64,000 nt of DNA. Source: an uncultured Acidobacteriota bacterium (GTDB taxonomy: Bacteria; Acidobacteriota; Terriglobia; UBA7540). Under the pieces are notes generated by a model. That model made no database searches and was not told where the DNA came from. It saw only the letters and a program-made list of their open reading frames with translations. Each line of letters opens with the position of its first letter. Within the stretch, counting starts at the first letter, position 1. Positions 1-64,000 of this stretch are shown here, piece by piece. The stretch covers positions 122,458 through 186,457 of the forward strand of contig CAWELY010000011.1 of assembly GCA_963810005.1 (NCBI GenBank). Direction: 5' to 3'. Both the position numbers and the translations under genes were made by a program.

Positions 1-152
1 CGTTCCTCCGGCGACAAACGGTTCTTTACGGCAGGTAGCCCCGTCCCTTCCACTACCGCAAGAACATATTCTTCCACGCTCATTCCGTTCGCCTGCGCCT
101 GGGCCAGTAGCCCGGCTTCAACCTCCGGCTTGAACTTCAGAGTCACCATCAT
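1..152 (-). CDS. small antitoxin-like protein, N-terminal part (gene runs off the window start)
   Basis: ATGATG at 152-147 preceded by GGAGAG. Translation MMVTLKFKPEVEAGLLAQAQANGMSVEEYVLAVVEG... looks like a short antitoxin-type protein and lies in a TA-rich region. Too short in the window for the ORF track. Confidence 0.3.
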   Translation of the reverse strand, partial: MMVTLKFKPEVEAGLLAQAQANGMSVEEYVLAVVEGTGLPAVKNRLSPEE

Positions 153-252
153 GGGTTCTCTCCATCCCTAAACCCTGATATTACCCTATCGCGAGAGGCC
201 GGGTTTGTCTACGGGAAATCACGTTGGGACACAGACATAAGAACTGGTCGCC

Positions 253-275
253 ACGGACAGTGCTTTCCTGTCCGT
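253..275. repeat. hairpin ACGGACAG-N7-CTGTCCGT (CACGGNCAG family)
   Basis: Perfect 8-bp stem read directly. Same stem design as 396-422, 1185-1211 and the 64-bp tandem units. Confidence 0.6.
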
Positions 276-391
276 AGGCTTTTCTCAGGCGCGATATCCC
301 AAGGGCAATCTTAGGTAATCAATCATGCTCAAAGGCCTTCAAGCACCCGCGACGGCAGCTACAATTGACCGGGAGTTTCGCATCGAGGGAG

Positions 392-472
392 AAGCCCACG
401 GACAGGAAAGCGCTGTGCGTGGCTAGCAGCTTGGGTCCGAGACATCAAACCCCATGTCTGCGCCGCCCGCGT
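392..472. repeat. two-module intergenic repeat (CACGGNCAG hairpin module plus GACATCAAACCCCATGTC module)
   Basis: Both modules recur at 1140-1214 with their order swapped. Module 441-472 matches 1140-1171 with two mismatches. Confidence 0.6.
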
Positions 473-527
473 GTGCGGTCACGATTTCCTTGTGGTTCAA
501 CAGAGCCCGAGGTAAGATATTCTTACT

Positions 528-935
528 ATGGAATTGAAGCTTTCTACGAAGGGCCAGATCGTTCTAGCCGGGGCCATTCGCCGCCGACTCGGCCTCCAAC
601 CCGGCGACTCGCTCGACGCCAAAGTGCAAGCCGGGCGCGTCGTGTTGACGCCGCGGAAAACGCGCTTCTCCAAGGCGACCCTGCGCGTTGACCCCCTAAC
701 CGGTCTCCCGGTTCTCAGCGCTGGGGTGGGCGCGCCGCGTTTCAGCAGCAAGCAGGTTCGCGGGATTTTGGCGGAATTTCCATTCGCATCTCCCCCGTTG
801 GGTCAAGACCGCGAAACAGACCACGGACGGCCACCTGGCGCAACTCGCCAGCGCCAACAGCGCAGTGCTGGCAACGCTGGACAGGGGGATTCCGCGAGCA
901 TTTCTGATCCCCGTACGAGGATTATAATGTCTTGA
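528..935 (+). CDS. AbrB/MazE/SpoVT-type (VapB-like) antitoxin; the ORF reads on into a degraded toxin region
   Basis: The N-terminus MELKLSTKGQIVLAGAIRRRLGLQPGDSLDAKVQAGRVVLTP is the SpoVT/AbrB swapped-hairpin motif. The antitoxin-like part ends near 780 and the rest of the ORF has no recognisable similarity. Confidence 0.6.
   Translation: MELKLSTKGQIVLAGAIRRRLGLQPGDSLDAKVQAGRVVLTPRKTRFSKATLRVDPLTGLPVLSAGVGAPRFSSKQVRGILAEFPFASPPLGQDRETDHGRPPGATRQRQQRSAGNAGQGDSASISDPRTRIIMS
814..927 (+). pseudogene. C-terminal remnant of a PIN-domain VapC toxin
   Basis: An alternative frame gives KQTTDGHLAQLASANSAVLATLDRGIPRAFLIPVRGL*. This is a typical VapC C-terminus (TD.HLA.LA...ATLDR.F). No N-terminal PIN part is present. 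Confidence 0.45.
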
Positions 936-1139
936 TAGGGGGAGCGGGCTCCCCTTCCACTGCCCCCGCACTCTCGGCCCGTATCCGGGCCTTTCTGACC
1001 TCGGACTCCGGTCTTGTTCTGCTCTTGAATTTTGAATCTGCCATCCGCAATCCCCCAGCCCCTAACCCCTAAGCCCTGCTCTTCTCGGCTGCCGTGCACC
1101 CTTGGGCGCGAGAGGTCGCAACGCGGGGCTTGTGACGCA

Positions 1140-1214
1140 GACATCAAACCCCATGTCCGCGCCACCCGCGGGCATGAGAAAAGCCCACGGTCAGGACTGC
1201 GCTGACCGTGGCTA
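1140..1214. repeat. second copy of the two-module repeat (order inverted relative to 392-472)
   Basis: GACATCAAACCCCATGTCCGCGCCACCCGCG, followed by AAGCCCACGGTCAGGACTGCGCTGACCGTGGCTA containing a perfect 10-bp stem. Confidence 0.6.
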
Positions 1215-1519
1215 CGCCGCTTTCAATCGCTTCGGAGGCCGATCCGGCAGCGACCAAAATTCGCTTGATTTCCGCCCGCCAAGCCACACCAACTGCGATT
1301 CGCCATTACGGGGAGAGTCTTTGAAGGACCAGCTATCGGAAGACGACAGGATTCCAGCGGAGATCGGCTTCCGGAAAGGGGTCCGGGGTTTTCACCACAT
1401 TCCGCCTGACGCTACTTGCTCTTAGCGCCACACCGGAGGTGGGGAATAAATCACCACCACCGGCGTGGCGCCATTTCGACTCTGTCCGCCGCGATATCCT
1501 CCCCTGTTTGGGCCCAGGT

Positions 1520-2147
1520 TCAGAGCACGTCAGTGATAGGTGTATTCACGGTAATGCGCTTCGCTTTGACTTGGCCGGTGAGGTGGACGAGGTTGTTGCC
1601 GCTTGGGTCGTACTGGTCAAGCGTAAATGTCCCCACATAGCTGTTGTGGTCGGGGCTCAGGGTGATCACTTCGCGGATATTGCCAGGCCCCAGCAAAGTC
1701 TCGTCGGGGTTCCAACTTATCGTGAAATGATTGAGTTTGTACTGGGATGGACTGGTTTTCTCCCACACTCCCAGGCAGAAGCTTTGGGTGGCAGGCGCCC
1801 GCGATGAATTGAGGATTTCTGTTCCATCGCTGTGCCACTGGGAAAATCCCGCATCGAGCACCGTGCCGTCGGGTATGCCAGCATTACCCTCGGAGATGAG
1901 GTCCACCCTCCAGAAACCCACGATCATATCTTGGTCGGGCGTCTGGCGATGCTTCCGTATCGCCGTAAGCGGCTAACTTGAACAACGCTGGACTAAACTC
2001 ACCGGTCCAGGACTGGTTTCGCAGCTTAGATGCGCCCCGTTTGGACACGCCCACATTCATGCATTGGGCATTCGCCAACGAGGCGAAAACTGTCGCGAGG
2101 ATAGCTACTCCGAGGGTCGCCTTCAACGCTCCGAACATTGTTTTCAT
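1520..2147 (-). pseudogene. secreted hypothetical protein, one frameshift near 1930-1960
   Basis: AAGGAGA then ATG at 2147. Signal peptide MKTMFGALKATLGVAILATVFASLANA (ORF 1884-2204) continues in ORF 1520-1927 after a 1-nt shift (..TPDQDMIVGFWRVDLISEGNAG..). Confidence 0.5.
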
Positions 2148-2457
2148 AAGATTCTCCTTTTTTGTTGGCCTGGATCTCTCCTGTTGGCATTCCCGAATCA
2201 ACACGGGATGGCATGCTGGGAACAGGATTGCATCTCCTGGCCTCTATTCAAATTCGCGGCGGTCATTCATTCGGGTCTGTCCTGCTCCCGTTGCCTGGCT
2301 CGCTCGCGTGGGGTGGACTATGAGCCGATTGAGAAAGTGCTTCAGCGGAATCGATTATCCCCACGCAATTTCCTCTAAACAGGTGAGTTAGGGCCAAATA
2401 TCCCCCAGCAGGATTTCGTATTGATTCTGAAATCATGGAGTGTTAGATTTAGTTGGA

Positions 2458-4397
2458 ATGGGTGGTCGCCCCTCCGTGGAACAAGTCAGCAGCTCGGTAG
2501 AGGTCATCCGGTTCGGTGTCTTTGAGGCGGATACTCGCACGGGCGAGCTGCGCAAGCACGGCCTGCGAATCAAGCTTCAGGAACAGCCGTTTCAGGTTCT
2601 GTCCCTGCTACTCGCCCGGCCGGGCGAACTGGTCACACGCGAGGAGCTGCCGAAGCTCTGGCCTGCGGACACTTTCGTGGACTTCGAGCAGGGCCTGAAC
2701 AAAGCCATCAATAAACTACGAGAAGCCCTCTGCGACGACCGGGAGACGCCGCGCTATATCGAAACCTTGCCGCGACGTGGCTATCGCTTTATCGGCCCGG
2801 CTATCAGCGCCCAGCCGCCATCGGAGCCAGGTGGCCCCCCGGCGGTGTTGGTGGCTCAGCCTGATCCCGTTGTAACCGACAAGCCTTGGACGGCCCGCTG
2901 GAAGACGCCCGCCATATTCCTTTTGCTGGGGGTGCTGGCCCTCGTAGTTTCGGCGCTCTGGTATAGCTTGACCCGCAGGCAGGTTTCTCCGGCCGCGGCT
3001 ACGGCCCCCGCGGCGCCGATCCGCTCGCTGGCCGTCCTGCCGCTCCAGAATCTATCCGGCGATAATGACCAGGAGTACTTCGCGGAAGGAATGACCGAAG
3101 AACTAATCACCGACCTCGGACAGATGAGCGCCTTGCGCGTGATCTCCCGTACCTCCGTCATGCAGTACAAGGGAACCGCCAAGACGCTGCCGCAAATCGG
3201 GCGGGAACTGGGCGCCGACGCCATCGTGGAGGGCGCCGTTTTCCGCTCGGGCAGCCGGGTGCGCATCACCGCCCAACTGATCGATGCCCGAACCGACCAC
3301 CACCTCTGGGCGCATGCGTACGAGCGCGACCTGCGGGATGTGCTGATTTTGCAGGACGAAGTGGCGCGCGATATCGCGAATGGAATTCGATTCGAGCTGA
3401 CGCCCCAGGAGCGAGCGCGCCTGACGGGTTCTCACCCTGTCAACCCGGAGGCGCACGAAGCCTACCTCAAGGGCCGCTATTACTGGAATCAGTTCACCGA
3501 GGCAGATGTGAGGAAGAGTCTCGGATTCTTCCAGCAAGCGATCGAAAAGGACCCGAACTATGCCCTGGGCTATTCCGGCTTGGCCGATTACTACGATGTG
3601 ATGTACGGCGGCATGAGCGCGCTGCCTCGTAACGAAGCGTGTTCGAAAGCGGAGCCTGCCGCGCTCAAAGCCGTCGAGCTTGACGATTCGCTTGCCGAAA
3701 CTCACACCGCTTGGGTTCCAGGTCCGATTTTTCTGCGACTGGGATTGGCAGGGCGCCGAGAGCGAATTCAAACGGGCCATCCAGCTCAATCCGAGCTATT
3801 CTTTGGCGCACCGCATTTACGCCACCTTTTGACATGCTAGCGGCCGAGCAGGGGAAGCCATGGGCGAAATAGATCGGGCGGTGGAAAACGATCCGATGTC
3901 GGCCGACCTTTACTTTGCGCTCGGAAGGCGCTATTACGAGACGCGGCAATACGACCAAGCTCTCCAGCAATACCAGAAGGCGCTCGAAATGGATCCGAAG
4001 CGGGCTAATCCTCACTACGGCTTCGGTGATGTATACGCCCAGCAGGGGCGGTATAACCTGGCGATCCGGGAGTTTCGGAAGGGCCTCGAGCTTTCCGGCA
4101 GGGAGCCTGCGGCGTCACCCGAGCTGGGCTATGTGTATGCCCTCGCAGGGAGACGACCGGAGGCGCTGGAGATACTAAAGCAATTGAACGAGATGTCCAA
4201 ACATCGGCCGGTCTCGGCACTCGATCGGGCGTTTGTTTATATAGGTTTGGGTAATAAAGAGCAAGCCCTCGCGTTACTCGACAAGGCGTATGAGCAGCAC
4301 GAGTTGGGGATGATTTATTCTGAAATCGGAGCCGCGGTACGATCCCCTCCGCTCGGATCCGCGCTTCCAGGATTTAATGCGGCGTGTGGGTCTCTGA
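2458..4397 (+). pseudogene. CadC/OmpR-type winged-helix transcriptional regulator with TM segment, TolB-like region and TPR repeats; two frameshifts and one in-frame TGA
   Basis: N-terminus VIRFGVFEADTRTGELRKHGLRIKLQEQPFQVLSLLL..LWPADTFVDFEQGLNKAINKLREAL, followed by a TM helix. The TPR part continues through ORF 3860-4459. Frame breaks lie near 3715 and 4320, with a TGA at 3829-3831 (YATF*). The restored C-terminus is EPRYDPLRSDPRFQDLMRRVGL*. Confidence 0.75.
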
Positions 4398-4485
4398 GCT
4401 GGGGCCCGGGGCCCGACAGCAGGGATAGATGCTCCTACAGGCGCAGAGCCGGTTGTTGAATGCTCGGGAAGCAGCGGGCACCGCG

Positions 4486-4744
4486 GAGGTGGGCGTACTT
4501 GGCCCTCCTCCGCGGCACTGGATCGGGAAATGACCGCTGGGGGACGCGGGTGCAAGGCCTGTCTTTGGGAGTGCGGCGACTCGTCGCCGCTTTTGCTCGC
4601 CGCGACTCGTCGCGGCGAACCTTTGCACCGGTGACGAGTCACCGGCGGCAAAAAGCGGGACCGAGTTCCCGCACTCCGAAAGCGACGCCACCGGTCAGAG
4701 CACCCGCGTTTGATGGCCATGCGAAAGCCGCTACGGACACGGGG
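4486..4744. repeat. 259-bp composite structured repeat, copy A
   Basis: Collinear with 6667-6925 at a constant offset of 2181 nt, with no indels and few mismatches. It holds internal palindromes (GGCGACTCGTCGCC, GGTGACGAGTCACC) and an outer complementary pair ACGCGGGTGC / GCACCCGCGT. Confidence 0.85.
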
Positions 4745-4804
4745 CGAATAGACGAGCCGAAGACGAAGGCAAACAACGCCTACATCTGCGTTACCCCCTC
4801 TTAG

Positions 4805-5131
4805 TCAGGCAGTCGCTCGACGGCAGGAGGGGACGAAGACAATCTTCACCTCTCGGCCTAAGGCTGTGGCGATTCGCCGGAGCATCGAAAGGGAATGCCC
4901 TTCGTAATCAGCATCCTCAAGGCGGCAAATGACGGAAGCGGTGGTTCCCACCTTGGCGGCGAGTTGGCGTTGGCTAAGACCCGAGCGGCTGCGGAGCTTG
5001 TAGATCTGGCTGGCGACATCCGCCGCGGAGAGATCGTCCTCGAACGCCGCACGTAACTCCTGGTCCGCGCCCACGTAACGGCCATACGCAAACTGCAAAG
5101 CTGGTGAGTTGAATTGCCGCTTCTTTTTCAT
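4805..5131 (-). CDS. higA: XRE-family HTH antitoxin (HigA-like)
   Basis: 108-aa ORF with an HTH region (LRSRSGLSQRQLAAKVGTTASVICRLED). It starts 3 nt after the stop of the upstream RelE/HigB-like gene. Confidence 0.75.
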   Translation of the reverse strand: MKKKRQFNSPALQFAYGRYVGADQELRAAFEDDLSAADVASQIYKLRSRSGLSQRQLAAKVGTTASVICRLEDADYEGHSLSMLRRIATALGREVKIVFVPSCRRATA

Positions 5132-5134
5132 CTG

Positions 5135-5509
5135 TTACCTCCCTGGCTTAAAGGTGTGAGCAGCCGGATTCAGCTCGAAAGTGGACTTGGCTCGGATAGC
5201 CTTGTCGATCTCCTGTTTGGGCACTTCCCGTTCCTTCGCCAGACCGTGCGTCACAACTACGGCTTTCCCTCCATGAAAAAAGTACAGCATCCGGTAGTGA
5301 ACTCCCTGGTAGCTCGCCCGCAACTCGTAGATTCCATCGCGGAGGAAATCCGCCTCGGGACGCCGAAGTTCGTGCCCCAAGTCCTCCAGCCGCTTGAGCC
5401 GCACCAGGCATTTAACCCGCGCCTTGGGCGAAAGGGCATCCAGCCACTCGATCAGCCATGGCATTTTGCCCCGCGCGTCCTGGTAGAAGATAAGCTCAAC
5501 TGCCGGCAT
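5135..5509 (-). CDS. higB: RelE/ParE-superfamily toxin (HigB / Gp49-like)
   Basis: Internal ATG at 5509 gives MPAVELIFYQDARGKMPWLIEWLDALSPKARVKCLVRLKRLEDLGHELRRPEADFLRDGIYELR..HYRMLYFFHGGKAVVVTHGLAKE. The toxin-first gene order is typical of HigBA. Confidence 0.75.
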   Translation of the reverse strand: MPAVELIFYQDARGKMPWLIEWLDALSPKARVKCLVRLKRLEDLGHELRRPEADFLRDGIYELRASYQGVHYRMLYFFHGGKAVVVTHGLAKEREVPKQEIDKAIRAKSTFELNPAAHTFKPGR

Positions 5510-5614
5510 ATCAACCCCGGCGATGTTCGCATAATTGCGAACGAAAGTCAACCCGGCCTTTCGCCGCCCAAAAAGAAAAGATTCACCACAGAGGTGCAGA
5601 GAGCACGGACCAAG

Positions 5615-5820
5615 CGGCGCCACTAAATCGGGAAATGACCGCTGGGGGACGCGGGTGCAGGGCCTATCATGGGCGGGATGGGGTGTGGCACCGGCACTCT
5701 TGCCTGTGTCCAATGTGTGGAAGGCATCCGCCTTGGGCACAGGCAAGAGTGCCTGTGCCACCACGCTACCGACAGAGCCCCGCGTTTGATGGCCAGGCGA
5801 AAGCCGCTCCGTACACGGGG
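5615..5820. repeat. composite repeat, copy B (same flanks as A/C, different hairpin core)
   Basis: Shares ATCGGGAAATGACCGCTGGGGGACGCGGGTGCA.GGCCT and CCCGCGTTTGATGGCCA.GCGAAAGCCGCT..ACACGGGG with copies A and C. The core is replaced by the inverted repeat GGCACTCTTGCCTGTG / CACAGGCAAGAGTGCC. Confidence 0.7.
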
Positions 5821-5921
5821 CCGGATGACGAGCCGCGGACGACGTTGGGCCGAACGGCGTTCGGCCATGGCCCAGCGCCTCTGGGCCCTACGCGGCGGGT
5901 TGCGGTTCTGCCGCGTACCGG

Positions 5922-6350
5922 CTATGGGGCAAGCAGGCCCTCTGCTTTCGCCAGTTTTCTTTGTTTCTCGTCGAACGTGTAGAAAGTCTCAGTACGCAGG
6001 ACCAAAGCGGAGGCGACATGCAAGACCTCGAGGGAACGTGTGCCCAGGCGCCGAGTGTGCTTTTCCGCCAGGCGTCTGGCCTCATCAAATGCCCCCGGGG
6101 GTAAAGGGCGAAGCACAATGACCCCGTTCGCCATATCCTCCCGGAAGAGTTTTTGCGCAGCCTTCACTTTGGAATGATCAAGCTCTTTCCGAAAAAGCCG
6201 GAGCTGGAAGGCATTGGTGATCTCGATCTCGCCCAGGGGGCTCAGCGAGAGCGGCAGGGCGGCACGTTTCATCTGTGCCGCCGCGAGGGCGGAGTTCCCG
6301 TCGAGAACGTAAAGGGAGACGAGGAAACTTGTATCGGCGTAGGCGCTCAA
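5922..6350 (-). CDS. vapC: PIN-domain ribonuclease toxin VapC
   Basis: 142-aa ORF. MSAYADTSFLVSLYVLD.. carries the N-terminal acidic PIN motif, and the C-terminus is TFYTFDEKQRKLA. It overlaps the upstream antitoxin by 4 nt. Confidence 0.85.
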   Translation of the reverse strand: MSAYADTSFLVSLYVLDGNSALAAAQMKRAALPLSLSPLGEIEITNAFQLRLFRKELDHSKVKAAQKLFREDMANGVIVLRPLPPGAFDEARRLAEKHTRRLGTRSLEVLHVASALVLRTETFYTFDEKQRKLAKAEGLLAP

Positions 6351-6598
6351 GATCTGCCACGCTCGCGGGCAATAAGCTCAGCTCCAGAAACCTTGAGGGG
6401 TGTCTTCCCATATACCGCCTGCAAGCGATTGAGAAAATCCGGCCGTCGCGGAGGAGGCGCAGGCGGGCAGGGCATGAGCTTCGCAATCACCCGCCTCCGT
6501 TTGGTAATCTGAATTTCCTCACCCTCCCGAAGCAGGTTCTCGACCTCCCGAAAACGATAGCGCAGATCGCGCACGGTGGCTTTTTTCATGTGATGCAT
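6347..6598 (-). CDS. Phd/YefM-type antitoxin paired with VapC
   Basis: MHHMKKATVRDLRYRFREVENLLREGEEIQITKRRRVIAKLMP. Only the last 83 codons of track ORF 6347-6901 are used, because the upstream part of that ORF is repeat copy C. Confidence 0.7.
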   Translation of the reverse strand: MHHMKKATVRDLRYRFREVENLLREGEEIQITKRRRVIAKLMPCPPAPPPRRPDFLNRLQAVYGKTPLKVSGAELIARERGRS

Positions 6599-6666
6599 TA
6601 TAGCATCACAACCGGTCACAGATAAGTTTTCTTTTGTAAACACCCTTGCGGCGCAGAGCAGGTGGC

Positions 6667-6925
6667 GAGGTGGGCGTACTTGGCCCTCCTCCGCGGCACT
6701 GGATCGGGAAATGACCGCTGGGGGACGCGGGTGCAAGGCCTGTCTTTGGGAGTGCGGCGACTCGTCGCCGCTTTTGCTCGCCGCGACTCGTCGCGGCGAA
6801 CCTTTGCACCGGTGACGAGTCACCGGCTGCAAAAAGCGGGACCGAGTTCCCGCACTCCGAAAGCGACGCCACCGATCAGAGCACTGGCGTTGGAGGGCCA
6901 TGCGAAGGCCGCTACGGACACGGGG
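6667..6925. repeat. 259-bp composite structured repeat, copy C
   Basis: Near-identical to 4486-4744, diverging only in the last ~60 nt. Confidence 0.85.
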
Positions 6926-6975
6926 CCAGGTGACGAGCCGGGGAGGACGCCAAAGTACGTCCGCCTCCGCGCTGC

Positions 6976-7569
6976 CTACTGCCTACTGCCTTCTACCAAT
7001 CGTTCGTAAGCTGCCGGGTCGTCCACATCGAGGAGAATGCCGGGGTCGGTGACTTCCACAAATTGTGTCGCGTTGCGATATTTGCGGATGACCGTGTTGG
7101 CGGGTTCTTCGGGAGGGAGCGCCAGCAGCTCGGGAAACAAACTCTGGCGGATGACCACGGGGTGGCCGCGCTCGCCTTTATAGGTGGGAATCAGGACCGG
7201 CGGGCGAGTCGATTCGAAACTCTCACTTAATTTCGTAATAACTTCGCTGGAGATGGCGGGATGGTCGACAAGGCAGAGAATTACGGCTTCCGGCAAATCG
7301 GTGGCCACCGCCGCCAGCCCCCGTTGCAGTGAAGATGTTTGACCGCGCTGGTAATGGTGGTTGACCACGACGCGCACGGCCTCGAGGTTCACCGCGCCTC
7401 GGATGGTTTCCGCGTGATGGCCCAACACCACCGTGACCTTCGCGACCCCGGCGGCGCCAAGCGCATCAATAATGTTTTCCAGGAAGGTGCGCCCGTGGTA
7501 GGCGAGCAGGGCCTTGTCGCGCCCCATGCGCCGGGACTGGCCCGCGGCGAGAATCAGGCCGGCCATCAT
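6976..7569 (-). CDS. MobA/MocA-like nucleotidyltransferase (molybdenum cofactor cytidylyltransferase family)
   Basis: Starts at ATGATG 7569: MMAGLILAAGQSRRMGRDKALL... carries the LAAGxSxRMG motif. The start overlaps the xdhC stop (ATGA). Confidence 0.75.
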   Translation of the reverse strand: MMAGLILAAGQSRRMGRDKALLAYHGRTFLENIIDALGAAGVAKVTVVLGHHAETIRGAVNLEAVRVVVNHHYQRGQTSSLQRGLAAVATDLPEAVILCLVDHPAISSEVITKLSESFESTRPPVLIPTYKGERGHPVVIRQSLFPELLALPPEEPANTVIRKYRNATQFVEVTDPGILLDVDDPAAYERLVEGSRQ

Positions 7570-8387
7570 GGGGTGTGCTGGACTTTCGGTTTGTACGCCA
7601 GGGAGGGAACGTTGGGCGCGGTGTTGCGCCGCACCGCAATCATCTCCGCCACGATGGCCACCGCGATTTCTTCTGGCGTGAGCGCGCCGATATCGAGCCC
7701 GATCGGCGAATGCACGCGCTCGATGCGCTCCGCCGGCACGCCTTCGCGCTCCAGGACCTTGCAAATCTCGATGAACTTGCGCTTGCTGCCGATCATCCCG
7801 AGGTAGCGCGCCGGCGTGGTGACGGCCCAGCGCAGACAATCGAGGTCGCCTTTGTGGCCGCGCGTTACCAGGACCAGGTAGGAGTGGTCGTTCACGTTGA
7901 TCTTGGGGAATACCTCTTCCCACGGCCCGGCGAAGGTCTCGGAGGCTTCGGGAAAGCGTTCTTTGTTGGCAAAGGCTTCGCGATCGTCAGCCACCACCAC
8001 GTCAAAACCCGCAATTTTCGCCACTTTTGCCACCTGCAGGCCCACGTGCCCGCCGCCCAGAATGAACGCCGTGGGCGTGGCCAGAATGGGCTCAACGAAA
8101 ATGTCGAGCGAGCCGCCGCAGATCAGCCCGTTGTCATACTCGGGGTTGGCGTTCAGATTGAAGTGCAGGCGCCGGGGCTTCTCCTCGCGCATCACCTCCT
8201 GCGCCACCGACCACACTTCCGCTTCCACGCAGCCGCCGCCCACCGTGCCGGCAATCGAGCCATCGTCGCGAATCAGAATCTTGGAGCTTTCGTGGCTGGG
8301 GATCGATCCCTGCACCTCGACAATGGTGGCCAGCGCGCCCTTGCGCCCCGCCTTCCGCAGCCGAACGATTTCTTCAAAAATGTCCAT
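7566..8387 (-). CDS. xdhC: XdhC/CoxI-family molybdoenzyme maturation protein
   Basis: 273-aa intact ORF. GALATIVEVQGSIPSHESSKILIRDDGSIAGTVGGGCVE plus a Rossmann-like part FILGGGHVG..VVVADDRE. Confidence 0.85.
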   Translation of the reverse strand: MDIFEEIVRLRKAGRKGALATIVEVQGSIPSHESSKILIRDDGSIAGTVGGGCVEAEVWSVAQEVMREEKPRRLHFNLNANPEYDNGLICGGSLDIFVEPILATPTAFILGGGHVGLQVAKVAKIAGFDVVVADDREAFANKERFPEASETFAGPWEEVFPKINVNDHSYLVLVTRGHKGDLDCLRWAVTTPARYLGMIGSKRKFIEICKVLEREGVPAERIERVHSPIGLDIGALTPEEIAVAIVAEMIAVRRNTAPNVPSLAYKPKVQHTP

Positions 8388-8577
8388 GCCCGAATCCTAG
8401 ATTATGCGCCGCGTGCGGCAATGTCAACGCGCAGTCCGCAGGGGACGAACCCGAAGTTTCTATCCGCCGGTGCGCGTAAAGAGTAAAATCCAGGTTTGGA
8501 AGGGCGGCGCTACACCTGCTCCAACTCGAATTTGGATGCTGGCAGTTGAAACCGGTCAGAAGGGAAGGGAACACATC

Positions 8578-9606
8578 ATGAAGGCAATGCGATTTCACCA
8601 GCACGGCGGTCCGGAGGTCCTGAGGTACGAGGATGCGCCGGACCCGAAAATATTGGCAAACGAAGTCCTGGTGAAGGTGAAGACCTGCGCGCTGAATCAT
8701 CTGGACGTCTGGGTACGCGGTGGCGTGCCGGGGTGGCGCATCCCGTTGCCGCACATTGTGGGGGCCGATGTTTCCGGCGAGGTGGCGGAAGTGGGGTCGC
8801 TGGTGACGCGCGTAAAACCGGGCGAGCGCGTGCTGCTCTCGCCGGGGGTCAGTTGCGGCCAGTGCGAGATGTGCTTCAAGGGGCTGGACAGCGCCTGCCG
8901 CCAGTTTACGGTGATGGGCGTGTTCAATGACGGCGGGTACGCGGAGTACGTGAAATCTGCGGAGATGAACGTGCTTCCCCTTCCCGGTGACCTCAGCTTT
9001 GACGAAGCTGCCGCCGTGCCCTTGGTTTTTCTCACCGCCTGGCACATGCTCTTTACGCGCGCGGGGTTGAAGCCGGGCGAGGAGGTGTTGGTGATCGGCG
9101 CGGGCTCGGGAGTGGGCAGCGCGGCGATTCAAGTGGCCAAACTCGTAAACGCGCGCGTCATCGCCACGGCAGGCGCGGATTGGAAGCTGGAAAAAGCCCT
9201 AGCGCTGGGCGCGGACGAAGTGATCAACCACACGCGGCAGTCGATTGGTGAAGAAGTGAAGCGCCTGACCCGCAAGCGCGGCGTCGACGTGGTCGTCGAT
9301 CACGTGGGAGCGGCGGTTTGGGAAGCCTGCTTTGATTCGCTCGCCACGTATGGGCGGCTCGTGACCTGCGGCATGACCACCGGCGCCGACCTCAAGCTGA
9401 ACGGCCAGGGCCTTTTCGGCCGCCAGCGCACGCTTCTCGGGTCGTTCATGGGAGGCAAGGCGGAACTCGTGGACGCCCTCAAGTTTATCGCCCAACGCAA
9501 ACTGAAAGCGGTGATCGATTCGTCATTCCCCCTCGAAGCAGCGGCCGCCGCGCAGAAAAAGATGGAGGGGCGCGATTTCTTCGGCAAGATTCTGCTGCAT
9601 CCGTAA
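8578..9606 (+). CDS. zinc-type medium-chain dehydrogenase / quinone oxidoreductase family
   Basis: ATG at 8578 after GAAGGGAAGGGA. MKAMRFHQHGGPEVLRYEDAPDPK.., with the GAGSGVGSAAIQ nucleotide-binding motif. Confidence 0.85.
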   Translation: MKAMRFHQHGGPEVLRYEDAPDPKILANEVLVKVKTCALNHLDVWVRGGVPGWRIPLPHIVGADVSGEVAEVGSLVTRVKPGERVLLSPGVSCGQCEMCFKGLDSACRQFTVMGVFNDGGYAEYVKSAEMNVLPLPGDLSFDEAAAVPLVFLTAWHMLFTRAGLKPGEEVLVIGAGSGVGSAAIQVAKLVNARVIATAGADWKLEKALALGADEVINHTRQSIGEEVKRLTRKRGVDVVVDHVGAAVWEACFDSLATYGRLVTCGMTTGADLKLNGQGLFGRQRTLLGSFMGGKAELVDALKFIAQRKLKAVIDSSFPLEAAAAAQKKMEGRDFFGKILLHP

Positions 9607-9713
9607 CCGCGATTTCTGACTGCGCTGGGACGCATTCGGGGAACTGCCGCAAGGCCCGTCCCGACTTGTGGAAACGGGCTACGGAAAAACGCTTTACGGC
9701 GGGCATTCGGTGC

Positions 9714-9852
9714 GAAGCTTTGGAGTGCGGCAGCTTGCTGCCGCTTTGTCCCCAGCCCGCTTGCTGGCGGGGAATTGTGCGCTCGGATGGTTTTCCCGTG
9801 AGCAAGCTCGCGGGCAGAAAAGCGGCAGCAAGCTGCCGCACTCCAAAGCTTC
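9714..9852. repeat. long palindromic element (arms GAAGCTTTGGAGTGCGGCAGCTTGCTGCCGCTTT / AAAGCGGCAGCAAGCTGCCGCACTCCAAAGCTTC)
   Basis: Near-perfect ~34-nt inverted arms around a ~70-nt spacer, read directly. It shares the GAGTGCGG-N10-CCGCTTT design with the core of repeats A and C. Confidence 0.7.
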
Positions 9853-9974
9853 GCGCGACCCTATTGGCGCTTGCCGTCCGCCCAACGAGTTTTTCCGCCG
9901 CGGGGGAAGCACACAAGAAAGCTGTGGGCGAATGAAGCTCTGGTGTATGATCCATTTCCCCCTAGGTTCTTCGC

Positions 9975-10898
9975 ATGTGGATTGAAATGGTGGCAGCAGA
10001 CCTGGAAAGACTTTGGCGCGTCGGCCTCAAGCGCGTCCGCCCGGGGGACATCGTGCTTTCCAGCGGGCGCTACCTCTTCGAGACGGAAGTGCACGCCTAT
10101 GCCTTTTCGATTGCGGCCAACGCCCTTCTTTCCTTTTTCCCCTTCAACCTGATTTTGCTGGCCATCTGCCGGCGCTGGCTGCACTGGGAGAGTGCTTACC
10201 AGACGATTCTCCAGCTTTTGAGCGTAAACCTCCCCAACGGGGGGGATTTTGTGATTCGCAATTTGGTGGCCGTGGTTCACGGGCGGCCGCGGTTGCAAAT
10301 GGTATCCGTGCTCATGCTTTTTTTCACCAGTTCGGGGGTGTTTCTGCCGCTCGAGATCGCCCTCAATAAAGTCTGGGGGTTCCCGCGCAATCGCACTTTC
10401 CTGAAGAATCAAGGAATGTCTTTTGTCCTCGCCCTGGTCTCCGGCGTGCTCGCCCTTTGCTTCATCCTGGCGATTACTCCCCTGCGGGCGGCGATAACTT
10501 TCTTGATCGGCTGGATACCTTCCCCGAGTTTCCTCACGATGGTGTCGCACCTTGCCCTGGAGATTGCCTCCGTGCCCCTCGTGGCTTCGCTTTATTTCAT
10601 GATTTACTATTTTCTGCCCAACGGGAAAGTCCCCATGGCGCGGGTTCTCCTCGCCGCCATCGCCGCGGGAATCCTAACGGAGGTGGGGAAGGTGCTCTAT
10701 ATCCTGACCCTCCCGATGTTCCATTTCCGGGAAGTTTACGGACCCTTTGAGACGTCGGTGGCGCTGCTTTTTTGGGCGTATGCGGGCTCCCTGATTCTGC
10801 TCTTCGGGGCGCACCTCTCGGCGCACCTGTTTGTGTCGAATGAGGTCACCCGGGAGGTTGAGGCGGTTGGAAGTGAGGAGCTGGAAGAGAGCAGCTAA
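9975..10898 (+). CDS. YihY/BrkB-family integral membrane protein
   Basis: 307-aa multi-TM ORF with YihY-like motifs (FSIAANALLSFFPF, LNKVWGFPRNRTF, WAYAGSLILLFGA). Its TAA stop is partly supplied by the IS630 end. Confidence 0.8.
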   Translation: MWIEMVAADLERLWRVGLKRVRPGDIVLSSGRYLFETEVHAYAFSIAANALLSFFPFNLILLAICRRWLHWESAYQTILQLLSVNLPNGGDFVIRNLVAVVHGRPRLQMVSVLMLFFTSSGVFLPLEIALNKVWGFPRNRTFLKNQGMSFVLALVSGVLALCFILAITPLRAAITFLIGWIPSPSFLTMVSHLALEIASVPLVASLYFMIYYFLPNGKVPMARVLLAAIAAGILTEVGKVLYILTLPMFHFREVYGPFETSVALLFWAYAGSLILLFGAHLSAHLFVSNEVTREVEAVGSEELEESS

Positions 10899-12016
10899 GT
10901 TGACTACACTAAATATTGCGCGTAATTCGGTTTGGGTATACCATCCCTTGTATGGCCCGACCGAGTTTGCTCAAGCTGTCGGAAGCGGACGAGCGCCAGT
11001 TGCGGGAAGCCGCGGCCGACTCTCCTGATGCAGATTTTCGTGATGCCTGTCGCGCCGTTCTGAGCCTGGCCCGAGGGGCGACGCGCCCGCAGGTGGGGGA
11101 GCAGTTGCGCGTGCATCCGGCCACGGTCGGGCGTTGGGCGGCGCGCTATCGCCAGCGGGGGCTCGCCGGGCTTCGGGGCCCGGAGCACGATGGCCGCGGA
11201 CGACCGCGCCGCTTGCAGGTGGAGCATTTGCAATGGCTGCGGCAAACGGTTCTTACCTCGCCCCGGAAATTGGGTTATGCTTTCACCGCCTGGACCTTGC
11301 CGAGGCTGGCGGAGTTCTTGCAGCGGCAGACGGGGGTAACGGTGCAACCGCACTACCTGGGACGGCTGCTGCACCGCATGGGCATTGCCCGGAAACGTCC
11401 CAAGCGGGTGCTGGAAGGCAAACGCGATGAGGCCGCCCATGACCGCGCCAAAACTGAGTTGCAAGCCCTCAAGAAGCATCTGGGGCGGCGGAAAAGGACC
11501 GTCGTGATCAGCCAGGACGAAACCGAATTTCATCTTTACCCTTACCTGGTGGCGATCTGGTCGGTGGTGGGCAGTCCCCAACCGGAAGTGCGCACGCCGG
11601 GGAAGAATCAGAAGCGCGTCTTGTATGGAGGCCTGAACCTGAAAACCGGACACCTCACCAGCCACTGGGCGGCGACGAAAAGCGGTGCGCATTTTGTCGA
11701 ATATCTGGAAACGCTCTTGCATGATTATCCCGACCAGAAGATCCTCATGATCGCCGACAACGGCAGCTTCCATCATACGCTGAAAGTGGACGCCTTCGTG
11801 AAGGACCACCGCAACCGTTTGGAGATCAAATGGCTGCCTCCGTATTGCCCCGACCTGAACGACATCGAGCGCACCTGGAGACGGCTCAAGGCCAGCCATG
11901 CCTCCAACTTCCTGTTTAACTCCCTCGACGAGTTGGTCGATAACGTGCGCCAAGGCATTGGCGAACTGAATTCCACGGTCGCTACCAATTAAGAGCATTA
12001 TTTAGTGTAGTCAACT
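10898..12016 (+). mobile_element. IS630-family insertion sequence, apparently intact, with TA target-site duplication
   Basis: 18-nt perfect terminal inverted repeats AGTTGACTACACTAAATA (10898-10915 and 11999-12016, reverse complement). TA flanks both ends at 10896-10897 and 12017-12018. A single transposase ORF lies inside. Confidence 0.85.
10952..11992 (+). CDS. IS630-family DDE transposase
   Basis: MARPSLLKLSEADERQL.. N-terminal HTH region, then a catalytic region with ISQDETEF, IADNGSFH and LPPYCPDLNDIERTW. An alternative TTG start lies at 10916. Confidence 0.85.
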   Translation: MARPSLLKLSEADERQLREAAADSPDADFRDACRAVLSLARGATRPQVGEQLRVHPATVGRWAARYRQRGLAGLRGPEHDGRGRPRRLQVEHLQWLRQTVLTSPRKLGYAFTAWTLPRLAEFLQRQTGVTVQPHYLGRLLHRMGIARKRPKRVLEGKRDEAAHDRAKTELQALKKHLGRRKRTVVISQDETEFHLYPYLVAIWSVVGSPQPEVRTPGKNQKRVLYGGLNLKTGHLTSHWAATKSGAHFVEYLETLLHDYPDQKILMIADNGSFHHTLKVDAFVKDHRNRLEIKWLPPYCPDLNDIERTWRRLKASHASNFLFNSLDELVDNVRQGIGELNSTVATN

Positions 12017-12116
12017 TAGAAGCTAGAAGTTAGAATTTAGAAGGTAGAAGTTAGAAGGGAGATGCTAACCTCCTTCCTCCAGCTTCTAGCTTCTAACTCC
12101 TAGCTCCTAAATTCTG
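12017..12116. repeat. heptamer word array hairpin (TAGAAGN words and their complement)
   Basis: TAGAAGC TAGAAGT TAGAATT TAGAAGG TAGAAGT TAGAAGG, then a ~15-nt spacer, then the imperfect reverse-complement run (CAGCTTCTAGCTTCTAACTCCTAGCTCCTAAATTCTG). Confidence 0.6.
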
Positions 12117-12125
12117 ACTCTGAGG

Positions 12126-13207
12126 TTGATATTTATGGGAGACCGGCAGGAGATACAAGCAATCCCGGGCGCATTGCGCCTGACGCTGGAGAAGGCCCAC
12201 GCTGAGTATGGGGCGGTGGCGCGCAAGATCCGGTGGGGTGACGGGCCCGTCTACGTCTGCGGGGCGGGGGAATGCGCCGCCCTGGGCGTGGCGGCTGGCT
12301 ATGCGTTTGAGTACTTTCTCGGCTTGCCGGTGGTGGCGCGCCCGGTGGAGGTTTTCCAGAACTACAGTCGCTCCCTCCTGCACCCGCGCTCGGTGCTGGT
12401 CATGATTTCGGCCAGGGGAGAATGGCCGGAAGCCCAGGAACTTGCCCGCGATGCGCTGGAGCGCGGTTGCACGACGGTGGCGTTGGCCAATACTCCCGAC
12501 AGCCCGCTGGTGAAATTGGCGGATCATGTTTTCCTCACCCCGGCCGAAGGTGATGCGGAATCGCCCACCGTGATCGGTTTGTATGCACGCCGCCCTCAAT
12601 TTCCTGGCGTTCGAAGCCATGCGGGTGCTGCAAGAAACCCAAGCCGTGGTGGGACCTGGTGGAAAAGGATTTTGATCAGTTGCCGGAAAAGCTCGAGTGG
12701 GTGTTCACGCAGCTTCCGTCGGTGGTCCGCTCGGCGGCGGCCGAGGTGGCGCGGTTTCCCCGCGCTGCGCATCGTGGGGGGAGGTTTTTACCACTATCCC
12801 GCTTGGCAGGCGGCGCGGCGAATGAGATTCCTGGCCGGACCTTCCGGTGGAGGCCATCGAGGCCTCGGAGTTGTTGCAGCGGAATTGCCCACTTCGCCCG
12901 GCGTGACGACGCGGTCCTGTTTCTTTCCGGCTCGCAATCGAAAATGAAGAAACTCCTCCATCGCTCGGCCGCCCAAGCGCGGGCGAATGGCGCGCGGGTG
13001 CTTTCCCTGACCGACAGCAACGATCGCGAACTTGCCGAGGGCTCGGACCTGGGAATCTTGATCCCCTCGCTCCTGGAAGCGCCGGCAAGTACCCTCACGA
13101 TGTTTATGCTCGAATGGCTGGCGATGGAAGCCCTTCGCGCCAAGGCGCCACAAGAGAAAGTCAAAAGTCAACAGTCAAAAGGCAAAAGTGAAAGGCCGGA
13201 AGTCTAA
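12126..13207 (+). pseudogene. double SIS-domain sugar isomerase/aminotransferase-like protein, several frameshifts
   Basis: ORF 12126-12947 begins with SIS-like VYVCGAGECAALGVAAGYAFEYF..VLVMISARGEWPE. The C-terminal SIS part (VLFLSGSQSKMKKLL..ARVLSLTD) is in ORF 12659-13207. Frames switch near 12590, 12770 and 12830-12900. Confidence 0.65.
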
Positions 13208-13390
13208 AACGGCCCCGCCCCGTTTCCGCGCTTCCAGCTTCGCCGCGGCTGTTTATTCAAGCAGGCACCGCCCAGTTGGGGAGCGTTGCAAGATGTAAGA
13301 ATCGGCATTTGAGAGCTATCTTTATCGGAAAGCACAAATCAGGCATCTTAATGGATTATAGTAAGGCGTTAAGATATTAACTTTATATCG

Positions 13391-13419
13391 TTGACACGGG
13401 GTTCTGATTCTGTTCTAAT
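13391..13419 (+). promoter_or_regulatory. candidate sigma70-type promoter TTGACA-17-TCTAAT
   Basis: TTGACA at 13391-13396, a 17-nt spacer, TCTAAT at 13414-13419. The ATG of the XRE gene begins 7 nt after the -10, and there is no SD sequence, so the mRNA may be leaderless. Confidence 0.3.
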
Positions 13420-13425
13420 TCAGCT

Positions 13426-13764
13426 ATGGACGTAGGAAAACGATTAAGACAATTGCGTGAAGTTAAAGGTCTCTCGCAAGGCGACATCGAACGGCGGTCT
13501 GGTCTCTTGCGCTCGTACATCTCTCGCGTTGAAGGCGGATACACAGCACCCTCGCTCCCAACCCTGGAAAAATTCTCCAAAGCATTGGAAGTCGAACCTT
13601 ACCAATTGCTTTTCCAGGGTGAGGGAAAACCGTCCGCACCCAAGGTTCCCGATCAGGTGAACCTGGGCAAGCCGGTCAAAAAGCTGATTAAGTCTTTTGA
13701 GATGATGTCGAGCACGAACCGCAGGCTGTTGATGTCGATGGCGGATAAGCTCGCCAAGCACTGA
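13426..13764 (+). CDS. XRE-family helix-turn-helix transcriptional regulator
   Basis: MDVGKRLRQLREVKGLSQGDIERRSGLLRSYISRVEGGYTAPSLPTLEKFSKAL is a canonical Cro/C1 HTH. It lies in a locally AT-richer patch. Confidence 0.75.
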   Translation: MDVGKRLRQLREVKGLSQGDIERRSGLLRSYISRVEGGYTAPSLPTLEKFSKALEVEPYQLLFQGEGKPSAPKVPDQVNLGKPVKKLIKSFEMMSSTNRRLLMSMADKLAKH

Positions 13765-14231
13765 GAGCACCCAAACTGTTCTGTACGCGTCGGCAGCGGT
13801 TATCCTTCTCGGCTTTTACCGGGAAGGCAAGGGATGAGTGTTGGCAAAAGCGTCAGCGCTATCGTCTCTGCCTTTTGACCCGCAGATGCCGGGAAGCCGG
13901 TAATCCCGTGAGGGTGGATGTGTCTCTCGCGTACCTGGACAGAGCCAAGGTCTCGCCTTCTTCCTTCGCAGCTCCAACGCTTCGAAGAGCGAGGCGTTGA
14001 CCGGTGGCGGAGTCGAGGTGTTTCCATTTCGCGCGTCAGGAAATGGCAGCGGTACCCGCGAGCAGCAATCCTTTGACAAGATACTCTGCCAATTCGGGGG
14101 GACTCAAAAAAACCTTCCGCGGAGGTCTGTATGTGTCTTCCGGCTGAGGCAGGCTTTTCCCGGCGAGCAAATTGCAATGACCATATGGGGCTGTTAGAAT
14201 TGGGCGAGGGTTTCAACGGTAATTCTTGAAC

Positions 14232-14250
14232 GAGAATGATGATCAATTGC
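14232..14250. promoter_or_regulatory. Fur/PerR-like box candidate upstream of rubrerythrin
   Basis: GAGAATGATGATCAATTGC matches the 19-nt Fur consensus GATAATGATAATCATTATC at 14 of 19 positions. It ends 30 nt upstream of the rubrerythrin ATG. Confidence 0.3.
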
Positions 14251-14279
14251 AAGCTGTTCACAAATAAGGAGTCAAAACT

Positions 14280-14703
14280 ATGGCAACCCATCTGAAAGGC
14301 ACGAAGACCCACGAGAATCTGAAGGCAGCATTTGCCGGCGAGTCGCAGGCAAACCGCCGGTATTTGTATTTCTCCAAGCAGGCAGACGTTGAGGGATATC
14401 CGGATGTCGCCGGTTTGTTTCGCGACACGGCGGAGGGCGAAACCGGCCACGCTCACGGTCATTTGGATTACCTGAAAGCCGGTGGGTGATCCTGCCACCG
14501 ACCTGCCCATCGGCGACACCCAGGAAAACCTGAAGGCCGCCATCGCCGGCGAGACCCACGAATATACGGACATGTACCCCGGCATGGCCAAGTCCGCGCG
14601 GGAAGAAGGCTTCACCGAAATTGCGGATTGGTTCGAGACCCTGGCCAAGGCGGAGAAATCCCACGCGGGACGCTTCCAAAAAGGTCTGGACAGCATTTCC
14701 TAA
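14280..14703 (+). pseudogene. rubrerythrin/ferritin-like diiron protein (no rubredoxin domain), one frameshift at about 14485
   Basis: AAGGAG precedes the ATG at 14280. Two ExxH half-sites are present ([26 protein letters not shown] and [23 protein letters not shown]). ORFs 14280-14489 and 14482-14703 join if one G is removed from GGTGGG. Confidence 0.8.
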
Positions 14704-14752
14704 TTTTCCACTGGGTATTTAATTCTCAGGTAGCGACTCAGGTCGAGGAAGG

Positions 14753-14783
14753 GTAGTGCGGACCTGTTCTGTAGGTCCGCGCT
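14753..14783. repeat. solo hairpin of the GCGGACCT..AGGTCCGC family
   Basis: GTAGTGCGGACCTGTTCTGTAGGTCCGCGCT, which is one arm-hairpin of the double-hairpin elements at 36528, 38877 and 59201. Confidence 0.6.
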
Positions 14784-14874
14784 TTCATGCCCATGGAGCG
14801 AGCCGTGGACCTGCGGAACCGGTCCGTGCTACACCTGCTACATCTGCTGAGAGAGCTTTGCCGGAGTCGATCCC

Positions 14875-16259
14875 ATGGATATCATCAAAGGCGCGCCCAC
14901 TGCTGGCATGACATACGATCCGAACAACCCGATTTACTGGGATGCCAAGGGGTTGAAGCAGGAGTTGCGGCGCGTCTTCGAAATCTGCAACGGGTGCCGC
15001 CTCTGCTTCAATCTTTGTCCTTCGTTCCCGGACATGTTCAACGCTTTCGACCGCCAGGTGGGTGACCACGTTGAATTGACGCCGCAGGAGACGGACCAGA
15101 GTCCTCGACGGCTGCTTTCAATGCAAAATCTGTTACGTTAAGTGCCCCTACACGCCCGGACGACAAGCACGAATTTCAGCTCGACTTTCCGCGCCTGCTC
15201 CTGCGTGCCCACGCCGTCCGGCAGAAGGAGCGCGGCATCGGGCTGCGTGACCGCCTTTTGTCGCGGCCGGAGATGATGGGGAAGATGGCCAAGCTCACTC
15301 CCGGCCTTGCCAACTGGGCCAACCGTCAACCGCTGCTGCGCGCGGGGCTGCAATGCGGGCTGGGAATCCATAAGGACAAACTCCTTCCGGAATTCCACGG
15401 CGAGCTGTTTGAGGAGTGGTACCGCAAGCAACCGCCGCCCGCCGGCGATCCCACCAAAGCCGTGCTCTTCAGTACTTGCTTCGTGAACTACAACCATCCC
15501 GACCTGGGCAAGGATCTCATGGAAGTCTTTTCCCGGAATGGCATCGCCCTGGGCCTGCCGAAGCAGAATTGTTGCGGCATGCCGGCGATGGAAGCGGGTG
15601 ACATCGAGCTGGCCAAGCGGCTGGCGCGGCAAAATGTGGAGGCGTTGCTTCCATACGTGCGGGAAGGGAAGAAGGTTCTGGCGGTCAACCCCACCTGCTC
15701 TTACATGATGCGCAAAGAGTATGGCGAACTGGTGGGCACGCCGGAAGCGCGCGAGGTGGCGGCCGCCGCCATGGACCCGTGCGAGTTTCTGTTTCAACTC
15801 AAGCAAGAGGGCAAATTCAACCGCGATTTCCGCAGCACTCCCGAACTCGTCGCCTACCACGTGCCCTGCCACCTGCGCGCACAGAACATCGGCTTCCGCT
15901 CCCGCGACCTGATGCGCCTGATTCCGGGAACGACGGTGAAGATGGTGGAGCAATGTTGCGGCCACGATGGCACGTGGGCGATGCGCAAGGAATTTTTCCC
16001 CCTCTCGCTGCTCACCGGCAAAAAGGCGTTTGACCAGATGCAGGCCGTCCAAGCCAAAGTGATGGCCACCGATTGCCCACTGGCGGCGATTCAATTTCAG
16101 CAGGCGATCGGGCAGCGGCCGATTCACCCGATTCAGGTGCTGGCCCGCGCCTACCGCTCCGACGGCTTCCCCAAAGCCATCAATCCACCCGAGGAGAAGA
16201 AGGGCCGAGCGGCGCTCGGCCTTCCGGCAATTCGCACCCGTGCTCGATGGAGGTATTAG
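14875..16259 (+). pseudogene. (Fe-S)-binding protein of the GlpC / heterodisulfide-reductase-related type (2x4Fe-4S plus two CCG domains), frameshifted
   Basis: CNGCRLCFNLCP, then in another frame CFQCKICYVKCPYTP, then ORF 15258-16259 carrying the CCG motifs (NCCGMPA, EQCCGHDG). Frame breaks lie near 15095 and 15157. Confidence 0.8.
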
Positions 16260-16263
16260 ACCT

Positions 16264-16830
16264 ATGAAGCTGATCGACGTTTCGGAAATCAAACACATTG
16301 CCGACTACGAAATCCTGCGTCCCGAGTGGCGGCCGCAAATGATGGCGCTCAAGGACCGGCGGCGCATTCGCGTGGGCGGGCACATGACGTTCCTGTTCGA
16401 AAACCGCGACACCGTGCGCTATCAGATTCAGGAGATGATGCGCATCGAGCGGTTGCAAAACCCCCACGAGATCGCTCATGAGGTCAAGACTTACAACGAG
16501 CTGATCCCTGCCGCCGGGGAGCTTTCTGCCTGCCTGCTGATTGAGTACGAAACCCCGGCGGAACGCGACGTCTGGCTGCGCAACCTGCTGGGTTTGGAGC
16601 ATCACATTTGGCTTGAAACCGGCGGCCAGCGGTCGCAGGCGCGGTTTGACGACCGCCAGATCTCGACCGACCGCCTCAGTTCCGTCCAGTACATCAAATT
16701 CCAACTCAGCCCTGAGCAGGTGGCGGCGTTTCCTCGAGAGGCCAAGATTGTCATTGACCACCCGAAATACCCGGCCGAACAAAACCTCACCCCGGAACAA
16801 TTGCAAGAACTGTCGGCGGACTTGAAGTAG
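16264..16830 (+). CDS. DUF3501-family protein
   Basis: ATG at 16264, 4 nt after the Fe-S gene stop. MKLIDVSEIKHIADYEILRPEWRPQMMALKDRRRIRVGGHMTFLFENRDTVRYQIQEMMRIE matches my recollection of DUF3501, a family commonly found next to rubrerythrin and CCG Fe-S genes. Confidence 0.7.
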   Translation: MKLIDVSEIKHIADYEILRPEWRPQMMALKDRRRIRVGGHMTFLFENRDTVRYQIQEMMRIERLQNPHEIAHEVKTYNELIPAAGELSACLLIEYETPAERDVWLRNLLGLEHHIWLETGGQRSQARFDDRQISTDRLSSVQYIKFQLSPEQVAAFPREAKIVIDHPKYPAEQNLTPEQLQELSADLK

Positions 16831-17151
16831 CGGGGAATAGCAAGAACGCCGAGGGATGCGGCTGGCGCGCCTGGGGTGGCTCGAACCCGCAAGGGAATTC
16901 AGTCTCAACGTTTCGCGACCATGGGCAAGTTCCTCGTATCGCAGACGAACGTGCCGCCTACGCCCCGATTCATCATACCCATCCAGTTTCTTGAGCAGTC
17001 CAATGGGCCCGGCGCTTGAGTTGGGTTCGACGAACCCCGTACGAGTGCGACAATGCGATGGCGGCAGAATAACAAGACACGCACGCATAGGCAGGCTTTC
17101 GCGGCTCAGGGCCCCGTGGTACGATGCCCGCACGGCGGTGGAGGAATTTAC

Positions 17152-18537
17152 ATGAAAAAATTGTGTCTGCTTCTCGGATTGTTCACGGTGTTTGCCGGAT
17201 TCGCTTGGGCAGGGGAGGACTACCCTTTGGGGCCGGACTCGCAGCGCCAACCGGGGGTGCCGCAAGGCACGGTGACGCATTACACCTGGAACAGCAAGAT
17301 TTATCCCGGCACGGTGCGCGACTATTGGGTTTATGTGCCGGCCCAATACGCCGCGGAAAAACCTGCGTGCGTGATGGTGTTCGAGGATGGCAAGAGTTAT
17401 ATGAGTGAAGACGGCCGGGCGCGCATCCCGATTGTGTTTGACAATCTCATTGCCAAGCACGACATGCCGGTGACTATCGCGATTCTGATTGATCCGGGTG
17501 TCCTGAAAGCGCTCGCCCCGGGCCAGCAAGACCGGGTCAACCGAAGCTACGAGTACGACGGCTTGAGCGACCGTTATGCGCGATTTTTGCTCGACGAGAT
17601 TCTCCCGGAGGTGGGGAAACACTATAACCTTTCCACGAATCCGAACGACGGGGCGATTTCCGGCGGAAGTTCGGGTGGAATCTGCTCCTTCACCGTTGCC
17701 TGGACGCATCCTGAGGCCTTTCGACGCGTGCTGAGCTTTATCGGCAGTTTCACCGATCTGCGCGGCGGCGACATTTATCCGGCGCTCATCCGCAAAACTG
17801 AGCCGAAGCCGTTGCGAGTTTTTCTACAGGACGGCAACCATGACCTCAACAACTTCGCGGGCGACTGGTGGATGGCCAATCAATCCATGGCGTCCGCGCT
17901 CACCTTCGCCGGATATGACGTCAAGTTTGTGACCGGGGACAAGGATCACGACATGATCCAGGGCGGAGCCATCATGCCGGACGCTTTGCGTTGGCTGTGG
18001 CGCGACTATCCCCAGCCGATTGCCAAGGCCGCCATGCATCCCCTGGGCGATTCGCACTCGGGGTTCGTGGAATTTGCTCCGGATTGGGAGGTGGTGAGCT
18101 CTGCGAGCCAATATCCGCCTGGAGTCCTTGCTCGTCTAAAACCGAATGGGGTTTGCTTGTCCCCCGACCGATCCATGCTTTACGTCAGTGACCCCGCGGG
18201 AAAGTGGGTATGGTCGTATCAAGTGCAAGGCGACGGCACTCTCGCCAACGAGGAGCCCTTCTTTCGTTTGGAGACTCTCGACGAATCTTCGGAAAGTGGC
18301 GCCTCCGGCATGGTGATGGATAGCCAGGGTCTTCTTTACGTGGCAACGCTCTTGGGGATTCAGGTTTGCGATCAGCAGGGAAGAGTGGTGGCGATCCTCA
18401 ATTGGCCGGAGCAGGCCGAGCCGTACATGGGCCCAGTTACCGGAGTCGCATTCGGCGGTCCGGACCATCAATACCTGTACGCTACGGTTGGGAACAAGGT
18501 TTTCCGCAAGCATCTGGTGCGGAAGGGCGGTTCGTGA
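17152..18537 (+). CDS. secreted esterase-family domain (enterochelin-esterase-like) fused to an SMP-30/gluconolactonase-like beta-propeller
   Basis: GGAGGAA precedes the ATG. Signal peptide MKKLCLLLGLFTVFAGFAWA. The GGSSGG serine-hydrolase motif lies in AISGGSSGGICSF. The C-terminal part is LYVSDPAGKWVWSY..GMVMDSQGLLYVAT..LYATVGNKVF. Confidence 0.7.
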   Translation: MKKLCLLLGLFTVFAGFAWAGEDYPLGPDSQRQPGVPQGTVTHYTWNSKIYPGTVRDYWVYVPAQYAAEKPACVMVFEDGKSYMSEDGRARIPIVFDNLIAKHDMPVTIAILIDPGVLKALAPGQQDRVNRSYEYDGLSDRYARFLLDEILPEVGKHYNLSTNPNDGAISGGSSGGICSFTVAWTHPEAFRRVLSFIGSFTDLRGGDIYPALIRKTEPKPLRVFLQDGNHDLNNFAGDWWMANQSMASALTFAGYDVKFVTGDKDHDMIQGGAIMPDALRWLWRDYPQPIAKAAMHPLGDSHSGFVEFAPDWEVVSSASQYPPGVLARLKPNGVCLSPDRSMLYVSDPAGKWVWSYQVQGDGTLANEEPFFRLETLDESSESGASGMVMDSQGLLYVATLLGIQVCDQQGRVVAILNWPEQAEPYMGPVTGVAFGGPDHQYLYATVGNKVFRKHLVRKGGS

Positions 18538-18570
18538 ACTGATCCTTTGGCGATAGATTTGCCGCACGCA

Positions 18571-18600
18571 CGTAGGGGCGGTTCGCGAACCGCCCTTACG
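18571..18600. repeat. palindrome CGTAGGGGCGGTTCGCGAACCGCCCTTACG downstream of the esterase gene
   Basis: Near-perfect 30-nt palindrome read directly. A sister element GGGCGCTTCGCGAAGCGCCC lies at 58633-58652. Confidence 0.55.
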
Positions 18601-18625
18601 CTGCAACTACCAGGAGGCCTTTAAT

Positions 18626-19648
18626 TTGAACAGCCGACAGCGGGTTAAATCCGCCATCAACTTTAATCATCCTGATCGTGCGCCCATCTCCCACGCGGTT
18701 CTTCCGGCGGCGCAGATCAAGTACGGTAAGGCGCTGGATGAAATCCTCACCGAATTCCGCGAAGATTTCGGCTGGGATTATATGCAGGACCTGCCAGTGG
18801 CAGATTTTCCGGCTGTTTACAAGCAGGGCAGGAACACCGACGATTTTGGCACGGTGTGGTTTTCCGAATGGCTGGGGGTTTGCGGCATTCCCATCGGATG
18901 GCCGATCCGCGATCTGGAGCACTACGAGGATTACCACTGGCCGGAGGTTTTCACCGCTGGGCCGCCTTCCGGAAGGCTCTACAGCGGCCACATGATGGGC
19001 TTTGATGATCGCTGGTACGCCCGCGGCGCGTGGATCACCTTCTTCGAGCAACTCCAGCAGTTGCGCGGTATGGAAAACTTCATGCTGGACATCGCCACCG
19101 AGTCCAGGGAGTTTTACCGGCTGCTCGACAACTTGCTGGATTTTCACCTGCGCTGGATCGACAAGTGGACCAGTCTAGAATATGACGGCCTCCATTTTGC
19201 CGACGACTGGGGCGGCCAAACCTCGCTGATCATCAAGCCGGAAACGTGGCGGCGGATTTTCAAGCCGCGCTATGCGGAAATGTTCAAGCGGACTCGCGAC
19301 AAGGGAATGGACGTCTGGTATCACACCGACGGGCAGGTGCGCGACATCTTTGGTGATCTAATCGAAATCGGCGTGCAGGTGATCAATTGCCAGGTGCCGG
19401 TGGTGGGGCATGAGTGGATCGCCAGGAACATTCGCGGGCGCGTGGCCATTCGCACCGATATTGACCGTCAGCGCGTCATGCCTTTTGGCTCGACGTCGGA
19501 AGTGAAGGAAGAAGTGCACCGGACCTTTGAGGTGTGCGGGTCGTCGAAGGGCGGCATCGTCGCCTGCGGCGAAGTCGGACCCGACGTGCCGCTTGCGAAT
19601 ATCCGCGCCATGTATGAAGCGTTCCGTGAGTATGGAACATACACCTGA
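18626..19648 (+). CDS. uroporphyrinogen-decarboxylase (URO-D) superfamily protein
   Basis: 340-aa intact ORF with a non-ATG start in the track. It has URO-D/MtaA-like segments (GLHFADDWGGQTSLIIKPETWRRIFKPRY, VWYHTDGQV, GGIVACGEVGPDVPLANI). Confidence 0.65.
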   Translation: MNSRQRVKSAINFNHPDRAPISHAVLPAAQIKYGKALDEILTEFREDFGWDYMQDLPVADFPAVYKQGRNTDDFGTVWFSEWLGVCGIPIGWPIRDLEHYEDYHWPEVFTAGPPSGRLYSGHMMGFDDRWYARGAWITFFEQLQQLRGMENFMLDIATESREFYRLLDNLLDFHLRWIDKWTSLEYDGLHFADDWGGQTSLIIKPETWRRIFKPRYAEMFKRTRDKGMDVWYHTDGQVRDIFGDLIEIGVQVINCQVPVVGHEWIARNIRGRVAIRTDIDRQRVMPFGSTSEVKEEVHRTFEVCGSSKGGIVACGEVGPDVPLANIRAMYEAFREYGTYT

Positions 19649-19682
19649 TGACTCTCACCGCTGAGGCGCGGAGACGCGGAGA

Positions 19683-19850
19683 AGTAAAAGAAAGTCAAAA
19701 GGCAAAGTGCAAAAGTCAAAAGTCAAAAGTGAAAGACCGTGCGTTCCCAAATCCTTTCCTTGAGGCGTGGAGACCGGACTAAAGGTAAGGATTTTGGAAC
19801 GTCTGGTTTTTACTTTTGCCTTTTGCACTTTGCGTTTTGCCTTTTGACTT
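19683..19850. repeat. heptamer word array hairpin (AAAGTCA words) between convergent genes
   Basis: The left arm is AAAGTCA AAAGGCA AAGTGCA AAAGTCA AAAGTCA AAAGTGA. The right arm is the complement (TTTTACTTTTGCCTTTTGCACTTTGCGTTTTGCCTTTTGACTT). The spacer holds its own small inverted repeat (CCCAAATCCTT / AAGGATTTTGG). Confidence 0.7.
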
Positions 19851-19894
19851 GTTCTTGTTCCTCCGTGCCGATGCGTCTCCTCGGTGAGCCGCCC

Positions 19895-20659
19895 CTACTT
19901 CACAAATCGAATCACGCCAAACGACCACGGAGAGTGGAACGTGTGGGTATCACTCTGAACGAAGCTCCAGGAAAGAAAGCGCCGTTGGGTATCGTCTCCC
20001 GGACCGTCACAGCGAAAGAAGTTGATTCGCCAGTCGGTATTGGCCTCCAACGGCTTCGTTCCTTTCAAACCGGCTATCGGTATGCGCAGCTCACAAGTCC
20101 ACACGTGGTTCTTGCCGTCGACGTGCGTCGCGTGCTCGAACCCGGAATCCCAATTAGGATTGCCGAAGGGTTTCTTGTCGAGGTCGATCTCCAGATCGAT
20201 CCAAAGGTTGTTGGGCGCCACTTCAAACTCGTAGTAGTGTCTCAAGCGTTCGGGTTGGGGATTCAAGAATACCTCCACCACGTCGCGGTCCCAGAGCGTC
20301 CAGAAATCCTTGCTGGGATCCTTGCCCTCGTACAAGTTCAAAGTCGTGTATTGGCAGCGGTAGGCGATGTAAACGTAAGCTGGCGTCCAAAGTGAAGCGA
20401 TCTCGGTGGCGGATTGCGGGAAGGTGACCGGCTTGAAAGCGTCATGCTCAACCTTGACCCAGGACGCGCCGCGCCACACGGGCTTATCGAGATTGCCGTC
20501 GGGGACATAATCCTGGACCGTAAATTTGGAGATGAACTGGGAGTTGCTGATATAGGATTGGGGGTCCGAACCAGGAGCTTTCGCAGCTTCCACCATCAGA
20601 GTGCCTCCCAAGACAATAATGAGGACAACAAAACCGGCGAACTGTTTTCGACAGGACAT
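19895..20659 (-). CDS. membrane-anchored/secreted carbohydrate-binding family 9 (CBM9/DOMON-like) protein
   Basis: ATG at 20659 after GGAGG. MSCRKQFAGFVVLIIVLGG.. is the anchor. The CBM9-like pattern is LWTPAYVYIAYRC..LWDRDVVEVFLNP...HYYEFEVAPNN..WTCELRIPI..WRINFFRCDG. Confidence 0.6.
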   Translation of the reverse strand: MSCRKQFAGFVVLIIVLGGTLMVEAAKAPGSDPQSYISNSQFISKFTVQDYVPDGNLDKPVWRGASWVKVEHDAFKPVTFPQSATEIASLWTPAYVYIAYRCQYTTLNLYEGKDPSKDFWTLWDRDVVEVFLNPQPERLRHYYEFEVAPNNLWIDLEIDLDKKPFGNPNWDSGFEHATHVDGKNHVWTCELRIPIAGLKGTKPLEANTDWRINFFRCDGPGDDTQRRFLSWSFVQSDTHTFHSPWSFGVIRFVK

Positions 20660-20919
20660 CAACAACCTCCTCGGTGGGCTGGATGTGTGCGCAAGAAACC
20701 GCCCATTATGGCGGACGGTGCAAGAATTCACAACGGGATTCGACCCTGGACATGGTGCTGCCCTAATTTCGGGCGTAGCGCCGGGCTTCACCCCGGCACG
20801 TGCCGTCCTAAAGGGCGGCGCTACGTTCCAATGAGGACACTACCCGGGAAATAAGCGTGTTGACTCTCTGGGGAAGGAAAACTAAGCTGGCACGGTTGCC
20901 TTGCGAAGAGGAGGAGAGC

Positions 20920-22146
20920 ATGAGTTTCTGGAGTCGAAGGCAGTGGTTGCGCGGCGCTGTTGCGGCAATGGTGGGAAGCCGCGCGGGTGTGTCGCCCCGG
21001 CCGGCGCGGGCGGGGGCAAGCCCCGGGAAATCCGCGGAGGAACGCAAATCGGCGCTGGACCTGAATGATTTCGCGCCCCGGAGCATGCTCCACGTACCGG
21101 CGACAAAGGTTCCGCGCTCGAAGTTCCCGGTGATTGACGTTCATACCCACCTGTCCTTCCAGGCCGCAGGCCAGCATGGGGTTGACCTTGGAGAAAAGAT
21201 GACGTACCCAATGCCGCCGGAGGAAATTTTGGCGGTTATGGATCGCAAAAACCTTCGTACCATGGTGGACCTTACGGGCGGACACGGCCAAGGCTTGGTC
21301 GAAGTCATCGCGAAGTGGCAGACCGCCTATCCGGGGCGCTTCCTGGTGTTTACCGAACCGTGGTGGGAGCGGACGAATGAGCCCGGCTACGCCCAATTCC
21401 AGGCGGATGAGATCGAGCGTGCCCACCAGGCCGGCGCCAAGGGATTAAAGGTGCTGAAAACGCTGGGGCTGTACTTGCGCGAGAATGTTACCACGGGGAA
21501 TCTGGTGAAGCTGGACGATCGGCGCTTTGATCCGATGTGGGAAGCCTGTGGCGCGTTCGGCATGCCCGTGTCGATTCACACTTCCGACCCCGACGCGTTT
21601 TTCCTGCCCATCGACCGCTTCAATGAGCGGTTCGAAGAGTTGAACAACCATCCCAGTTGGTCGTTCTACGGCCACGACTTTCCCGGCAAAATGGATTTGC
21701 TCGAGGCGCGCAACCGCGTGTTTGCCCGCCACCCCAAGACGCAGTTCATTGCCTTGCACGTCGGGAATCGGGGAGAAGACTTGGGCTACGTTTCCGAATG
21801 CCTGGACCGCTTGCCCAACATGCACGTCGAGACGGCCGCGCGGCTCAACGAACTCGGCCGGCAGCCGCGCCAGGCGCGCAAATTCTTCGAAAAGTATCAG
21901 GACCGCATCATGATGGGAACGGACGCGATTCCGCACGGCATGGAGACTCCGCAGCAGATTTTCGGCGATGAGCTTTACGAGATCTATTTCCGCTTCCTGG
22001 AGACGGAAGACGAGTATTTCGACTATGCCCCGGCGCCGGTTCCTCCCCAGGGGCGCTGGAGAATCTCCGGCCTGGGCCTGCCGGACGAAATTCTGCGCAA
22101 GGTCTATTACCAAAATGCCGCGCGCCTGCTGAATCTGGGTTCGTGA
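20920..22146 (+). CDS. metal-dependent amidohydrolase (amidohydrolase_2 TIM-barrel family) with Tat-like signal
   Basis: GAGGAGGAG precedes the ATG at 20920. MSFWSRRQWLRGAVAAMVG is a twin-arginine signal, followed by VIDVHTHL and the later motifs IHTSDP, ALHVGN and GTDA. Confidence 0.8.
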   Translation: MSFWSRRQWLRGAVAAMVGSRAGVSPRPARAGASPGKSAEERKSALDLNDFAPRSMLHVPATKVPRSKFPVIDVHTHLSFQAAGQHGVDLGEKMTYPMPPEEILAVMDRKNLRTMVDLTGGHGQGLVEVIAKWQTAYPGRFLVFTEPWWERTNEPGYAQFQADEIERAHQAGAKGLKVLKTLGLYLRENVTTGNLVKLDDRRFDPMWEACGAFGMPVSIHTSDPDAFFLPIDRFNERFEELNNHPSWSFYGHDFPGKMDLLEARNRVFARHPKTQFIALHVGNRGEDLGYVSECLDRLPNMHVETAARLNELGRQPRQARKFFEKYQDRIMMGTDAIPHGMETPQQIFGDELYEIYFRFLETEDEYFDYAPAPVPPQGRWRISGLGLPDEILRKVYYQNAARLLNLGS

Positions 22147-22186
22147 CCCGCAAGCGCTAACTCAATTGAAAAACAGCCAGTTAGGT

Positions 22187-22260
22187 TGGCTGGGAGGCAG
22201 GGATTCGAACCCCGATACGCAGATCCAGAGTCTGCAGTCCTACCGTTAGACGACCTCCCA
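22187..22260 (-). tRNA. tRNA-Gln: tRNA-Gln (anticodon CTG), 74 nt with encoded CCA
   Basis: The reverse complement is TGGGAGGTCGTCTAACGGTAGGACTGCAGACTCTGGATCTGCGTATCGGGGTTCGAATCCCTGCCTCCCAGCCA. It has a 7-bp acceptor stem, an anticodon stem GCAGA/TCTGC with loop CTCTGGA, and a GTTCGAATC T-loop. Confidence 0.9.
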
Positions 22261-22360
22261 GTGAGGCGTCATTATAGAAGTAAACGGGCGGCCACGCGCT
22301 TGTCAAGGCTTCTTTTCTAAACTCCTTGACGCGCATTGCCGGGCAAGATAGGCAGGGTGC

Positions 22361-23506
22361 TCAGAACAATCGGAAGCTGACTTCCACCATGACTCGCACC
22401 GGCACCGGCGTGCCGTTTCTCAGGGCAGGTTTGAACTTCCACGTCCTTACGGTTTCGACCGCTTTTTCATCCAAGCCGAGACCGAGGGGCTTTACGACTC
22501 GGCAATCCGTGACGGCCCCGGAGGCATCGACGATGATCCACAGCACGACCGTGCCCTGGTACTTCGCCTTGCGAGCTTCCTCGGAGTACGCGGGATCGGG
22601 CTTGTAAATGGGGATCGGCGCGCTCACGCCGCCCCCCACGCTATAAACTCCGCCGCCCACGCCGCCACCTTCGCCGGGACCAAGGCCGCCGCCTTTGCCG
22701 GAACCAATTCCCCCGCCTTCTCCGCTGCCGATGCCGCCGCCAAATCCCGGGCCGTTCGAGGGGGGGCCGACCACTCCGTTGGGATCACCCCAATGGCATG
22801 TTGGCAGCTCATTTGCGGGAGCTTCAATTCCGGCGGCCCCAGCAGCGTAGGCGCAACCTGAAGCTGCGGGTTCGGTGTTGGGAATCACCGCCATGGGCGG
22901 CGCGAGCTGCATCTTGGCAAACTTGGGAATGGCGCCTTTCGACGCCGGGGTCGGCGAGCGATCTCCACCGCCTCCACCGCCTCCGGCCTTCTTGCCTCTC
23001 GGTCGGGAGTCAATCGGCCGAGGTAGGGTGAGATATCCACGACCTCGGTTCTGGTGGCGGCCTTCACGGGCTGCCACATGCGGGAGAGGATGTAGGGCAG
23101 CAACAGGAGGGTCAGGGCGATGGTGTGCACCAGCACGGAATTGACCCAGGAGCCGCTTGCATCCGATAGTCGCGCCAAATGTCGGGAGGGTACGGCCGGT
23201 TCTTAAAGATCAGCGAGCCCGCCAGTTCGCCCAGGGCAAACCCGGCGATCACTCCCATGAAGCAGGCCGGCGTCTCGCCGCCAGAACCAGCCGCCCGCTC
23301 CCAAGACCATGGCAAGCGCGAACGCGACAAAGCGCGCGCTTTTCCTGCTGCCCATAGTTGTAAATTCCGATCGGGTCGCGAGGCTTTTCAAATGCCACCT
23401 TGATCTGGGAGGGGAGATCCATGAACCACGGGCGCATGTCCGTGGCCGGCAGCTTGGCTTCGCCGCGATAGTATTGCGCGGGCACCGTCACCTTCGGCTC
23501 GCGCAA
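22361..23506 (-). pseudogene. TonB-family energy transducer, N-terminal half frameshifted several times
   Basis: The C-terminal TonB domain is intact (PIYKPDPAYSEEARKAKYQGTVVLWIIVDASGAVTDCRVVKPLGLGLDEKAVETVRTWKFKPA). A Gly/Pro-rich linker precedes it. The TM segment SWVNSVLVHTIALTLLLLPYIL (ORF 22885-23178) and upstream pieces lie in other frames. Confidence 0.7.
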
Positions 23507-23947
23507 CCAGTCGCGAATCTGCCGGAATGCGGAAACGAAGAGCGAGGGGGGCTCGACAGAGTGTGACTTTGAATCGCGCGTCCACGGCGGGTGCGGTTCT
23601 TGGGCGGCATCTTTTCCGGGCCGACTTCAACCTGAAGGTTGCTGGTTGACATTAACCTTTGTTCCCATTCCTCGGGCGAATCTTACGCCCGGGCGCGAGG
23701 CTTTGCCTAACCCTTTACATTTACAATTGATGGCGGACGGCGCAACTGGGTTGTATCGACTAGGGCTTCGCTGTTCGTCCGCTACGACCTTTTTTCATAC
23801 TACCACATCAAGCGCGCGGTGATAAAGCCCAAGGGCCCGATAGGGTGAATCCTGCACCAGACCTTTATTGACTTGCTTGAGATACACGCGCCGACTTGAT
23901 ACACTGTTCATTCGACTTCATTTCAAATTGCGGACGGTCAACCTCTT

Positions 23948-24848
23948 ATGCCAGCACGAGCCAGTTTCCTTGATCCGTTGGAGCCAGCCAATGGCGAGCA
24001 CGGCAAGCTTTACGTCGTCGGCACTCCGATTGGAAATCTTGAGGACATCACCCTGCGCGCCATTCGTATCCTCAAAGAGGTGGACCTGATTGCCTGCGAG
24101 GACACTCGCCGCACGCAGAAACTCCTGAATGCTTACAAGATTCAGACGCGCACCGTGAGTTACCACGAGCACAATGAAATGACGCGCGCGCCCGAGCTGG
24201 TTATCCAGATGGAAGAGGGCAGCAGCATTGCCCTGGTCACGGACGCCGGCATGCCCGTGGTGTCAGACCCGGGCTTCCGGCTGGTGCACCTCGCCGTTCG
24301 CCATAGCATTCCCGTGATTCCCGTGCCCGGCGCGTCGGCCTTTGTGGCGGCGCTGGCGGCTTCCGGATTGCCCGTGGATAAGTTCCGTTTCCTGGGGTTC
24401 CTGCCGAGCAAGAAGGGCGAGCGCCGAAAGGCTTTGGAGGAACTCAAAGACGCCACCCGGACGCTGGTCTTCTACGAGGCGCCGCATCGCTTGCTGGAGA
24501 TGCTTAAGGACGCGCGGGAAATCCTCGGCGAGCGGGAAATCGTTGTGGCCAGGGAAGTGACCAAGGTCCACGAGGAGTTCCTGCGCGGAACCATCGGCAC
24601 CACCCTCGAGAATTTGAAGAAGCGGCCGGCGAAGGGCGAAATCACCGTGCTGATTGGCCTGCACGCCGTATCGGAGGCTAACGAAGCCGCCTCGCCGCGC
24701 GGCGTCCATCATATCGGAAATCCAGGCGGTCATGGCGGAGCGCAAGGTCGATGAGCGAGCCGCTTTGAAGATTGTGGCCCGCGCCCGCGGCGTCTCCAAG
24801 AGCGAAGCCTACCGCCTGCTGCAAGCGGAGAAGAACCGCAAGAAGTAG
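23948..24848 (+). pseudogene. rsmI: 16S rRNA (cytidine1402-2'-O)-methyltransferase RsmI, one frameshift near 24650-24700
   Basis: GKLYVVGTPIGNLEDITLRAIRILKEVDLIACEDTRRTQKLL..., then LVTDAGMPVVSDPG. The C-terminal tail (SIISEIQAVMAERKVDERAALKIVARARGVSKSEAY) is in ORF 24654-24848. Confidence 0.85.
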
Positions 24849-25054
24849 CCCAGATTCCACATTCCCCGGTAGTAGCGTAGCTTGGTCCGTGATCGCCCGG
24901 ACGGGCCGCGTATTCCATCCATTTTCGTCCAAAAAACGCCGACTGATCGGTGTACAATTTGCCAGTGTCTCCTGCGTTTTCATGCACATAATCGGTTCAT
25001 TCTTCATTTTTAACATCTTTTTGTATCGATGCCTGACTTTTGACCTGGCTCGGC

Positions 25055-25401
25055 CTAACTTCCCTCGGCGCTATACATGGGAAGGGTGGCTCCCATGAAG
25101 CGAACTCCTACGCGGTAGAATTCCTCGTTTTCTTTGCTGGCCCGGACGACGGTGGCTTCGGTGAAGAAATCCGTGGGTCCCGCGCTGGGCCGCGTCGGGC
25201 CGCGCCCGGGGATAACGATGGTGAGAGCGGCAAAGATGGCCAAATTGCGGTTGGTGAGAAAGGAGAGTCCGCGCCGGCTCACTTCCAGCGAGGTGGTGGC
25301 ATCGTCGTACTCCCGGCCTAACGCGTCCAGCCCTCGCACCCGGATGGGGATGGCCGCTTCGACCCGGCGCTGACTTCTTCTTTCCTCCTGACGATCTCCA
25401 T
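25055..25401 (-). pseudogene. PilZ-domain protein, probable frameshift just after the start
   Basis: RRVEAAIPIRVRGLDALGREYDDATTSLEVSRRGLSFLTNRNLAIFAALTIVIP is PilZ-like. The only nearby ATG (25401, MEIVRRKEE..) is 1 nt out of frame. The gene lies 18 nt downstream of dusB. Confidence 0.5.
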
Positions 25402-25419
25402 CAAGGTCACCTTGCCTTT

Positions 25420-26430
25420 TCAGGAGGCGATTGCCGCTTCCGAGCGGCCCGGGTGGGCGGCGAGCGAGGCGAAGAACGCGTCCACGCGCTCTAGCACTTC
25501 GCCGGTTTCGCGCGCGCTTTGCACTTGCCGTCGCAATTCCGTTCCGTTGCGCACGCCGTGCGTAAACCAGCTTGCAAATTGCTTCATCTTGCCGATGGCG
25601 CCGGGAATTTCCTCGGCGACCAGCATGGAGTAGTAAGTGCGAATCAGTTCGTAGCGGTCGGCGTCGGCCGGTTCGCGGTACGCGCCCGTGGCGAAGAATT
25701 CCGCCAGTTGGCGGAAGATCCAGGGATTGGAGGCGGCCGCGCGCCCGATCATCACCGCGTCGCAGCCGGTCTGTTCGTGCAGCGCCAGGGCGTCCTGGGG
25801 CTTGAACACGTCGCCGTTGCCGATCACGGGAATGCGCACGGCTTGCTTGACCTGCTGGATGATTTCCCAACGCGCCCGGCCGCTGAAGCCCTGCACGCGG
25901 GTGCGCGGATGGATGGCCAAAGCTTCCACGCCGCAGTCCTCCGCCAGGCGCGCCACTTGCAAGGCCACAATTTCCTCATCGCTCCAGCCGGAGCGGAGTT
26001 TGATGGTGAAGGGAATCTTGACGGCGGCGCGAATGGCGCGCAGGATTTTTTCCAGCAACGGCAGGTCGCGCAGCAGTCCGGAGCCGCCGCATTTCACCAC
26101 TTTCTTGGCGGGGCAACCCAGGTTCAGGTCCACCAGGTCAAATCCCAGGTCTTCGATTTGGCGCGCCGCGTCGGCCAGGTGCGCCGGGTCAGCGCCGAAA
26201 ATCTGCGCGCTGATGGGCCGCTCTTCCTCCGTGTAATACAGATAGCGTTGCGAACGGAAATTCTGGCGAATCATGCCCTCGCTGGAAACAAACTCCGTCA
26301 TGATCAGCCCGCAACCGCCCAGGCGCTTGATGAAGCGGCGGAAAACCGTGTCGGTAATGCCCGCCATGGGCGCCAGGATGTGCGCCGGCCGGATGACCAC
26401 GTCGCGAATGTGAAGGTCTTGAAATACCAT
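25420..26430 (-). CDS. dusB: tRNA-dihydrouridine synthase (DusB-like)
   Basis: 336-aa intact ORF with LAPMAGITDTVFRRFIKRLGGCGLIMTEFVSSEG..., DLNLGCPAKKV and HPRTR. Confidence 0.9.
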   Translation of the reverse strand: MVFQDLHIRDVVIRPAHILAPMAGITDTVFRRFIKRLGGCGLIMTEFVSSEGMIRQNFRSQRYLYYTEEERPISAQIFGADPAHLADAARQIEDLGFDLVDLNLGCPAKKVVKCGGSGLLRDLPLLEKILRAIRAAVKIPFTIKLRSGWSDEEIVALQVARLAEDCGVEALAIHPRTRVQGFSGRARWEIIQQVKQAVRIPVIGNGDVFKPQDALALHEQTGCDAVMIGRAAASNPWIFRQLAEFFATGAYREPADADRYELIRTYYSMLVAEEIPGAIGKMKQFASWFTHGVRNGTELRRQVQSARETGEVLERVDAFFASLAAHPGRSEAAIAS

Positions 26431-26619
26431 TTTGTGCTTCCCCGAACCTTGCCGCCGAAATGCGCAACGCGCTGGCGGCCAGATTGCTCGTGCCCCCCCC
26501 CCGCAACCTCTAACCTAGCTAGGCTAACCACAGGAAGGCATTAGTCAAGCGAAGCTTCTCGGCGGGGGGGTGGCTGACTCCTCGCTGCCTGCTGACTCAA
26601 CCCAGCGCGCCGTGAAAGC

Positions 26620-27817
26620 TCATCCGGCGAAAAGGCGGCGGGCCATGGCTTCACGCTCCTTCAGGCCGGCGCCCTCGAACTCGCTTACCACCTGTTCCAG
26701 CAGACTAGGAACATCAAGGCCCTGCGGGCACTTCTGGACGCAATCCCGGCAGTGCGAACACAGCGATGCATAGGCCGGCTGGCCCGCCACATCCCTCCCA
26801 TGCGCAGTACGTAAAGGAACGCGGCCTGCTGCTTCATGACCGAAGGTGTGAAAGGCGTTGAACAACGAAAAGCATTCGGGGATATTGACGCCCGAGGGGC
26901 ATGGCTGGCAGTACCCGCAGCCCGTGCAGCCAACCTTCATGATTTCGCGGTATTTCCTGCCCACTCTCGCGATCAGGCCGACATCCGCACCGGTGAGCGA
27001 ATCCGGGCGGGCGTCCTCCGCGATCTTGAGATTCTCTTCTCACCTGTGCCTCATCGTTCATCCCCGACAGAACTACGGTCACTTCCGGGTGGTTCCAAAC
27101 CCATCGCAGGGCCCACTCGGCGGGAGTCCGGCGGCTTCGCCGCTTCCTGCCAGAGGGCTTCGATCGGTCAGGTGGTTGGGGAGAAGCGGCCAGCGCGCCG
27201 CCGCGCAGGGGCTCCATCACGATCACGCCCAGGCCCTTCGCCGCGGCGTATTTCAGCCCCTCGGTGCCGGCCTGGTTATCCTCGTCGAGGTAGTTATATT
27301 GAATCTGGCAGAACTCCCACGGATAGGCGTCAACGATGCGTTTAAAATCCTCCCGGAGCCCGTGGAATGAGAAGCCCGCGTTGGCAATTCGCCCGTCCGC
27401 CCGAGCCTGGTCGAGAAACTCCGCAACGCCGAGCGCCGCCACTCGGTCCCAAGTGGTTCCATTCAGCGAGTGGACCAAGTAGTAGTCGAGGCGCGAGGTG
27501 GCAAGTTTCTTGAGCTGCGCATCGAGAAAGCGGTCCATGTCGGCACGGTTGCGGACGAGCCAGGCGGGCAGCTTGGTGGCGAGTTTCACCCGCTCGCGAT
27601 ATCCGCCGGCGAGGGCTCGGCCGACAAACGGTTCGCTTTCACCTCCATGATACGGCCAAGCCGTATCGATATAGTTCACTCCGTGATCGATGGCGTAGCG
27701 GATCTGGCGTGCCGCCCGCTCTTCGTCGATCCGGTCGTTCTTCTGCGCCAGACGCATGCAGCCGAATCCCAGGATCGACAATTCGTCGCCCGTCTTCGTC
27801 ACCTTCCTGTAGAGCAT
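26620..27817 (-). pseudogene. aldo/keto reductase with C-terminal 4Fe-4S ferredoxin-type domain, frameshifted
   Basis: The N-terminus MLYRKVTKTGDELSILGFGCMRL..IDTAWPYHGGESE is AKR-like. The C-terminal piece in ORF 26620-26964 carries CTGCGYCQPCP and CSHCRDCVQKCP. Frames break between about 27200 and 26960. Confidence 0.8.
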
Positions 27818-27890
27818 CGCTTTTCCTCTCCGTTAAAAGACTCAAATTGATGCCACGGTCCCCCCGCCCCGATATCACATCCTGAAGGCT

Positions 27891-28295
27891 GGCGATGCCG
27901 AAGCGCATTTGGCCCTCGGCCACCAATTCGCCGTCGCGGAAGATGGAGCCGCGCAACTCGCCGAACTGCGCTTTCATCCGCACCACTTCGGCTTCCACGC
28001 GCACCGTGTCGCCGGCCTCAATCGGTTTAATAATACGCGCGGAGGGAATGTGCAAGATCATGGCGATCTTGCCGGCCATCTCCGGGCGCTCCATCACCAG
28101 GACGGCGCCGACCTGCGTGACCAGTTCCAGAATGACGCCGGTGGGGATGATGGCCACGCCGGGGGGATTCCCGCGCGCGGCCTGATCGTCAATGGAAAAA
28201 TGCTTCATCGCCACGATGCGCTGCCCGGGCACGAATTCCGCAACCTGGTCGACAAAGAGAAAAGGGTAGCGGTGGGGCAGAATGCGCGCGATGTC
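27891..28295 (-). CDS. FabZ-like hot-dog fold protein (boundaries uncertain)
   Basis: ILPHRYPFLFVDQV..IIPTGVILELVTQVGA..GDTVRVEAEVVRMK resembles FabZ, but the GHFP catalytic motif reads GNPP. Track ORF 27639-28403 overruns the AKR start by 180 nt and starts inside a word repeat. Only the conserved core is annotated. Confidence 0.55.
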
Positions 28296-28324
28296 GGCGG
28301 GAGAGAAAGGATAGTCATGAAAGC

Positions 28325-28428
28325 TAAAGGATAAAATGTAAATTGTAAATGATGAAATGGTAAAAGCGGAGAGCCAAGTTGATTTACCCAGTTTCAATTT
28401 CATACTTTATCATTTTCCTTTCACCCTT
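28325..28428. repeat. heptamer word array hairpin (TGTAAAT/ATTTACA-type words)
   Basis: AAAGGATAAAATGTAAATTGTAAATGATGAAATGGTAAAAG, with a partially complementary run TTCATACTTTATCATTTTCCTTTCAC. The same word family occurs at 34470-34560. Confidence 0.5.
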
Positions 28429-29381
28429 CATTCCTTCGGCGGTTTCAGCAGTTCGCGCTTCAGCGCTGGGTTGCGGCTGGTCCAGTCGCCGGGGCGGTCG
28501 TGGTCCGTGGCGTACTGCTGGCGCACGGCTTCCAGCTTGGAGTCCATCTCATCCAGGAAACTGACCACCATGGCCTCGGCAAACATCGGTTCCTTGGGCG
28601 AGCCGAACTCCAGCTTGCCGTGATGGGAAAGAATAATGTGCTCGAGTTCGTCCTTGAGTTCGGCAGGGAAGTCGGGGATCTGGCTGAATCTTCGCCTGCA
28701 CCATTTCCAGCGCCATGGTGATATGCCCGATCAGTTGTCCGCGCGTGGAGTAGCGGAAACCGCGGGTGAAACTCAGTTCTTCCGTCTTGCCCATATCGTG
28801 GAGCACCAGGCCGGCCACCATCAAGTCGCGCCGCAGCCAGGGATAATGATCCGCCACGCGATCGGCCAGGGCGACGAGCGACGACACATGTTCCAAGAGG
28901 CCGCCCAGAAAGGCGTGGTGATAGCTCATCGCCGCGGGCGCCAGCTTGTACTTTTCCGCCATGGGCGGGTCTTCCAGAATGCTCAGCAGCAGAGCGCGCA
29001 GCGGACCGTCGCTCATGCGGCGCACGCGCTCCAGCAACGCGGCGTACATCTCCTCCGGGTCGCGCTGGGTGCGGGGAAGATAATCGAACAGGTTCACTTC
29101 TTCGGGCGCGCAAAGCGTGATCTTCCGAATGCGAAGTTGCGGCGTGCCGCGATAGCTTTCCACGTGCCCTTCCACCTGCACGATGTCGTCAGCTTCAAAG
29201 GCGGAGTGGTGCGTTCGGAGTAGTCCCAGAGCTTGGCGGAAATGACGCCCGTGGTATCTTGCAGGCTGAGGTCCAGATAGGCGGAGCCATTACTGGTGAT
29301 CTTACGTTCTTTGGATTGGACCAGAAAGGTGCTGCGCACCGGTGAGTCCGGCGTGAGGTCCTTGACAAAGGTCTGCTTCAT
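28428..29381 (-). pseudogene. OB-fold plus HD-domain nuclease (YhaM-like 3'-5' exoribonuclease family), two frameshifts
   Basis: The N-terminus MKQTFVKDLTPDSPVRSTFLVQSKERKITSNGSAYLDLSLQDTTGVI is the OB fold. The HD part is AMSYHHAFLGGLLEHV..LVLHDMGK. The restored tail is ILSHHGKLEFGSPKEPMFAEAMVV..PALKRELLKPPKE*. Confidence 0.7.
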
Positions 29382-30413
29382 TGAGTTCTTTTCGGCGGTT
29401 AGCGCCGCGCCCGGCGTTATCTTCGCCGGTGTCAATGTATCCCGGCGCCATAAAGATGTAACTGTCTTTGCGAAGTTGGGTCAGATATTCGCGCAGCTTG
29501 GGCTCCATGCGCTGGTTGTAGAGCATCTCCTGAACGCGCGATTCAACTTCTTCAAACTTGGGGATGCCGGGGCTGAAACGTTCCAGAAGCCTCAGGATCA
29601 TGTAGCCGTTCTTGGTTTGAAGCGACGTCGGTATATTCGTTGATATCGAGCTTGCTCGATGGCCGCGAGCGATTGCCGGCGCCACGCGTGCTGGTTTTCA
29701 TTGGAGCCGATGTCTCCGCCCTGAGTCAACACTAGGCCCGTCGGAATATTTCTTCACCACCTCGCTAAACTTGCGCGCCGCCCTTCAGTTCCGCCTCCGC
29801 GTCCTTGGCGCGTTTCTCCGCCTCCTCCGGCTTGTACTTCTCGGTGGAAATCAGGATTTCCGCGAGGTGGACCATGCCCTCCGATTTGAAATCGTCCTTG
29901 TGCTGATTGTAATATTTCCGCGCATCTTCCCGCGTCACGACGATGCGGGAGCCGACATCGCGGCTGATGACTTCCTGCATCAGGAGTTGGCGGCGGATCT
30001 GGTCTTTGAAGTCCTCCCAATTAACTGCCTTGTTGTTCCGCGTCCTTTTGCAGGTCTTCGATCGTCGCAAGGTTATCCTGCTTGCGCATTTGATCCAGCT
30101 TCTTGATGAGTCCGTGTCCACATTGATATCTTCGTCTTTGGCCTTTCTGGACCATCAGCGACTGGTCAATCAGGTTGCGCAGAAGGTTCTTGCTTTCATC
30201 ATTCAATTTGGCTTCGAGGTCGGCGCCGGAGTATTGCTGGGCAAGCTCGTCGCGAAGCTTGTCTCTTTCCCGTTCAAACTGGCGCTGGGTAATGATTTCA
30301 GCTGTTGACGCGCGCGATGATGCGTTCCACCACGTGGGCGGCCCGCAGCCTGGGGCGCCGCAAAAGTTGCCGCCAGGATGGCGATGTGCCAAAATTTTGA
30401 GCGTTCGTTTCAT
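29302..30413 (-). pseudogene. SurA/PpiD-like periplasmic chaperone with parvulin PPIase domain, many frameshifts
   Basis: Signal-like start MKRTLKIL at 30413. The SurA N-domain pieces are IITQRQFERERDKLRDELAQQY and NLLRNLIDQSLMVQK. The parvulin part is VHLAEILIS. The tail GYMILRLLERFSPGIPKFEEVESRVQEMLYNQRMEPKLREYL is spread over at least 4 frames. Confidence 0.65.
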
Positions 30414-30419
30414 GGTTTT

Positions 30420-30555
30420 CTCCAGCTGACAGCCGACAGCTAACAGCTCCGGCAGCTAACAGCCGACAGTTTACAGCTCGTACAGCCAACAGCTTTATTG
30501 AGCCAAGCTCTAGCCAGCCGTTACTGTAAGCTGTCGGCTGTGAGCTGTTAGCGCC
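30420..30555. repeat. heptamer word array hairpin (CAGCYRA words)
   Basis: CAGCTGA CAGCCGA CAGCTAA CAGCTCC..CAGCTAA CAGCCGA CAGTTTA CAGCTCG TACAGCCAA CAGC, then the complementary CTGTAAGCTGTCGGCTGTGAGCTGTTAGC. It lies between the SurA-like gene start and the mfd end. Confidence 0.65.
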
Positions 30556-30571
30556 AACTTCTAGGCGTATC

Positions 30572-33500
30572 TTAAGTCTGCCGCGCGTGCAATTCCTGCA
30601 AGACGTTTTGGACCTGGGTCAGCAGGTTGCCCTCGCGGTCGCGCCCGCGGAAGCGCAGGACGCGGTCCGGGCGGAAGCTGGCATCGCGCCGCCGCCGCAC
30701 AAACTGCGCCAGCCGCTGGGGATCAACCGGCGCCTGCTCATGGAACTTGATCCAGATTTCATCCCCTTTGCGCTCAACCGTTTGTACCAGCAAGCGCTCC
30801 GCCGCGCTCTTCAGCAAGGCGTAATCAAGCAGGTTGGAAACCGAAGGGGGAATGGGGCCGAAGCGGTCGGCCAGCTCGGCTTCCAGGTCGGCCCGCTCGG
30901 TAGGGCGTGGCGGCGCTGGAAATGCGCTTGTACATGCGCAGGCGCTGGTTCTCGTCGGGAATGTAGGAGTCGGGAATTTTGATGTCGAGGCCCAGGTTGA
31001 GCGAGGTGCGCACTTCAATCTTGGCTGGGAGCGCCCCGCAATTCCTCCACCGTCTGCTCCAGCATCTTGAGGTAGAGGTCAATGCCCATGGCGTTCAGGT
31101 GGCCATGTTGCTCGGCCCCCAACAGATTGCCGGCGCCGCGCAATTCCAGGTCCAGCGCCGCCAGGCGAAAGCCCGCGCCGAGATCGGAGAATTCCTTCAT
31201 CGCCGCGAGCCGCCGCCGGGCGATGGGCGTCAGGGTGTCTTCCGACCCGATCAGGAAAAAGGCGTAGGCGCGGCGGTTCGAGCGGCCCACGCGCCCGCGA
31301 AGCTGGTAGAGGTCGGCAAGGCCGAAGCGGTCGGCGTGATTCACGATGATGGTGTTGGCGCGGGGGATGTCCAGGCCGTTTTCGATGAGCGCCGTGGCCA
31401 CCAGCACATCGTATTCAGCCGCGCATGAACTTCAGCATCGCCCGCTCGAGGTCTTTCTCGCCCATCTGGCCGTGCGCCACGCCCAGGCGCGCCGTGGGCA
31501 GCAGGCGCTGCAAAAGCGCGGCCATCTGGAAAATCGATTCCACCCGGTTGTGCACGAAGAAGACCTGGCCCTGCCGTTGCATCTCCTGCATGATGGCGGA
31601 CTGGATGAGCGCCTGGTTGAAAGGCGCGACGGTGGTTTGAATGGCCAGGCGGCCGCGGGGCGGGGTCTCGATGACGGAAAGGTCGCGCAATCCGCCGAGC
31701 GACATGTGCAGCGTGCGCGGAATGGGCGTTGCCGACATGGTCAGGACATCCACGCCGGATTTTAATTTCTTCAGCTTCTCTTTGGCGGCCACGCCGAAGC
31801 GCTGCTCCTCGTCCACAATCAGCAATCCCAGGTCGCGCCAGTGCACATCCTTGGAGAGCAGCCGGTGCGTTCCGATCAGGATGTCCACGCGGCCGGCTTC
31901 CGCGTCGGCCATGATTTTCTTCTGCTCCGCCGCCGTGCGAAACCGGCTGAGCATTTCCACGCGCACGGGGAAAGGCGCCATGCGCTGCGCGGAAGGTGGT
32001 GAAGTGCTGGAAGGCCAGCACCGTCGTGGGGGCCAGCACCGCCACTTGGCGGCCGTCCTGAATCACTTTGAATGCGGCGCGCATGGCGAGCTCGGTCTTG
32101 CCATACCCCACGTCGCCGCAGAGCAGCCGGTCCATGGGCTCGGGGCTTTCCAGGTCGCGCTTGATGTCGGCAAGGGCGGTGAGCTGGTCGGGCGTCTCCT
32201 CAAATTCAAACGCGTCTTCGAACTCGCGCTGCCAGGGCGTGTCGGGGGAGGCGGCAACCCCGCCGCGCATTTTGCGTTCGGCGTAAAGTTGCAAAAGCTC
32301 CTGCGCCATGTCGCGCAAGGCGCGTTTGACGCGCGTCTTGGTGCGCTCCCAAGTGGCGCCCCCCAGCCGGTCGAGGGGAGGTTTGGCGCCTTCGTGGGAG
32401 CGGTACTTTTCCACCAGGTCCAGGCGCTCGAGCGGCACGTACAGCTTGGCCTCGTCCTGAAACGTCAGCAGCATGAAATCGCGCGACGCGCCCGCCACGG
32501 AGATTTGCCGCAGACCTTGATAAATGCCGATGCCGTGATCGATGTGGACGACGTAGTCGCCGACTTTCAGATCGCTGAGGTCGGAGATAAAGCTGGAGAT
32601 CCCGGAACGCTCGCGCCGCCCGCGCGCTGCCCAGTCAAAGCCACCGAACAAGTCCGCGTCCGCCAGCCACAATTGCCTCAGCTCGGGAAAGGCCACGCCT
32701 TCGCGAATCTCGCCCCGGGCAATGAGCACACGAGCGGTATCGAGCGATTGGGTGATCGGGTCAATTCTATTGCCGCTTGTCGATTGCCGATTTTCGATTG
32801 GTTCAATCGTCAATCGACCATCGGCAATCGACAATGAGCTCCCCGATCTCTCGATCACCCGATCATACGGAATCTCGTAGTCCTTCAAAATCTCCCGCAG
32901 ACGATCCACCTTGCCACTGGTGGGGACGACGAAAATGACGGACTCGCCGCGCTTCACCCGACTGCGAAGATCTTCGACCAACTCCTTGACCCTCCCTTGA
33001 TACTTGGGAGGAGGTTGGGTGAGGAGAATCGGGCCATCAGAGGAATCGGGTGATCGGTTGATCGGGTGATCGGGTGAATGAACTGCTCGCTTGTCACTCG
33101 TCACTCGCCACTCGTCACTGCTCTCAAGAACTGCTCGCTCATCACTCGTCACTCGCCACTTGTCACTACTTTCACGCCACTCGTCACTGCTCTCAGCGCC
33201 TTCGGGCGGGAAGTATAAGTCGCCGCCGATAACCACCGCTTGCGAGCTGGTTTCCGCGGCCGGCGTGACGTTCTCAAGGCCCAATTCTTTGAGCGAAATT
33301 TGTGGAACGCTCTGGATGGCTTGAAGGAATTCTGGTTCGGTCAGATAAACTTCCCGGGGTTCTGGGCGGGGCGGAACGATGTCGCGAACTTCCTCGAAGC
33401 TTGCCGTCAGGCTCTCGATCGTAGGCGAAATTTGGGCGCGGCGGTCGAGGAGTTCGTCCCAAACCAGCACCGGACGATCCAGGAGGGAAAACAGCGTGTG

Positions 33501-34391
33501 CGGGTGGGGCTCGACGAGGGGAACAAAAAACTCCCACCCCGGGAAAGTATTGGAATGTTCCGCCGCCCACTCGGGTTCGCGTTCCGGCAGTGATGTTCCT
33601 CGCGATTGCGCGTGCTCGCGGGCGCGCAAAGTGAGCACGCGCACCAGCCTTTCGAAGAATTGCGGGGAACGCTGGGCTTCCGAAAGCGGCAGCAGCAGCG
33701 CTTTCGGTACGGGTTTGCGCGAGCGTTGCGATGACGGGTCGAATTCCCGCACGGACTCGAGTTGGTCACCAAAAAATTCCAGCCGGAAGGGCCATTCGGC
33801 CTCGGGAGGGAAAGCGTCCACAATTCCGCCGCGCACGGAGTATTGACCAACGGCAGCGACGGGCTCCCCCGGCTCGTACCCAACGCTCCGCAGGTGCTCC
33901 AGCAGGTCGTCCAGACTCAACTCGTCACCCACCTTGAGTTCGAGTGCGAGGGAGGAGTAGAAGGCGCTTTCGCGGAGCCGCCCCAAGGCGGCGGAAACGG
34001 GCGCGAAAATCACGCGCACCCCGCCTCGCGCCAGGCTCCAAAGCGCTACGGCGCGCTGCTCCTGGATTTCCGCGTGCGGCGAGCGGCCTTCGTACGGTGA
34101 GCAGTCCAGCCCGGGCAAGATTTGGACCGAACTGCCGGCGCCGGGCTCCAGACCTTCCAGAAATGTCGCTGTCGTTTGCCGGTAGTTCTGCGCCGCCTCA
34201 TTGTCCTGAGTCAAAACCACCACCGGCCGCTTCACTTGATGCGCCAGCGCCGCTACCACCAACGCCTTGGCCGTGGGCGTCAGGCCGGAGATGGCAATAG
34301 GCTGTGTGCCAGGCTCGGCCAGCGCCGCAACCGCCGCGCGCACGCTGGCGTGCGCAAGAAGTGGTCGGAGCAGGGAATGAATATCGGCCAT
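30572..34391 (-). pseudogene. mfd: transcription-repair coupling factor Mfd; the N-terminal ~2400 nt are in one frame, the C-terminal third is broken at least 4 times
   Basis: ORF 31341-34391 carries the UvrB-homology and RNAP-interaction parts up to DRLLCGDVGYGKTE..VAVLAPTTVLAFQH. Helicase motifs continue in ORFs 31415-31981 (LIVDEEQRFGV, TLTMSATPIPRTL), 31015-31407 (QLRGRVGRS), 30825-31082 and 30572-31018. Confidence 0.9.
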
Positions 34392-34469
34392 GGGAGCACA
34401 ACAATTTATGCCGGGCTAGGAGTAATAGGGTCGAAGCCCAACTAGTTTCTCCGGCAGGGCGCAGGACAA

Positions 34470-34560
34470 GAATTGTAAATGATAAATGGTAAAGTATAAA
34501 AGGGATGAACTTGTGATTAACCATTTACAATTTATCATTTACCATTTACACCCTATTTCC
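34470..34560. repeat. heptamer word array hairpin (GTAAATG/ATTTACA words)
   Basis: TTGTAAATGATAAATGGTAAAGTATAAAAG..spacer..CCATTTACAATTTATCATTTACCATTTACAC, an imperfect inverted pair just upstream of mfd. Confidence 0.65.
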
Positions 34561-34623
34561 ATTTGCCCTAAAACCTTGCCGCCTATTGCCTGCTTGCGGG
34601 AACATGCAAACGGCGTTCGCTGC

Positions 34624-35115
34624 CTACTGCTTACTGCCTACTGCTTTCCGCGCAGCCTCGATGATGGCAGTGGTTGAATAGCCGGGAACGATCGGGATGG
34701 AAACCACCCGCCCGCCGGCGGCCTCCACTTCGTCGCGGCCGACGATTTGATCGAGAGTGTAATGCCCGCCCTTGACCAAAACATCGGGCAACATGCGTTT
34801 CACGACTCCCAGTACCGACGCGTCGTCGAAGATCGTCACATAGTCCACGGCAGCCAGGGCGGCGATGATTTCCGCGCGCTCGGCTTCCGGCTGAAGCGCC
34901 CGATTCTTCCCCTTGAGGGTGCAAACGCTGCGGTCGCTATTCATGGCGACGATCAAAACATCGCCCAGCTTGCGCGCCTCGGCAAACAGGCGGGTGTGGC
35001 CGGGATGCAGCAGGTCGAAGCATCCGTTGGTCAGGACCACCCGCCGGCCTTGACGTTTGAGCTCGTCAACCTTGCGATAGGCCTGCTCGAGGGGCAGGAC
35101 CTTTTGGATCCCCAT
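34624..35115 (-). CDS. cytidylyltransferase-fold D-beta-D-heptose 1-phosphate adenylyltransferase (RfaE/HldE domain II type)
   Basis: Internal ATG at 35115: MGIQKVLPLEQAYRKVDELKRQGRRVVLTNGCFDLLHPGHTRLFAEARKLGDVLIVAMNSDRS. CFDLLHPGH is the nucleotidyltransferase HxGH motif. Confidence 0.8.
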   Translation of the reverse strand: MGIQKVLPLEQAYRKVDELKRQGRRVVLTNGCFDLLHPGHTRLFAEARKLGDVLIVAMNSDRSVCTLKGKNRALQPEAERAEIIAALAAVDYVTIFDDASVLGVVKRMLPDVLVKGGHYTLDQIVGRDEVEAAGGRVVSIPIVPGYSTTAIIEAARKAVGSKQ

Positions 35116-35491
35116 GCGGCTATCCCCCTTCCGGGAATGGTCATTGCGATCACTCTTCCGGCCGGGCAATCTCCTTTCGCGAAAGGCGCGGGCGCCAGAT
35201 CAAGATACATCATTCTAACCGGTATTTCGCACCGAGCGGAGAGGTTCTCATCGCGTGGCTGCAAAAGGCTAGGGCAAGAAGAGGCGGAAAATCTCCTCCG
35301 AGTCCGAGCCGAGCCCGAGCCGCATGACTTTCTGGAGGGCAGTGATATACTGCCGCTATTCTGCGGGGAGGGAATCGCGAGGCGGGGTAAGTCGGCCGGA
35401 CGTCACCTCCCGGCAGAAGGTCCGACGATGGCAGTTTGCAAGGTGAGCGTGCTTCGGCACCAGCGCATTAATCGATGAGAGGGATGCACCC

Positions 35492-36502
35492 ATGAAAGCA
35501 ATTCTCTTTGAACAACCCGGCAAGATGAGCCTGGCGGAATTCCCCGATCCTGAGCCGGTGGCCGGTTGGGCGCGGATTCGCGTTCGGGCGGCGGCGATTT
35601 GCATGACGGATTTTGAGTTGTTGCGAGGCCGGCTTACCGTGGAGTACCCCCTTACCCCCGGGCACGAGTACTGTGGTGTGGTGGACCAAGTCGGCTCGCC
35701 CTCCGACGAGGCATGGGTAGGGCGGAAGGTGGTCGCGGACAACGAGATTACCTGCCTGAAGTGCGGGTTTTGCCGGCGGGGAGAATGGCGGCGCTGCCCG
35801 GAATATCGGCAGATTGGGTTCGGCCCTTCGGGAGGTTACGCCGAGTACGTCGTGGCCCCCATTCACAATCTGCATCCGCTCCCGGACTCGATTTCCTTTG
35901 AGCAGGGGGCGCTGCTGGAACCGCTGGGTGTGGGCATCGCCGTGGCTTCCATCGCCGGAGCCCACCTGGGATCGACCGCAACGATTCTTGGCATGGGCCC
36001 AATCGGATTGAATTGTTTGGCGGTCTTGAAGGCCTCGGGAGCGCGGCGCATTCTCTGCCTGGACAAGCAGCCCAAGCGCTTGGCCTTGGCCAAATCCTGG
36101 GGAGCGCAGGAGGTGACCGAGGACGCCGAGCATCTCAAAGCCTTGGCCAAGACGCTGCATCCGGAAGGGACCGACATCGTGATTGAGGCCAGCGGGCATC
36201 TTCCCTTGGTTCCGCTGGGGATCAGCCTCACGCGGTTTGGTGGCAGCTTTGTCCTGGCGGGTTACTGCAAGTTTGAGGCGCTGCCGTTTGCGCCGGACTC
36301 GGTCCAGGGGCCCAACATCCGCATGCTGGGCGCTGGGAACAATTGCGGATTTATTGAACCTGCCGCCCTGGCCGTGGGTGACGGCGTGCTCAGCACGGAA
36401 GGAATGATCACGCACCGTTTTCGGCTCGAAGATTTCCGCCAAGTATTCTCCGACGAGCAGGTGACTGCGAGGGATTACATCAAAGGCGTATTCGTGTTTT
36501 GA
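35492..36502 (+). CDS. zinc-dependent alcohol/polyol dehydrogenase (MDR family, threonine/sorbitol dehydrogenase-like)
   Basis: 336-aa intact ORF with GHEYCGVV, the structural-zinc cluster CLKCGFCRRGEWRRC, and GMGPIG. Confidence 0.85.
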   Translation: MKAILFEQPGKMSLAEFPDPEPVAGWARIRVRAAAICMTDFELLRGRLTVEYPLTPGHEYCGVVDQVGSPSDEAWVGRKVVADNEITCLKCGFCRRGEWRRCPEYRQIGFGPSGGYAEYVVAPIHNLHPLPDSISFEQGALLEPLGVGIAVASIAGAHLGSTATILGMGPIGLNCLAVLKASGARRILCLDKQPKRLALAKSWGAQEVTEDAEHLKALAKTLHPEGTDIVIEASGHLPLVPLGISLTRFGGSFVLAGYCKFEALPFAPDSVQGPNIRMLGAGNNCGFIEPAALAVGDGVLSTEGMITHRFRLEDFRQVFSDEQVTARDYIKGVFVF

Positions 36503-36527
36503 GCGGCACGGCGGCAGGAGATAGCAG

Positions 36528-36616
36528 GTGTAGTGCGGACCTGTTTTGTAGGTCCGCGGTTCGTCCACGATGGGCATGGAAAAGCCGCGGACCTACAAAA
36601 CAGGTCCGCGCTACAC
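36528..36616. repeat. double-hairpin REP-like element (GCGGACCTGTTTTGTAGGTCCGC .. spacer .. GCGGACCTACAAAACAGGTCCGC)
   Basis: ~89-nt element whose two arms are inverted copies and each arm is itself a hairpin. Further copies lie at 38877-38961 and 59201-59284, with a solo arm at 14753-14783. Confidence 0.8.
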
Positions 36617-36650
36617 TTCTCCCTGCCGAGCCTGTGGTGAGAAATCCAGC

Positions 36651-37790
36651 CTAAGCGGGGAAGACGCGCCGGCCGCGGGAAATGACGCGCTCAACTTGAA
36701 GGGTTTCGGGTTCACGCCGAAATATGACTAAGTTTGCCGGCTGGCCCGCGGCGACTTGCGAACAGACGGTGGGTCGCTTCAGCAAATGGGCGGGATTCGC
36801 GGTTGCCGCCTGAATTGCCGCCTCCAGCCTACACTGGGAAGATTTGATGAAGACGGCCACCGCACGATTCATGGTCAGCGCGGAACCGGCCATGGAGACA
36901 CGATCGGCCCTGACCACCTGACCCGAAGGCAGCAGCTCGATTTCCGTTCCCACCAGCGAATACCTACCGGGAGGCATTTGGGCGACGTGGACGGCGTCGG
37001 TAATCAGGATACATTTATCAATCCCCTTGGCAGCGACAATCACTTTGACCACGTCAGGAGGCAGATGAAAACCGTCGCAAATCATGCTGGCGTGCAAGGA
37101 TTCGGCCGCGAGTTGCGCCCACAGGGGAGCCTTGTGCCGGTGAAGACGCTCCGGGCAGCCGTTCCCCAAATGCGTATTGAGGGTGGCGCCCGCCGCCGCC
37201 GCGCGATGGACGTCATCCGCACCCCCGTCCGTGTGGCCGACTGCCACCACTACTCCCGCGCTGTGCGCTTGGCGAATGAACTCCTCCGCGCCGGACAGTT
37301 CCGGGGCCAGCGTGACAATTCCAATGCGCCCGCCCGCGGCGCGTTGCAGCTCCAGGAATTCGTCCCAATTGGGATCCCGCATCCACTTGGGATCGTGCGC
37401 GCCGTGTGACCCGAAAGGGGACAGGTATGGACCCTCCAGGTGGTAGCAGGGAACCGCATGAGCAAAATCACTGTTCATGCGCGCCGCCTGCTCGAGGATG
37501 GCGAAACTCCTCGCCAGTTCGGAAAGCGAATTCGTGATGAGGGTAGGGCAGAAGGTGGTGACGCCGGTGCTCCAGATGGCGGGTAGCACGCTGATCGCTT
37601 TCTCTGCGTCCAGGTCCCGGCTGGAGAAATCCACTCCGGCAAAACCGTTTACTTGAATATCGACAAATCCCGGGCTGATAAACGGGAATTCATCGCTCAC
37701 CGCGCCCCGAATGACGACAGAGGTTATTTGTTCGTCAGTTATTTCGACTTTAGCACAACCAACGCCGGGAATATTTCCTTCCAACTCCAT
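36651..37790 (-). CDS. nagA: N-acetylglucosamine-6-phosphate deacetylase
   Basis: 379-aa intact ORF with PGFVDIQVNGFAGVDF, CYHLEGPYLSP, VAVGHTD and THLGNG. Confidence 0.85.
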   Translation of the reverse strand: MELEGNIPGVGCAKVEITDEQITSVVIRGAVSDEFPFISPGFVDIQVNGFAGVDFSSRDLDAEKAISVLPAIWSTGVTTFCPTLITNSLSELARSFAILEQAARMNSDFAHAVPCYHLEGPYLSPFGSHGAHDPKWMRDPNWDEFLELQRAAGGRIGIVTLAPELSGAEEFIRQAHSAGVVVAVGHTDGGADDVHRAAAAGATLNTHLGNGCPERLHRHKAPLWAQLAAESLHASMICDGFHLPPDVVKVIVAAKGIDKCILITDAVHVAQMPPGRYSLVGTEIELLPSGQVVRADRVSMAGSALTMNRAVAVFIKSSQCRLEAAIQAATANPAHLLKRPTVCSQVAAGQPANLVIFRREPETLQVERVISRGRRVFPA

Positions 37791-37794
37791 GGGC

Positions 37795-38701
37795 TTACCC
37801 TCGTTTCTTTAAGGACTCCAATTCTTCCAGCGTGCGCGGCCAATCCTGCTTCATCAGTCGTGATAGGGCGCGGTCGGCGAGCAGCTTGCCGCCCGTTTGA
37901 CACTTGGGGCAGTAGTTGGTTTCGTTGTTGGCGTAGCGAATGCGCTGCACTTTGGTCCCGCAACGTGGGCAGGGCTTGCCATATTTCCCATGCACCGCCA
38001 TATCTTCACGAAATGCCGTGACATTTTCCGGGAATCCACCTTGGGCCTCGGCGCGCAGCCGGTCAGTCCAGTCGATAAGAGCACTACGTGTGGCGATGTG
38101 CAGATGCTCAATTTCATTCATGACCCAATCGCTCGGTCAGCGTGACAGGTGAAAGCTGGGCGCGGTGAAGGATTTCGTCGGAGTAGGCGTTGCCGATGCC
38201 GCTGAACAATCGCGGGTCGGTCAAGGCGCGCTTCAGCGTGTGATTGGCGGAGGTCAGGCGCGCCGCAAAGGAATCAAGATCTGCGGTAAGAACTTCCAAT
38301 CCACCCGGGTCGAGCTCCCGCAAACCGTCTTCGCCTTGAACGACGTGCAGTGACGCGCGGCGCTGCGAGCCTGCTTCGGTCAGGAGCAAGCTGCCGTGGG
38401 GAAAATCCATGGCCGCCAGCGCGCGCTTGGGAGTGAGCTTCACACCCGGCTTGCTCCAGTGCAGGCGCCCCGCAATCATCAAGTGCAGCACCAGCCAGAG
38501 ATCGTCTTCGCAAGCCGATGGCGATGCGCTTGCCAACGCGCCGCAGCTCCCGCACGGATTTTCCTTCCACCGCCTGTAAGCGGCGGCGTGGCGGTGCGGA
38601 GCAGGAACGGGCTTGCCACGCGCACGCGCTCCAAGCGGCTGATTCAGGATGCGCGGCTCGAGAGCTTCGATGTATACGACGATGTCGGGAAGTTCCGGCA
38701 C
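37795..38701 (-). pseudogene. Fpg/Nei-family DNA glycosylase/AP lyase, about three frameshifts
   Basis: GTG start gives (M)PELPDIVVYIEAL. The H2TH part is LTDPRLFSGIGNAYSDEILHRAQLSP. The zinc finger [25 protein letters not shown] is in ORF 37795-38121. Frames switch near 38620, 38520 and 38115. Confidence 0.8.
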
Positions 38702-38876
38702 GATTTCGTCATCTTGACATGAGGTCCTGCGCCCGTAAACCCCCTTGTGGAGTGTCGGCGCCGGTGGCCAGACATCTCTGGTACAAGCCCGGCGGCGGCG
38801 GTATAATGATGCGTCGCAATTTGTTGGGGTGATATTGAGACGGTCCATAAGCTTTTGGGGACGGCGCGCCGCCGGC

Positions 38877-38961
38877 GTAGCGCGGACCTGTTTTGTAGGT
38901 CCGCGGCTTGTTCCCTATGGGTAAGGAAATGCCGCGGACCTACAAAACTGGCCCGCGCTAC
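38877..38961. repeat. double-hairpin REP-like element, copy 2
   Basis: GTAGCGCGGACCTGTTTTGTAGGTCCGCGG..CCGCGGACCTACAAAACTGGCCCGCGCTAC. Confidence 0.8.
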
Positions 38962-39041
38962 GTTTTCAAGCAGCGGGTAGATTTGCACCGCGAGAGGGAT
39001 TTCCGAGGAAAACTGAGAGCATCAACAACGAGGAGGATGAA

Positions 39042-39570
39042 ATGAAAAAATTCGCAATCGGATGTGCTGAGTGTGCTGACGGTGGCCTGCTTCGCGGCCG
39101 CGGTCTTTTGCGCAGGCTGGCCCCCGAGGCACATCGAGTTTGACCCTCAAGGGGAAAACGGTTTCGGTTGAGTACGGACGGCCCTCACTAAGGGGACGCA
39201 CCACGGATGCAGCTGCTCGGCAGCTTGCCGGCCGGAGGCTTTTGGCGGTTGGGCTCTAATACTTCCACAACTTTCAAGACCGAGATCGACCTGGCCTTTG
39301 GCGACGTTACTGTCCCGGCCGGGAGAATATAGCCTCTGGATGCAGAGGCAAAGTGACAATTCCTGGAAGCTCGTTTTCAATAAGCAGCACGGCCAGTGGG
39401 GCACTCAGCATGACGCAGCACAGGATTTGACCTCAGCACCTTTGAAAGAATCCAAGGCGGCTAAGTCCGTGGAGATGGTAACTCTAACCCTCAGTAAAGC
39501 GGGCGGCGGTGGGACCCTCACGATCCAGTGGGGCACGCTGGAAGCGGCCGCCAGCTTCACAGCGAAATAA
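39042..39570 (+). pseudogene. DUF2911-like secreted protein, several frameshifts
   Basis: AGGAGG precedes the ATG at 39042. The C-terminal intact piece GEYSLWMQRQSDNSWKLVFNKQHGQWGTQHDAAQDLTSAPLKE..VEMVTLTL resembles DUF2911 as I recall it. N-terminal signal and strands are in other frames. Confidence 0.5.
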
Positions 39571-39577
39571 GAAGCAG

Positions 39578-39778
39578 GTCCGGAGTCCGGTGTCCGAAGT
39601 TCGAAGTCCGGACGTTGCGATTCATTGCCGCTCAGGCGCTGAGACGGGGAATAGGTGTCAGGTATCAGGTGTCAGGTGTCAGGTGTCAGGTGTCAGGGTT
39701 TTACTGGTACCTGACACCTGACACCTTATTGGACTTCGGACTCCGGGACTCCGGACTTCGGACTCCGGACTTCCATTC
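39578..39778. repeat. nested two-family heptamer word hairpin (outer CCGGAGT words, inner GTGTCAG words)
   Basis: The outer arms are GTCCGGAGTCCGGTGTCCGAAGTTCGAAGTCCGGAC and GGACTTCGGACTCCGGGACTCCGGACTTCGGACTCCGGACTTCC. The inner arms are GGTGTCAGGTATCAGGTGTCAGGTGTCAGGTGTCAGGTGTCAGG and CCTGACACCTGACACC. Confidence 0.75.
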
Positions 39779-39790
39779 CAGGGGACATCC

Positions 39791-40835
39791 ATGCGGACGC
39801 GACTATTGGGACGTACGGGTTTAAAAGTTTCGGAAATTTGTTTAGGCACGATGACGTTTGGAAGCTTGCACGGCGGGCGGAGCGCTCCGGGCTGCGATGA
39901 AAAGGAATCACTGGCGATTCTGAATGCCTACCTCGAGCAGGGGGGCAATTTTCATTGATACCGCCGACGGTTACGCCGAGGGCCGTTCCGAGGAAATCCT
40001 GGGAAGAGGATTGAAGGGCCGTCGCGATGACGTGGTGCTGGCCACCAAGGTTTTCTTCCCCGCCGGCGCGGGAGCGAACCGCAAAGGGCTTTCCCGCAAG
40101 CACATTTTCGAGGGGGTTGAGGCGAGCCTGCGGCGCTTGCAAACCGATTACCTCGACCTGTATCAGGTGCATTGCTTTGATTCGCACACGCCGCTGGAAG
40201 AGACCCTTTCAGCGCTCGATGCGCTGGTGAGGCAAGGCAAGGTTCGTTACCTCGGGTGCTCGAATTTTTGCGCCTGGCAATTGGCCAAAGCGCTCGGAGT
40301 GTCGGCGCTGCACGGTTATGCCCGCTTCGATTGCCTCCAGCCGCAGTACAGCTTGGTGTGCCGGCCGATCGAGCGCGAGATTCTGCCGCTCTGCCGCGCC
40401 GAAGGCGTTGGGGTCATTGCCTGGAGCCCCTTGGGCGGTGGCTTTCTGAGCGGAAAATATCGCTCCGGGGAGGGCGCACCGCCGGCGTCGCGTCTGGCGG
40501 ACTCTGATCCCTCCATGCGCTTTTTGGTGGAGCGGCTTTTCACCGAACGGAATTACCAAATCCTGCGCGCCGTGGAAGAGGCGTCTGTTCGTTTGGGAAA
40601 AACCCTCAGCCAGGTGGCCCTCGCGTGGCTGCTGGCCATGCCCGGTGTTACCTCCGCAATTATCGGAGCGCGCAATCTGGCGCAGCTTCACGAGAATATG
40701 GGAGCGGGCGGTTGGGATTTCCCTCCGGAAGAATGGAAAAAGCTCGATGACGCGAGCGCACTGCCGGTTGAGTATCCGCAGGATTTTCAGGCTTGGGTGG
40801 AGCCGCTGATTCACGGAGACTTGGGCGGGCATTGA
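39791..40835 (+). pseudogene. aldo/keto reductase, single frameshift in a T-run at 39949-39952
   Basis: [35 protein letters not shown] then a stop. Removing one T joins it to ORF 39924-40835 ([17 protein letters not shown]..., LYQVHCFD, GARN..QL). Confidence 0.85.
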
Positions 40836-40891
40836 GCCCATGCTTTGCGGTTCTGTCTGATTTCATGTAAGCTCAGTTTCGGGAGATCAGT

Positions 40892-41092
40892 ATGAGGCAA
40901 CCCGTAAGGATTACGACGGACTTTCCCTCCGTGGAAGAAATGGCCCGGGTTGTGGGAGTGCCCCAAGCGCGCGCGAAGGAACTGGTGGAGCTTGCCAGGA
41001 TGAGCCGCGTGGGATCAAGACGCTCTCCGCAGGGTCCTGCGGCAAGAAAGGGTGCTACTCGACGTGCCCGATCACGTGGTCGCAGATCCTAA
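40892..41092 (+). CDS. small basic-tailed hypothetical protein
   Basis: 66-aa ORF. The N-terminal part FPSVEEMARVVGVPQARAKELVELAR looks helix-turn-helix-like, and the Arg-rich tail overlaps the next ORF. No family recognised. Confidence 0.3.
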   Translation: MRQPVRITTDFPSVEEMARVVGVPQARAKELVELARMSRVGSRRSPQGPAARKGATRRARSRGRRS

Positions 41093-41703
41093 TCCGACAG
41101 CTCTCGGCCTGCCCGGTGCCTTCCTAAACATACCGTACGACAGCGCCTTTCAAAGTCTGTATTTGGCATACATCGCGGGGATTACCGCTTTCGGCTTGGC
41201 GCCACGAGCGACGTTAGAGATCCCAGGCGGTGCCCGTCGCCTGGACAGAGTCTTTGATCTCATCAAAAGCTGCCGTTATTCCTTTCACGACCTCTCACGG
41301 GTTGAGTTGGACGTGCGGCGGCCCGTCACACCCCGCTTCAATATGCCTTTTGAACTCGGCCTCGCGGTGGCTTGGGACAAGCTGAATGCCGGCCGGCACG
41401 TCTGGTTCGTGCTAGAGGCCAAAAGCCGGAGAGTACAAAAGTCCTTGAGCGACCTGGGGGGGGACGGACGCCTATATTCATGGTGGAAAGCCCCAAGGTG
41501 TTTTTCGCGAGCTTTGTAATTGCCTTGTCCGGACGGAGCGCCAGCCAACAGTGCAGCAAATGGCCGGCATTTATCGAGGGCTTGTCGAAGTCATACCCGA
41601 AATCAAAAGACGCGCCGGAGCCAAATCCGCGTTCGAGGCGCGCGTGTTCGCCGATCTGATTGTCACTTCACTCGCCCTTGCAGATCGCGGTTTGGTTCGG
41701 TAA
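41052..41703 (+). pseudogene. hypothetical protein with a TIR-like / nucleoside 2-deoxyribosyltransferase-like signature, frameshift in a G8 run (41456-41463)
   Basis: FLNIPYDSAFQSLYLAYIAGITAFGLAPRATLE..RLDRVFDLIKSCRYSFHDLSR..PRFNMPFELGLAVA fits the flavodoxin-fold pattern as I recall it. The C-terminal half continues in another frame to the TAA at 41701-41703. The start codon is uncertain (GTG candidates). Confidence 0.4.
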
Positions 41704-41824
41704 GGATGCGTTTCATCCCATGCCTAAACCTTTTGTTTCATAACCCATAAACTTTTGGAACTTTTGTTCAGCGAGAGGTGTCACTATTTCTGTAAGACTA
41801 TCTTAGGAGGTTTCATTTAATCCC

Positions 41825-41941
41825 ATGGTCATCATTGCACTGTTCGGTGGTCTCGTTGTCGGTGGAGCGCTTTTTGCTGTGCTCAAGAATAGTGGTAGTA
41901 AAGCGTCGGATAGTAAGTACACGAAGTTGAACATTGGGTAG
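41825..41941 (+). CDS. 38-aa single-TM peptide candidate
   Basis: AGGAGG at 41806-41811, ATG at 41825. The peptide is MVIIALFGGLVVGGALFAVLKNSGSKASDSKYTKLNIG*. It lies in a low-GC patch, is below the ORF-track size cutoff, and is unsupported by homology. Confidence 0.25.
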   Translation: MVIIALFGGLVVGGALFAVLKNSGSKASDSKYTKLNIG

Positions 41942-42518
41942 TCACGTTTTCCGGCCCAATCCATCCAGTCCCCAGTAAACCAAACCTTTTCCATGTGCTC
42001 AGGAAAGGATGTTGTGGGAACAAGGGTGAAGTGTTGCTGCTCGCGGGCGCCGCACCGGATGCGGCTTTTGCGGGACTGCCCATTCGCGCCAAGGGCGCGC
42101 GGCATGAAAGTGAAAGCCGATCCCTCGAACATAGCGCGGGCGTCTCGCCCGCGGTGGCGCGGGCATCCTGCCCGTAGGCGCTAAGAAAACGGTTCGAGAC
42201 TCCCCTGAAGCCCGCGAAGCGGGTGCTGTCATTTTGGCCCACGGCGAGCCAGCCGTGGGAAAGAACGTAAGAGGAAGGAGTCCCGAGCCCCGCCAGGGGC
42301 GACATCGGGTCATCGTTCGAACGGCGCCCGCGAGCGCGCTCGGGCTATGTTCTTGCCTGACCATGCCCGAATGCCGCCCCTACCGGGGCTAGCGAGTCTT
42401 GTATGCCATCCGCATCCCACGGCTGGCTCGCCATGGGCTAAATGACCTCGCCCGCTACGCGGGCTGGCTGCCGACGGTGCTTATCTTAACGCTTATGGGC
42501 ATCCTGCCCGTGCGTTCC

Positions 42519-43919
42519 TTAGTAGAAGCGAATCTCGTCGATGTCGAGGGTGAAGTCTCCCGGCGGGCCGTCGACGCGGAATTCCAAAACCAGGGGACTT
42601 TTGTGAGATGAGGGATTGGGGGCGGCAAGCCATGCTGCCGGCAAGCGAACGCTTTGCCATTGGGAGTCAGGGATAAAAGTGAGAGTGGGTACGGGCAGGG
42701 TGGGATCGGGTGGAGTGATCTTGACCAGGAAAAGGCGGCTATCGCCGCGCACTTCCAACTGAACGCCGCGCAACTTTGGACTACCCTCGGGGAGAGTGAA
42801 AGGGTAGCGGGCGGTGACGGATCCGCGCTCCGAGCCGGCAGCGGACTCGACGCGCCCTTTGAAGCGCAGCGCGTGCCGTGTGCCGTCGGCGCCGGGCGAT
42901 ATCACTTCGAATTCGCCGAGGGAACGGCCGGGAGCATTCGCCTCCGTCGCGACCTGCCAGCTTTTGAGAATTTCCTCGGACTCCTCCCGACCTTCGAAGT
43001 CATTCAGCAAGATGCTATCGCCAGGGGAAATATGTTGCCCTTCCGCGAGAGGTGGATTGCTGGTGAGCGAGAAGGTTTCCTCCCACGTCGCGGCAAGGTT
43101 TCCGCGCTCATTCATCCAAATCCCCATGACCAGAAATGGCACAATAAAACTAATGGAGACTAACTTGGCGCGGGGGGAGATTTTCTCCTCTTTTTCCCAG
43201 CGGAAGAGTTTCCAGGCAAAAAGCAGGCCGAAGGTCCCGGAGATGAGAAGCACCAGCATTTCCGCCCGGTGGTCGAACAGCGACTGACCACTTACCATGA
43301 TGGCTTGAATCGAGCTGACCAGATAGGTGGCGGGCAAGAAGGCGGCGAAGCGCTGGATCCAGTGGGGCAACATCGGTAACGGCACGGTGACCCCGGAGAG
43401 AAAGACCAGGGTGAACCAAACGACGTTGTTGTAAACCTGCGCCTCCTGCATGGTGTTGGCCACGCTGGCAATGGTGAGTCCAAATCCGGCGAAGGCGAAG
43501 GTGCCGACAGTGACCAGGACGAGGAGCGTAAGCGGGGAGACATTGAGCGGCATGTGGAAGAATACCCGGGCGCAGAAAACCAGCATGGCGAGGGTGGGAA
43601 GCTCGAGCAGGTAGTTTGCCAGCAGACTACTGAATACCATCGATCCGGGGCCGATGGGGGCCAGACGGTAGCGGCGCAGGCTGCCACGCTCGCGCTGCAT
43701 CACCGATTGCAAACCCAGCCCCCAGAAGCTGCTCCCCATGATTTGGAGGGTCACTACCGGCCCGAAAAAGTAAACCACCACCCCCGGATTGCCGCGCGCA
43801 AAAATGCCCGAGTAAACAAAAAGGAAAATGATGGGAAAGAGGAAGGTGAAGAAAAGCGCGACCTTCGTGCGCATCACCAGCTTGATCGACATCAGCGCGA
43901 TTCGAATCGAGGGCAGCAT
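42519..43919 (-). CDS. ABC-2 type transporter permease with a ~190-aa C-terminal beta-sandwich-like extracytoplasmic domain
   Basis: 466-aa intact ORF. Six TM segments of ABC-2 type occupy the first ~270 aa, followed by a soluble tail ending LVLEFRVDGPPGDFTLDIDEIRFY, which is CIA30/CBM-like by eye. Confidence 0.75.
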   Translation of the reverse strand: MLPSIRIALMSIKLVMRTKVALFFTFLFPIIFLFVYSGIFARGNPGVVVYFFGPVVTLQIMGSSFWGLGLQSVMQRERGSLRRYRLAPIGPGSMVFSSLLANYLLELPTLAMLVFCARVFFHMPLNVSPLTLLVLVTVGTFAFAGFGLTIASVANTMQEAQVYNNVVWFTLVFLSGVTVPLPMLPHWIQRFAAFLPATYLVSSIQAIMVSGQSLFDHRAEMLVLLISGTFGLLFAWKLFRWEKEEKISPRAKLVSISFIVPFLVMGIWMNERGNLAATWEETFSLTSNPPLAEGQHISPGDSILLNDFEGREESEEILKSWQVATEANAPGRSLGEFEVISPGADGTRHALRFKGRVESAAGSERGSVTARYPFTLPEGSPKLRGVQLEVRGDSRLFLVKITPPDPTLPVPTLTFIPDSQWQSVRLPAAWLAAPNPSSHKSPLVLEFRVDGPPGDFTLDIDEIRFY

Positions 43920-43924
43920 AGTAC

Positions 43925-44125
43925 CAGTCGCTCAGTCCGGAGTCCGGCGTCCGGAGTCGGGAAAATAACAACAGGCCTTACTTATCGCATGTCTTATAAA
44001 TCTCCCGAACGAGTTCACGCGCTTTCCCCCAAGCTTGAAGATCCTCAAAGCGTCGTATGGTTGCCATGTTCTTTCGACTCCGGACCCCGGACTCCGGACC
44101 CCGAACTCCAGACAGCAGACTCGGA
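43925..44125. repeat. CCGGAGT-word inverted arms inside the ABC operon spacer
   Basis: GTCCGGAGTCCGGCGTCCGGAGTCGGG at 43925-43951 and GACTCCGGACCCCGGACTCCGGACCCCGAACTCC at 44085-44118, flanking ~130 nt of lower-GC sequence. Confidence 0.6.
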
Positions 44126-44133
44126 CGGTTACT

Positions 44134-45066
44134 TCACTCCTCGATTCGCCCCCCGGTCATTTCCACGAACACATCTTCCAGGGTCGGCTGAGCGATGTGG
44201 AGGTCGAGCAAGGAGTTGCCTTCTGCCTCCAGAAAGCGCACCAGGGCCGCTACGGCAACTGCGGTCGGTTGCGCGTGGAGAAAATACCTGCCATCAACCT
44301 CGAGGCAATCGACCACGGCGTCGAGCTGGATCAAACGGTCGGGTGAAACGGGCTTGGCAAGGGACACCTCGATGCGCGTGCCTTTGCCGGAGCGGAGCAC
44401 CAACTCGCGTGGCGTCCCCAAGGCGATCAGTTGACCGTGGGCGATGATGGCGACGCGGTCGCACAGGCGCTCGGCCTCCTCGATATAGTGAGTCGTCAGC
44501 AAGGTGGTGCGGCGCTCTTCGCGGAAGCGTTCGATGAGGGCGTAGATGTCGCGGCGCAGTTGGGCATCAAGGCCCACCGTGGGTTCGTCGAGCAATACGA
44601 GTTCAGGGTTATTCACCATGGCCAGCGCCAAAGCCAGTCGCTGCTTCTGCCCGCCGGAAAGCTTTTCAAAAAACGTCCGCCGCTTTTCCGCCAGGCCAAA
44701 TCGCTCCAGCAGCATTTCAATGGAGGCCGACTCGAGGTAAAAGCTGGCGAACAAGTCAAGGGCTTCTTCCACTCGAATCTTGTCCGGCAGCACCGTGGCC
44801 TGGAGTTGCGCGCCAATGCGCTCCTTGAGCGCAGATTGCTCGCGCCCAGGGTCCATGCCGCACACCGTTACCGTGCCGCCGTCCGGCTGGCGCAGACCTT
44901 CCAGGATTTCAATGGTGGTGGTTTTCCCCGCGCCGTTGGGCCCCAGCAAGCCAAAAACTTCGCCGGCCTTGATCTCAAAGGTGATCCCCCGCAGGGCCTC
45001 AAGGTCGCCATAACGCTTGCGCAAGCCTTCCACGCGCACCACCACGGAGTTGGGGTCATTCGCCAT
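44134..45066 (-). CDS. ABC transporter ATP-binding protein (ABC-2/DrrA-type)
   Basis: 310-aa intact ORF with Walker A GPNGAGKTT, signature LSGGQKQR, Walker B LVLLDEP and the H-loop TTHY. Confidence 0.9.
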   Translation of the reverse strand: MANDPNSVVVRVEGLRKRYGDLEALRGITFEIKAGEVFGLLGPNGAGKTTTIEILEGLRQPDGGTVTVCGMDPGREQSALKERIGAQLQATVLPDKIRVEEALDLFASFYLESASIEMLLERFGLAEKRRTFFEKLSGGQKQRLALALAMVNNPELVLLDEPTVGLDAQLRRDIYALIERFREERRTTLLTTHYIEEAERLCDRVAIIAHGQLIALGTPRELVLRSGKGTRIEVSLAKPVSPDRLIQLDAVVDCLEVDGRYFLHAQPTAVAVAALVRFLEAEGNSLLDLHIAQPTLEDVFVEMTGGRIEE

Positions 45067-45291
45067 GATGTGAAGAGTTCATGATATCGGACAAGAATAC
45101 CCGAGGCAATCAGTATGAACGCCGAGATGACAATATGGCGCAGAGTTTGGCCCCCAATTTGTTGGGAGGAGATGAAAGTGTTATATTGCACTGTCATTTT
45201 ATTTCGGCTATTTAACCCGTTTGAAGGGGATACAGGGACGATTAACCCCTTTAACCCCTTGTCAAGCCGGTGAAAGGTTCTGGGGTGACCA

Positions 45292-46521
45292 ATGAAGATT
45301 TTGGTTTTGAATTGTGGCAGTTCTTCCATCAAGTTTCAGCTCATTGAAACCGACAGTGAGCTGATTGAGTCGAACACCGATCGGTGCATTGCCAAGGGAA
45401 GTGTGGATCGCATTGGGACGGACGAAGCGACCTTGAAGGTGTCGGTCCCGCCCAATCCAGCCCGGTCCACGACGGAAGAGATTCTCGACCACCAGACGGC
45501 ACTGACCCGGGCGATTGCGGTCCTGAAGGAATGCCACGCGGTCGCGGACATTTCGCAGATTCAGGCGGTAGGGCATCGGGTGGTGCACGGGGGTGAGCGC
45601 TTTTCTGCTTCGGTGGTCATTGACGAAGGGGTTGAGCAGGAAATCCAAAACTGCGTGGAGTTGGCCCCGCTGCACAATCCGCACAATTTGCGTGGCTATT
45701 ACGTGGCGCGCAAAGTGATGCCGCAGGTGCCGCAAGTGGCGGTATTCGATACGGCCTTCCACCAAACCATCCCGCCGCACGCTTATCTGTATGGATTGCC
45801 TTACTCCTACTACCGGCGCTACCACATCCGGCGTTATGGGTTCCACGGCACCTCCCACCGGTACGTGGCGTTTCGCTACCGAAAGATTTTCGGCAAAGCG
45901 CGCGACGAGGCCAACCTCATTACCACGCACTTAGGCAACGGCTGCTCGATCACGGCGATTGACAAAGGCCACTCGATTGACACCTCCATGGGATTCACAC
46001 CGCAGGAGGGCCTGGTGATGGGGACGCGCTGCGGCGACATTGATCCAGCCGCGCTTTTTTACATCATGTCGAAGGATGAATTGACCCTGCACGACATGTC
46101 CACGCTGCTCAATAAATTCTGCGGCCTCTATGGAATCTCCGGCGAGTCGAATGACATGCGCGAGCTGATGACGGCTTCCGCGAAGGGCGACGAGCAGGCG
46201 AAACTGGCGATCGAAGTCTTCTGCTATCGCATCAAGAAGTACATTGGCGCGTACAGCGCGGCACTGGGGCACGTGGATGGCGTGGTGTTTACCGGCGGCA
46301 TCGGGGAAAATTCCCCGGCCATCCGCGCCCTGGCGTGTGCGGGGCTCAGCCTACTGGGAATTGAGATTGACTCGGCTCGCAACGAGGCTATCGTGGGGAA
46401 GGAAGGCGAGATCTCCACCGCGGGCAGTCGCGTGCGGGTCATGGTGATTCCCACCAACGAGGAACTCCTGATCGCCCGCGACACTTTCCGTGCCGTGCGC
46501 GGCTTGCCGAATCCGCACTAA
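45292..46521 (+). CDS. ackA: acetate kinase
   Basis: 409-aa intact ORF. MKILVLNCGSSSIKFQL, then VGHRVVHGG, FDTAFHQTIP, GFHGTSH and VFTGGIGENS. Confidence 0.95.
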   Translation: MKILVLNCGSSSIKFQLIETDSELIESNTDRCIAKGSVDRIGTDEATLKVSVPPNPARSTTEEILDHQTALTRAIAVLKECHAVADISQIQAVGHRVVHGGERFSASVVIDEGVEQEIQNCVELAPLHNPHNLRGYYVARKVMPQVPQVAVFDTAFHQTIPPHAYLYGLPYSYYRRYHIRRYGFHGTSHRYVAFRYRKIFGKARDEANLITTHLGNGCSITAIDKGHSIDTSMGFTPQEGLVMGTRCGDIDPAALFYIMSKDELTLHDMSTLLNKFCGLYGISGESNDMRELMTASAKGDEQAKLAIEVFCYRIKKYIGAYSAALGHVDGVVFTGGIGENSPAIRALACAGLSLLGIEIDSARNEAIVGKEGEISTAGSRVRVMVIPTNEELLIARDTFRAVRGLPNPH

Positions 46522-47048
46522 GGAACAGCTTGGGTGTCAGGTGCAAGGGAAAAGCCATCCCCCTGGCACCTGAAACCCGCTTCTCCCGATCCAGCCGGAT
46601 CCCGCAAGAAGACGGGCTCACCTTTGGCGGAGCGGCATTCTCAATTTAGTTTGGTTCGAGGGGAAAGACGGCGGTTCCCGTCTCCCGTTTTCCGGCATCG
46701 ACGCTGAGAACAAACAGTTGCTTATTCAAATTGGCCGTCACGTGCCGGGATTTTGGCGCCGGCAAATACGCTCTTGCCTTGGCAAAAAGAGAATGCAGCG
46801 GGGCGGGCCGGGGGTTCCTTTTCGGACGGGAAGCTTTAATACTGCGCGCACCGAACTGGACGATTGCGGCGTGAGGTAGTACACTGCGCGCGGCGCTCGG
46901 GAATTTAGCATTTGGGATTTTGACTTGCCGGAGCGTGGTGGGGTGACCGCGGGGCGGCTCCCGAAAGCCCCGATGTCCGCCGTCAGGGCGAAGTCAGCCA
47001 GCGGCGATAATACTAGGATGTGTAAATAGTAAAAGGGTTATATTCCTG

Positions 47049-47249
47049 ATGAACATCGATGACTCCATCCTGCCGGAGCAGAGGAAGCCTTTGGCCGGCG
47101 CCTGCCACCATCAGTGGCAGAATCAGAAAGGTCCATACGTGGTGGCGCAGGTTTGCGAGGTTTGCAAGCTCTTCCGGTACAAAAGCAGCGTCACGGCGGA
47201 TTGGGAATATCGCGCGCCCATTCCCTTCGGGCGCGTGCCGGCGGAATGA
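47049..47249 (+). CDS. small Cys/His-containing hypothetical protein
   Basis: 66-aa ORF with C-HH..CxxC spacing (GACHHQWQ...VCEVCKLF). There is no clear RBS and no family is recognised. Confidence 0.25.
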   Translation: MNIDDSILPEQRKPLAGACHHQWQNQKGPYVVAQVCEVCKLFRYKSSVTADWEYRAPIPFGRVPAE

Positions 47250-47557
47250 GGCGCTACGAAACCCGTGATTGGGGGGTTGGGGATGGGGAATTGGGGCGAA
47301 AACCGAAGCCCGAGTCCCGCATCCCAGGTTTGGGGCTTGCCCGCTTGCCGCTCTCGAAGTAAACTTTGAGACGCGGTATGTTCGTCAATGCGGTCGGCGA
47401 CCGTAAGAGGAAAGCTCACCATCGTCATAGAGTTGAACCCTGGGCCACGGCGTGCAAGTGGCTCTTAGATCACAGCCGTACCAGGGCGGAGCAAGTCGAT
47501 ATTCTTCTTGCCAGCTCGTGGTATACTTTGGCAAAGATGAATGTCGACGGGAGCGAC

Positions 47558-48547
47558 ATGAAGACCTGCCCAACATGCCAAGGAAGTTATCCAAACAATT
47601 ACGCCGTTTGCCCGGCGGATGGCAGTCCGCTGGAAGAAGTCGGAACCTGGGCGGATGGAAGTATCATCCGCGGGAAATACCGCCTGCTGGCCAAAGTGGG
47701 GCAGGGTGGTATGGGTTCTGTATACAAGGCGCTGCACCTGGCATTTGATGAATTGCGGGCGCTGAAAGTGATTGCCCCGGAGCTCCTCACCGACGATCTT
47801 TTCGTCAAGCGATTCAAGCACGAAGCGGTCATTACCCGCCGGCTTCAGCACCCCAACGCCGTGCGCGTGGACGACATTGACGAGGCCGAAGATGGCCGCC
47901 CATTCATCGTCATGGAGTTCATCGAAGGGAAGAGCCTGAAGAAGCTCATCCGCGAGGAAGGCCCGCTGCCCGGTCCCGCGCGTGTGTCGATCATCAAGCA
48001 AAGCGCGGCGGCGCTGGATGCGGCGCACCGGCTGGGCATGGTTCATCGCGATATCAAGCCGGACAACATTGCGCTGGTGGATGCTCCCGATGGGGAGATG
48101 GTCAAGGTTCTCGATTTCGGCATTGCCAAAATGAAAGAGGCGCGCATGGGCGAGGCCGCCGGCCTGACTTTGACGGGCGCCGGCGTGGTGATCGGCACGC
48201 CGCAATACATGTCCCCCGAACAGGCCATGGGGAAGCGCGGAGATGAGCTTGATGGCCGCGCTGACCTTTACTCTCTGGGCGTCGTGATGTACCAGATGCT
48301 CACCGCGGACCTGCCCTTCAAGGCCGATACGACAATGGAAATGCTGTTGGCCCACATGCAGAAACCGCCTGCGCCCATCGCCGTGTTGCACCCGGAATTG
48401 CAAGTGCCGGAGCCTGTGGCCGCCCTCGCCATGCGCTTGCTGGAAAAGAACCGCGACAAGCGTCCGGCTTCCGCCCGCGCGCTGATCCAGGAGATCGAGA
48501 AGCTCGAGAAAGACCTGTCTGAGTCCCGGGCAAGACGCGGGTCTTGA
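47558..48547 (+). CDS. Ser/Thr protein kinase (Hanks type) with N-terminal CxxC..C zinc-ribbon-like motif
   Basis: MKTCPTCQGSYPNNYAVCPADGSPL, then GQGGMGSVYKA, ALKV, HRDIKPDNI, DFGIAKM and GTPQYMSPEQ. An alternative start lies at 47537. The ORF ends at 48547, but the sequence continues coding-like in other frames. Confidence 0.85.
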   Translation: MKTCPTCQGSYPNNYAVCPADGSPLEEVGTWADGSIIRGKYRLLAKVGQGGMGSVYKALHLAFDELRALKVIAPELLTDDLFVKRFKHEAVITRRLQHPNAVRVDDIDEAEDGRPFIVMEFIEGKSLKKLIREEGPLPGPARVSIIKQSAAALDAAHRLGMVHRDIKPDNIALVDAPDGEMVKVLDFGIAKMKEARMGEAAGLTLTGAGVVIGTPQYMSPEQAMGKRGDELDGRADLYSLGVVMYQMLTADLPFKADTTMEMLLAHMQKPPAPIAVLHPELQVPEPVAALAMRLLEKNRDKRPASARALIQEIEKLEKDLSESRARRGS

Positions 48548-49440
48548 CGGCGGATGATTTGATCTCGCGCCAGCGAAACCCGGGTTGCAGCCGGGGCCGA
48601 TCGTGGCGCGGCGGGAAGCGCCGTTCCTCCGCGGCCGCCGCCCCCGCCGGTTCGGCCGGTCGAGCCCCCAGGCCCGCGCAGCCGCCCGTGCGGCCCGGCC
48701 GCAGCCGGCGCAGGTTGTGGCGCCGCCGTCGCCATGCGTCCCAAGCCTCCCGAATCCCGCTGGGGAATGTGGGCGGCGCTGATCGTATTGCTGGTGGGTC
48801 ATCGGCGGTTGGAGGACTTGGATTGGATCGCGCCACGCTACCCGCCATCCGCTGCCCCAGCAGGACTCTGACTGCCACGCTCACCGCCGATCCGACTGCG
48901 GTCGAGAAAGGCCAGTCCGTACACCTTGCGCTGGTCTTCGCAGAACGCCACCGACTTGGACTTGGAGCCGGGGGTGGGTAAGGTCAGCCGGAAGGTCCCA
49001 CGCCGGTCACCCCGCAGGGGTCGATCACGTACACCCTGACCGCCTCGGTCCGGGCGGAACGCAGGCGGCCGCGGCCCACGTTAACGTAACAAATCCGCCT
49101 CCGACTCCCTCGATTTATAAACCCAGTTCCGATTTGGGCCAGAAAGGCCATGGGCAAACAACATCCCAAGCCGAAACCCCCGCCACCCACGCCCAAGCCG
49201 GAGCCCCCGCCCGCTCCTCCGGCAGTCGACCCAAGGGTCAAGGGGAAGATTACCTTGGGTGATTTCCACTATAAGCGCTGGCGAGTATGATGACGCCATC
49301 GCCGCTTACCAGGAAGGCTTGAAACTGGATCCTTCCAACGCCGAACTTCACTCAGAAACTCGATGCAAGCCATTAAAAGCCTGCGTCAGACAGAGAAACA
49401 AAAATCTGGGCGAAAGCTTCAAGTGTGGAGGGCCGCTAAT
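48548..49440 (+). pseudogene. probable frameshifted continuation of the kinase (TM segment, Ig-like domain, Pro-rich linker, TPR-like tail)
   Basis: Pieces in different frames: RWGMWAALIVLLV (TM), LTATLTADPTAVEKGQSV..DLDLEPGVGKVS, PKPKPPPPTPKPEPPPAPP, and GEYDDAIAAYQEGLKLDPSNAEL. Confidence 0.45.
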
Positions 49441-49540
49441 GGGCGCGACCTTGCCACGTGATGAATTCCTTCCCGTGGCCTTGACGAGGTTCGCCGATAG
49501 CGATATAAAAAGGGCGAGATCAATCCCAGGGGCCAAACGT

Positions 49541-50812
49541 ATGGGTCCGCATCCAGGGGGTAAGCGTATTCCGAGAATTCTCGCGCTGCTGCTGGTGTTG
49601 ATTGCGGCCATTGCTCTCATTCCCTCACTTGGAAACGCCCAAAAAGCCGCCAAGAAACTCACCAAGCAGGACATCATCGATCTTCTGACCGGCGACGTGT
49701 CCAGCGACGATGTGGCGCAGGAGGCGCGGAAATCGGGCATCTCCTTTCAAGTTACCGCCTCCGTGGCGAAGGAAATTCGCGACGCCGGTGGAACGGATGA
49801 CTTGATTCGCGTGCTGCGAACGCTGGCGCCCCCTGCTCCCGCGCGCCGCTCCGCGGGCACCCCCCACGCCAACGCCCGCTGCCTCTCCCCCCGTTCTGAT
49901 GATTGAGTCCAGTCCCGGCCAGAGCCAAGTGTACATTGATGATGAACCGGTGGGATCGACCAGCCAGCAGGGCCGCCTGAAGTTGACCCGGCTTGCCGCG
50001 GGAGATCACCGCGTGCGCATCTCGCTGAGCGGTTACCAGGATCACGAAGAGACCGTCACCCTCACCGCAGGAGAAGTCACCACCGTCGCCGCCACGCTCC
50101 AGCAGCCCGCCGCGCCGCTCGAACCCACCTCCCTGCGTCCCCAGGCGGAAGAGACGCCGACGGCGAACCCGGCCCGGCCAAGCCGGATATCTTGGCGTCC
50201 AGCCCATGCAACAACAGCCCGCGGGGGCGCGCGGGGTGGTGATCTCCGGCGCATTGCCCGGCGGCCCGGCTGACCAGGCGGGATTGAAAGCTTACGACAC
50301 CATCCTGGCCGTCAATGGGCAGCAGGTGACCACACCGCAGGAACTCCGGCGAGCCTTGGCGGCCATCAGGCCGGCGAAGTGGTGCAAGTCACTTGGTACA
50401 ACGGATCAAGCAACGTCACGCAGGCAAGTCCGGCTGGTGCCTGCCCCCGCGCCAGGCCAGGCCTCGGCGCAGCCCGTTCGCCTTCCACGCTATATGCCGC
50501 AAACGGCTCCATGTCATTTCGCGTGGCCCACGACCACGGACTGAGCGGCCAGGATTACTGCGTGGGGTTGATGTCCATCGGCAATGGAATGATCTATTAC
50601 AAGAGCTGACAATGGCATTCACAATTTTGAAATACCGTTACACTCGATCAAGGAGGCCCGCCGGAACGGGGTGTATCTTGTCGGGTACGGGGCGTTCCAT
50701 ATTCGCACGAAGGGCGGCATCGAATTACAACTTTGCGGCCCTCAACCAACAAGGCGAGCCCGAGCCCCCGGACGCGATTTTAACCGCCATCAATAGCGCC
50801 ATGGGAAGGTGA
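49541..50812 (+). pseudogene. secreted PEGA-domain plus PDZ-domain protein, multiply frameshifted
   Basis: Signal MGPHPGGKRIPRILALLLVLIAAIALIPSLGNA. The PEGA part is SSPGQSQVYIDDEPVGSTSQQGRLKLTRLAAGDHRVRISLSGYQDHEETVTL. The PDZ part is GARGVVISGALPGGPADQAGLKAYDTILAVNGQQVTTPQEL. The tail lies in further frames. Confidence 0.55.
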
Positions 50813-50907
50813 GCCGGGTTGGATCCAGCATCTTGCATTTTCGGTGCAAGAGCGCGGACGCCCGCTGGCTCTGCTCAGGCCAATTCTAAAATCCAAAATC
50901 AAAGGTC

Positions 50908-52028
50908 CTACGTCCAGCGGAACCAGCGCAATGCCAGCAGGTAGGAGAGAACTCCCCAGAGGCCCAGCACGAGCAGGCGTGCCGCATTGGTGGGCCAGCG
51001 GCGCGCCTTCCAGAATCGCGGCGCGCAGGGCGTCGTTCAGCGCGGTGAGCGGCAGCGCTTTGATCAGCGGGTGAAGGAGGGCGGGGAATCGCTCGTAAGA
51101 AAAGAAGACGCCGGACAGAATCCACATGGGCATCATGACGAGGTTGATCAGTCCGCTGACCGTCTCGATTTTTTGCGCGCGGCTGGCGGTGAGCAGCCCC
51201 ACGCCGCCGAAGCAAAGCGCTCCGAGCGCGCTGATGATCAGGATGGAAGTCCACGAGCCCGCGACGCGCATGTGGAACGCCAGCACGCCGAATCCGAGCA
51301 GCAGCGCCAGCTCAATCAGCATCAACACCAAGCGGCTGCTGGCCAGGGCCAGCAGAAAGTCACTGCGGCGCATGGGGCTGGCGACAAATCGCTTGAGCAG
51401 CTTGCGCTGGCGCAAGTCCACCAGGGCAAATCCAATTCCCCACATGCCGGAGTTCATCAGGTTCATGCCCAGCAGGCCGGGAATCAGGAAGTCGATGTAG
51501 CGCGCCCCGGGCTCGCTGGAGATGCGGCCGGTGGTGGGGACGCTGTTCTTTCTTCCCGCGGCCGCCTGGAGAGCGTCATCGGTGACGCTGCGGGCCAGCA
51601 CGCTTTCCGGGCGCGCCGGGTCATAGAGGTATTCAAACCCGCCGGCGTGCGGCGTCACCACCAGGTCGTATTTGCCCAGGCGAAACTGGTTGAGCGCTTC
51701 GGTGGCAGGGAGCAAATCCACATGCACCGTGCCTGCCGCCGACGCGCGTCGGAACAGTTCCATCGCCTGCGCTGCCTCCGGGCCCTGCCACCAGCGCCAC
51801 GCGGCTGACGTCGGCAGGCTTGTTGCGGAAGGCAATCCCCAGCCCCAGCGCCAGGAGAATGGGAAAGCCGAATACCCAGAAGATGACTTCCGGCTCGCGG
51901 TACATTTCCTTCAGGCGGGCCAGGAGCAGGAGCCCGTAGCTTTTCCAACGGCCGGTAATCGGGCGATCGGGTGACCGGTGATCGGGCGATCGGGACGGCA
52001 CGGTCATCGGGTGATCCGGTTCGAGCAT
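50908..52028 (-). pseudogene. ABC-2 type transporter permease (paralog of 42519-43919 core), two frameshifts
   Basis: N-terminal piece RWKSYGLLLLARLKEMYREPEVIFWVFGFPILLALGLGIAF (ORF 51633-52028). The body is in ORF 50780-51835. The restored C-terminus is NAARLLVLGLWGVLSYLLALRWFRWT*, with its stop at 50908-50910. The first ~20 codons are GATCGGG-word repeat. Confidence 0.7.
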
Positions 52029-52190
52029 TGCGAAGCTGCACGGTGATCTCGAGGGTCGTAGATCGTCAAATTTTGGATCCGAACTTTGGCGTTCCGATCT
52101 CTCGCATCATAATCGAATCCTCAGATCTCCGATTTCCAGATTCGACGATCGAATCCATCGCCAATCGCCGATCACCCGATCCGCAAATCC
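51952..52190. repeat. GATCGGG/CCCGATC word blocks between ABC ATPase and permease
   Basis: CGGTAATCGGGCGATCGGGTGACCGGTGATCGGGCGATCGGGAC..GGTCATCGGGTGATCCGG at 51952-52020, and ATCGCCAATCGCCGATCACCCGATCCGC at 52160-52187, plus intervening GATC-rich words. Confidence 0.55.
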
Positions 52191-52191
52191 C

Positions 52192-53133
52192 TCACTCCTC
52201 CCGCAGGTGCCGTCCCGTGAGGTGCACGAAGACGTCCTCCAGGCTGGCTTGGCGCGTGGTGAGGTGCAGCAAGTGCCCGTTGCGGCTTTGTATGGCCGCG
52301 AGCAGGGCGGGGATGGTTTCATGCGGTTCGCGCACGCTCAGCACCACGCGCCCGTCCTCCTCGTGTACGGCTTCGACGCCGGGCAGCGAGCGCCACGCCT
52401 CCAGCTCGCCGGGGACATTGCCCGTGGCGTCGAATTCCACCATGTGGTGCCCGCCCAAGCGCTCGATCAGCTCGGAGGGCGTTCCGGAGGCGATGGTGAG
52501 GCCGTGGTCGATAATGGCGATGCGATCGCAGAGGCGCTCGGCTTCGTCCATGTAGTGCGTGGTCAGCAGGACGGTGCCGCCGCGCTGCTGGAATTGCCGG
52601 ATAACTTCCCAAAGCTGGCGCCGGCTTTGCGGATCGAGGCCCGTGGTGGGTTCGTCGAGGAACAGGATTTTGGGATTGGCCACCAGCGCCGTGGCCACCG
52701 CCAGCCGCTGTTTTTGCCCGCCGGAAAGTTTGCCCACCCAGGCGTCGGATTTTTCCGTGAGCGCCATCTCCGCCATCACTTCCTCGATCGCGCGCGGGCG
52801 GCGATAAAAACTGGCGAACAACTCCAAGGTTTCGCGCACGGTGAGCTTTTCCGCCAGGCGCGTTTCCTGAAGCGAGATTCCCATCAGCTCGCGGAGTTCG
52901 CGATTGTGCGTCTGCCAGTTATTGCCCAGAATTTCGATTTCGCCGGAAGTGGGTTCCAGCAATCCTTCCAGGATTTCGATGGTGGTGGTCTTGCCCGCCC
53001 CATTGGGGCCCAGCAGGCCGAAGCACTCGCCGGCGTGGATCTCCAGATCGAGCCCGCGAACGGCCTCGACGTTGCCCTCGTAGGTTTTGCGCAGCGCCCG
53101 GCAGCGAACGGCGACGTCCATGGTCGGCATCAT
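52192..53133 (-). CDS. ABC transporter ATP-binding protein (ABC-2/DrrA type); in this sequence it is in frame with the upstream YjbQ-like domain
   Basis: Internal Met MMPTMDVAVRCRALRKTYEG.. with Walker A GPNGAGKTT, LSGGQKQR, FLDEP and TTHY. No stop codon separates it from 53199-53616. Confidence 0.9.
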   Translation of the reverse strand: MMPTMDVAVRCRALRKTYEGNVEAVRGLDLEIHAGECFGLLGPNGAGKTTTIEILEGLLEPTSGEIEILGNNWQTHNRELRELMGISLQETRLAEKLTVRETLELFASFYRRPRAIEEVMAEMALTEKSDAWVGKLSGGQKQRLAVATALVANPKILFLDEPTTGLDPQSRRQLWEVIRQFQQRGGTVLLTTHYMDEAERLCDRIAIIDHGLTIASGTPSELIERLGGHHMVEFDATGNVPGELEAWRSLPGVEAVHEEDGRVVLSVREPHETIPALLAAIQSRNGHLLHLTTRQASLEDVFVHLTGRHLREE

Positions 53134-53198
53134 AGCGGATTGCGGCGCGGGTGTGAACTCACTTGCGCGCGCGGCGAGCCGATCCACCAGGCCGATGC

Positions 53199-53616
53199 CT
53201 AGCTCGCCTACCACAGTAACCACCACCGTGCGCTGGCGTCCGCGCACATCGCATTCGAGGTGGAAGATTTGCTGCCATGTTCCGAGCAGCAGTTTGCCCT
53301 CGGCAATGGGCACCGTCAGCGAGGGGCCCAGCAGGGTGGCCTGCAAATGCGAATGGCCGTTGCCGTCGTGCCACGCCTGCTCGTGGCCGTAGTTGCGGCT
53401 GGGGGGGATGAGCTTGTTGAGGATGGCCGGCAGGTCCTGCTGTAGCCCGGGCTCAAACTCGATGGTGCCGATTGCCGCCGTGCTGCCGACATTGAAAACG
53501 TTGACGGTCCCGGTTTTGATGCTCGACGCGGCGACGGCGGCGGCAACCTGAGAAGTGATGTCGTGCATGTCGCCTTGCCCCGCGGTGCGAAGCGAAAACT
53601 GTTGTTGGTGAACCAT
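53199..53616 (-). CDS. YjbQ/UPF0047-family domain (secondary thiamine-phosphate synthase family), N-terminal part of the 474-aa ORF 52192-53616
   Basis: MVHQQQFSLRTAGQGDMHDITSQV..TGTVNVFNVGSTAAIGTIEFEPGLQQDL..HDGNGHSHLQATLLGPSLTVPI..GTWQQIFHLECD..RTVVVTV is full-length YjbQ-like (~139 aa). Confidence 0.75.
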
Positions 53617-53714
53617 GTCTCTATATTCCCACGATGCTCGAAATCGTGGAACATATTTTTCTCAGCGCAGAATTATCCCGCGCCCCGCGGGATCCTTTTC
53701 ACAGGTTCTTACGA

Positions 53715-54110
53715 TCAGGGGTTCACCGTCAGCGTCGGCTGGCGCAGACTCCTGCTCTTTCGGAGTCTGCGATCCCGAAGGGACTTCTCATAAGTTGAAC
53801 TCAACCCATCCGATCCATGCGGAGAATTGACGCATCCTGCCAATAGTAGAACCTCCAGCTTGACCACGGCCCGTCCCCGGGGGAACTCACCAGCCCGCGC
53901 GTCACCGGGTTGTTGTGCAGAACCCAGCCGACGAGCAGAAAGCCATTCCTGCCGCACCTCGTTCAGTTCGTAGCCCGAAGCTGTAGGTCCGGCTCTTTGG
54001 ACAAAGCCGCGCCGAAAGCGATCGGAGAGGAAAAGGGGCGTGCGGCGATAGGTGCTGGTGGTGATGAATTGGAGTTCGCCGGGACTGTAAACGCGGTGGT
54101 AGAAGGGCAT
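53715..54110 (-). pseudogene. internally deleted REP-associated tyrosine transposase (RAYT) copy
   Basis: The first ~33 residues (MPFYHRVYSPGELQFITTSTYRRTPLFLSDRFRR) match the intact copy at 54792 exactly. The 3' end nucleotides match the RAYT C-terminus (..WQDASILRMDRM). The middle, including the HUH motif, is missing. Confidence 0.75.
53743..53771. repeat. REP hairpin H1 (CGCAGACTCC-loop-GGAGTCTGCG)
   Basis: 10-bp perfect stem within the conserved context GGCTGGCGCAGAC...GTCTGCGATCCCGAAGGGAC. Confidence 0.7.
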
Positions 54111-54168
54111 GGCGCAGGAGAGTATACTCTCGACGGTGCGGGGCCGGAAGAGAACGTCCCTTCGGGAT

Positions 54169-54196
54169 CGCAGACACCAAACGACGGGTGTCTGCG
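54169..54196. repeat. REP hairpin H2 (inverted orientation)
   Basis: GTCCCTTCGGGATCGCAGACACC..GGTGTCTGCGCCAGCC, the reverse complement of the H1/H3 context. Confidence 0.7.
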
Positions 54197-54226
54197 CCAG
54201 CCGGCGAATTCATGAGAGGAAGCCGA

Positions 54227-54568
54227 ATGACGCCTCTGCGTCTTTTCATTTTGTATAACACCGGGATCTTTGCCTACATGGCTTGGCGACTCAATGAAGG
54301 CATGCCAGAGGGAAGAGCCATCAAGATGGGCCTTTTGTTAGCCATCCTGGCCAACCTCGGGGTTGTTGTCCAGTGGTTTCACACAAGGGACAGGGCAAAG
54401 GGTGTAACGCCGGGACGGTCTTCGTCACGCCCGTGGGGGCACGGCTTGCGTTTTGCCTTGATGGTCTTGATCGTCTGGCGGTTGTCTGGCGCCGCCGACC
54501 TCGCCTTCTTTGTGATATATGGATTCGTCATTACAGTAACCTTCTGGCTCTGGGACAGGTTGGCATGA
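54227..54568 (+). CDS. small multi-TM hypothetical membrane protein between the two RAYT copies
   Basis: MTPLRLFILYNTGIFAYMAW..MGLLLAILANLGVVVQWF..LRFALMVLIVWRLSGAADLAFFVIYGFVITVTFWLW has about 4 hydrophobic segments. The track ORF starts at 54188. No family recognised. Confidence 0.4.
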   Translation: MTPLRLFILYNTGIFAYMAWRLNEGMPEGRAIKMGLLLAILANLGVVVQWFHTRDRAKGVTPGRSSSRPWGHGLRFALMVLIVWRLSGAADLAFFVIYGFVITVTFWLWDRLA

Positions 54569-54705
54569 CCCCGCTCGATGAATCCGAGCAGTAATCGCCG
54601 CAGAGCGAGTGGGAGGCCCCAGTAATCTGCAGGGAGGCATGATGGAACCATGCGGGGAACGGGGAAGCGGCTACGCTCAAAGAACTTGGGCAAAAGGCCG
54701 GCTGG

Positions 54706-54733
54706 CGCAGACACCCGCCTTTTGGTGTCTGCG
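54706..54733. repeat. REP hairpin H3
   Basis: GGCTGGCGCAGACACCCGCCTTTTGGTGTCTGCGATCCCGAAGGGAC, in the same orientation as H1. Confidence 0.7.
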
Positions 54734-54791
54734 ATCCCGAAGGGACGTTCTCTTCCGGCCCCGCGCCGTCGAGAGTATACTCTCCTGCGCC

Positions 54792-55343
54792 ATGCCCTTC
54801 TACCACCGCGTTTACAGTCCCGGTGAACTCCAATTCATCACCACCAGCACCTATCGCCGCACGCCACTTTTCCTCTCGGATCGCTTTCGGCGCTGCTTTG
54901 TCCAGAGGCTGGACGAGGTGCGGCAGGAATGGCATTTCCTGCTCGTCGGCTGGGTTCTGATGCCCGAGCATTTTCATATGCTGATCAGGCCCGAGCCCGC
55001 CGAAACCACTCCCCTGATTATGAAGGGGCTCAAGGAGGAATCGGCCAAGCGCATCATCAGAACGCTTCGGGAAAACCTTCAGTATCCTTGGTGCCGGAAG
55101 ACGCTCGCCAGGCTGCGGCTGCCCTCCACGGTTCACGATGAATCCCACTACCGTCTCTGGCAGCGCCGCTTTTACCCCTTCAATGTCTTCTCCGAAAACA
55201 AATTCCAGCAGAAATTGGACTACATGCACAACAACCCGGTGACGCGCGGCCTGGTGAGTTCCCCCGGCGACTGGCCGTGGTCAAGCTGGAGGTTCTACTA
55301 TTGGCAGGATGCGTCAATTCTCCGCATGGATCGGATGCGTTGA
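54792..55343 (+). CDS. REP-associated tyrosine transposase (RAYT, IS200/IS605-like Y1 HUH transposase)
   Basis: 183-aa intact ORF. The HUH motif is in LMPEHFHMLIRP and the catalytic Tyr region is KLDYMHNNPVTRGLV. REP hairpins flank it in inverted orientation. Confidence 0.85.
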   Translation: MPFYHRVYSPGELQFITTSTYRRTPLFLSDRFRRCFVQRLDEVRQEWHFLLVGWVLMPEHFHMLIRPEPAETTPLIMKGLKEESAKRIIRTLRENLQYPWCRKTLARLRLPSTVHDESHYRLWQRRFYPFNVFSENKFQQKLDYMHNNPVTRGLVSSPGDWPWSSWRFYYWQDASILRMDRMR

Positions 55344-55372
55344 GTTCAACTTACGAGAAGTCCCTTCGGGAT

Positions 55373-55400
55373 CGCAGACTCCCAAAGGCAGGAGTCTGCG
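55373..55400. repeat. REP hairpin H4 (inverted orientation)
   Basis: GTCCCTTCGGGATCGCAGACTCCCAAAGGCAGGAGTCTGCGCCAGCC. Confidence 0.7.
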
Positions 55401-55487
55401 CCAGCCGGCCCGCTCGGCGAGTCCCTCATCTGGGGGCGTCATCCAATACCTAACTGCCTTGGGGGCAGCAAATTGGATGTTCGATGA

Positions 55488-55622
55488 GCGGGTAGCGCAG
55501 AGTTGGGCGTAGTTTGCCCTACTCTGCGGTTCGTAAATTGGTAATAGCATTTCTGAGGATGTTGTGAAAAGATGAAAGCCGCAGAGTAGTTCCAAAAGGC
55601 GGAACAACTCTGCGCTACCCGC
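55488..55622. repeat. 135-nt nested inverted repeat (candidate structured RNA or MITE) directly upstream of the WD40-like gene
   Basis: The outer arms are GCGGGTAGCGCAGAGTTG (55488-55505) and CAACTCTGCGCTACCCGC (55605-55622), which are perfect complements. The inner arms are CTACTCTGCGG (55520-55530) and CCGCAGAGTAG (55579-55589). Confidence 0.6.
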
Positions 55623-55627
55623 TAAGG

Positions 55628-56980
55628 ATGTTGACTTTAATGAGCACAGATTCCGCGCCAATACGAATCTCCACAGCAATATGCATGGTCTTGCTCGCGA
55701 TGATCTGCATTTGCTGGTCGGCATCAAGATCGAAGCACCGAGTCCAAGCTCTAAACACCATCCCTCTTCAGCGAGCCCCGAATTTTTCGTCTGATCTCAT
55801 GGACATCAGTAAGCAGGGAACTCTGTTAATCTACCCATGGGGACCGCCGCCGCCGGCCGAGGGTCAGAAAATGGTTTGGGAGCCAAGGCTGCTGCTTTGG
55901 GACTATCAACGGCAGCAGGCAGCCTTGGAGTTCCCAAGTAGGGATGATTTTGTAAACTGGATAAATAAGGCGCCAGGGCTGTCACGGGAGGAATGGCAAT
56001 TCAGGTTCCAAGGGGATGGAAACCGAATTGTGGGCGATCAGACTCCCTGGCTTGTACTGGTCGACCTCAAAACACGAGCCGAAATTGGGCGCGTTCTCCC
56101 GTCAGAATCATACCCGTGGAAAGACTCGCCCATACTGCCTGAAGCAGCGCCGGGCATTAGTATCTGTCATCTCGATATCAATCCGCAAAACGGGTTTGTG
56201 GCAGCCGTGTACAATGTTGGAAAGGGTACCCATCTTTATGTGTATGACAGCGACCTGAAAAGACAGATTGCGAGTTGGGACTTGCCGCGAATGGTAAGGG
56301 ACCTCTGTTGGTCCCCGGATGGAAAGAAGCTCGCAGTCCTCTTCCATGGCAGGTTTGACGAAAACAGGAAACAGGTCAGCATCTACTTCACGACCTCGTC
56401 CCAGGAGCCAGATGTGTGGGTCATGGATCCGCATTCGAGAGAGCCGCTGGTTAAGTTTCGGACGGGGTCCTGTCAAGACCAAATCGCGTTTAGCAAGGAT
56501 GGTAGCCTCATCTACGTGATCAATGATTACCTGTATCAGACTAGCGGGCTCATTTACGAGATCAATGATTACCTGCATCGTTCTCGTGGTCACAACGGTG
56601 CGATTAGGGTTTTCTCCGCTATTTCCGGTGCGCTCGTACAGACGATTACTGCGGGACCGAAAGGAGTCCACTCTGGCTTCAGGCTCTCTCCTGACGGGAG
56701 TCTCATCGCAGCCGATGCCAGCACCTACGTTCCGCTGATTCTGGGATGGAGGGAAATGGAGCAACCCTCTGGGAAAATAGCAAGGGTGGTTCTACTCGAT
56801 GCCAAAACAGGAGATTTGCTGTTCGAGCATCACGAAAGGAGCGAGGGGGACTTATGGGATCCGCTGGGATTGGCTTTTTCCCCAGACGGTCGGCTTCTCT
56901 TTGTAAACTTTCCTGGCGGCGAAAAATATCCTTATCAACGCATTGAAGTCTACTCGATTGATGATGTTAGCGGTCACTGA
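55628..56980 (+). CDS. membrane-anchored beta-propeller (WD40/TolB-like) hypothetical protein
   Basis: 450-aa intact ORF in a lower-GC stretch. N-terminal TM ISTAICMVLLAMICICW. Repeated motifs are of the type CWSPDGKKLAV, AFSKDGSLIYV, RLSPDGSLIAA and AFSPDGRLLFV. An alternative start at 55640 has better SD spacing. Confidence 0.6.
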   Translation: MLTLMSTDSAPIRISTAICMVLLAMICICWSASRSKHRVQALNTIPLQRAPNFSSDLMDISKQGTLLIYPWGPPPPAEGQKMVWEPRLLLWDYQRQQAALEFPSRDDFVNWINKAPGLSREEWQFRFQGDGNRIVGDQTPWLVLVDLKTRAEIGRVLPSESYPWKDSPILPEAAPGISICHLDINPQNGFVAAVYNVGKGTHLYVYDSDLKRQIASWDLPRMVRDLCWSPDGKKLAVLFHGRFDENRKQVSIYFTTSSQEPDVWVMDPHSREPLVKFRTGSCQDQIAFSKDGSLIYVINDYLYQTSGLIYEINDYLHRSRGHNGAIRVFSAISGALVQTITAGPKGVHSGFRLSPDGSLIAADASTYVPLILGWREMEQPSGKIARVVLLDAKTGDLLFEHHERSEGDLWDPLGLAFSPDGRLLFVNFPGGEKYPYQRIEVYSIDDVSGH

Positions 56981-57019
56981 CAGCAGTTCGCCTCAGCGCC
57001 GGCGCGGAGATTTCCTTCG

Positions 57020-57747
57020 ATGGCGTACCCAAGCATTCCAAAACGCGTAGCGGCGGTCAGGGAGGTAATAATCGTGCAACCGGCCGAAGCTGAAGGTCCG
57101 CCGCACTTAGGACTTGGTGATGGATTCTCGCTTCTGGAGATGATGGCGGTGATCGAAGACCAGTGGCGAGTGATTAGTGGCCAGTGGCGAGCAGGAAAGG
57201 CGGAAGAACAGTGGCGATTGACGAGCGGAAAGAGCAGGTCACAGGGAAAAGGTTACGGGGAAGAGAAGCAAGAGAGAATAGTGACAAGTGACGAGCGGAA
57301 ACCCAAAGCTGAACTACAGTGACGGGTGGCAAGTGACGAGTGACGAGCGGAATGACAACTCGCGTGGCTTCTCGCTTCTGGAGATGATGACGGTGATCGA
57401 CGCTGATCCTCATCCTGGCGACCTTCGCCATGCCCATTTACCATACGGTGGTCAGTGCGGGCGCGCGAAGCCACGCTGCGCGAGGACCTCTTCACGCATG
57501 CGCTCCCAGATCGACCGCTTCACCCACGACAACGAGCGCGGCCCCGCCTCACTCGACGAATTGGTGGATAAGGGTTACATGGGGGCCATCCCCACCGACC
57601 CCTTTACCGGCTCGAACGAAACCTGGCAAGTCGAAACCGAGGACACGTCCCTCTCCCTCGATGATTCCGCCCCGCTGGGAATCGTGGACGTCCACAGCGG
57701 CTCGCGAGGACAATTCGCTCGACGGCACGCCCTACAGTAGTTGGTAG
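57020..57747 (+). pseudogene. type II secretion / type IV pilin-like pseudopilin (prepilin N-terminal methylation motif), split by a repeat block and frameshifted
   Basis: The GFSLLEMM(A/T)VI motif occurs twice (57122 and 57366). After the second copy, the restored frames give TLILILATFAMPIYHTVVSA.AREATLREDLFT.MRSQIDRFTHDNERGPASLDELVDKGYMGAIPTDPFTG, which is GspG-like. There are 3 frame changes within ~100 nt. Confidence 0.6.
57157..57365. repeat. GTGGCGAG/GTGACGAG heptamer word block lying between the two 35-nt pilin duplicates
   Basis: CAGTGGCGAGTGATTAGTGGCCAGTGGCGAGCAGG..AGTGACAAGTGACGAGCGG..GTGACGGGTGGCAAGTGACGAGTGACGAGCGG. The same word family is found inside mfd at 33085-33195. Confidence 0.65.
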
Positions 57748-57956
57748 CGCAGGACCCGCTCTCCGGTCCTGCGGCTTTTCCCGCGGTCCGGGGTCCGAAG
57801 TCCGGAGTCGCAAGAACCGGGGCGAGTGGCAAGCAGGAAAGCCAGAAGAACAGGGCCGCGTTCCACGAAAGGGAACTACATCCTTAGCCCGTCAACTGAC
57901 GGATGAAACCGGAGGAAGCCCGGAAAATCAGGTTCCGGCCCGGAAGGGGCCAAACC

Positions 57957-58452
57957 GGTGGCACGGGCGTCTCGCCCGCGAAGGGTCACGGCCAGGATGG
58001 CCGTGCCACAACATTTCCCCGGTGGCACAGGCGTTCCGCCCGTGAAGGGTCACGGCCAGGGCGGCCGTGGCACAACATTTCCCCGGTGGCACGGGCGTCT
58101 CGCCCGCGAGCAGTCACGGCCAGGATGGCCGTGCCACAACATTTCCCCGGTGGCACGGGCGTCTCGCCCGCGAGCAGTCACGGCCAGGATGGCCGTGCCA
58201 CAACATTTCCCCGGTGGCACGGGCGTCTCGCCCGTGAAGGGTCACGGCCAGGACGGCCGCGCCACAACATTTCCCCGGTGGCACGGGCGTCTCGCCCGTG
58301 AAGGGTCACGGCCAGGACGGCCGTGCCACAACATTTCCCCGGTGGCACGGGCGTCCCGCCCGTGAAGGGTCATGGCCAGGACGGCCGTGCCACGTCGGGC
58401 AGGGCCCGTCACCCGAGGCTCTTACGGGCACGGGCAGGATGCCCGTGCCACT
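57957..58452. repeat. tandem array of ~7 units of a 64-bp repeat, plus a degenerate terminal unit
   Basis: Units start at 57957, 58021, 58085, 58149, 58213, 58277 and 58341, an exact 64-nt period. Each unit is GGTGGCACGGGCGTCTCGCCCG.GA.GGTCACGGCCAGGATGGCCGTGCCACAACATTTCCCC with two hairpins. Confidence 0.9.
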
Positions 58453-58632
58453 TCCTCCCGCGTGACACACTTCCCCACATCGGTTATCGACAGTGCGGGG
58501 TGAGGAGATGAATCAATTTGCCGGCTTCGAAAGGTTTTCAATGGCCCGATGTCCCGATGAACCGATGGCCCGATCCCCAGACCCGTGACGAGGGGCAAGG
58601 GCAGAGGGCAGATTCAAGTCTCTGACCTGTAG

Positions 58633-58652
58633 GGGCGCTTCGCGAAGCGCCC
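58633..58652. repeat. perfect 20-nt palindrome GGGCGCTTCGCGAAGCGCCC
   Basis: Read directly. Related to 18571-18600. Confidence 0.6.
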
Positions 58653-59200
58653 TGATCACCCCCGGAGCGCATTTTCGCTGAGGTTAAGGTGCGGAAGTTA
58701 GCGGGCCTTATTGTCCGAAGATGGAAGGGCGGGGCTTTACAGGGTCCGAAAAAACTCGCCTGCGCCGTGTTTCCGGGCTTTTTGTTCTCAATATTGAGGG
58801 AAGCGACATATTATCCCTCGTCCCAATAGGCGGGTACTAAGCACCGATTCGTCCCTTTTCGTGGGCAATCGTGGGTTATCAACCCAAAGGTCCGCTCAAG
58901 GGGTGATTGGAATCGCACTTTGGAGCACCGTATTTCACTTTTAGGCCTGCACTCGCTAGAACCGCTTAGCACCCTCTGGCCACCATCTTCGGGCACCTGC
59001 CCACTGTCCACTTCCTACTTGCCCTTCGAGTGCGCAATGCGCGTTCCCGCCATTCCCTGCAAGGCTTCAGGAGTCCCTTCCGGGGAGTTTCGGTTATCGT
59101 CGGGTTCAGGTGAGATGGCCCGATGACCCGATGGGCCGATTCTCTTCGGCTTCCTTCTGACTATGCAATCCACGGCGAATTGAGTACTCTGAAAGCAGGT

Positions 59201-59284
59201 GCAGCGCGGACCCGTTTTGCAGGTCCGGGGCTCGTCCGCGATGGGCAAGGAAAAGCCGCGGACTACAGAACCGGTCCGCGCTAC
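59201..59284. repeat. double-hairpin REP-like element, copy 3 (more diverged)
   Basis: GCAGCGCGGACCCGTTTTGCAGGTCCGGGG..CCGCGGACTACAGAACCGGTCCGCGCTAC, immediately upstream of the M16 peptidase start. Confidence 0.7.
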
Positions 59285-59315
59285 CCTTCTCGTGCTTACC
59301 ATCAGGGGGAATTTC

Positions 59316-62030
59316 ATGTTGCGCATTCACTACTTCCAGCGGCGGGGCCGTTTGTCGAATTTCACCAGGCTTGCTCTGATCACCGGCGTGATTACATTAC
59401 TGTTCTGCGCTTCACTCGATTCGGCGAGCCCCGGAGCTGAGCAGTCTGCCAACGTTACGCGAGCCACTCTCGCCAACGGACTCCGCGTGGTTATTGTCCG
59501 CGACACACTGGCTCCGGTCGTGACCACGGTCATGAACTATCAGGTGGGCTCGAATGAGGCGCCGGCAGGATTTCCGGGCATGGCGCACGCCCAGGAACAC
59601 ATGATGTTTCGCGGGAGCCCGAGCCTGTCGGCAGATCAACTGGCTGATATTTCGGCGGCCATGGGCGGCGATTTTAACGCCGACACGCAGCAAACCGTGA
59701 CGCAGTATTTCTTTACGGTCCCGGCGGAAGACCTGGATGTTGCCTTGCACCTTGAGGCGATTCGGATGCGCGGTTCTCTCGACACCGAGGACCTTTGGAA
59801 GGAGGAGCGTCCCGCCATCGAGCAGGAGGTGGCGGCGGACCTCTCCAATCCGCAATATGTCTTTTACACGCAGTTGCTGGGGGCCATGTTCCAAGGAGCC
59901 CCTTACGCCCATGATGCGCTGGGCACGCGCCCGTCTTTTGACCAAACCACCGGGCAAATGCTCCATCAGTTTTATGACGCGTGGTACGCACCCAACAACG
60001 CGATTTACGTAATTGCCGGAGATGTGGAACCCGAGCACGTTCTGGCACAAGTCAAGGCGCTTTTTGGCGATATTCCCAAGAAGACTCTTCCCGCCAAGCC
60101 CCCGGTCAACCTGGAAGCGGTGAAGGGCAAGGCGCTGGCGCTCCCCACCGACCTTCCTTACGGGCTGGCGGTGGTTTCCTTCCGCATGCCGGGGTCGAAC
60201 AGCCCGGACTATGCCGCCACCCAATTGCTGGGGGACGTGCTCAGCAGCCAGCGGGGCAGTTTGTATGCTTTGGTTCCGCAAGGGAAGGCGCTCTACGCCG
60301 GGTTCTCCCTATCGACGCTGCCCGAGGCAAGCCTGGGCTACGCCTTGGCCGTCTTCCCGCAGGGCGGCAGCGGCGACGATCTGGTCAATGAAATCAAAAA
60401 AATCCTGTCCGATGACGTGAAAAGCGGCCTGCCCTCCGATCTGATAGAAGCGGCGCGACGGCACGAGATCGTCGACGCCGAATTCCAAAGAAACTCGGTT
60501 TCGGGACTAGCCATGGAGTGGTCGGAAGCGGTCGCGATCGAGGGCCGCGAGTCGCCCGACGAGGATATCCAGGCCATCGCCAAAGCCTCCCCGGAGGATG
60601 TGGGGCGCATGGCGCGGCAATACCTGAACTTCGATCAGGCCATAACCGCCGTTCTCACTCCGCAGCCCTCGGGGAAGCCGATTTCTTCCAGTGCCTTCGG
60701 CGGCAAGGAGTCCCTGGCGTCCACCCAGACTCACCCGGTCGAACTCCCCGAGTGGGCGGCGAAGGCTCTTAGCCGCCTGTCGGTGCCGGAATCGAGCGTC
60801 CGTCCGGTGGTCACAACCTTGTCCAACGGTCTGAGACTTATTATCCAGCCAGAGTCGGTTAGCAACACAGTAAGTGTCTGGGGTCAAATCAAAAACAATT
60901 CCAACGTGGAAGCGCCGGAAAGCAAGCAGGGCGTGGGTAGCATTCTCGATCAGCTCTTTGAATATGGAACCACCACGCTCGACCGGCTGGCATTTCAGAA
61001 GGCGCTCGATGACATTGGCGCGGAAGAGTCCGCCGGGGCGGGTTTTTCCTTGCAGGTTCTACCCGCGCAGTTCGAGCGGGGCGTGCAGCTTTTGGCGGAA
61101 AACGAACTCAACCCGGCCCTGCCGGAAGACGCCTTCAAAACCGTGCAGCGGCGGCTTGCCTCGGCCGTGGCGGGCCAACTGCAAAGCCCCGATTTTCTGA
61201 CCCATCAAGCGGTGAATACGGCGCTTTTCCCCAAAGATGATCCGAGTTTGCGCCACGCGACGCCCGCCACCGTGCAATCCTTGAGCTTGCAGGACGTCAA
61301 GGATTACTACCAACGTACTTTCCGGCCGGATCTGGCCGCCATCGTAGTCATCGGAAACGTTACCCCGGATGAGGCGAAGGCCGTCATCACCAAGTACTTT
61401 GCAGACTGGAAAGCAGTGGGCGAAAAGCCGAATACCGATTTTCCGATGCCGCCGCCCAATAAGGCTTCTGCGACGGCGGTCCCCAATGCCAGCCGGGTTC
61501 AGGACGAGGTCACGCTGGCGGAGACCCTGGGCCTGAACCGCTTTAATCCCGACTATTACGCCCTCGAACTGGGAAACCACGTTCTGGGAGGTGGCTTCTA
61601 CGCCACCCGCTATTACCGCGACTTGCGCGAAAAAGGCGGACTGGTTTATTCCGTTTCGTCCTCCTTCAATGTGGGAAAGACTCGCGGGGTTTACGAGGTC
61701 CACTACGGTTGTGATTCCCCCAACGTCTCCAAAGCGCACAGCATTGTGGCCCGCGATTTGAAGGACATGCAGACGGCGCCGCCCACGGGCCACGAACTGG
61801 AGGAGGCGAAGGCACTCCTGCTGCGGGAGATTCCACTTTCCGAGTCGAGTGTCGACACTATTGCCGGCGGGATGCTTTCCCGGGCCTTACTGGGGCTGCC
61901 GCTGGATGAGCCCATCCAGGCCGCGCGCCATTACGTAGCCCTCACGCCAGAGGATGTCCGGGTGGCCTTCGCCAAATGGATTCGGCCGGATGATTTGGTC
62001 CAGGTAACGCAGGGCCCCGCGCCGCAGTGA
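59316..62030 (+). CDS. M16-family zinc metallopeptidase (pitrilysin/insulinase type, duplicated two-domain architecture)
   Basis: ATG at 59316. N-terminal anchor LALITGVITLLFCA. The inverted zinc motif HxxEH is in GMAHAQEHMMFRGS. The ~904-aa ORF is intact, with a second M16-like half (LSNGLRLIIQPE...). Confidence 0.9.
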   Translation: MLRIHYFQRRGRLSNFTRLALITGVITLLFCASLDSASPGAEQSANVTRATLANGLRVVIVRDTLAPVVTTVMNYQVGSNEAPAGFPGMAHAQEHMMFRGSPSLSADQLADISAAMGGDFNADTQQTVTQYFFTVPAEDLDVALHLEAIRMRGSLDTEDLWKEERPAIEQEVAADLSNPQYVFYTQLLGAMFQGAPYAHDALGTRPSFDQTTGQMLHQFYDAWYAPNNAIYVIAGDVEPEHVLAQVKALFGDIPKKTLPAKPPVNLEAVKGKALALPTDLPYGLAVVSFRMPGSNSPDYAATQLLGDVLSSQRGSLYALVPQGKALYAGFSLSTLPEASLGYALAVFPQGGSGDDLVNEIKKILSDDVKSGLPSDLIEAARRHEIVDAEFQRNSVSGLAMEWSEAVAIEGRESPDEDIQAIAKASPEDVGRMARQYLNFDQAITAVLTPQPSGKPISSSAFGGKESLASTQTHPVELPEWAAKALSRLSVPESSVRPVVTTLSNGLRLIIQPESVSNTVSVWGQIKNNSNVEAPESKQGVGSILDQLFEYGTTTLDRLAFQKALDDIGAEESAGAGFSLQVLPAQFERGVQLLAENELNPALPEDAFKTVQRRLASAVAGQLQSPDFLTHQAVNTALFPKDDPSLRHATPATVQSLSLQDVKDYYQRTFRPDLAAIVVIGNVTPDEAKAVITKYFADWKAVGEKPNTDFPMPPPNKASATAVPNASRVQDEVTLAETLGLNRFNPDYYALELGNHVLGGGFYATRYYRDLREKGGLVYSVSSSFNVGKTRGVYEVHYGCDSPNVSKAHSIVARDLKDMQTAPPTGHELEEAKALLLREIPLSESSVDTIAGGMLSRALLGLPLDEPIQAARHYVALTPEDVRVAFAKWIRPDDLVQVTQGPAPQ

Positions 62031-62178
62031 GAGGTGGGAGTGGAAAACCAAGGGTGGCGCAGCGCGGCGGAACCGCAAGAGAAAGTCAAAACGCCAAGCG
62101 CAAAAGGCAAAAGTGAAAAGACGCGCCTCCAATGTCCCTTGCCAGCATGGCAACGAGCGGGAGGCCACCCGGGACTTG

Positions 62179-62909
62179 TTACATTGCCACGAATCGATTG
62201 TCGGTGGCTTTCTGGAGCGACTTCGCAAATGTTTCCCAGGGGCAGCCGATACTCGCGGTTGCGAGTTTGCAACCTTCGACCATTACATCTTCTTTTGCGG
62301 GCGGCGCGGGCAGGGTGAGGGGGGTGGCGCTGCGCATCTGCTCGAGGGTCTGGGCAAGATACTGGGTTTGCACGAAGTAGTGGCCGGTGCCCGACTGCTG
62401 CCACAGGGAAAAGATCAGCGCGCCGCCGGGGGGTGTTTCGTCTGGTGGATAACCCGCCAATCCCCAAGAAAGGCCGAGCATGCCCGAGAGGTTCGCCAGG
62501 TTGGTATCGTGGCCCGACAAGATCAAGACCGCAGCTCCGGGAGAGCACAGCGCTCCCGGCGCCGCCTTTCCGGTTTCCGCCTGCTCCATCGATCTCAATA
62601 CATGATCGAGCAGGTTTGAACCCCTTGTTTGAGCAAGATACAGGGTGCGCCGCGTCAAGTCCGAGGACACCGCGTGGAGTTCGAGGACGCGCGACAATGT
62701 GTCCGCATCGAGGCGCCCCAGCCGAGATCCTTGCCTTGCATGCCATCGGTGTATTCGAGCAGTAGATCCGGCCACGGCTCCGCCGCGTACTGATTGAGGC
62801 GGTCGGAGGTCCATGTGGGTGAGCGCACTCCGCGCCGGGTGATGATGACCACGTAACGGAGTTGCGCGGGTAGGGCGGCGCCGGCGGCTACATTGCCGAC
62901 GCCCACCAC
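62179..62909 (-). pseudogene. histidine acid phosphatase (branch 2, phytase/AppA-like), frameshifted and N-terminally incomplete
   Basis: LRYVVIITRRGVRSPTW is the RHGxRxP-type motif, but it reads RRG. The C-terminal LILSGHDTNLANL is the HD motif. Pieces lie in ORFs 62655-62909 and 62179-62952. Confidence 0.55.
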
Positions 62910-62968
62910 CCACGTGAACCGGGGACAAAATCACCCTTGGGAAACGGCCCAAGGCAACCCCACTGTCC

Positions 62969-63054
62969 GGTTGTAGGGGTACGGCTTGCCGTACCCTCTT
63001 GGCTTGGTCGCGCGGTAAATGTGAGGAGGGTACGGCAAGCCGTACCCCTACAAC
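62969..63054. repeat. long inverted repeat: 30-nt perfect arms GGTTGTAGGGGTACGGCTTGCCGTACCCTC / GAGGGTACGGCAAGCCGTACCCCTACAACC with a 26-nt spacer
   Basis: Arms at 62969-62998 and 63025-63054, read directly. Each arm also contains its own palindrome GGTACGGCTTGCCGTACC. Confidence 0.85.
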
Positions 63055-63066
63055 CCACTACTTTTC

Positions 63067-63400
63067 ATGATTAAGGCTATAGCGCAGGCCCACGGCTATG
63101 GTCGGTTTGTACCCTTCGGTCTGTTGACTTCAACGGCTTCCACGAGATCCGCCGGAATGACGTCGAGCCGTATCTGGCGGACGTCCGCCTCCGGAGAAGG
63201 AATCGATATCCCGTCGATCATCGTATTGGTGAGGCGCGGCTCCGTGCCGCGCACCTGGATATACTCACCCTCACCTTCGCTCCGTTGCAGAGCGATGGAA
63301 GGCATCCGGCCAAGAGCATCGGCCACATTAGCATTGGGTAGGGAAGTAATGACATCCGCAGGTAGAACTTGAAGACGGATTGATGACAGTTTGCCATGCA
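63067..63400 (-). pseudogene. TonB-dependent receptor remnant (plug-domain fragment joined to a short C-terminal barrel end)
   Basis: VLPADVITSLPNANVADALGRMPSIALQRSEGEGEYIQVRGTEPRLTNTMIDGISIPSPEADVRQIRLDVIPADLVEAVEV is a plug domain. The following frame gives ..GYKPTIAVGLRYSLNHEK*. No barrel lies between them. Confidence 0.5.
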
Positions 63401-63863
63401 GGCTGCCCGTTCGCCGTATTCAGTGGCCGGTGAAGTGGCAGGGAATGTCCGGGAGCGACAGGTGAAGCGCATCTTGCCGAGGTCAGAACTGCACGGATTG
63501 CTACCCGCTACTGCTGGCCTCGCGGTGGGCGACACACAAGGAGGAATTCAGCCGTCTTCTTTGCTGGGCGGTATAATCCTCTCGCCACAGGGTCGGCACC
63601 CCGGCCGGCCGATCTTTATGGCGACCGGCTTCTTCCTGCCGGCTATGCCTTCGCCGTTATAATGAAGCGGCCACAGTCAGATCTGGACTGACTACTTGCT
63701 GCACGCGGCGTTTAAGGTCAATCCCTAGCGCCGGGAGTGCCCTCGGCGCAATGCGCGCCCGTCCGGATCCGGGCGGAGGGGAATCAGTTGACTGGTATCC
63801 CCACCGCGACCGGCTGTTTGCTCTTTCCCGATGAGATGCGGACAGATGATCGGAGGTTCAGCC

Positions 63864-64000
63864 ATGGCTTCTCCTCGTCAAATTCGAAAAGTGGTCATAG
63901 CACTTCTATTCTTGCAGGTCACCGCTTGCGCTGCGGGCCAAACGGTCGGGCAGTGGGAGGTCTTCGAAATGAGCATGACCGCCCGCACGGCGTACGCCAA
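63864..64000 (+). CDS. secreted protein, N-terminal part only (runs off the window end); possibly DUF5060-type
   Basis: GGAGG precedes the ATG at 63864. MASPRQIRKVVIALLFLQVTACAAGQTVGQWEVFEMSMTARTAYA has a signal peptide, and the QWEVFE start resembles DUF5060 N-termini as I recall them. Confidence 0.45.
   Translation, partial: MASPRQIRKVVIALLFLQVTACAAGQTVGQWEVFEMSMTARTAYA

Follow-up and report, generated by a model that had tools for sequence, protein, structure and literature searches.

Two RAYT units, probably of separate derivation, bracket a small membrane-protein gene in an accessory island of a Terriglobia genome

How did two copies of a RAYT gene, one intact and one internally deleted, come to lie in opposite orientations on either side of a small membrane-protein gene? 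RAYTs are the textbook example of transposase domestication in bacteria, with one immobile gene copy in the service of a population of REP or REPIN repeats, and REPINs are believed to descend from the termini of an autonomous ancestor. The locus lies in a 64,000-nucleotide stretch of DNA (the window) from an uncultured acidobacterium, and had been predicted to resemble a composite element with cargo rather than the usual single-copy domesticated RAYT. The genome, a metagenome-assembled genome (MAG) that is 73% complete, was compared with Terriglobia MAGs of the same genus. The reading we favor, and consider probable, is that the two copies are separately derived members of one insertion-sequence-like Terriglobia RAYT lineage in a repeatedly rearranged accessory island, and that the membrane-protein gene (mem) is bracketed by them and is not cargo.

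Layout of the locus and its intact unit

The features of the segment, in window positions, are:

53736-53784, plus strand: H1, 3′-end REP of the mini element, forming the outer left end
53736-54205, minus strand: mini-RAYT element, class I, 470 bp, with both terminal REPs and ~56 5′ codons and ~38 3′ codons kept
53967-53993, minus strand: hairpin-like insertion of 27 nt after codon 39, in the 5′ part of the RAYT coding sequence; sublineage marker of the mini element
54118-54131, with a second copy at 54771-54784, no strand: perfect palindrome GAGAGTATACTCTC, ~9 nt before the RAYT start codon
54156-54205, minus strand: H2, 5′-end REP of the mini element, adjoining the ribosome-binding region of mem
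54227-54568, plus strand: mem, 113 aa, ~four transmembrane (TM) segments, rare family
54660-54695, plus strand: glycosyltransferase-like gene remnant, 36 bp, 92% identical to C33:458775-458810, ending exactly at H3
54697-54746, plus strand: H3, 5′ REP of the intact unit
54697-55410, plus strand: intact REP-RAYT-REP unit (REPtron/TIRtron-like), 714 bp, with boundaries conserved in congeners
54792-55343, plus strand: RAYT ORF, 183 aa; HUH motif H60-F61-H62, catalytic tyrosine Y144
55360-55410, minus strand: H4, 3′ REP of the intact unit, forming the outer right end
55411-55623, plus strand: 76-bp linker followed by REPIN-B, an inverted pair of GTAG-footed REPs, 137 bp (55487-55623)

This layout agrees with the original prediction in most respects. 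The right-hand unit contains an intact RAYT between two inverted REP hairpins, the left-hand one is an inverted RAYT copy that lacks the catalytic core, and all four hairpins were located in the expected context GGCTGGCGCAGAC..GTCTGCGATCCCGAAGGGAC. A 491-bp spacer separates the two units and holds mem, whose predicted ORF is present with about four hydrophobic segments. The large inverted repeat described around this gene consists of two pairs of arms, 53995-54205 versus 54697-54907 (211 nt) and 53757-53919 versus 55225-55387 (163 nt), each 96% identical. The low GC content claimed for 53650-57000 is confined mainly to 55250-57250 (0.51-0.54), the part with RAYT and mem being at the genome mean (0.58-0.59).

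Each of the four REP hairpins folds into a 10-11-bp stem, with z-scores of −1.6 to −2.8. At the stem tops, the 5′ REPs have ACACC/GGTGT and the 3′ REPs ACTCC/GGAGT, a compensatory difference, and stem covariation was observed among 48 related hairpins. H3 and H4 are mutually inverted (51 nt, 92% complementary), as expected for the REP-flanked gene of a RAYT. The REP foot is CTGG (GGCTGG/CGCAGAC), not the GT[AG]G typical of RAYT REPs, and a CC directly outside it is conserved; GTAG-footed REPs are present elsewhere in the genome. A genome search for matching REPs, proposed with the original prediction, found 12 copies of the exact type (flanking 16-mers) in the 73% of the genome represented by the MAG, nearly all beside RAYT remnants, and 48 members of a wider GCGCAGAC hairpin family. 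Rfam gave no match at the REPs.

The AGTATACT core of the palindrome upstream of RAYT is invariant in 13 aligned copies and mutated in one pseudogene copy (L079), and the palindrome may be a promoter or operator. That it might be a two-way promoter driving mem is no more than a remark, as no sigma-70-like site was found.

The RAYT ORF matches Pfam Y1_Tnp (1.6e-9) and belongs to the NCBIfam family REP_Tyr_transpos (NF047646; 119.9 bits, cutoff 80), while falling below the cutoff of the IS200 model NF033573 (31.6 bits, cutoff 55). In alignment with the E. coli enzyme 4ER8, its H60-F61-H62 corresponds to H59-M60-H61 and its Y144, within YMHNNP, to Y115 (PMC3479197). Judged from dN/dS values of 0.11-0.24 against congeners, the gene is under purifying selection. 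Only one intact copy of this RAYT lineage is present in the genome.

Spread of the unit and origin of the deleted copy

The genome contains 11 unit-derived segments at 9 loci, and matches were found in 23 of 24 congeners, with up to 48 per genome, mostly fragments. Homology to relatives begins and ends at the REP ends, beyond which the flanks are unrelated, and the unit occupies a different, non-syntenic locus in every genome examined. At locus L069 of an MFD05512 MAG, the unit is 95.7% and its RAYT ORF 97.4% identical to those in the window, whereas the flanks match this genome at only 82-89%. For the single unit, neither an empty site with exact ends nor a target-site signature was found, so the argument for its movement as a unit is one of distribution only.

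Internal-deletion derivatives of the unit fall into at least five junction classes, in all of which the catalytic core has been removed. Class I comprises the copy at this locus (G000 contig C11) and copies on three contigs of G021 (C209, C222, and C369), and class II comprises copies on G001 C164 (twice), G001 C442, and G008 C16. No relevant paper on deletion derivatives of RAYTs came up in a literature search. Two further ideas about these derivatives were rejected. The first, rejected as a general feature, was that they encode a mini-protein; the remnant is in frame in all three G001 copies and in one G020 copy, but a frameshift is present in the copy in the window and in the majority of the rest. 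The second was that their breakpoints are site-specific; class II and III junctions follow the foot-like TTGG or CTGG, but 5′-fragment ends span unit positions 98-376, and microhomology explains the foot-like junctions equally well.

In REPtrons, a TnpAREP/RAYT gene has inverted REPs on both sides (E. coli YafM, PDB 4ER8; subclass 2.4 of Quentin et al. 2018, equivalent to Bertels Group 4); reportedly, they do not move as a unit, and each REP type has a single full-length gene (PMC6006769, PMC3116915). The locus could be an ordinary domesticated REPtron, that is, a vertically inherited single-copy RAYT serving a REP population, with a pseudogene nearby by chance and the other fragments representing old, immobile debris. 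Consistent with this are the presence of one intact lineage copy per genome, maintained by purifying selection, and the number of flanking 16-mers, 12 here versus ~14 for Group 4 RAYTs (PMC5581495). The identity of the RAYT to that of G006 (93.4%) is also similar to the genome background (92.9% at a housekeeping-like locus), a divergence compatible with vertical descent plus rearrangement. However, the RAYT of G005 is only 62% identical, although at the flanking ABC locus (~90% nucleotide identity) G005 ranks among the nearest relatives in the sample. Furthermore, the unit is found at different loci across genomes, derivative classes recur at several loci, and nearly all of the 12 cognate REPs lie beside RAYT fragments instead of being dispersed. 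We therefore consider a domesticated REPtron unlikely. The multiple segments, non-syntenic sites, and recurrent deletion derivatives are not those of a single-copy, vertical, non-self-mobilising gene, bearing out this part of the original prediction.

The left copy runs on the minus strand from 54110 down to 53801. Its deletion covers unit positions 264-528, including the HUH motif and the catalytic tyrosine, with the junction at 53918/53919, and a further 2-nt deletion lies at codons 47-48. The original estimate that it keeps the first ~33 and last ~40 codons was thus close for the 3′ end and too low for the 5′ end. With both termini kept (H1 and H2 intact), the catalytic part gone, and the same form present at several loci, it resembles a MITE.

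If one unit had been duplicated locally in inverted orientation, and the left copy had then decayed in place through deletion, insertion, and frameshift, this would explain why the arms are so similar and so near to each other. They are each other's closest relatives (95.8% and 96.7%, any other copy being ≤94%) and are only 491 bp apart, and their 96% identity, which needs gene conversion or recent common descent, would also fit such an event. Arm trees were too short and noisy to settle the lineage, and shared indels were used instead. The class I junction (within 1-3 nt) and the hairpin insertion of the left copy are both found in copies L041 and L043 of G021, which lie at other loci in another species, and a G021 copy of full-length size (L079) also has the insertion. 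Because the same insertion and junction are unlikely to have arisen independently, the left copy does not appear to be an in-situ decayed twin of the right copy, and local duplication is very unlikely.

The bracketed gene and the surrounding island

Two paralogs of mem are present in this genome (35-43% identity), and its relatives number 18 among 1.84 billion representative proteins. The gene is absent from the 40 relatives searched and hence is not a conserved core gene, the one circumstance named in the original prediction as counting against it. No match to mem was found in Pfam, NCBIfam, or PADLOC, a word-based protein search returned mem alone, and scans of JGI metagenome contigs found neither mem relatives nor the junction between H2 and mem. 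H2, located 27 nt before the mem start codon, replaces upstream sequence that is conserved in three other mem contexts. This truncation on the left, together with the glycosyltransferase-like remnant abutting H3 on the right, suggests that the two sides record separate events.

These observations bear on whether the locus is a functional composite transposon, in which the outermost REPs, H1 and H4, serve as substrates of the intact RAYT and a 1675-bp block moves as a whole with mem as cargo. The bracketed gene, the intact outer ends in the same mutual orientation as those of a single unit, and the intact transposase within the block are all as this model requires, and two unit-cargo-unit clusters in G001 occupy sites that are empty in this genome. 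Movement as one block is not apparent, as no second copy of the composite, the spacer, or the H2-mem junction was found in this genome or in the JGI metagenome contigs, nor mem in any of the 40 relatives. In addition, H2 truncates the upstream region of mem, the two units come from different sublineages, and the mem paralogs and one metagenomic homolog have no flanking RAYT units. A functional composite is, in our judgment, improbable. The originally proposed likeness to a composite with cargo holds insofar as mem lies between the outward-facing ends of inverted units, like DNA between two insertion sequences, and lacks support in that the left copy appears separately derived, each side reflects its own event, and no second copy was found.

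Clustering of units is common in the genus. Among 27 sampled loci, 13 have two or more units within 6 kb, and this genome has two doublets versus ~0.02 expected, as estimated from the list of unit-derived segments. Other RAYT-cargo-RAYT arrangements, which the original prediction had suggested looking for, were found in congeners. The inter-unit spacers of the clusters hold orphan genes and toxin-antitoxin pairs, and in several clusters all units have the same orientation. Since units cluster, accessory genes would often end up bracketed.

The whole segment sits in a strain-specific, rearranged island. Synteny with relatives stops at ~53660 (~76-115 bp from H1), the relatives' adjoining region being on contig C33 here, and as a result no orthologous empty site for the block is available. 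The linker and REPIN-B block lies 3′ of the RAYT unit both here and in G004; on contig C42, a RAYT fragment is cut short by this block. A plasmid search gave only matches of <30% identity. The proximity of the synteny break to H1 would also be expected of an assembly artefact, such as a chimeric join or a fold-back at a repeat in the MAG. The arms differ by 4% and three indels, which excludes a fold-back, the contig is 446 kb long, and comparable clusters are present in several independent MAG assemblies, some on contigs of 0.07-1.6 Mb. An artefact is therefore extremely unlikely.

In the favored reading of two separately derived members, the right one would be the autonomous unit and the left one a non-autonomous derivative from the sublineage with the hairpin insertion. 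If it works like E. coli TnpAREP, the enzyme would recognise and bind the REP hairpin in single-stranded DNA, with the foot bases (here CTGG) selecting the cleavage site, at which it would cut and rejoin the strand. Its substrates would be the ends of its own unit and, in trans, the deleted derivatives. The position of mem would result from the independent arrival of units, or from rearrangements ending at units, on either side.

A bolder proposal is that RAYT ends, comprising the REP and the first 100-300 nt of the gene, are, in this genus, the joints of a gene-capture system, in which the HUH enzyme works in trans on segments bounded by REPs to build and shuffle arrays of small accessory cassettes, and the mini elements are long-sought intermediates between an autonomous IS200-like ancestor and REPINs. 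The cassettes would be toxin-antitoxin pairs and orphan proteins, either membrane-bound or secreted, of which mem would be one, and the system would be functionally like capture by integrons or ISCR elements, with a RAYT as its enzyme. We regard this as speculative and rather unlikely.

Relation to known elements and implications

The unit shares several features with REPtrons. Its HUH, WQ, and YMHNNP motifs fit the NH[IFV]H, WQ, and YIxNNP of subclass 2.4, to which it is assigned by motifs only, and the 183-aa protein has no C-terminal extension. The inverted REP ends have a 10-bp G+C-rich stem, double-foot REPs exist in the genome, and one sublineage has a REP-like insertion inside the gene. 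The unit departs from REPtrons in its CTGG foot, its non-syntenic sites, its many fragments and recurrent internal-deletion derivatives, and the location of most cognate REPs at RAYT remnants.

It also resembles the TIRtrons (TIRYT) of Acidobacteria described by Di Nocera et al. 2013 (PMC3733652), in which a RAYT-like gene has ~50-nt terminal inverted repeats with a self-complementary tract and forms a moderate-copy family. The resemblance is one of structural features. The ends here lack the GGGGWSAS motif that many TIRs contain, and neither deletion derivatives nor cargo clusters are described in PMC3733652.

IS200/IS605 elements and their PATE- or MITE-like derivatives are similar in having a Y1 HUH transposase, hairpin ends, multi-copy remnants, and non-autonomous derivatives with both ends, and the one-orientation clusters are a further likeness. 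Apart from the subthreshold IS200 score, the unit differs from them in that its tyrosine motif is of the RAYT type (YMHNNP) and not Y---Q, its end hairpins are reverse complements and not same-strand, tnpB is absent, and copies are 74-97% identical and not ~99%.

Composite transposons of the Tn5/Tn10 type likewise have two inverted mobile-unit copies that bracket a gene, and the arrays in congeners, with short unit-derived repeats alternating with small orphan genes and toxin-antitoxin pairs, recall the cassette arrays of chromosomal integrons. The enzyme here is of the HUH Y1 type, whereas those systems use a DDE transposase or a tyrosine recombinase. One-block movement as in composite transposons is not in evidence, and, unlike integrons, the arrays have no attI/attC logic and their spacer boundaries are non-uniform.

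We read the lineage as an insertion-sequence-like RAYT. An autonomous ancestral state of RAYTs is not described in the RAYT and REPIN literature cited here, and the lineage has features of such a state: a discrete unit at differing sites across species, repeated loss of the core with the ends kept, and few dispersed REPs. It clusters in variable islands beside toxin-antitoxin pairs and orphan genes. For genome annotation, RAYT fragments in Acidobacteria flag accessory regions that are prone to rearrangement. If its mobility is confirmed, the lineage would offer a natural system for studying DNA movement by RAYTs and the origin of REPINs.

Layout of the locus and the RAYT enzyme

The window corresponds to C11:122458-186457 of a MAG of 7.03 Mb (44 contigs, 73% complete, 59% G+C), which the sources of its close protein relatives assign to the Terriglobia (Acidobacteriota). 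Sequence inspection, a repeat search and pairwise alignment showed one element present twice, the 5' ends face to face, confirming the layout first proposed, a pair of REP-associated tyrosine transposase (RAYT) copies, one intact and one deleted, around a membrane-protein gene, mem:

53736-54205, minus strand: left copy, 470 bp, aligning to unit positions 1-263 and 529-713, with REPs H1 (outer) and H2 (facing mem)
54697-55410, plus strand: right copy, 714 bp, intact ORF 54792-55343, with REPs H3 (5') and H4 (3')
55487-55623: GTAG-footed inverted REP doublet, REPIN-like, 137 bp (GGGTAGCGCAGAG...), separated from H4 by a 76-bp linker (55411-55486)

The arms common to the two copies are 96% identical, and the 5' part of the left copy carries a 27-nt insertion and a 2-nt deletion relative to the right copy.

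The 183-aa protein of the right copy passes the curated NCBIfam REP-associated tyrosine transposase model (119.9 bits, cutoff 80). Alignment to E. coli TnpAREP (4ER8) equates H60-F61-H62 and Y144 with the active-site residues H59-M60-H61 and Y115 of that enzyme (PMC3479197), and dN/dS against intact orthologs in congeners is 0.11-0.24. The protein resembles Quentin subclass 2.4 (Bertels Group 4; PMC6006769) in its motifs EHFH, WQ, and YMHNNP, its 183-aa length with no C-terminal extension, the double-foot REPs in its genome, and a REP-like insertion within the gene in one sublineage; it fits this subclass as a motif-level assignment, not a phylogeny. A second intact RAYT, on C15, is 54% identical to it. 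Against the IS200 model, the protein of the right copy scores 31.6 bits, below the cutoff of 55.

REP ends and the unit as a discrete element

Both copies end in REPs of ~50 nt (GGCTGG-hairpin-ATCCCGAAGGGAC), and the REP pair within one copy is mutually inverted. Folding gave stems of 10-11 bp for the end hairpins, with a compensatory stem change separating 5' from 3' REPs. The genome as a whole has 48 hairpins that follow the pattern GCGCAGAC..GTCTGCG; their 16 different stem tops all remain complementary, with a mean of 2.8 extra paired bases vs. 0.3 in shuffles. The most frequent 16-mers of the unit ends occur 12 times in the genome; ~14 occurrences are reported for the 16-mers flanking Group 4 RAYTs (PMC5581495). 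Nearly all exact-type REPs (n = 12) adjoin RAYT-unit remnants, and the REP foot, CTGG, has a CC dinucleotide directly outside it in 11 of the 12 copies.

For TnpAREP of E. coli, the authors' structural model, which does not include a solved cleavage-site complex, has the AG of the GTAG foot (bases 3-4) in position to pair with a CT cleavage dinucleotide (PMC3479197). By analogy, pairing of the foot GG with the outside CC would set cleavage at the observed unit boundary, and deletion derivatives that keep both REPs could serve as substrates in trans.

Comparison of the window with RAYT loci of relatives (n = 11) showed homology that starts and stops at the REP ends, with unrelated flanks, and the same holds at 27 acidobacterial loci taken with 6-kb flanks; the compared genomes are MAGs, and their RAYT loci are not mutually independent. 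At one locus (L069, MFD05512 MAG), the unit is 95.7% identical and the RAYT ORF 97.4%, while its flanks are 82-89% identical to other contigs of this genome. The record for this locus, CAWKDC010000001.1, is labelled "uncultured Gammaproteobacteria bacterium"; with a RAYT 97% identical to that of the window and acidobacterial-like flanks, the label is probably wrong. G005, which at the ABC-transporter locus to the left of the RAYT pair is one of the nearest sampled relatives (~90% nucleotide identity), has a best RAYT only 62% identical. This genome holds 11 unit-derived segments at 9 loci, with just one intact copy of this lineage, and 23 of 24 congeners contain matches to the unit (up to 48 per genome), for the most part fragments.

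In the literature, REPtrons are said not to transpose as a unit and to have one full-length gene per REP type (PMC6006769), and RAYTs to occur in single copy and to be unable to mobilise themselves (PMC3116915, PMC5581495). Among described systems, the TIRtrons of Acidobacteria (PMC3733652) are probably the closest relatives; a limited literature search turned up no account of deletion derivatives of RAYTs or of unit clusters with cargo.

The 16-mers of the GTAG-footed doublet occur 15 times in the genome. The linker and doublet also lie as a block 3' of a RAYT unit in G004 and truncate a RAYT fragment at C42:123611, and the doublet recurs 5' of mem paralogs (on C33 and a metagenome contig). 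Several genomes also contain an uncharacterised multi-copy element of ~2.3 kb that lies near RAYT units or their remnants, no more than a few kb away (C5:134486-135446; copies on C11, C32, C31, C2, C18, C39, and C1; L070, L072, L084, and L093).

Deletion derivatives and the origin of the left copy

Many congener fragment pairs span residues 1 to ~46 plus ~140 to 183, and alignment of twelve shortened copies distinguished at least five classes of internal-deletion junction:

Class I, GGGTTCTG joined to CACAACAACCC: window left copy, and three times in G021
Class II, 234|512: three times in G001, once in G008
Single junction classes: G018, G004, and G020; another on C42 of this genome

The HUH motif is gone in every class, and in class I Y144 is gone too. 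A hairpin-like insertion of 27-38 nt after codon 39 in the RAYT 5' coding region (~GCGGACCT-loop-AGGTCCGC GCTACG; window 53967-53993, L079, L041, L043) is common to the window left copy and to copies on G021 contigs 369 and 222, and is also found in L079 (G021), a full-length-size copy with a mutated start. This insertion may represent a third REP-like family; a similar sequence lies 3' of a RAYT fragment on C42, near 124560.

The class I junction and insertion shared with G021 copies, together with the insertion in L079, indicate that the left copy came from an insertion-bearing sublineage and lost its core before arrival, and thus is not a decayed duplicate of its right neighbour. A separate origin in turn needs gene conversion or close sublineage kinship within the genome to account for the 96% arm similarity, which is the main weakness of this argument.

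The membrane gene, its island and unit clusters with cargo

The mem gene (54227-54568) encodes about four hydrophobic segments. Its family is rare but real: this genome contains two paralogs (35-43% identity), 40 relatives give no match, and 1.84 billion representative proteins include 18 relatives. Pfam, NCBIfam, and PADLOC searches found no known domain in it. The two paralogs and a metagenomic homolog have in common a conserved sequence 5' of the ribosome-binding site, which in the window mem is replaced by H2 from position -27. On the 3' side, the spacer tracks the C33 paralogous region to 54664 and then skips 1.18 kb, continuing with a 36-bp glycosyltransferase-like gene remnant that ends exactly at H3. 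Separate events are recorded to the left and to the right of mem.

Synteny with six relatives stops at ~53620-53660, and the region neighbouring the UPF0047/ABC genes in G005, G001, and G008 is found here at C33:401299-406307; the break, ~76-115 bp from the left copy, marks a rearrangement breakpoint or else a chimeric join. Just before it, the UPF0047-ABC ATPase ORF (52192-53616, minus strand, 474 aa) corresponds in relatives to a pair of adjacent matches, one to residues 1-140 and one to 150-474, which a stop often separates; its fusion seems peculiar to this genome or due to a lost stop codon. A WD40-like gene (55628-56980), with a paralog on C42, is likewise missing from 40 relatives. Pieces of ~53660-57000 recur, shuffled, on C33, C42, and C17, which with the broken synteny and the genes absent from relatives marks this segment as a strain-specific island. 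The paralogous shuffled accessory islands (C33:455000-461200, C42:117800-124500, C17:41600-41950, window 53700-59100) share mem, glycosyltransferase-like, methyltransferase-like, WD40/TolB-like, and prepilin-like genes and 64-bp tandem repeats, with uneven identity (35% to 93%).

The original prediction of a composite element with cargo is borne out in part, as architecture, and not as a demonstrated mobile block. No second composite or second H2-mem junction was found in this genome or in JGI metagenome contigs. On C42, a small membrane-protein ORF of ~95 aa (C42:123882-124172; L019 3883-4173, minus strand) lies between two RAYT 5' fragments, starting beside a 5' REP and running divergently, the same geometry as mem and the left copy.

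Units cluster far beyond chance: this genome has two doublets vs. ~0.02 pairs expected within 1 kb (an estimate from the segment list), and at least two units lie within 6 kb at 13 of 27 loci, including contigs of 0.07-1.6 Mb in independent MAG assemblies. On G001 contig 164 three deletion derivatives (minis) alternate with cargo: between the first and second lies a PIN toxin gene preceded by a small ORF (VapBC-like), and between the second and third an HNH nuclease pair. The array occupies an intergenic site that measures 150 bp here (C27:36935-37085) and ~250 bp in another MAG. A 5.9-kb island on G001 contig 22, with a 3' fragment at one end and a mini at the other, occupies a site of 117 bp here (C14:64538-64655). 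G021 contig 97 carries seven co-oriented 5' fragments or minis, 0.7-1.7 kb apart; between them lie a Phd-PIN pair, a DUF433 gene, an EamA-like gene with another small membrane ORF beside it, and genes for orphan secreted proteins. In another MAG, a PIN gene and small adjacent ORF lie between two units.

Among 19 spacers of up to 3.6 kb, five contain toxin-antitoxin-like cassettes: one Phd-PIN pair, two cases of a PIN gene beside a small ORF, one HNH nuclease pair, and one DUF433 gene. Two more hold ordinary genes (GH3 hydrolase, SDR), the rest being mostly orphan ORFs. The cassettes lie tight between RAYT-derived units in three MAGs (L038/L087 on G001 contig 164, L086 on G021 contig 97, and L081), with spacers of 720-775 bp in four of the five cases, and some are present in this genome, at other sites and without units. 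The clusters in congeners support, as an arrangement, the bracketing of cargo by units. Bertels and Rainey raised the speculation that RAYTs might be kept in genomes by an addiction system. The clustering may mean that units home to each other, that they colonise variable islands, or that they are retained beside addiction modules.

Follow-up and report, generated by a model that had tools for sequence, protein, structure and literature searches.

Two pilin N-terminal coding sequences on either side of a heptamer word block in an uncultured Acidobacteriota bacterium

Described systems closest to the locus

Recombination in the 5' coding sequence of type IV pilin genes is known from Neisseria, where it takes the form of gene conversion between pilE and pilS, and from Pseudomonas aeruginosa, where pilA alleles are replaced. 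In polymorphic-toxin loci (CDI and Rhs), displaced orphan fragments are left when a new module recombines at a conserved junction. Heptamer repeats are known as the STRR sequences of heterocystous cyanobacteria, and the palindromic elements of Rickettsia are read as protein. The target-site duplications made by insertion sequences and MITEs are typically 2 to 14 bp long and of fixed length, and the elements have defined ends.

In this study, we analyzed a window of 64,000 nucleotides on contig C11 of a metagenome-assembled genome from Terriglobia (Acidobacteriota; 7.0 Mb in 44 contigs), the nearest public relatives of which are peat and soil MAGs. The window contains a pair of 35-nt direct repeats in a pilin-like gene, and the closest known phenomena are type IV pilin 5'-end recombination and the orphan fragments of polymorphic-toxin loci. 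As in the pilins of Neisseria and P. aeruginosa, there are several gene copies, the apparent exchange boundary is conserved N-terminal coding sequence, and the gene bodies appear to be swapped between loci or strains. Unlike in Neisseria, in which the silent cassettes are 3' pieces, the leftover here is a 5' fragment with start signals; the paralogous bodies are homogenized (97% identical) and not diversified, no G4 element or dedicated recombinase is seen, and the proteins are orphan GspG-like pseudopilins. The likeness to CDI and Rhs loci is that a short conserved coding stretch would act as the homology handle and that the displaced old piece remains beside the new gene, whereas the displaced piece here is a 5' end that lies upstream, i.e., a mirror image, and has no toxin or immunity function.

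Other resemblances are more distant. Direct repeats around an inserted segment, together with an empty site in a relative, recall the target-site duplications of insertion sequences and MITEs, but the repeat is 32 to 39 nt long, there are no terminal inverted repeats, and none of the other word blocks has such a repeat; the segment has neither defined ends nor an enzyme, and similar duplications do not occur at unrelated sites. The genome is rich in heptamer arrays and repeat words serve as coding sequence, as with the STRR and Rickettsia elements, although the phylum and the words are different and the words form a conserved leader instead of an in-frame loop insertion. Matching sequences around a noncoding gap, with an early stop in four of five loci, also recall the bypassing of phage T4 gene 60, whose gap of 50 nt contrasts with the variable gap of 107 to 215 nt here. 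Translational bypassing was rejected for the present locus on account of the variable gap length, the difference in frame, the separate and conserved start and leader of the downstream copy, and the existence of unsplit or single-module relatives.

Anatomy of the repeat pair and the pilin-like gene

Exactly two occurrences of GGMTTCTCGCTTCTGGAGATGATGRCGGTGATCGA were found in the window, both on the + strand (57122-57156 and 57366-57400) and separated by a spacer of 209 nt. The copies are identical at 33 of 35 positions (36 nt at 94% when the preceding T is included), and no such pair is expected in shuffled sequence. The repeat pair described in an earlier, sequence-only reading of this DNA is therefore borne out, and so is the prepilin motif that it assigned to both copies, each of which encodes GFSLLEMM(A/T)VI.

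The upstream part of the locus on the + strand has a Shine-Dalgarno-like GGGAGG (57060-57065) and a GTG start codon (57074-57076), with an ATG at 57020 as an alternative start. These signals, read from the sequence as the 5' end of a probable leftover of the resident pilin, are equally placed in the paralogs C33 and C42 and in the intact gene of the related genome G005. The prepilin leader that follows (VQPAEAEGPPHLGLGD, 57074-57121, + strand) is of the L1 type and shares homology with that of the uninterrupted gene in G005 (VAKPEGRARSGLSG) and with those of many intact relatives (V.AE.EGRPHSGLGEG). Copy 1 (57122-57156, + strand) encodes the first 11 to 12 mature pilin codons (GFSLLEMMAVIE) with no pilin body behind it; the frame that is open from copy 1 enters the word block and ends at a stop codon at 57320-57322. 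The word block (57157-57332, + strand) is purine rich, consists of AGTGRCG heptamers and GGAAAG-type spacers, and varies between paralogs and assemblies. It is followed by the GTG start and the T-type prepilin leader (V/M)TSDERNDNSR of the real gene (57333-57365, + strand), which are in frame with copy 2 (57366-57400, + strand), the N-terminus of a complete pilin-like gene. As delimited by alignment to intact paralogs and relatives, the mature coding region spans 57366-57747 on the + strand and comprises 125 codons and a TAG stop codon (57745-57747).

After the stop codon, a terminator-like hairpin followed by a T-run (57748-57780, + strand) can be recognized by eye, and the genome holds many copies of it. 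The remainder of a segment of approximately 2 kb in common with the C17 and C33 loci (91 to 99%) extends over 57781-59058 on the + strand and contains a downstream word block, a 64-nt tandem array (57955-58393, + strand), and approximately 660 nt without an evident gene. The array and the gene-free DNA accompany the pilin unit in each case (57955-59058; C17:27086-28453; C33:460540-462488). The segment as a whole is present at three loci with 91 to 95% identity, and insertions of approximately 1.1 and 3 kb interrupt the C33 and C17 copies. An Rfam search of the downstream segment gave no family above threshold, with only sub-threshold mraW matches in the 64-nt array, and a promoter scan detected no sigma-70-like site. 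Reading the 5' region as an RNA element was rejected: folding of 57060-57420 gave z = +0.6, and no conserved RNA structure was found in that region.

An intact paralog matches PF07963 with 28.4 bits (cutoff, 21.2) and TIGR02532 with 26.5 bits (cutoff, 16.3), and the prepilin motif G-F-x-x-x-E is present in both window copies as GFSLLE. The score for the GspG equivalog TIGR01710 is 29 bits against a cutoff of 88.85, with only residues 11 to 75 matched; relatives carry the JGI annotation "general secretion pathway protein G." Two tandem pilins and GspF-, GspE-, and PilM-like genes (assigned from sequence motifs) form a core operon elsewhere on the contig (C11:399-404 kb), and the window gene is thus an extra, orphan pseudopilin copy. 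Approximately 20 hydrophobic residues follow the motif in C17b, C33, C42, and the allele L192. These residues are absent from the window copy as assembled, in which an extra base at about 57398 turns SLILILATLAMP... into DADPHPGDLRHA....

Three frame changes within about 100 nt had been noticed downstream of copy 2. The frame changes are present in the assembled sequence and the first three do lie within 100 nt, but their total is four. Alignment to three paralogs and five relatives shows one additional base in the window at each of four places, about 57398 (or 57402), 57453, 57498, and 57704. Together, the first three add up to +3 and bring back the original frame, so that one frame of 150 codons stays open, with DADPHPGDLRHAHLPYGGQCGRAKPRCARTSSR in place of the hydrophobic helix, and the fourth alters the C-terminus. 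When the four bases are set aside, the window gene is free of stops and has a dN/dS of approximately 0.3. The three intact paralogs differ mostly synonymously and are under purifying selection (dN/dS of approximately 0.1), which indicates that the downstream (T-type) genes are functional.

Every extra base is located at a site of substitution between related alleles, and the window has both alternatives side by side, e.g., GGCTC-G-C-GAGG versus GGCTCGGAGG or GGCTCCGAGG. This arrangement is not expected from precise recombination, and a consensus of mixed haplotypes or paralogs could yield it; the breaks in frame may come from errors in the consensus or from recent decay. The window body as a simple mix of L192-like and C42-like alleles was rejected because 12 variable sites are unique to the window. 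General indel noise of the assembly was also dropped as an explanation. Outside the pilin body there is approximately one indel per 2 to 3 kb relative to other assemblies, and the 12 copies of a 1124-nt IS630-family element, one of which is at window positions 10896-12019 and one between the two C17 pilin units (22117-23240), are nearly identical and almost gap-free, with 10 of them at least 99.8% identical and without gaps. Four indels clustered within 380 nt are thus a local feature. The frame breaks in this assembly are not to be taken as pseudogenes without read support. Another gene with several breaks is mfd (window 29300-32400, - strand), in which the helicase and TRCF domains are in different frames, the DEAD domain is only partly in a long frame, and the TRCF domain is in 30575-31078.

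Paralogous loci, relatives, and independent assemblies

The layout of an N-terminal fragment, a word block, and a full N-terminus with its pilin gene is present at all five GFSLLEMM loci of the genome (window, C17a, C17b, C33, and C42), although only about 87 codons remain of the pilin gene at C17a. A Shine-Dalgarno sequence, a GTG codon, and a leader of 14 to 17 residues precede the fragments of the window, C33, and C42. The fragment is followed within a few codons by a stop codon in four of the five loci, and the upstream ORFs differ between loci in end position and length. All five fragments retain an intact GFSLLEMM frame, and the differences among them are mostly synonymous.

Similarity between the loci changes abruptly along this layout. 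In the 100 nt that precede copy 1, identity is 65 to 67% among the window, C33, and C42, and C17 is unrelated to the others, whereas identity between loci of the source genome is 84 to 97% in copy 1, 89 to 97% in the pilin body, and 97 to 99% in the 150 nt after the stop codon (window, C17b, and C33). The step is exactly at copy 1. Between-locus identity is 89 to 99% from copy 2 to approximately 1.3 kb downstream, and the segment of high similarity extends through the 64-nt array to about 59058. From this profile, old and diverged loci appear to share a young segment, the left edge of which is in the N-terminal coding sequence. Within a locus, copies 1 and 2 are identical at 26 to 30 of 32 positions and are no closer to each other than the N-termini of different loci are. 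The 33 of 35 identical positions in the window are therefore the ordinary identity between N-termini of the subfamily (84 to 97%) and do not imply a duplication event at the site.

About 190 related loci from genomes and metagenomes were compared. The gene L005 of genome G005, the closest uninterrupted relative, has its L1-type leader joined directly to GFTLLELMMVMTLILIL, and L033, L111, and L117 are uninterrupted genes with a C17-type upstream region. In the protein census, intact proteins with an L1-type leader include P0017, P0027, P0031, P0036, P0045, and others, and the C17-type leader MINV..RRKLAEG, which matches the C17b fragment, is found in the intact protein P0039. The C17a fragment is identical over 32 nt to the N-terminus of the intact L033 gene. 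Because relatives have intact, uninterrupted genes with the leader of the fragment, an empty site exists; the alignment of the window with L005 shows a single gap of 244 nt, i.e., one repeat copy and the block. The pilin body of the window groups as sister to that of the unsplit L005 in the body tree.

At L032, L034, and L116, T-type genes are immediately preceded by the word block and leader and lack a fragment, and leaders of the MTSDERKDNSRG type are common in the protein census. L119 has the order block, leader, fragment, block, leader, gene, and L113 has three N-terminal copies and two homologous blocks, with copy 1a degraded. L124 and L120 are also split, and L031, which was found by gapped local alignment, has a decayed fragment with a 7-nt deletion. 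JGI metagenome contigs of other organisms carry the split layout too. The junction GGTGAT(0-5 nt)AAGAACAGTGRCGAG is common to the five loci of the source genome and to L113, L119, L124, L120, and L031. Word blocks that start with AGAACAGTGRCGAG are also found after pilin stop codons.

The copies are arranged head to tail and their number differs between related loci, as in a tandem module of variable number: one, two, or three N-terminal copies occur among closely related loci (L111/L112, L119, and L113). A single module is present in L116, L032, and L034, two N-termini are present in L119 and the loci of the source genome, and three are present in L113. The body tree places split loci in four or more clades, beside unsplit or single-module relatives. 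The sequence-only reading had allowed that two tandem pilin genes might explain the duplication through their N-termini; this is close to what was found, except that the upstream one is merely a fragment.

Five contigs of the JBLFK* series (L191 to L195) match the source genome at 99 to 100% in the flanks and show the split layout in five independent assemblies; L191, L192, and L193 are from GCA_052916025.1, GCA_052915745.1, and GCA_052915925.1. From the end of the beta-propeller gene through the leftover start, copy 1, and the block to the T leader, L192 and L193 are 100% identical to the window, which rules out a misassembled duplication. Both contigs diverge from the window inside copy 2 and continue into different bodies, an intact allele of 151 residues in L192 and a C42-like body in L193. 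The same 5' region is thus joined to three different bodies across assemblies of the species, and the switch is inside copy 2. In L191, the 5' side of C33 is joined to a C42-like 3' side; L194 corresponds to C17b, and L195 has a block with more 52-nt units. These contigs are consistent with an exchange of bodies at the N-terminus, although the mosaic ones are of limited length, belong to highly fragmented assemblies, and could be chimeras joined across the repeat. A 136-nt dispersed repeat in L192 further connects the beta-propeller gene with sequence that is on C17 in the source genome; either the strain is rearranged or the short contigs are chimeric. No unsplit allele of the species was detected in six assemblies, and a protein search with the window leader, a weak negative, gave none either.

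Heptamer words and the origin of the second N-terminus

The 209-nt spacer had been described as consisting of heptamer words. Roughly half of it is word-like, and the rest is a purine-rich spacer: 63 of the 209 nt match AGTGACG with at most one mismatch, strict AGTGRCG words cover about a third and loose ones about half, 72% of the bases are purines, and TRF finds two short period-7 arrays. Within the spacer block, neither an inverted partner, nor terminal inverted repeats, nor an ORF with a family match was found. The length of the block is between 107 and 215 nt among the five paralogous loci, and the number of 52-nt subunits differs among C17a, C17b, and L195. The view that the word arrays are mobile or recombinogenic accordingly holds insofar as the block is unstable in length and unit number; a mobile array that makes a target duplication is not supported.

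In the genome, TRF detects 1695 period-7 arrays, which were merged into 1684 blocks, and the flanks of each block were compared. Direct repeats of at least 20 nt flank blocks only at the pilin loci, in one CRISPR array, and in larger tandem arrays, and repeats in shuffled flank pairs were never longer than 13 nt. None of the approximately 1680 other blocks is bracketed by a repeat of unique sequence. Since bracketing is confined to the pilin loci, word blocks do not generally create duplications.

The block does contribute to the gene. Its last two GTGACGA words are coding and provide the T-type pilin with its start codon and its first five leader residues, i.e., the pilin start codon and the leader MTSDERNDNSRG are encoded by the final GTGACGAG words. 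From 57333, the leader codons GTG ACG AGT GAC GAG CGG AAT GAC AAC TCG CGT read (M)TSDERNDNSR and end before the G|F cleavage site. Gene callers place the start of the intact paralogs and of dozens of relatives at the same leader, MTSDERKDNSRG. The leader of the subfamily, (M/V)TSDERKDNSRG, corresponds to two GTGACGA words and GAGCGGAAAGACAACTCGCGT (window 57333-57347; L032, L034, and L113; proteins P0001-P0053), and GTGACGAGTGACGAG occurs 84 times in the genome. A literature search on heptamer arrays in Acidobacteria found nothing relevant, and the encoding of a conserved prepilin leader by genome-wide heptamer words is a new point, if a modest one.

Taken with the anatomy of the locus, these comparisons make it probable that the 35-mers belong to two different pilin 5' ends positioned in tandem, of which they are the N-terminal coding sequences, and that the arrangement was produced by recombination anchored at the N-terminus and not by target-site duplication. 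The upstream part (57060-57156) would be what is left of a resident pilin that was originally located downstream of the beta-propeller gene, i.e., its ribosome-binding site, GTG codon, L1-type leader, and 11 to 12 mature codons. Behind this leftover would stand a complete T-type 5' module (word block and leader MTSDERNDNSRG), followed by the N-terminus and the pilin body. We infer unequal or ectopic homologous recombination as the origin, either as gene conversion or as tandem duplication of a module that comprises the word block, the leader, and the first ~32 nt, with the highly conserved N-terminal coding sequence as the anchor. The same route may have spread the module among the paralogous pilin loci of the lineage, while the word block would keep growing and shrinking by slippage of its 7-nt and ~52-nt units. 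The pilin would then be translated from the word-encoded GTG, and the leftover start would drive at most a short upstream ORF. Some observations do not sit easily with this order of events. The shared junction could reflect one ancient insertion that was later inherited or converted; the intact frames and synonymous differences of the fragments could reflect selection on the upstream peptide and not a recent origin from functional genes; and the lack of an unsplit locus in the species is unexpected if copy 2 is equally likely to be the left anchor of conversion.

The sequence-only reading had proposed an insertion with an unusually long target duplication. In its most explicit form, a mobile word block would have inserted once into a pilin gene with a target duplication of 32 to 35 nt, and the other loci would have arisen by inheritance or conversion. 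The empty site in G005, where the gap is exactly one copy plus the block, the sharp boundaries of the repeat at both ends, and the single junction common to all split loci fit such an event. We nevertheless consider it unlikely and the claim unsupported, since the same layout is present at five loci and the block with the T leader (its last 33 nt) is the normal 5' region of intact genes that have no fragment. Moreover, the 244-nt unit has neither terminal inverted repeats nor an enzyme gene, the approximately 1680 other blocks have no such duplication, the identity of 33 of 35 positions is the background between paralogous N-termini, and the three-copy arrangement of L113 and the order of word block, leader tail, and N-terminus repeated twice in L119 resemble tandem duplication of a module. 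It is about as improbable that the locus is the remnant of a tandem pilin pair that lost its first body and stop codon, with the N-terminus fused to the word block behind the stop. Blocks beginning with AGAACAGTGRCGAG do follow pilin stop codons, the block and the downstream block are 71% alike over 70 nt, and tandem pilins exist in the core operon and at L047. Against this, the sister position of the window body to the G005 gene with the L1 leader assigns the body to the same gene as the upstream leader instead of to a second gene; no relative has two full genes at the locus, and identical endpoints would be required at loci with unrelated upstream regions. Misassembly of the second 35-mer and the block can be almost entirely discounted. 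The region is a multicopy repeat in a metagenome-assembled genome with frame problems elsewhere, but the identical sequence in L192 and L193, the four other loci of the genome with the same architecture, and the JGI contigs from other organisms with the same layout all speak against an artifact.

A functional role of the arrangement is a further alternative. Recombination between the 32- to 35-nt repeats might reversibly fuse and separate a strong L1 start and the pilin body, as in phase variation, or the leftover might be a regulatory upstream ORF. The Shine-Dalgarno sequence, start codon, and GFSLLEMM frame are retained in all five fragments, which differ mainly at synonymous sites; the number of modules and the block length vary among close relatives and assemblies, and deletion between the repeats would yield an in-frame pilin with an L1 leader like that of the G005 gene. 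Such a programmed switch or regulator is doubtful, however, because the six assemblies of the species show only the split state, the protein collection lacks an unsplit product, fragments are decaying in other organisms (the 7-nt deletion of L031 and the degraded copy 1a of L113), the 5' region has no conserved RNA structure, and the upstream ORFs have different ends and lengths. The wider proposal, that the N-terminal 32 to 35 nt and the word blocks form a modular recombination system that exchanges leaders, starts, and bodies, and in which reversible gain and loss of modules switches the start that drives the pilin, is similarly speculative. If it were true, it would be a mechanism of pilin (phase) variation not described in Acidobacteriota and would give the genome-wide heptamer word arrays their first demonstrated function.

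On the preferred reading of two 5' ends in tandem, a copy-number-variable 5' module that leaves leftover gene starts in an acidobacterial pilin family is a second new point of modest weight. The locus shows the heptamer arrays interacting with genes, in that they supply the start codon and part of the leader in one pilin family. The arrays adjoin the recombination boundary at which paralogous pilin 5' ends and bodies would be shuffled, with leftover starts remaining, and the locus offers a concrete, testable case of arrays as tolerated slippage-prone DNA versus promoters of rearrangement. Annotators of these genomes should probably treat pilin starts that look "split" or duplicated, along with upstream mini-ORFs, as leftovers and not as separate genes.

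Word-like sequence was also observed in other contexts. In the core operons of relatives of the same genus (L008-L017) and at C11:399684-399760, word arrays and their reverse complements fill the spacer between the tandem pilins. These arrays form long hairpins and reach the GF codons of the second pilin, and several of the genomes have no obvious in-frame start nearby. At C8:2947-4021 of the source genome, a tandem array has units of ~153 nt, each with a GAAAGGCGGAAGAACAGTGACGAGCGG word segment that resembles the pilin block, and a CRISPR-like array with the 29-nt repeat ATTGTCCCCACGCGCGTGGGGGTGAACCG is located outside the window at C11:259477-263710. Upstream of the pilin locus, window positions 53713-55430 contain an IS200/RAYT-like tyrosine-transposase ORF (54609-55343, motif PEHFHMLI) between nested inverted repeats (53713-53919 versus 55225-55430, 92%; 53918-54205 versus 54697-54959, 86%), and copies of the arms are present on C40 and C42.
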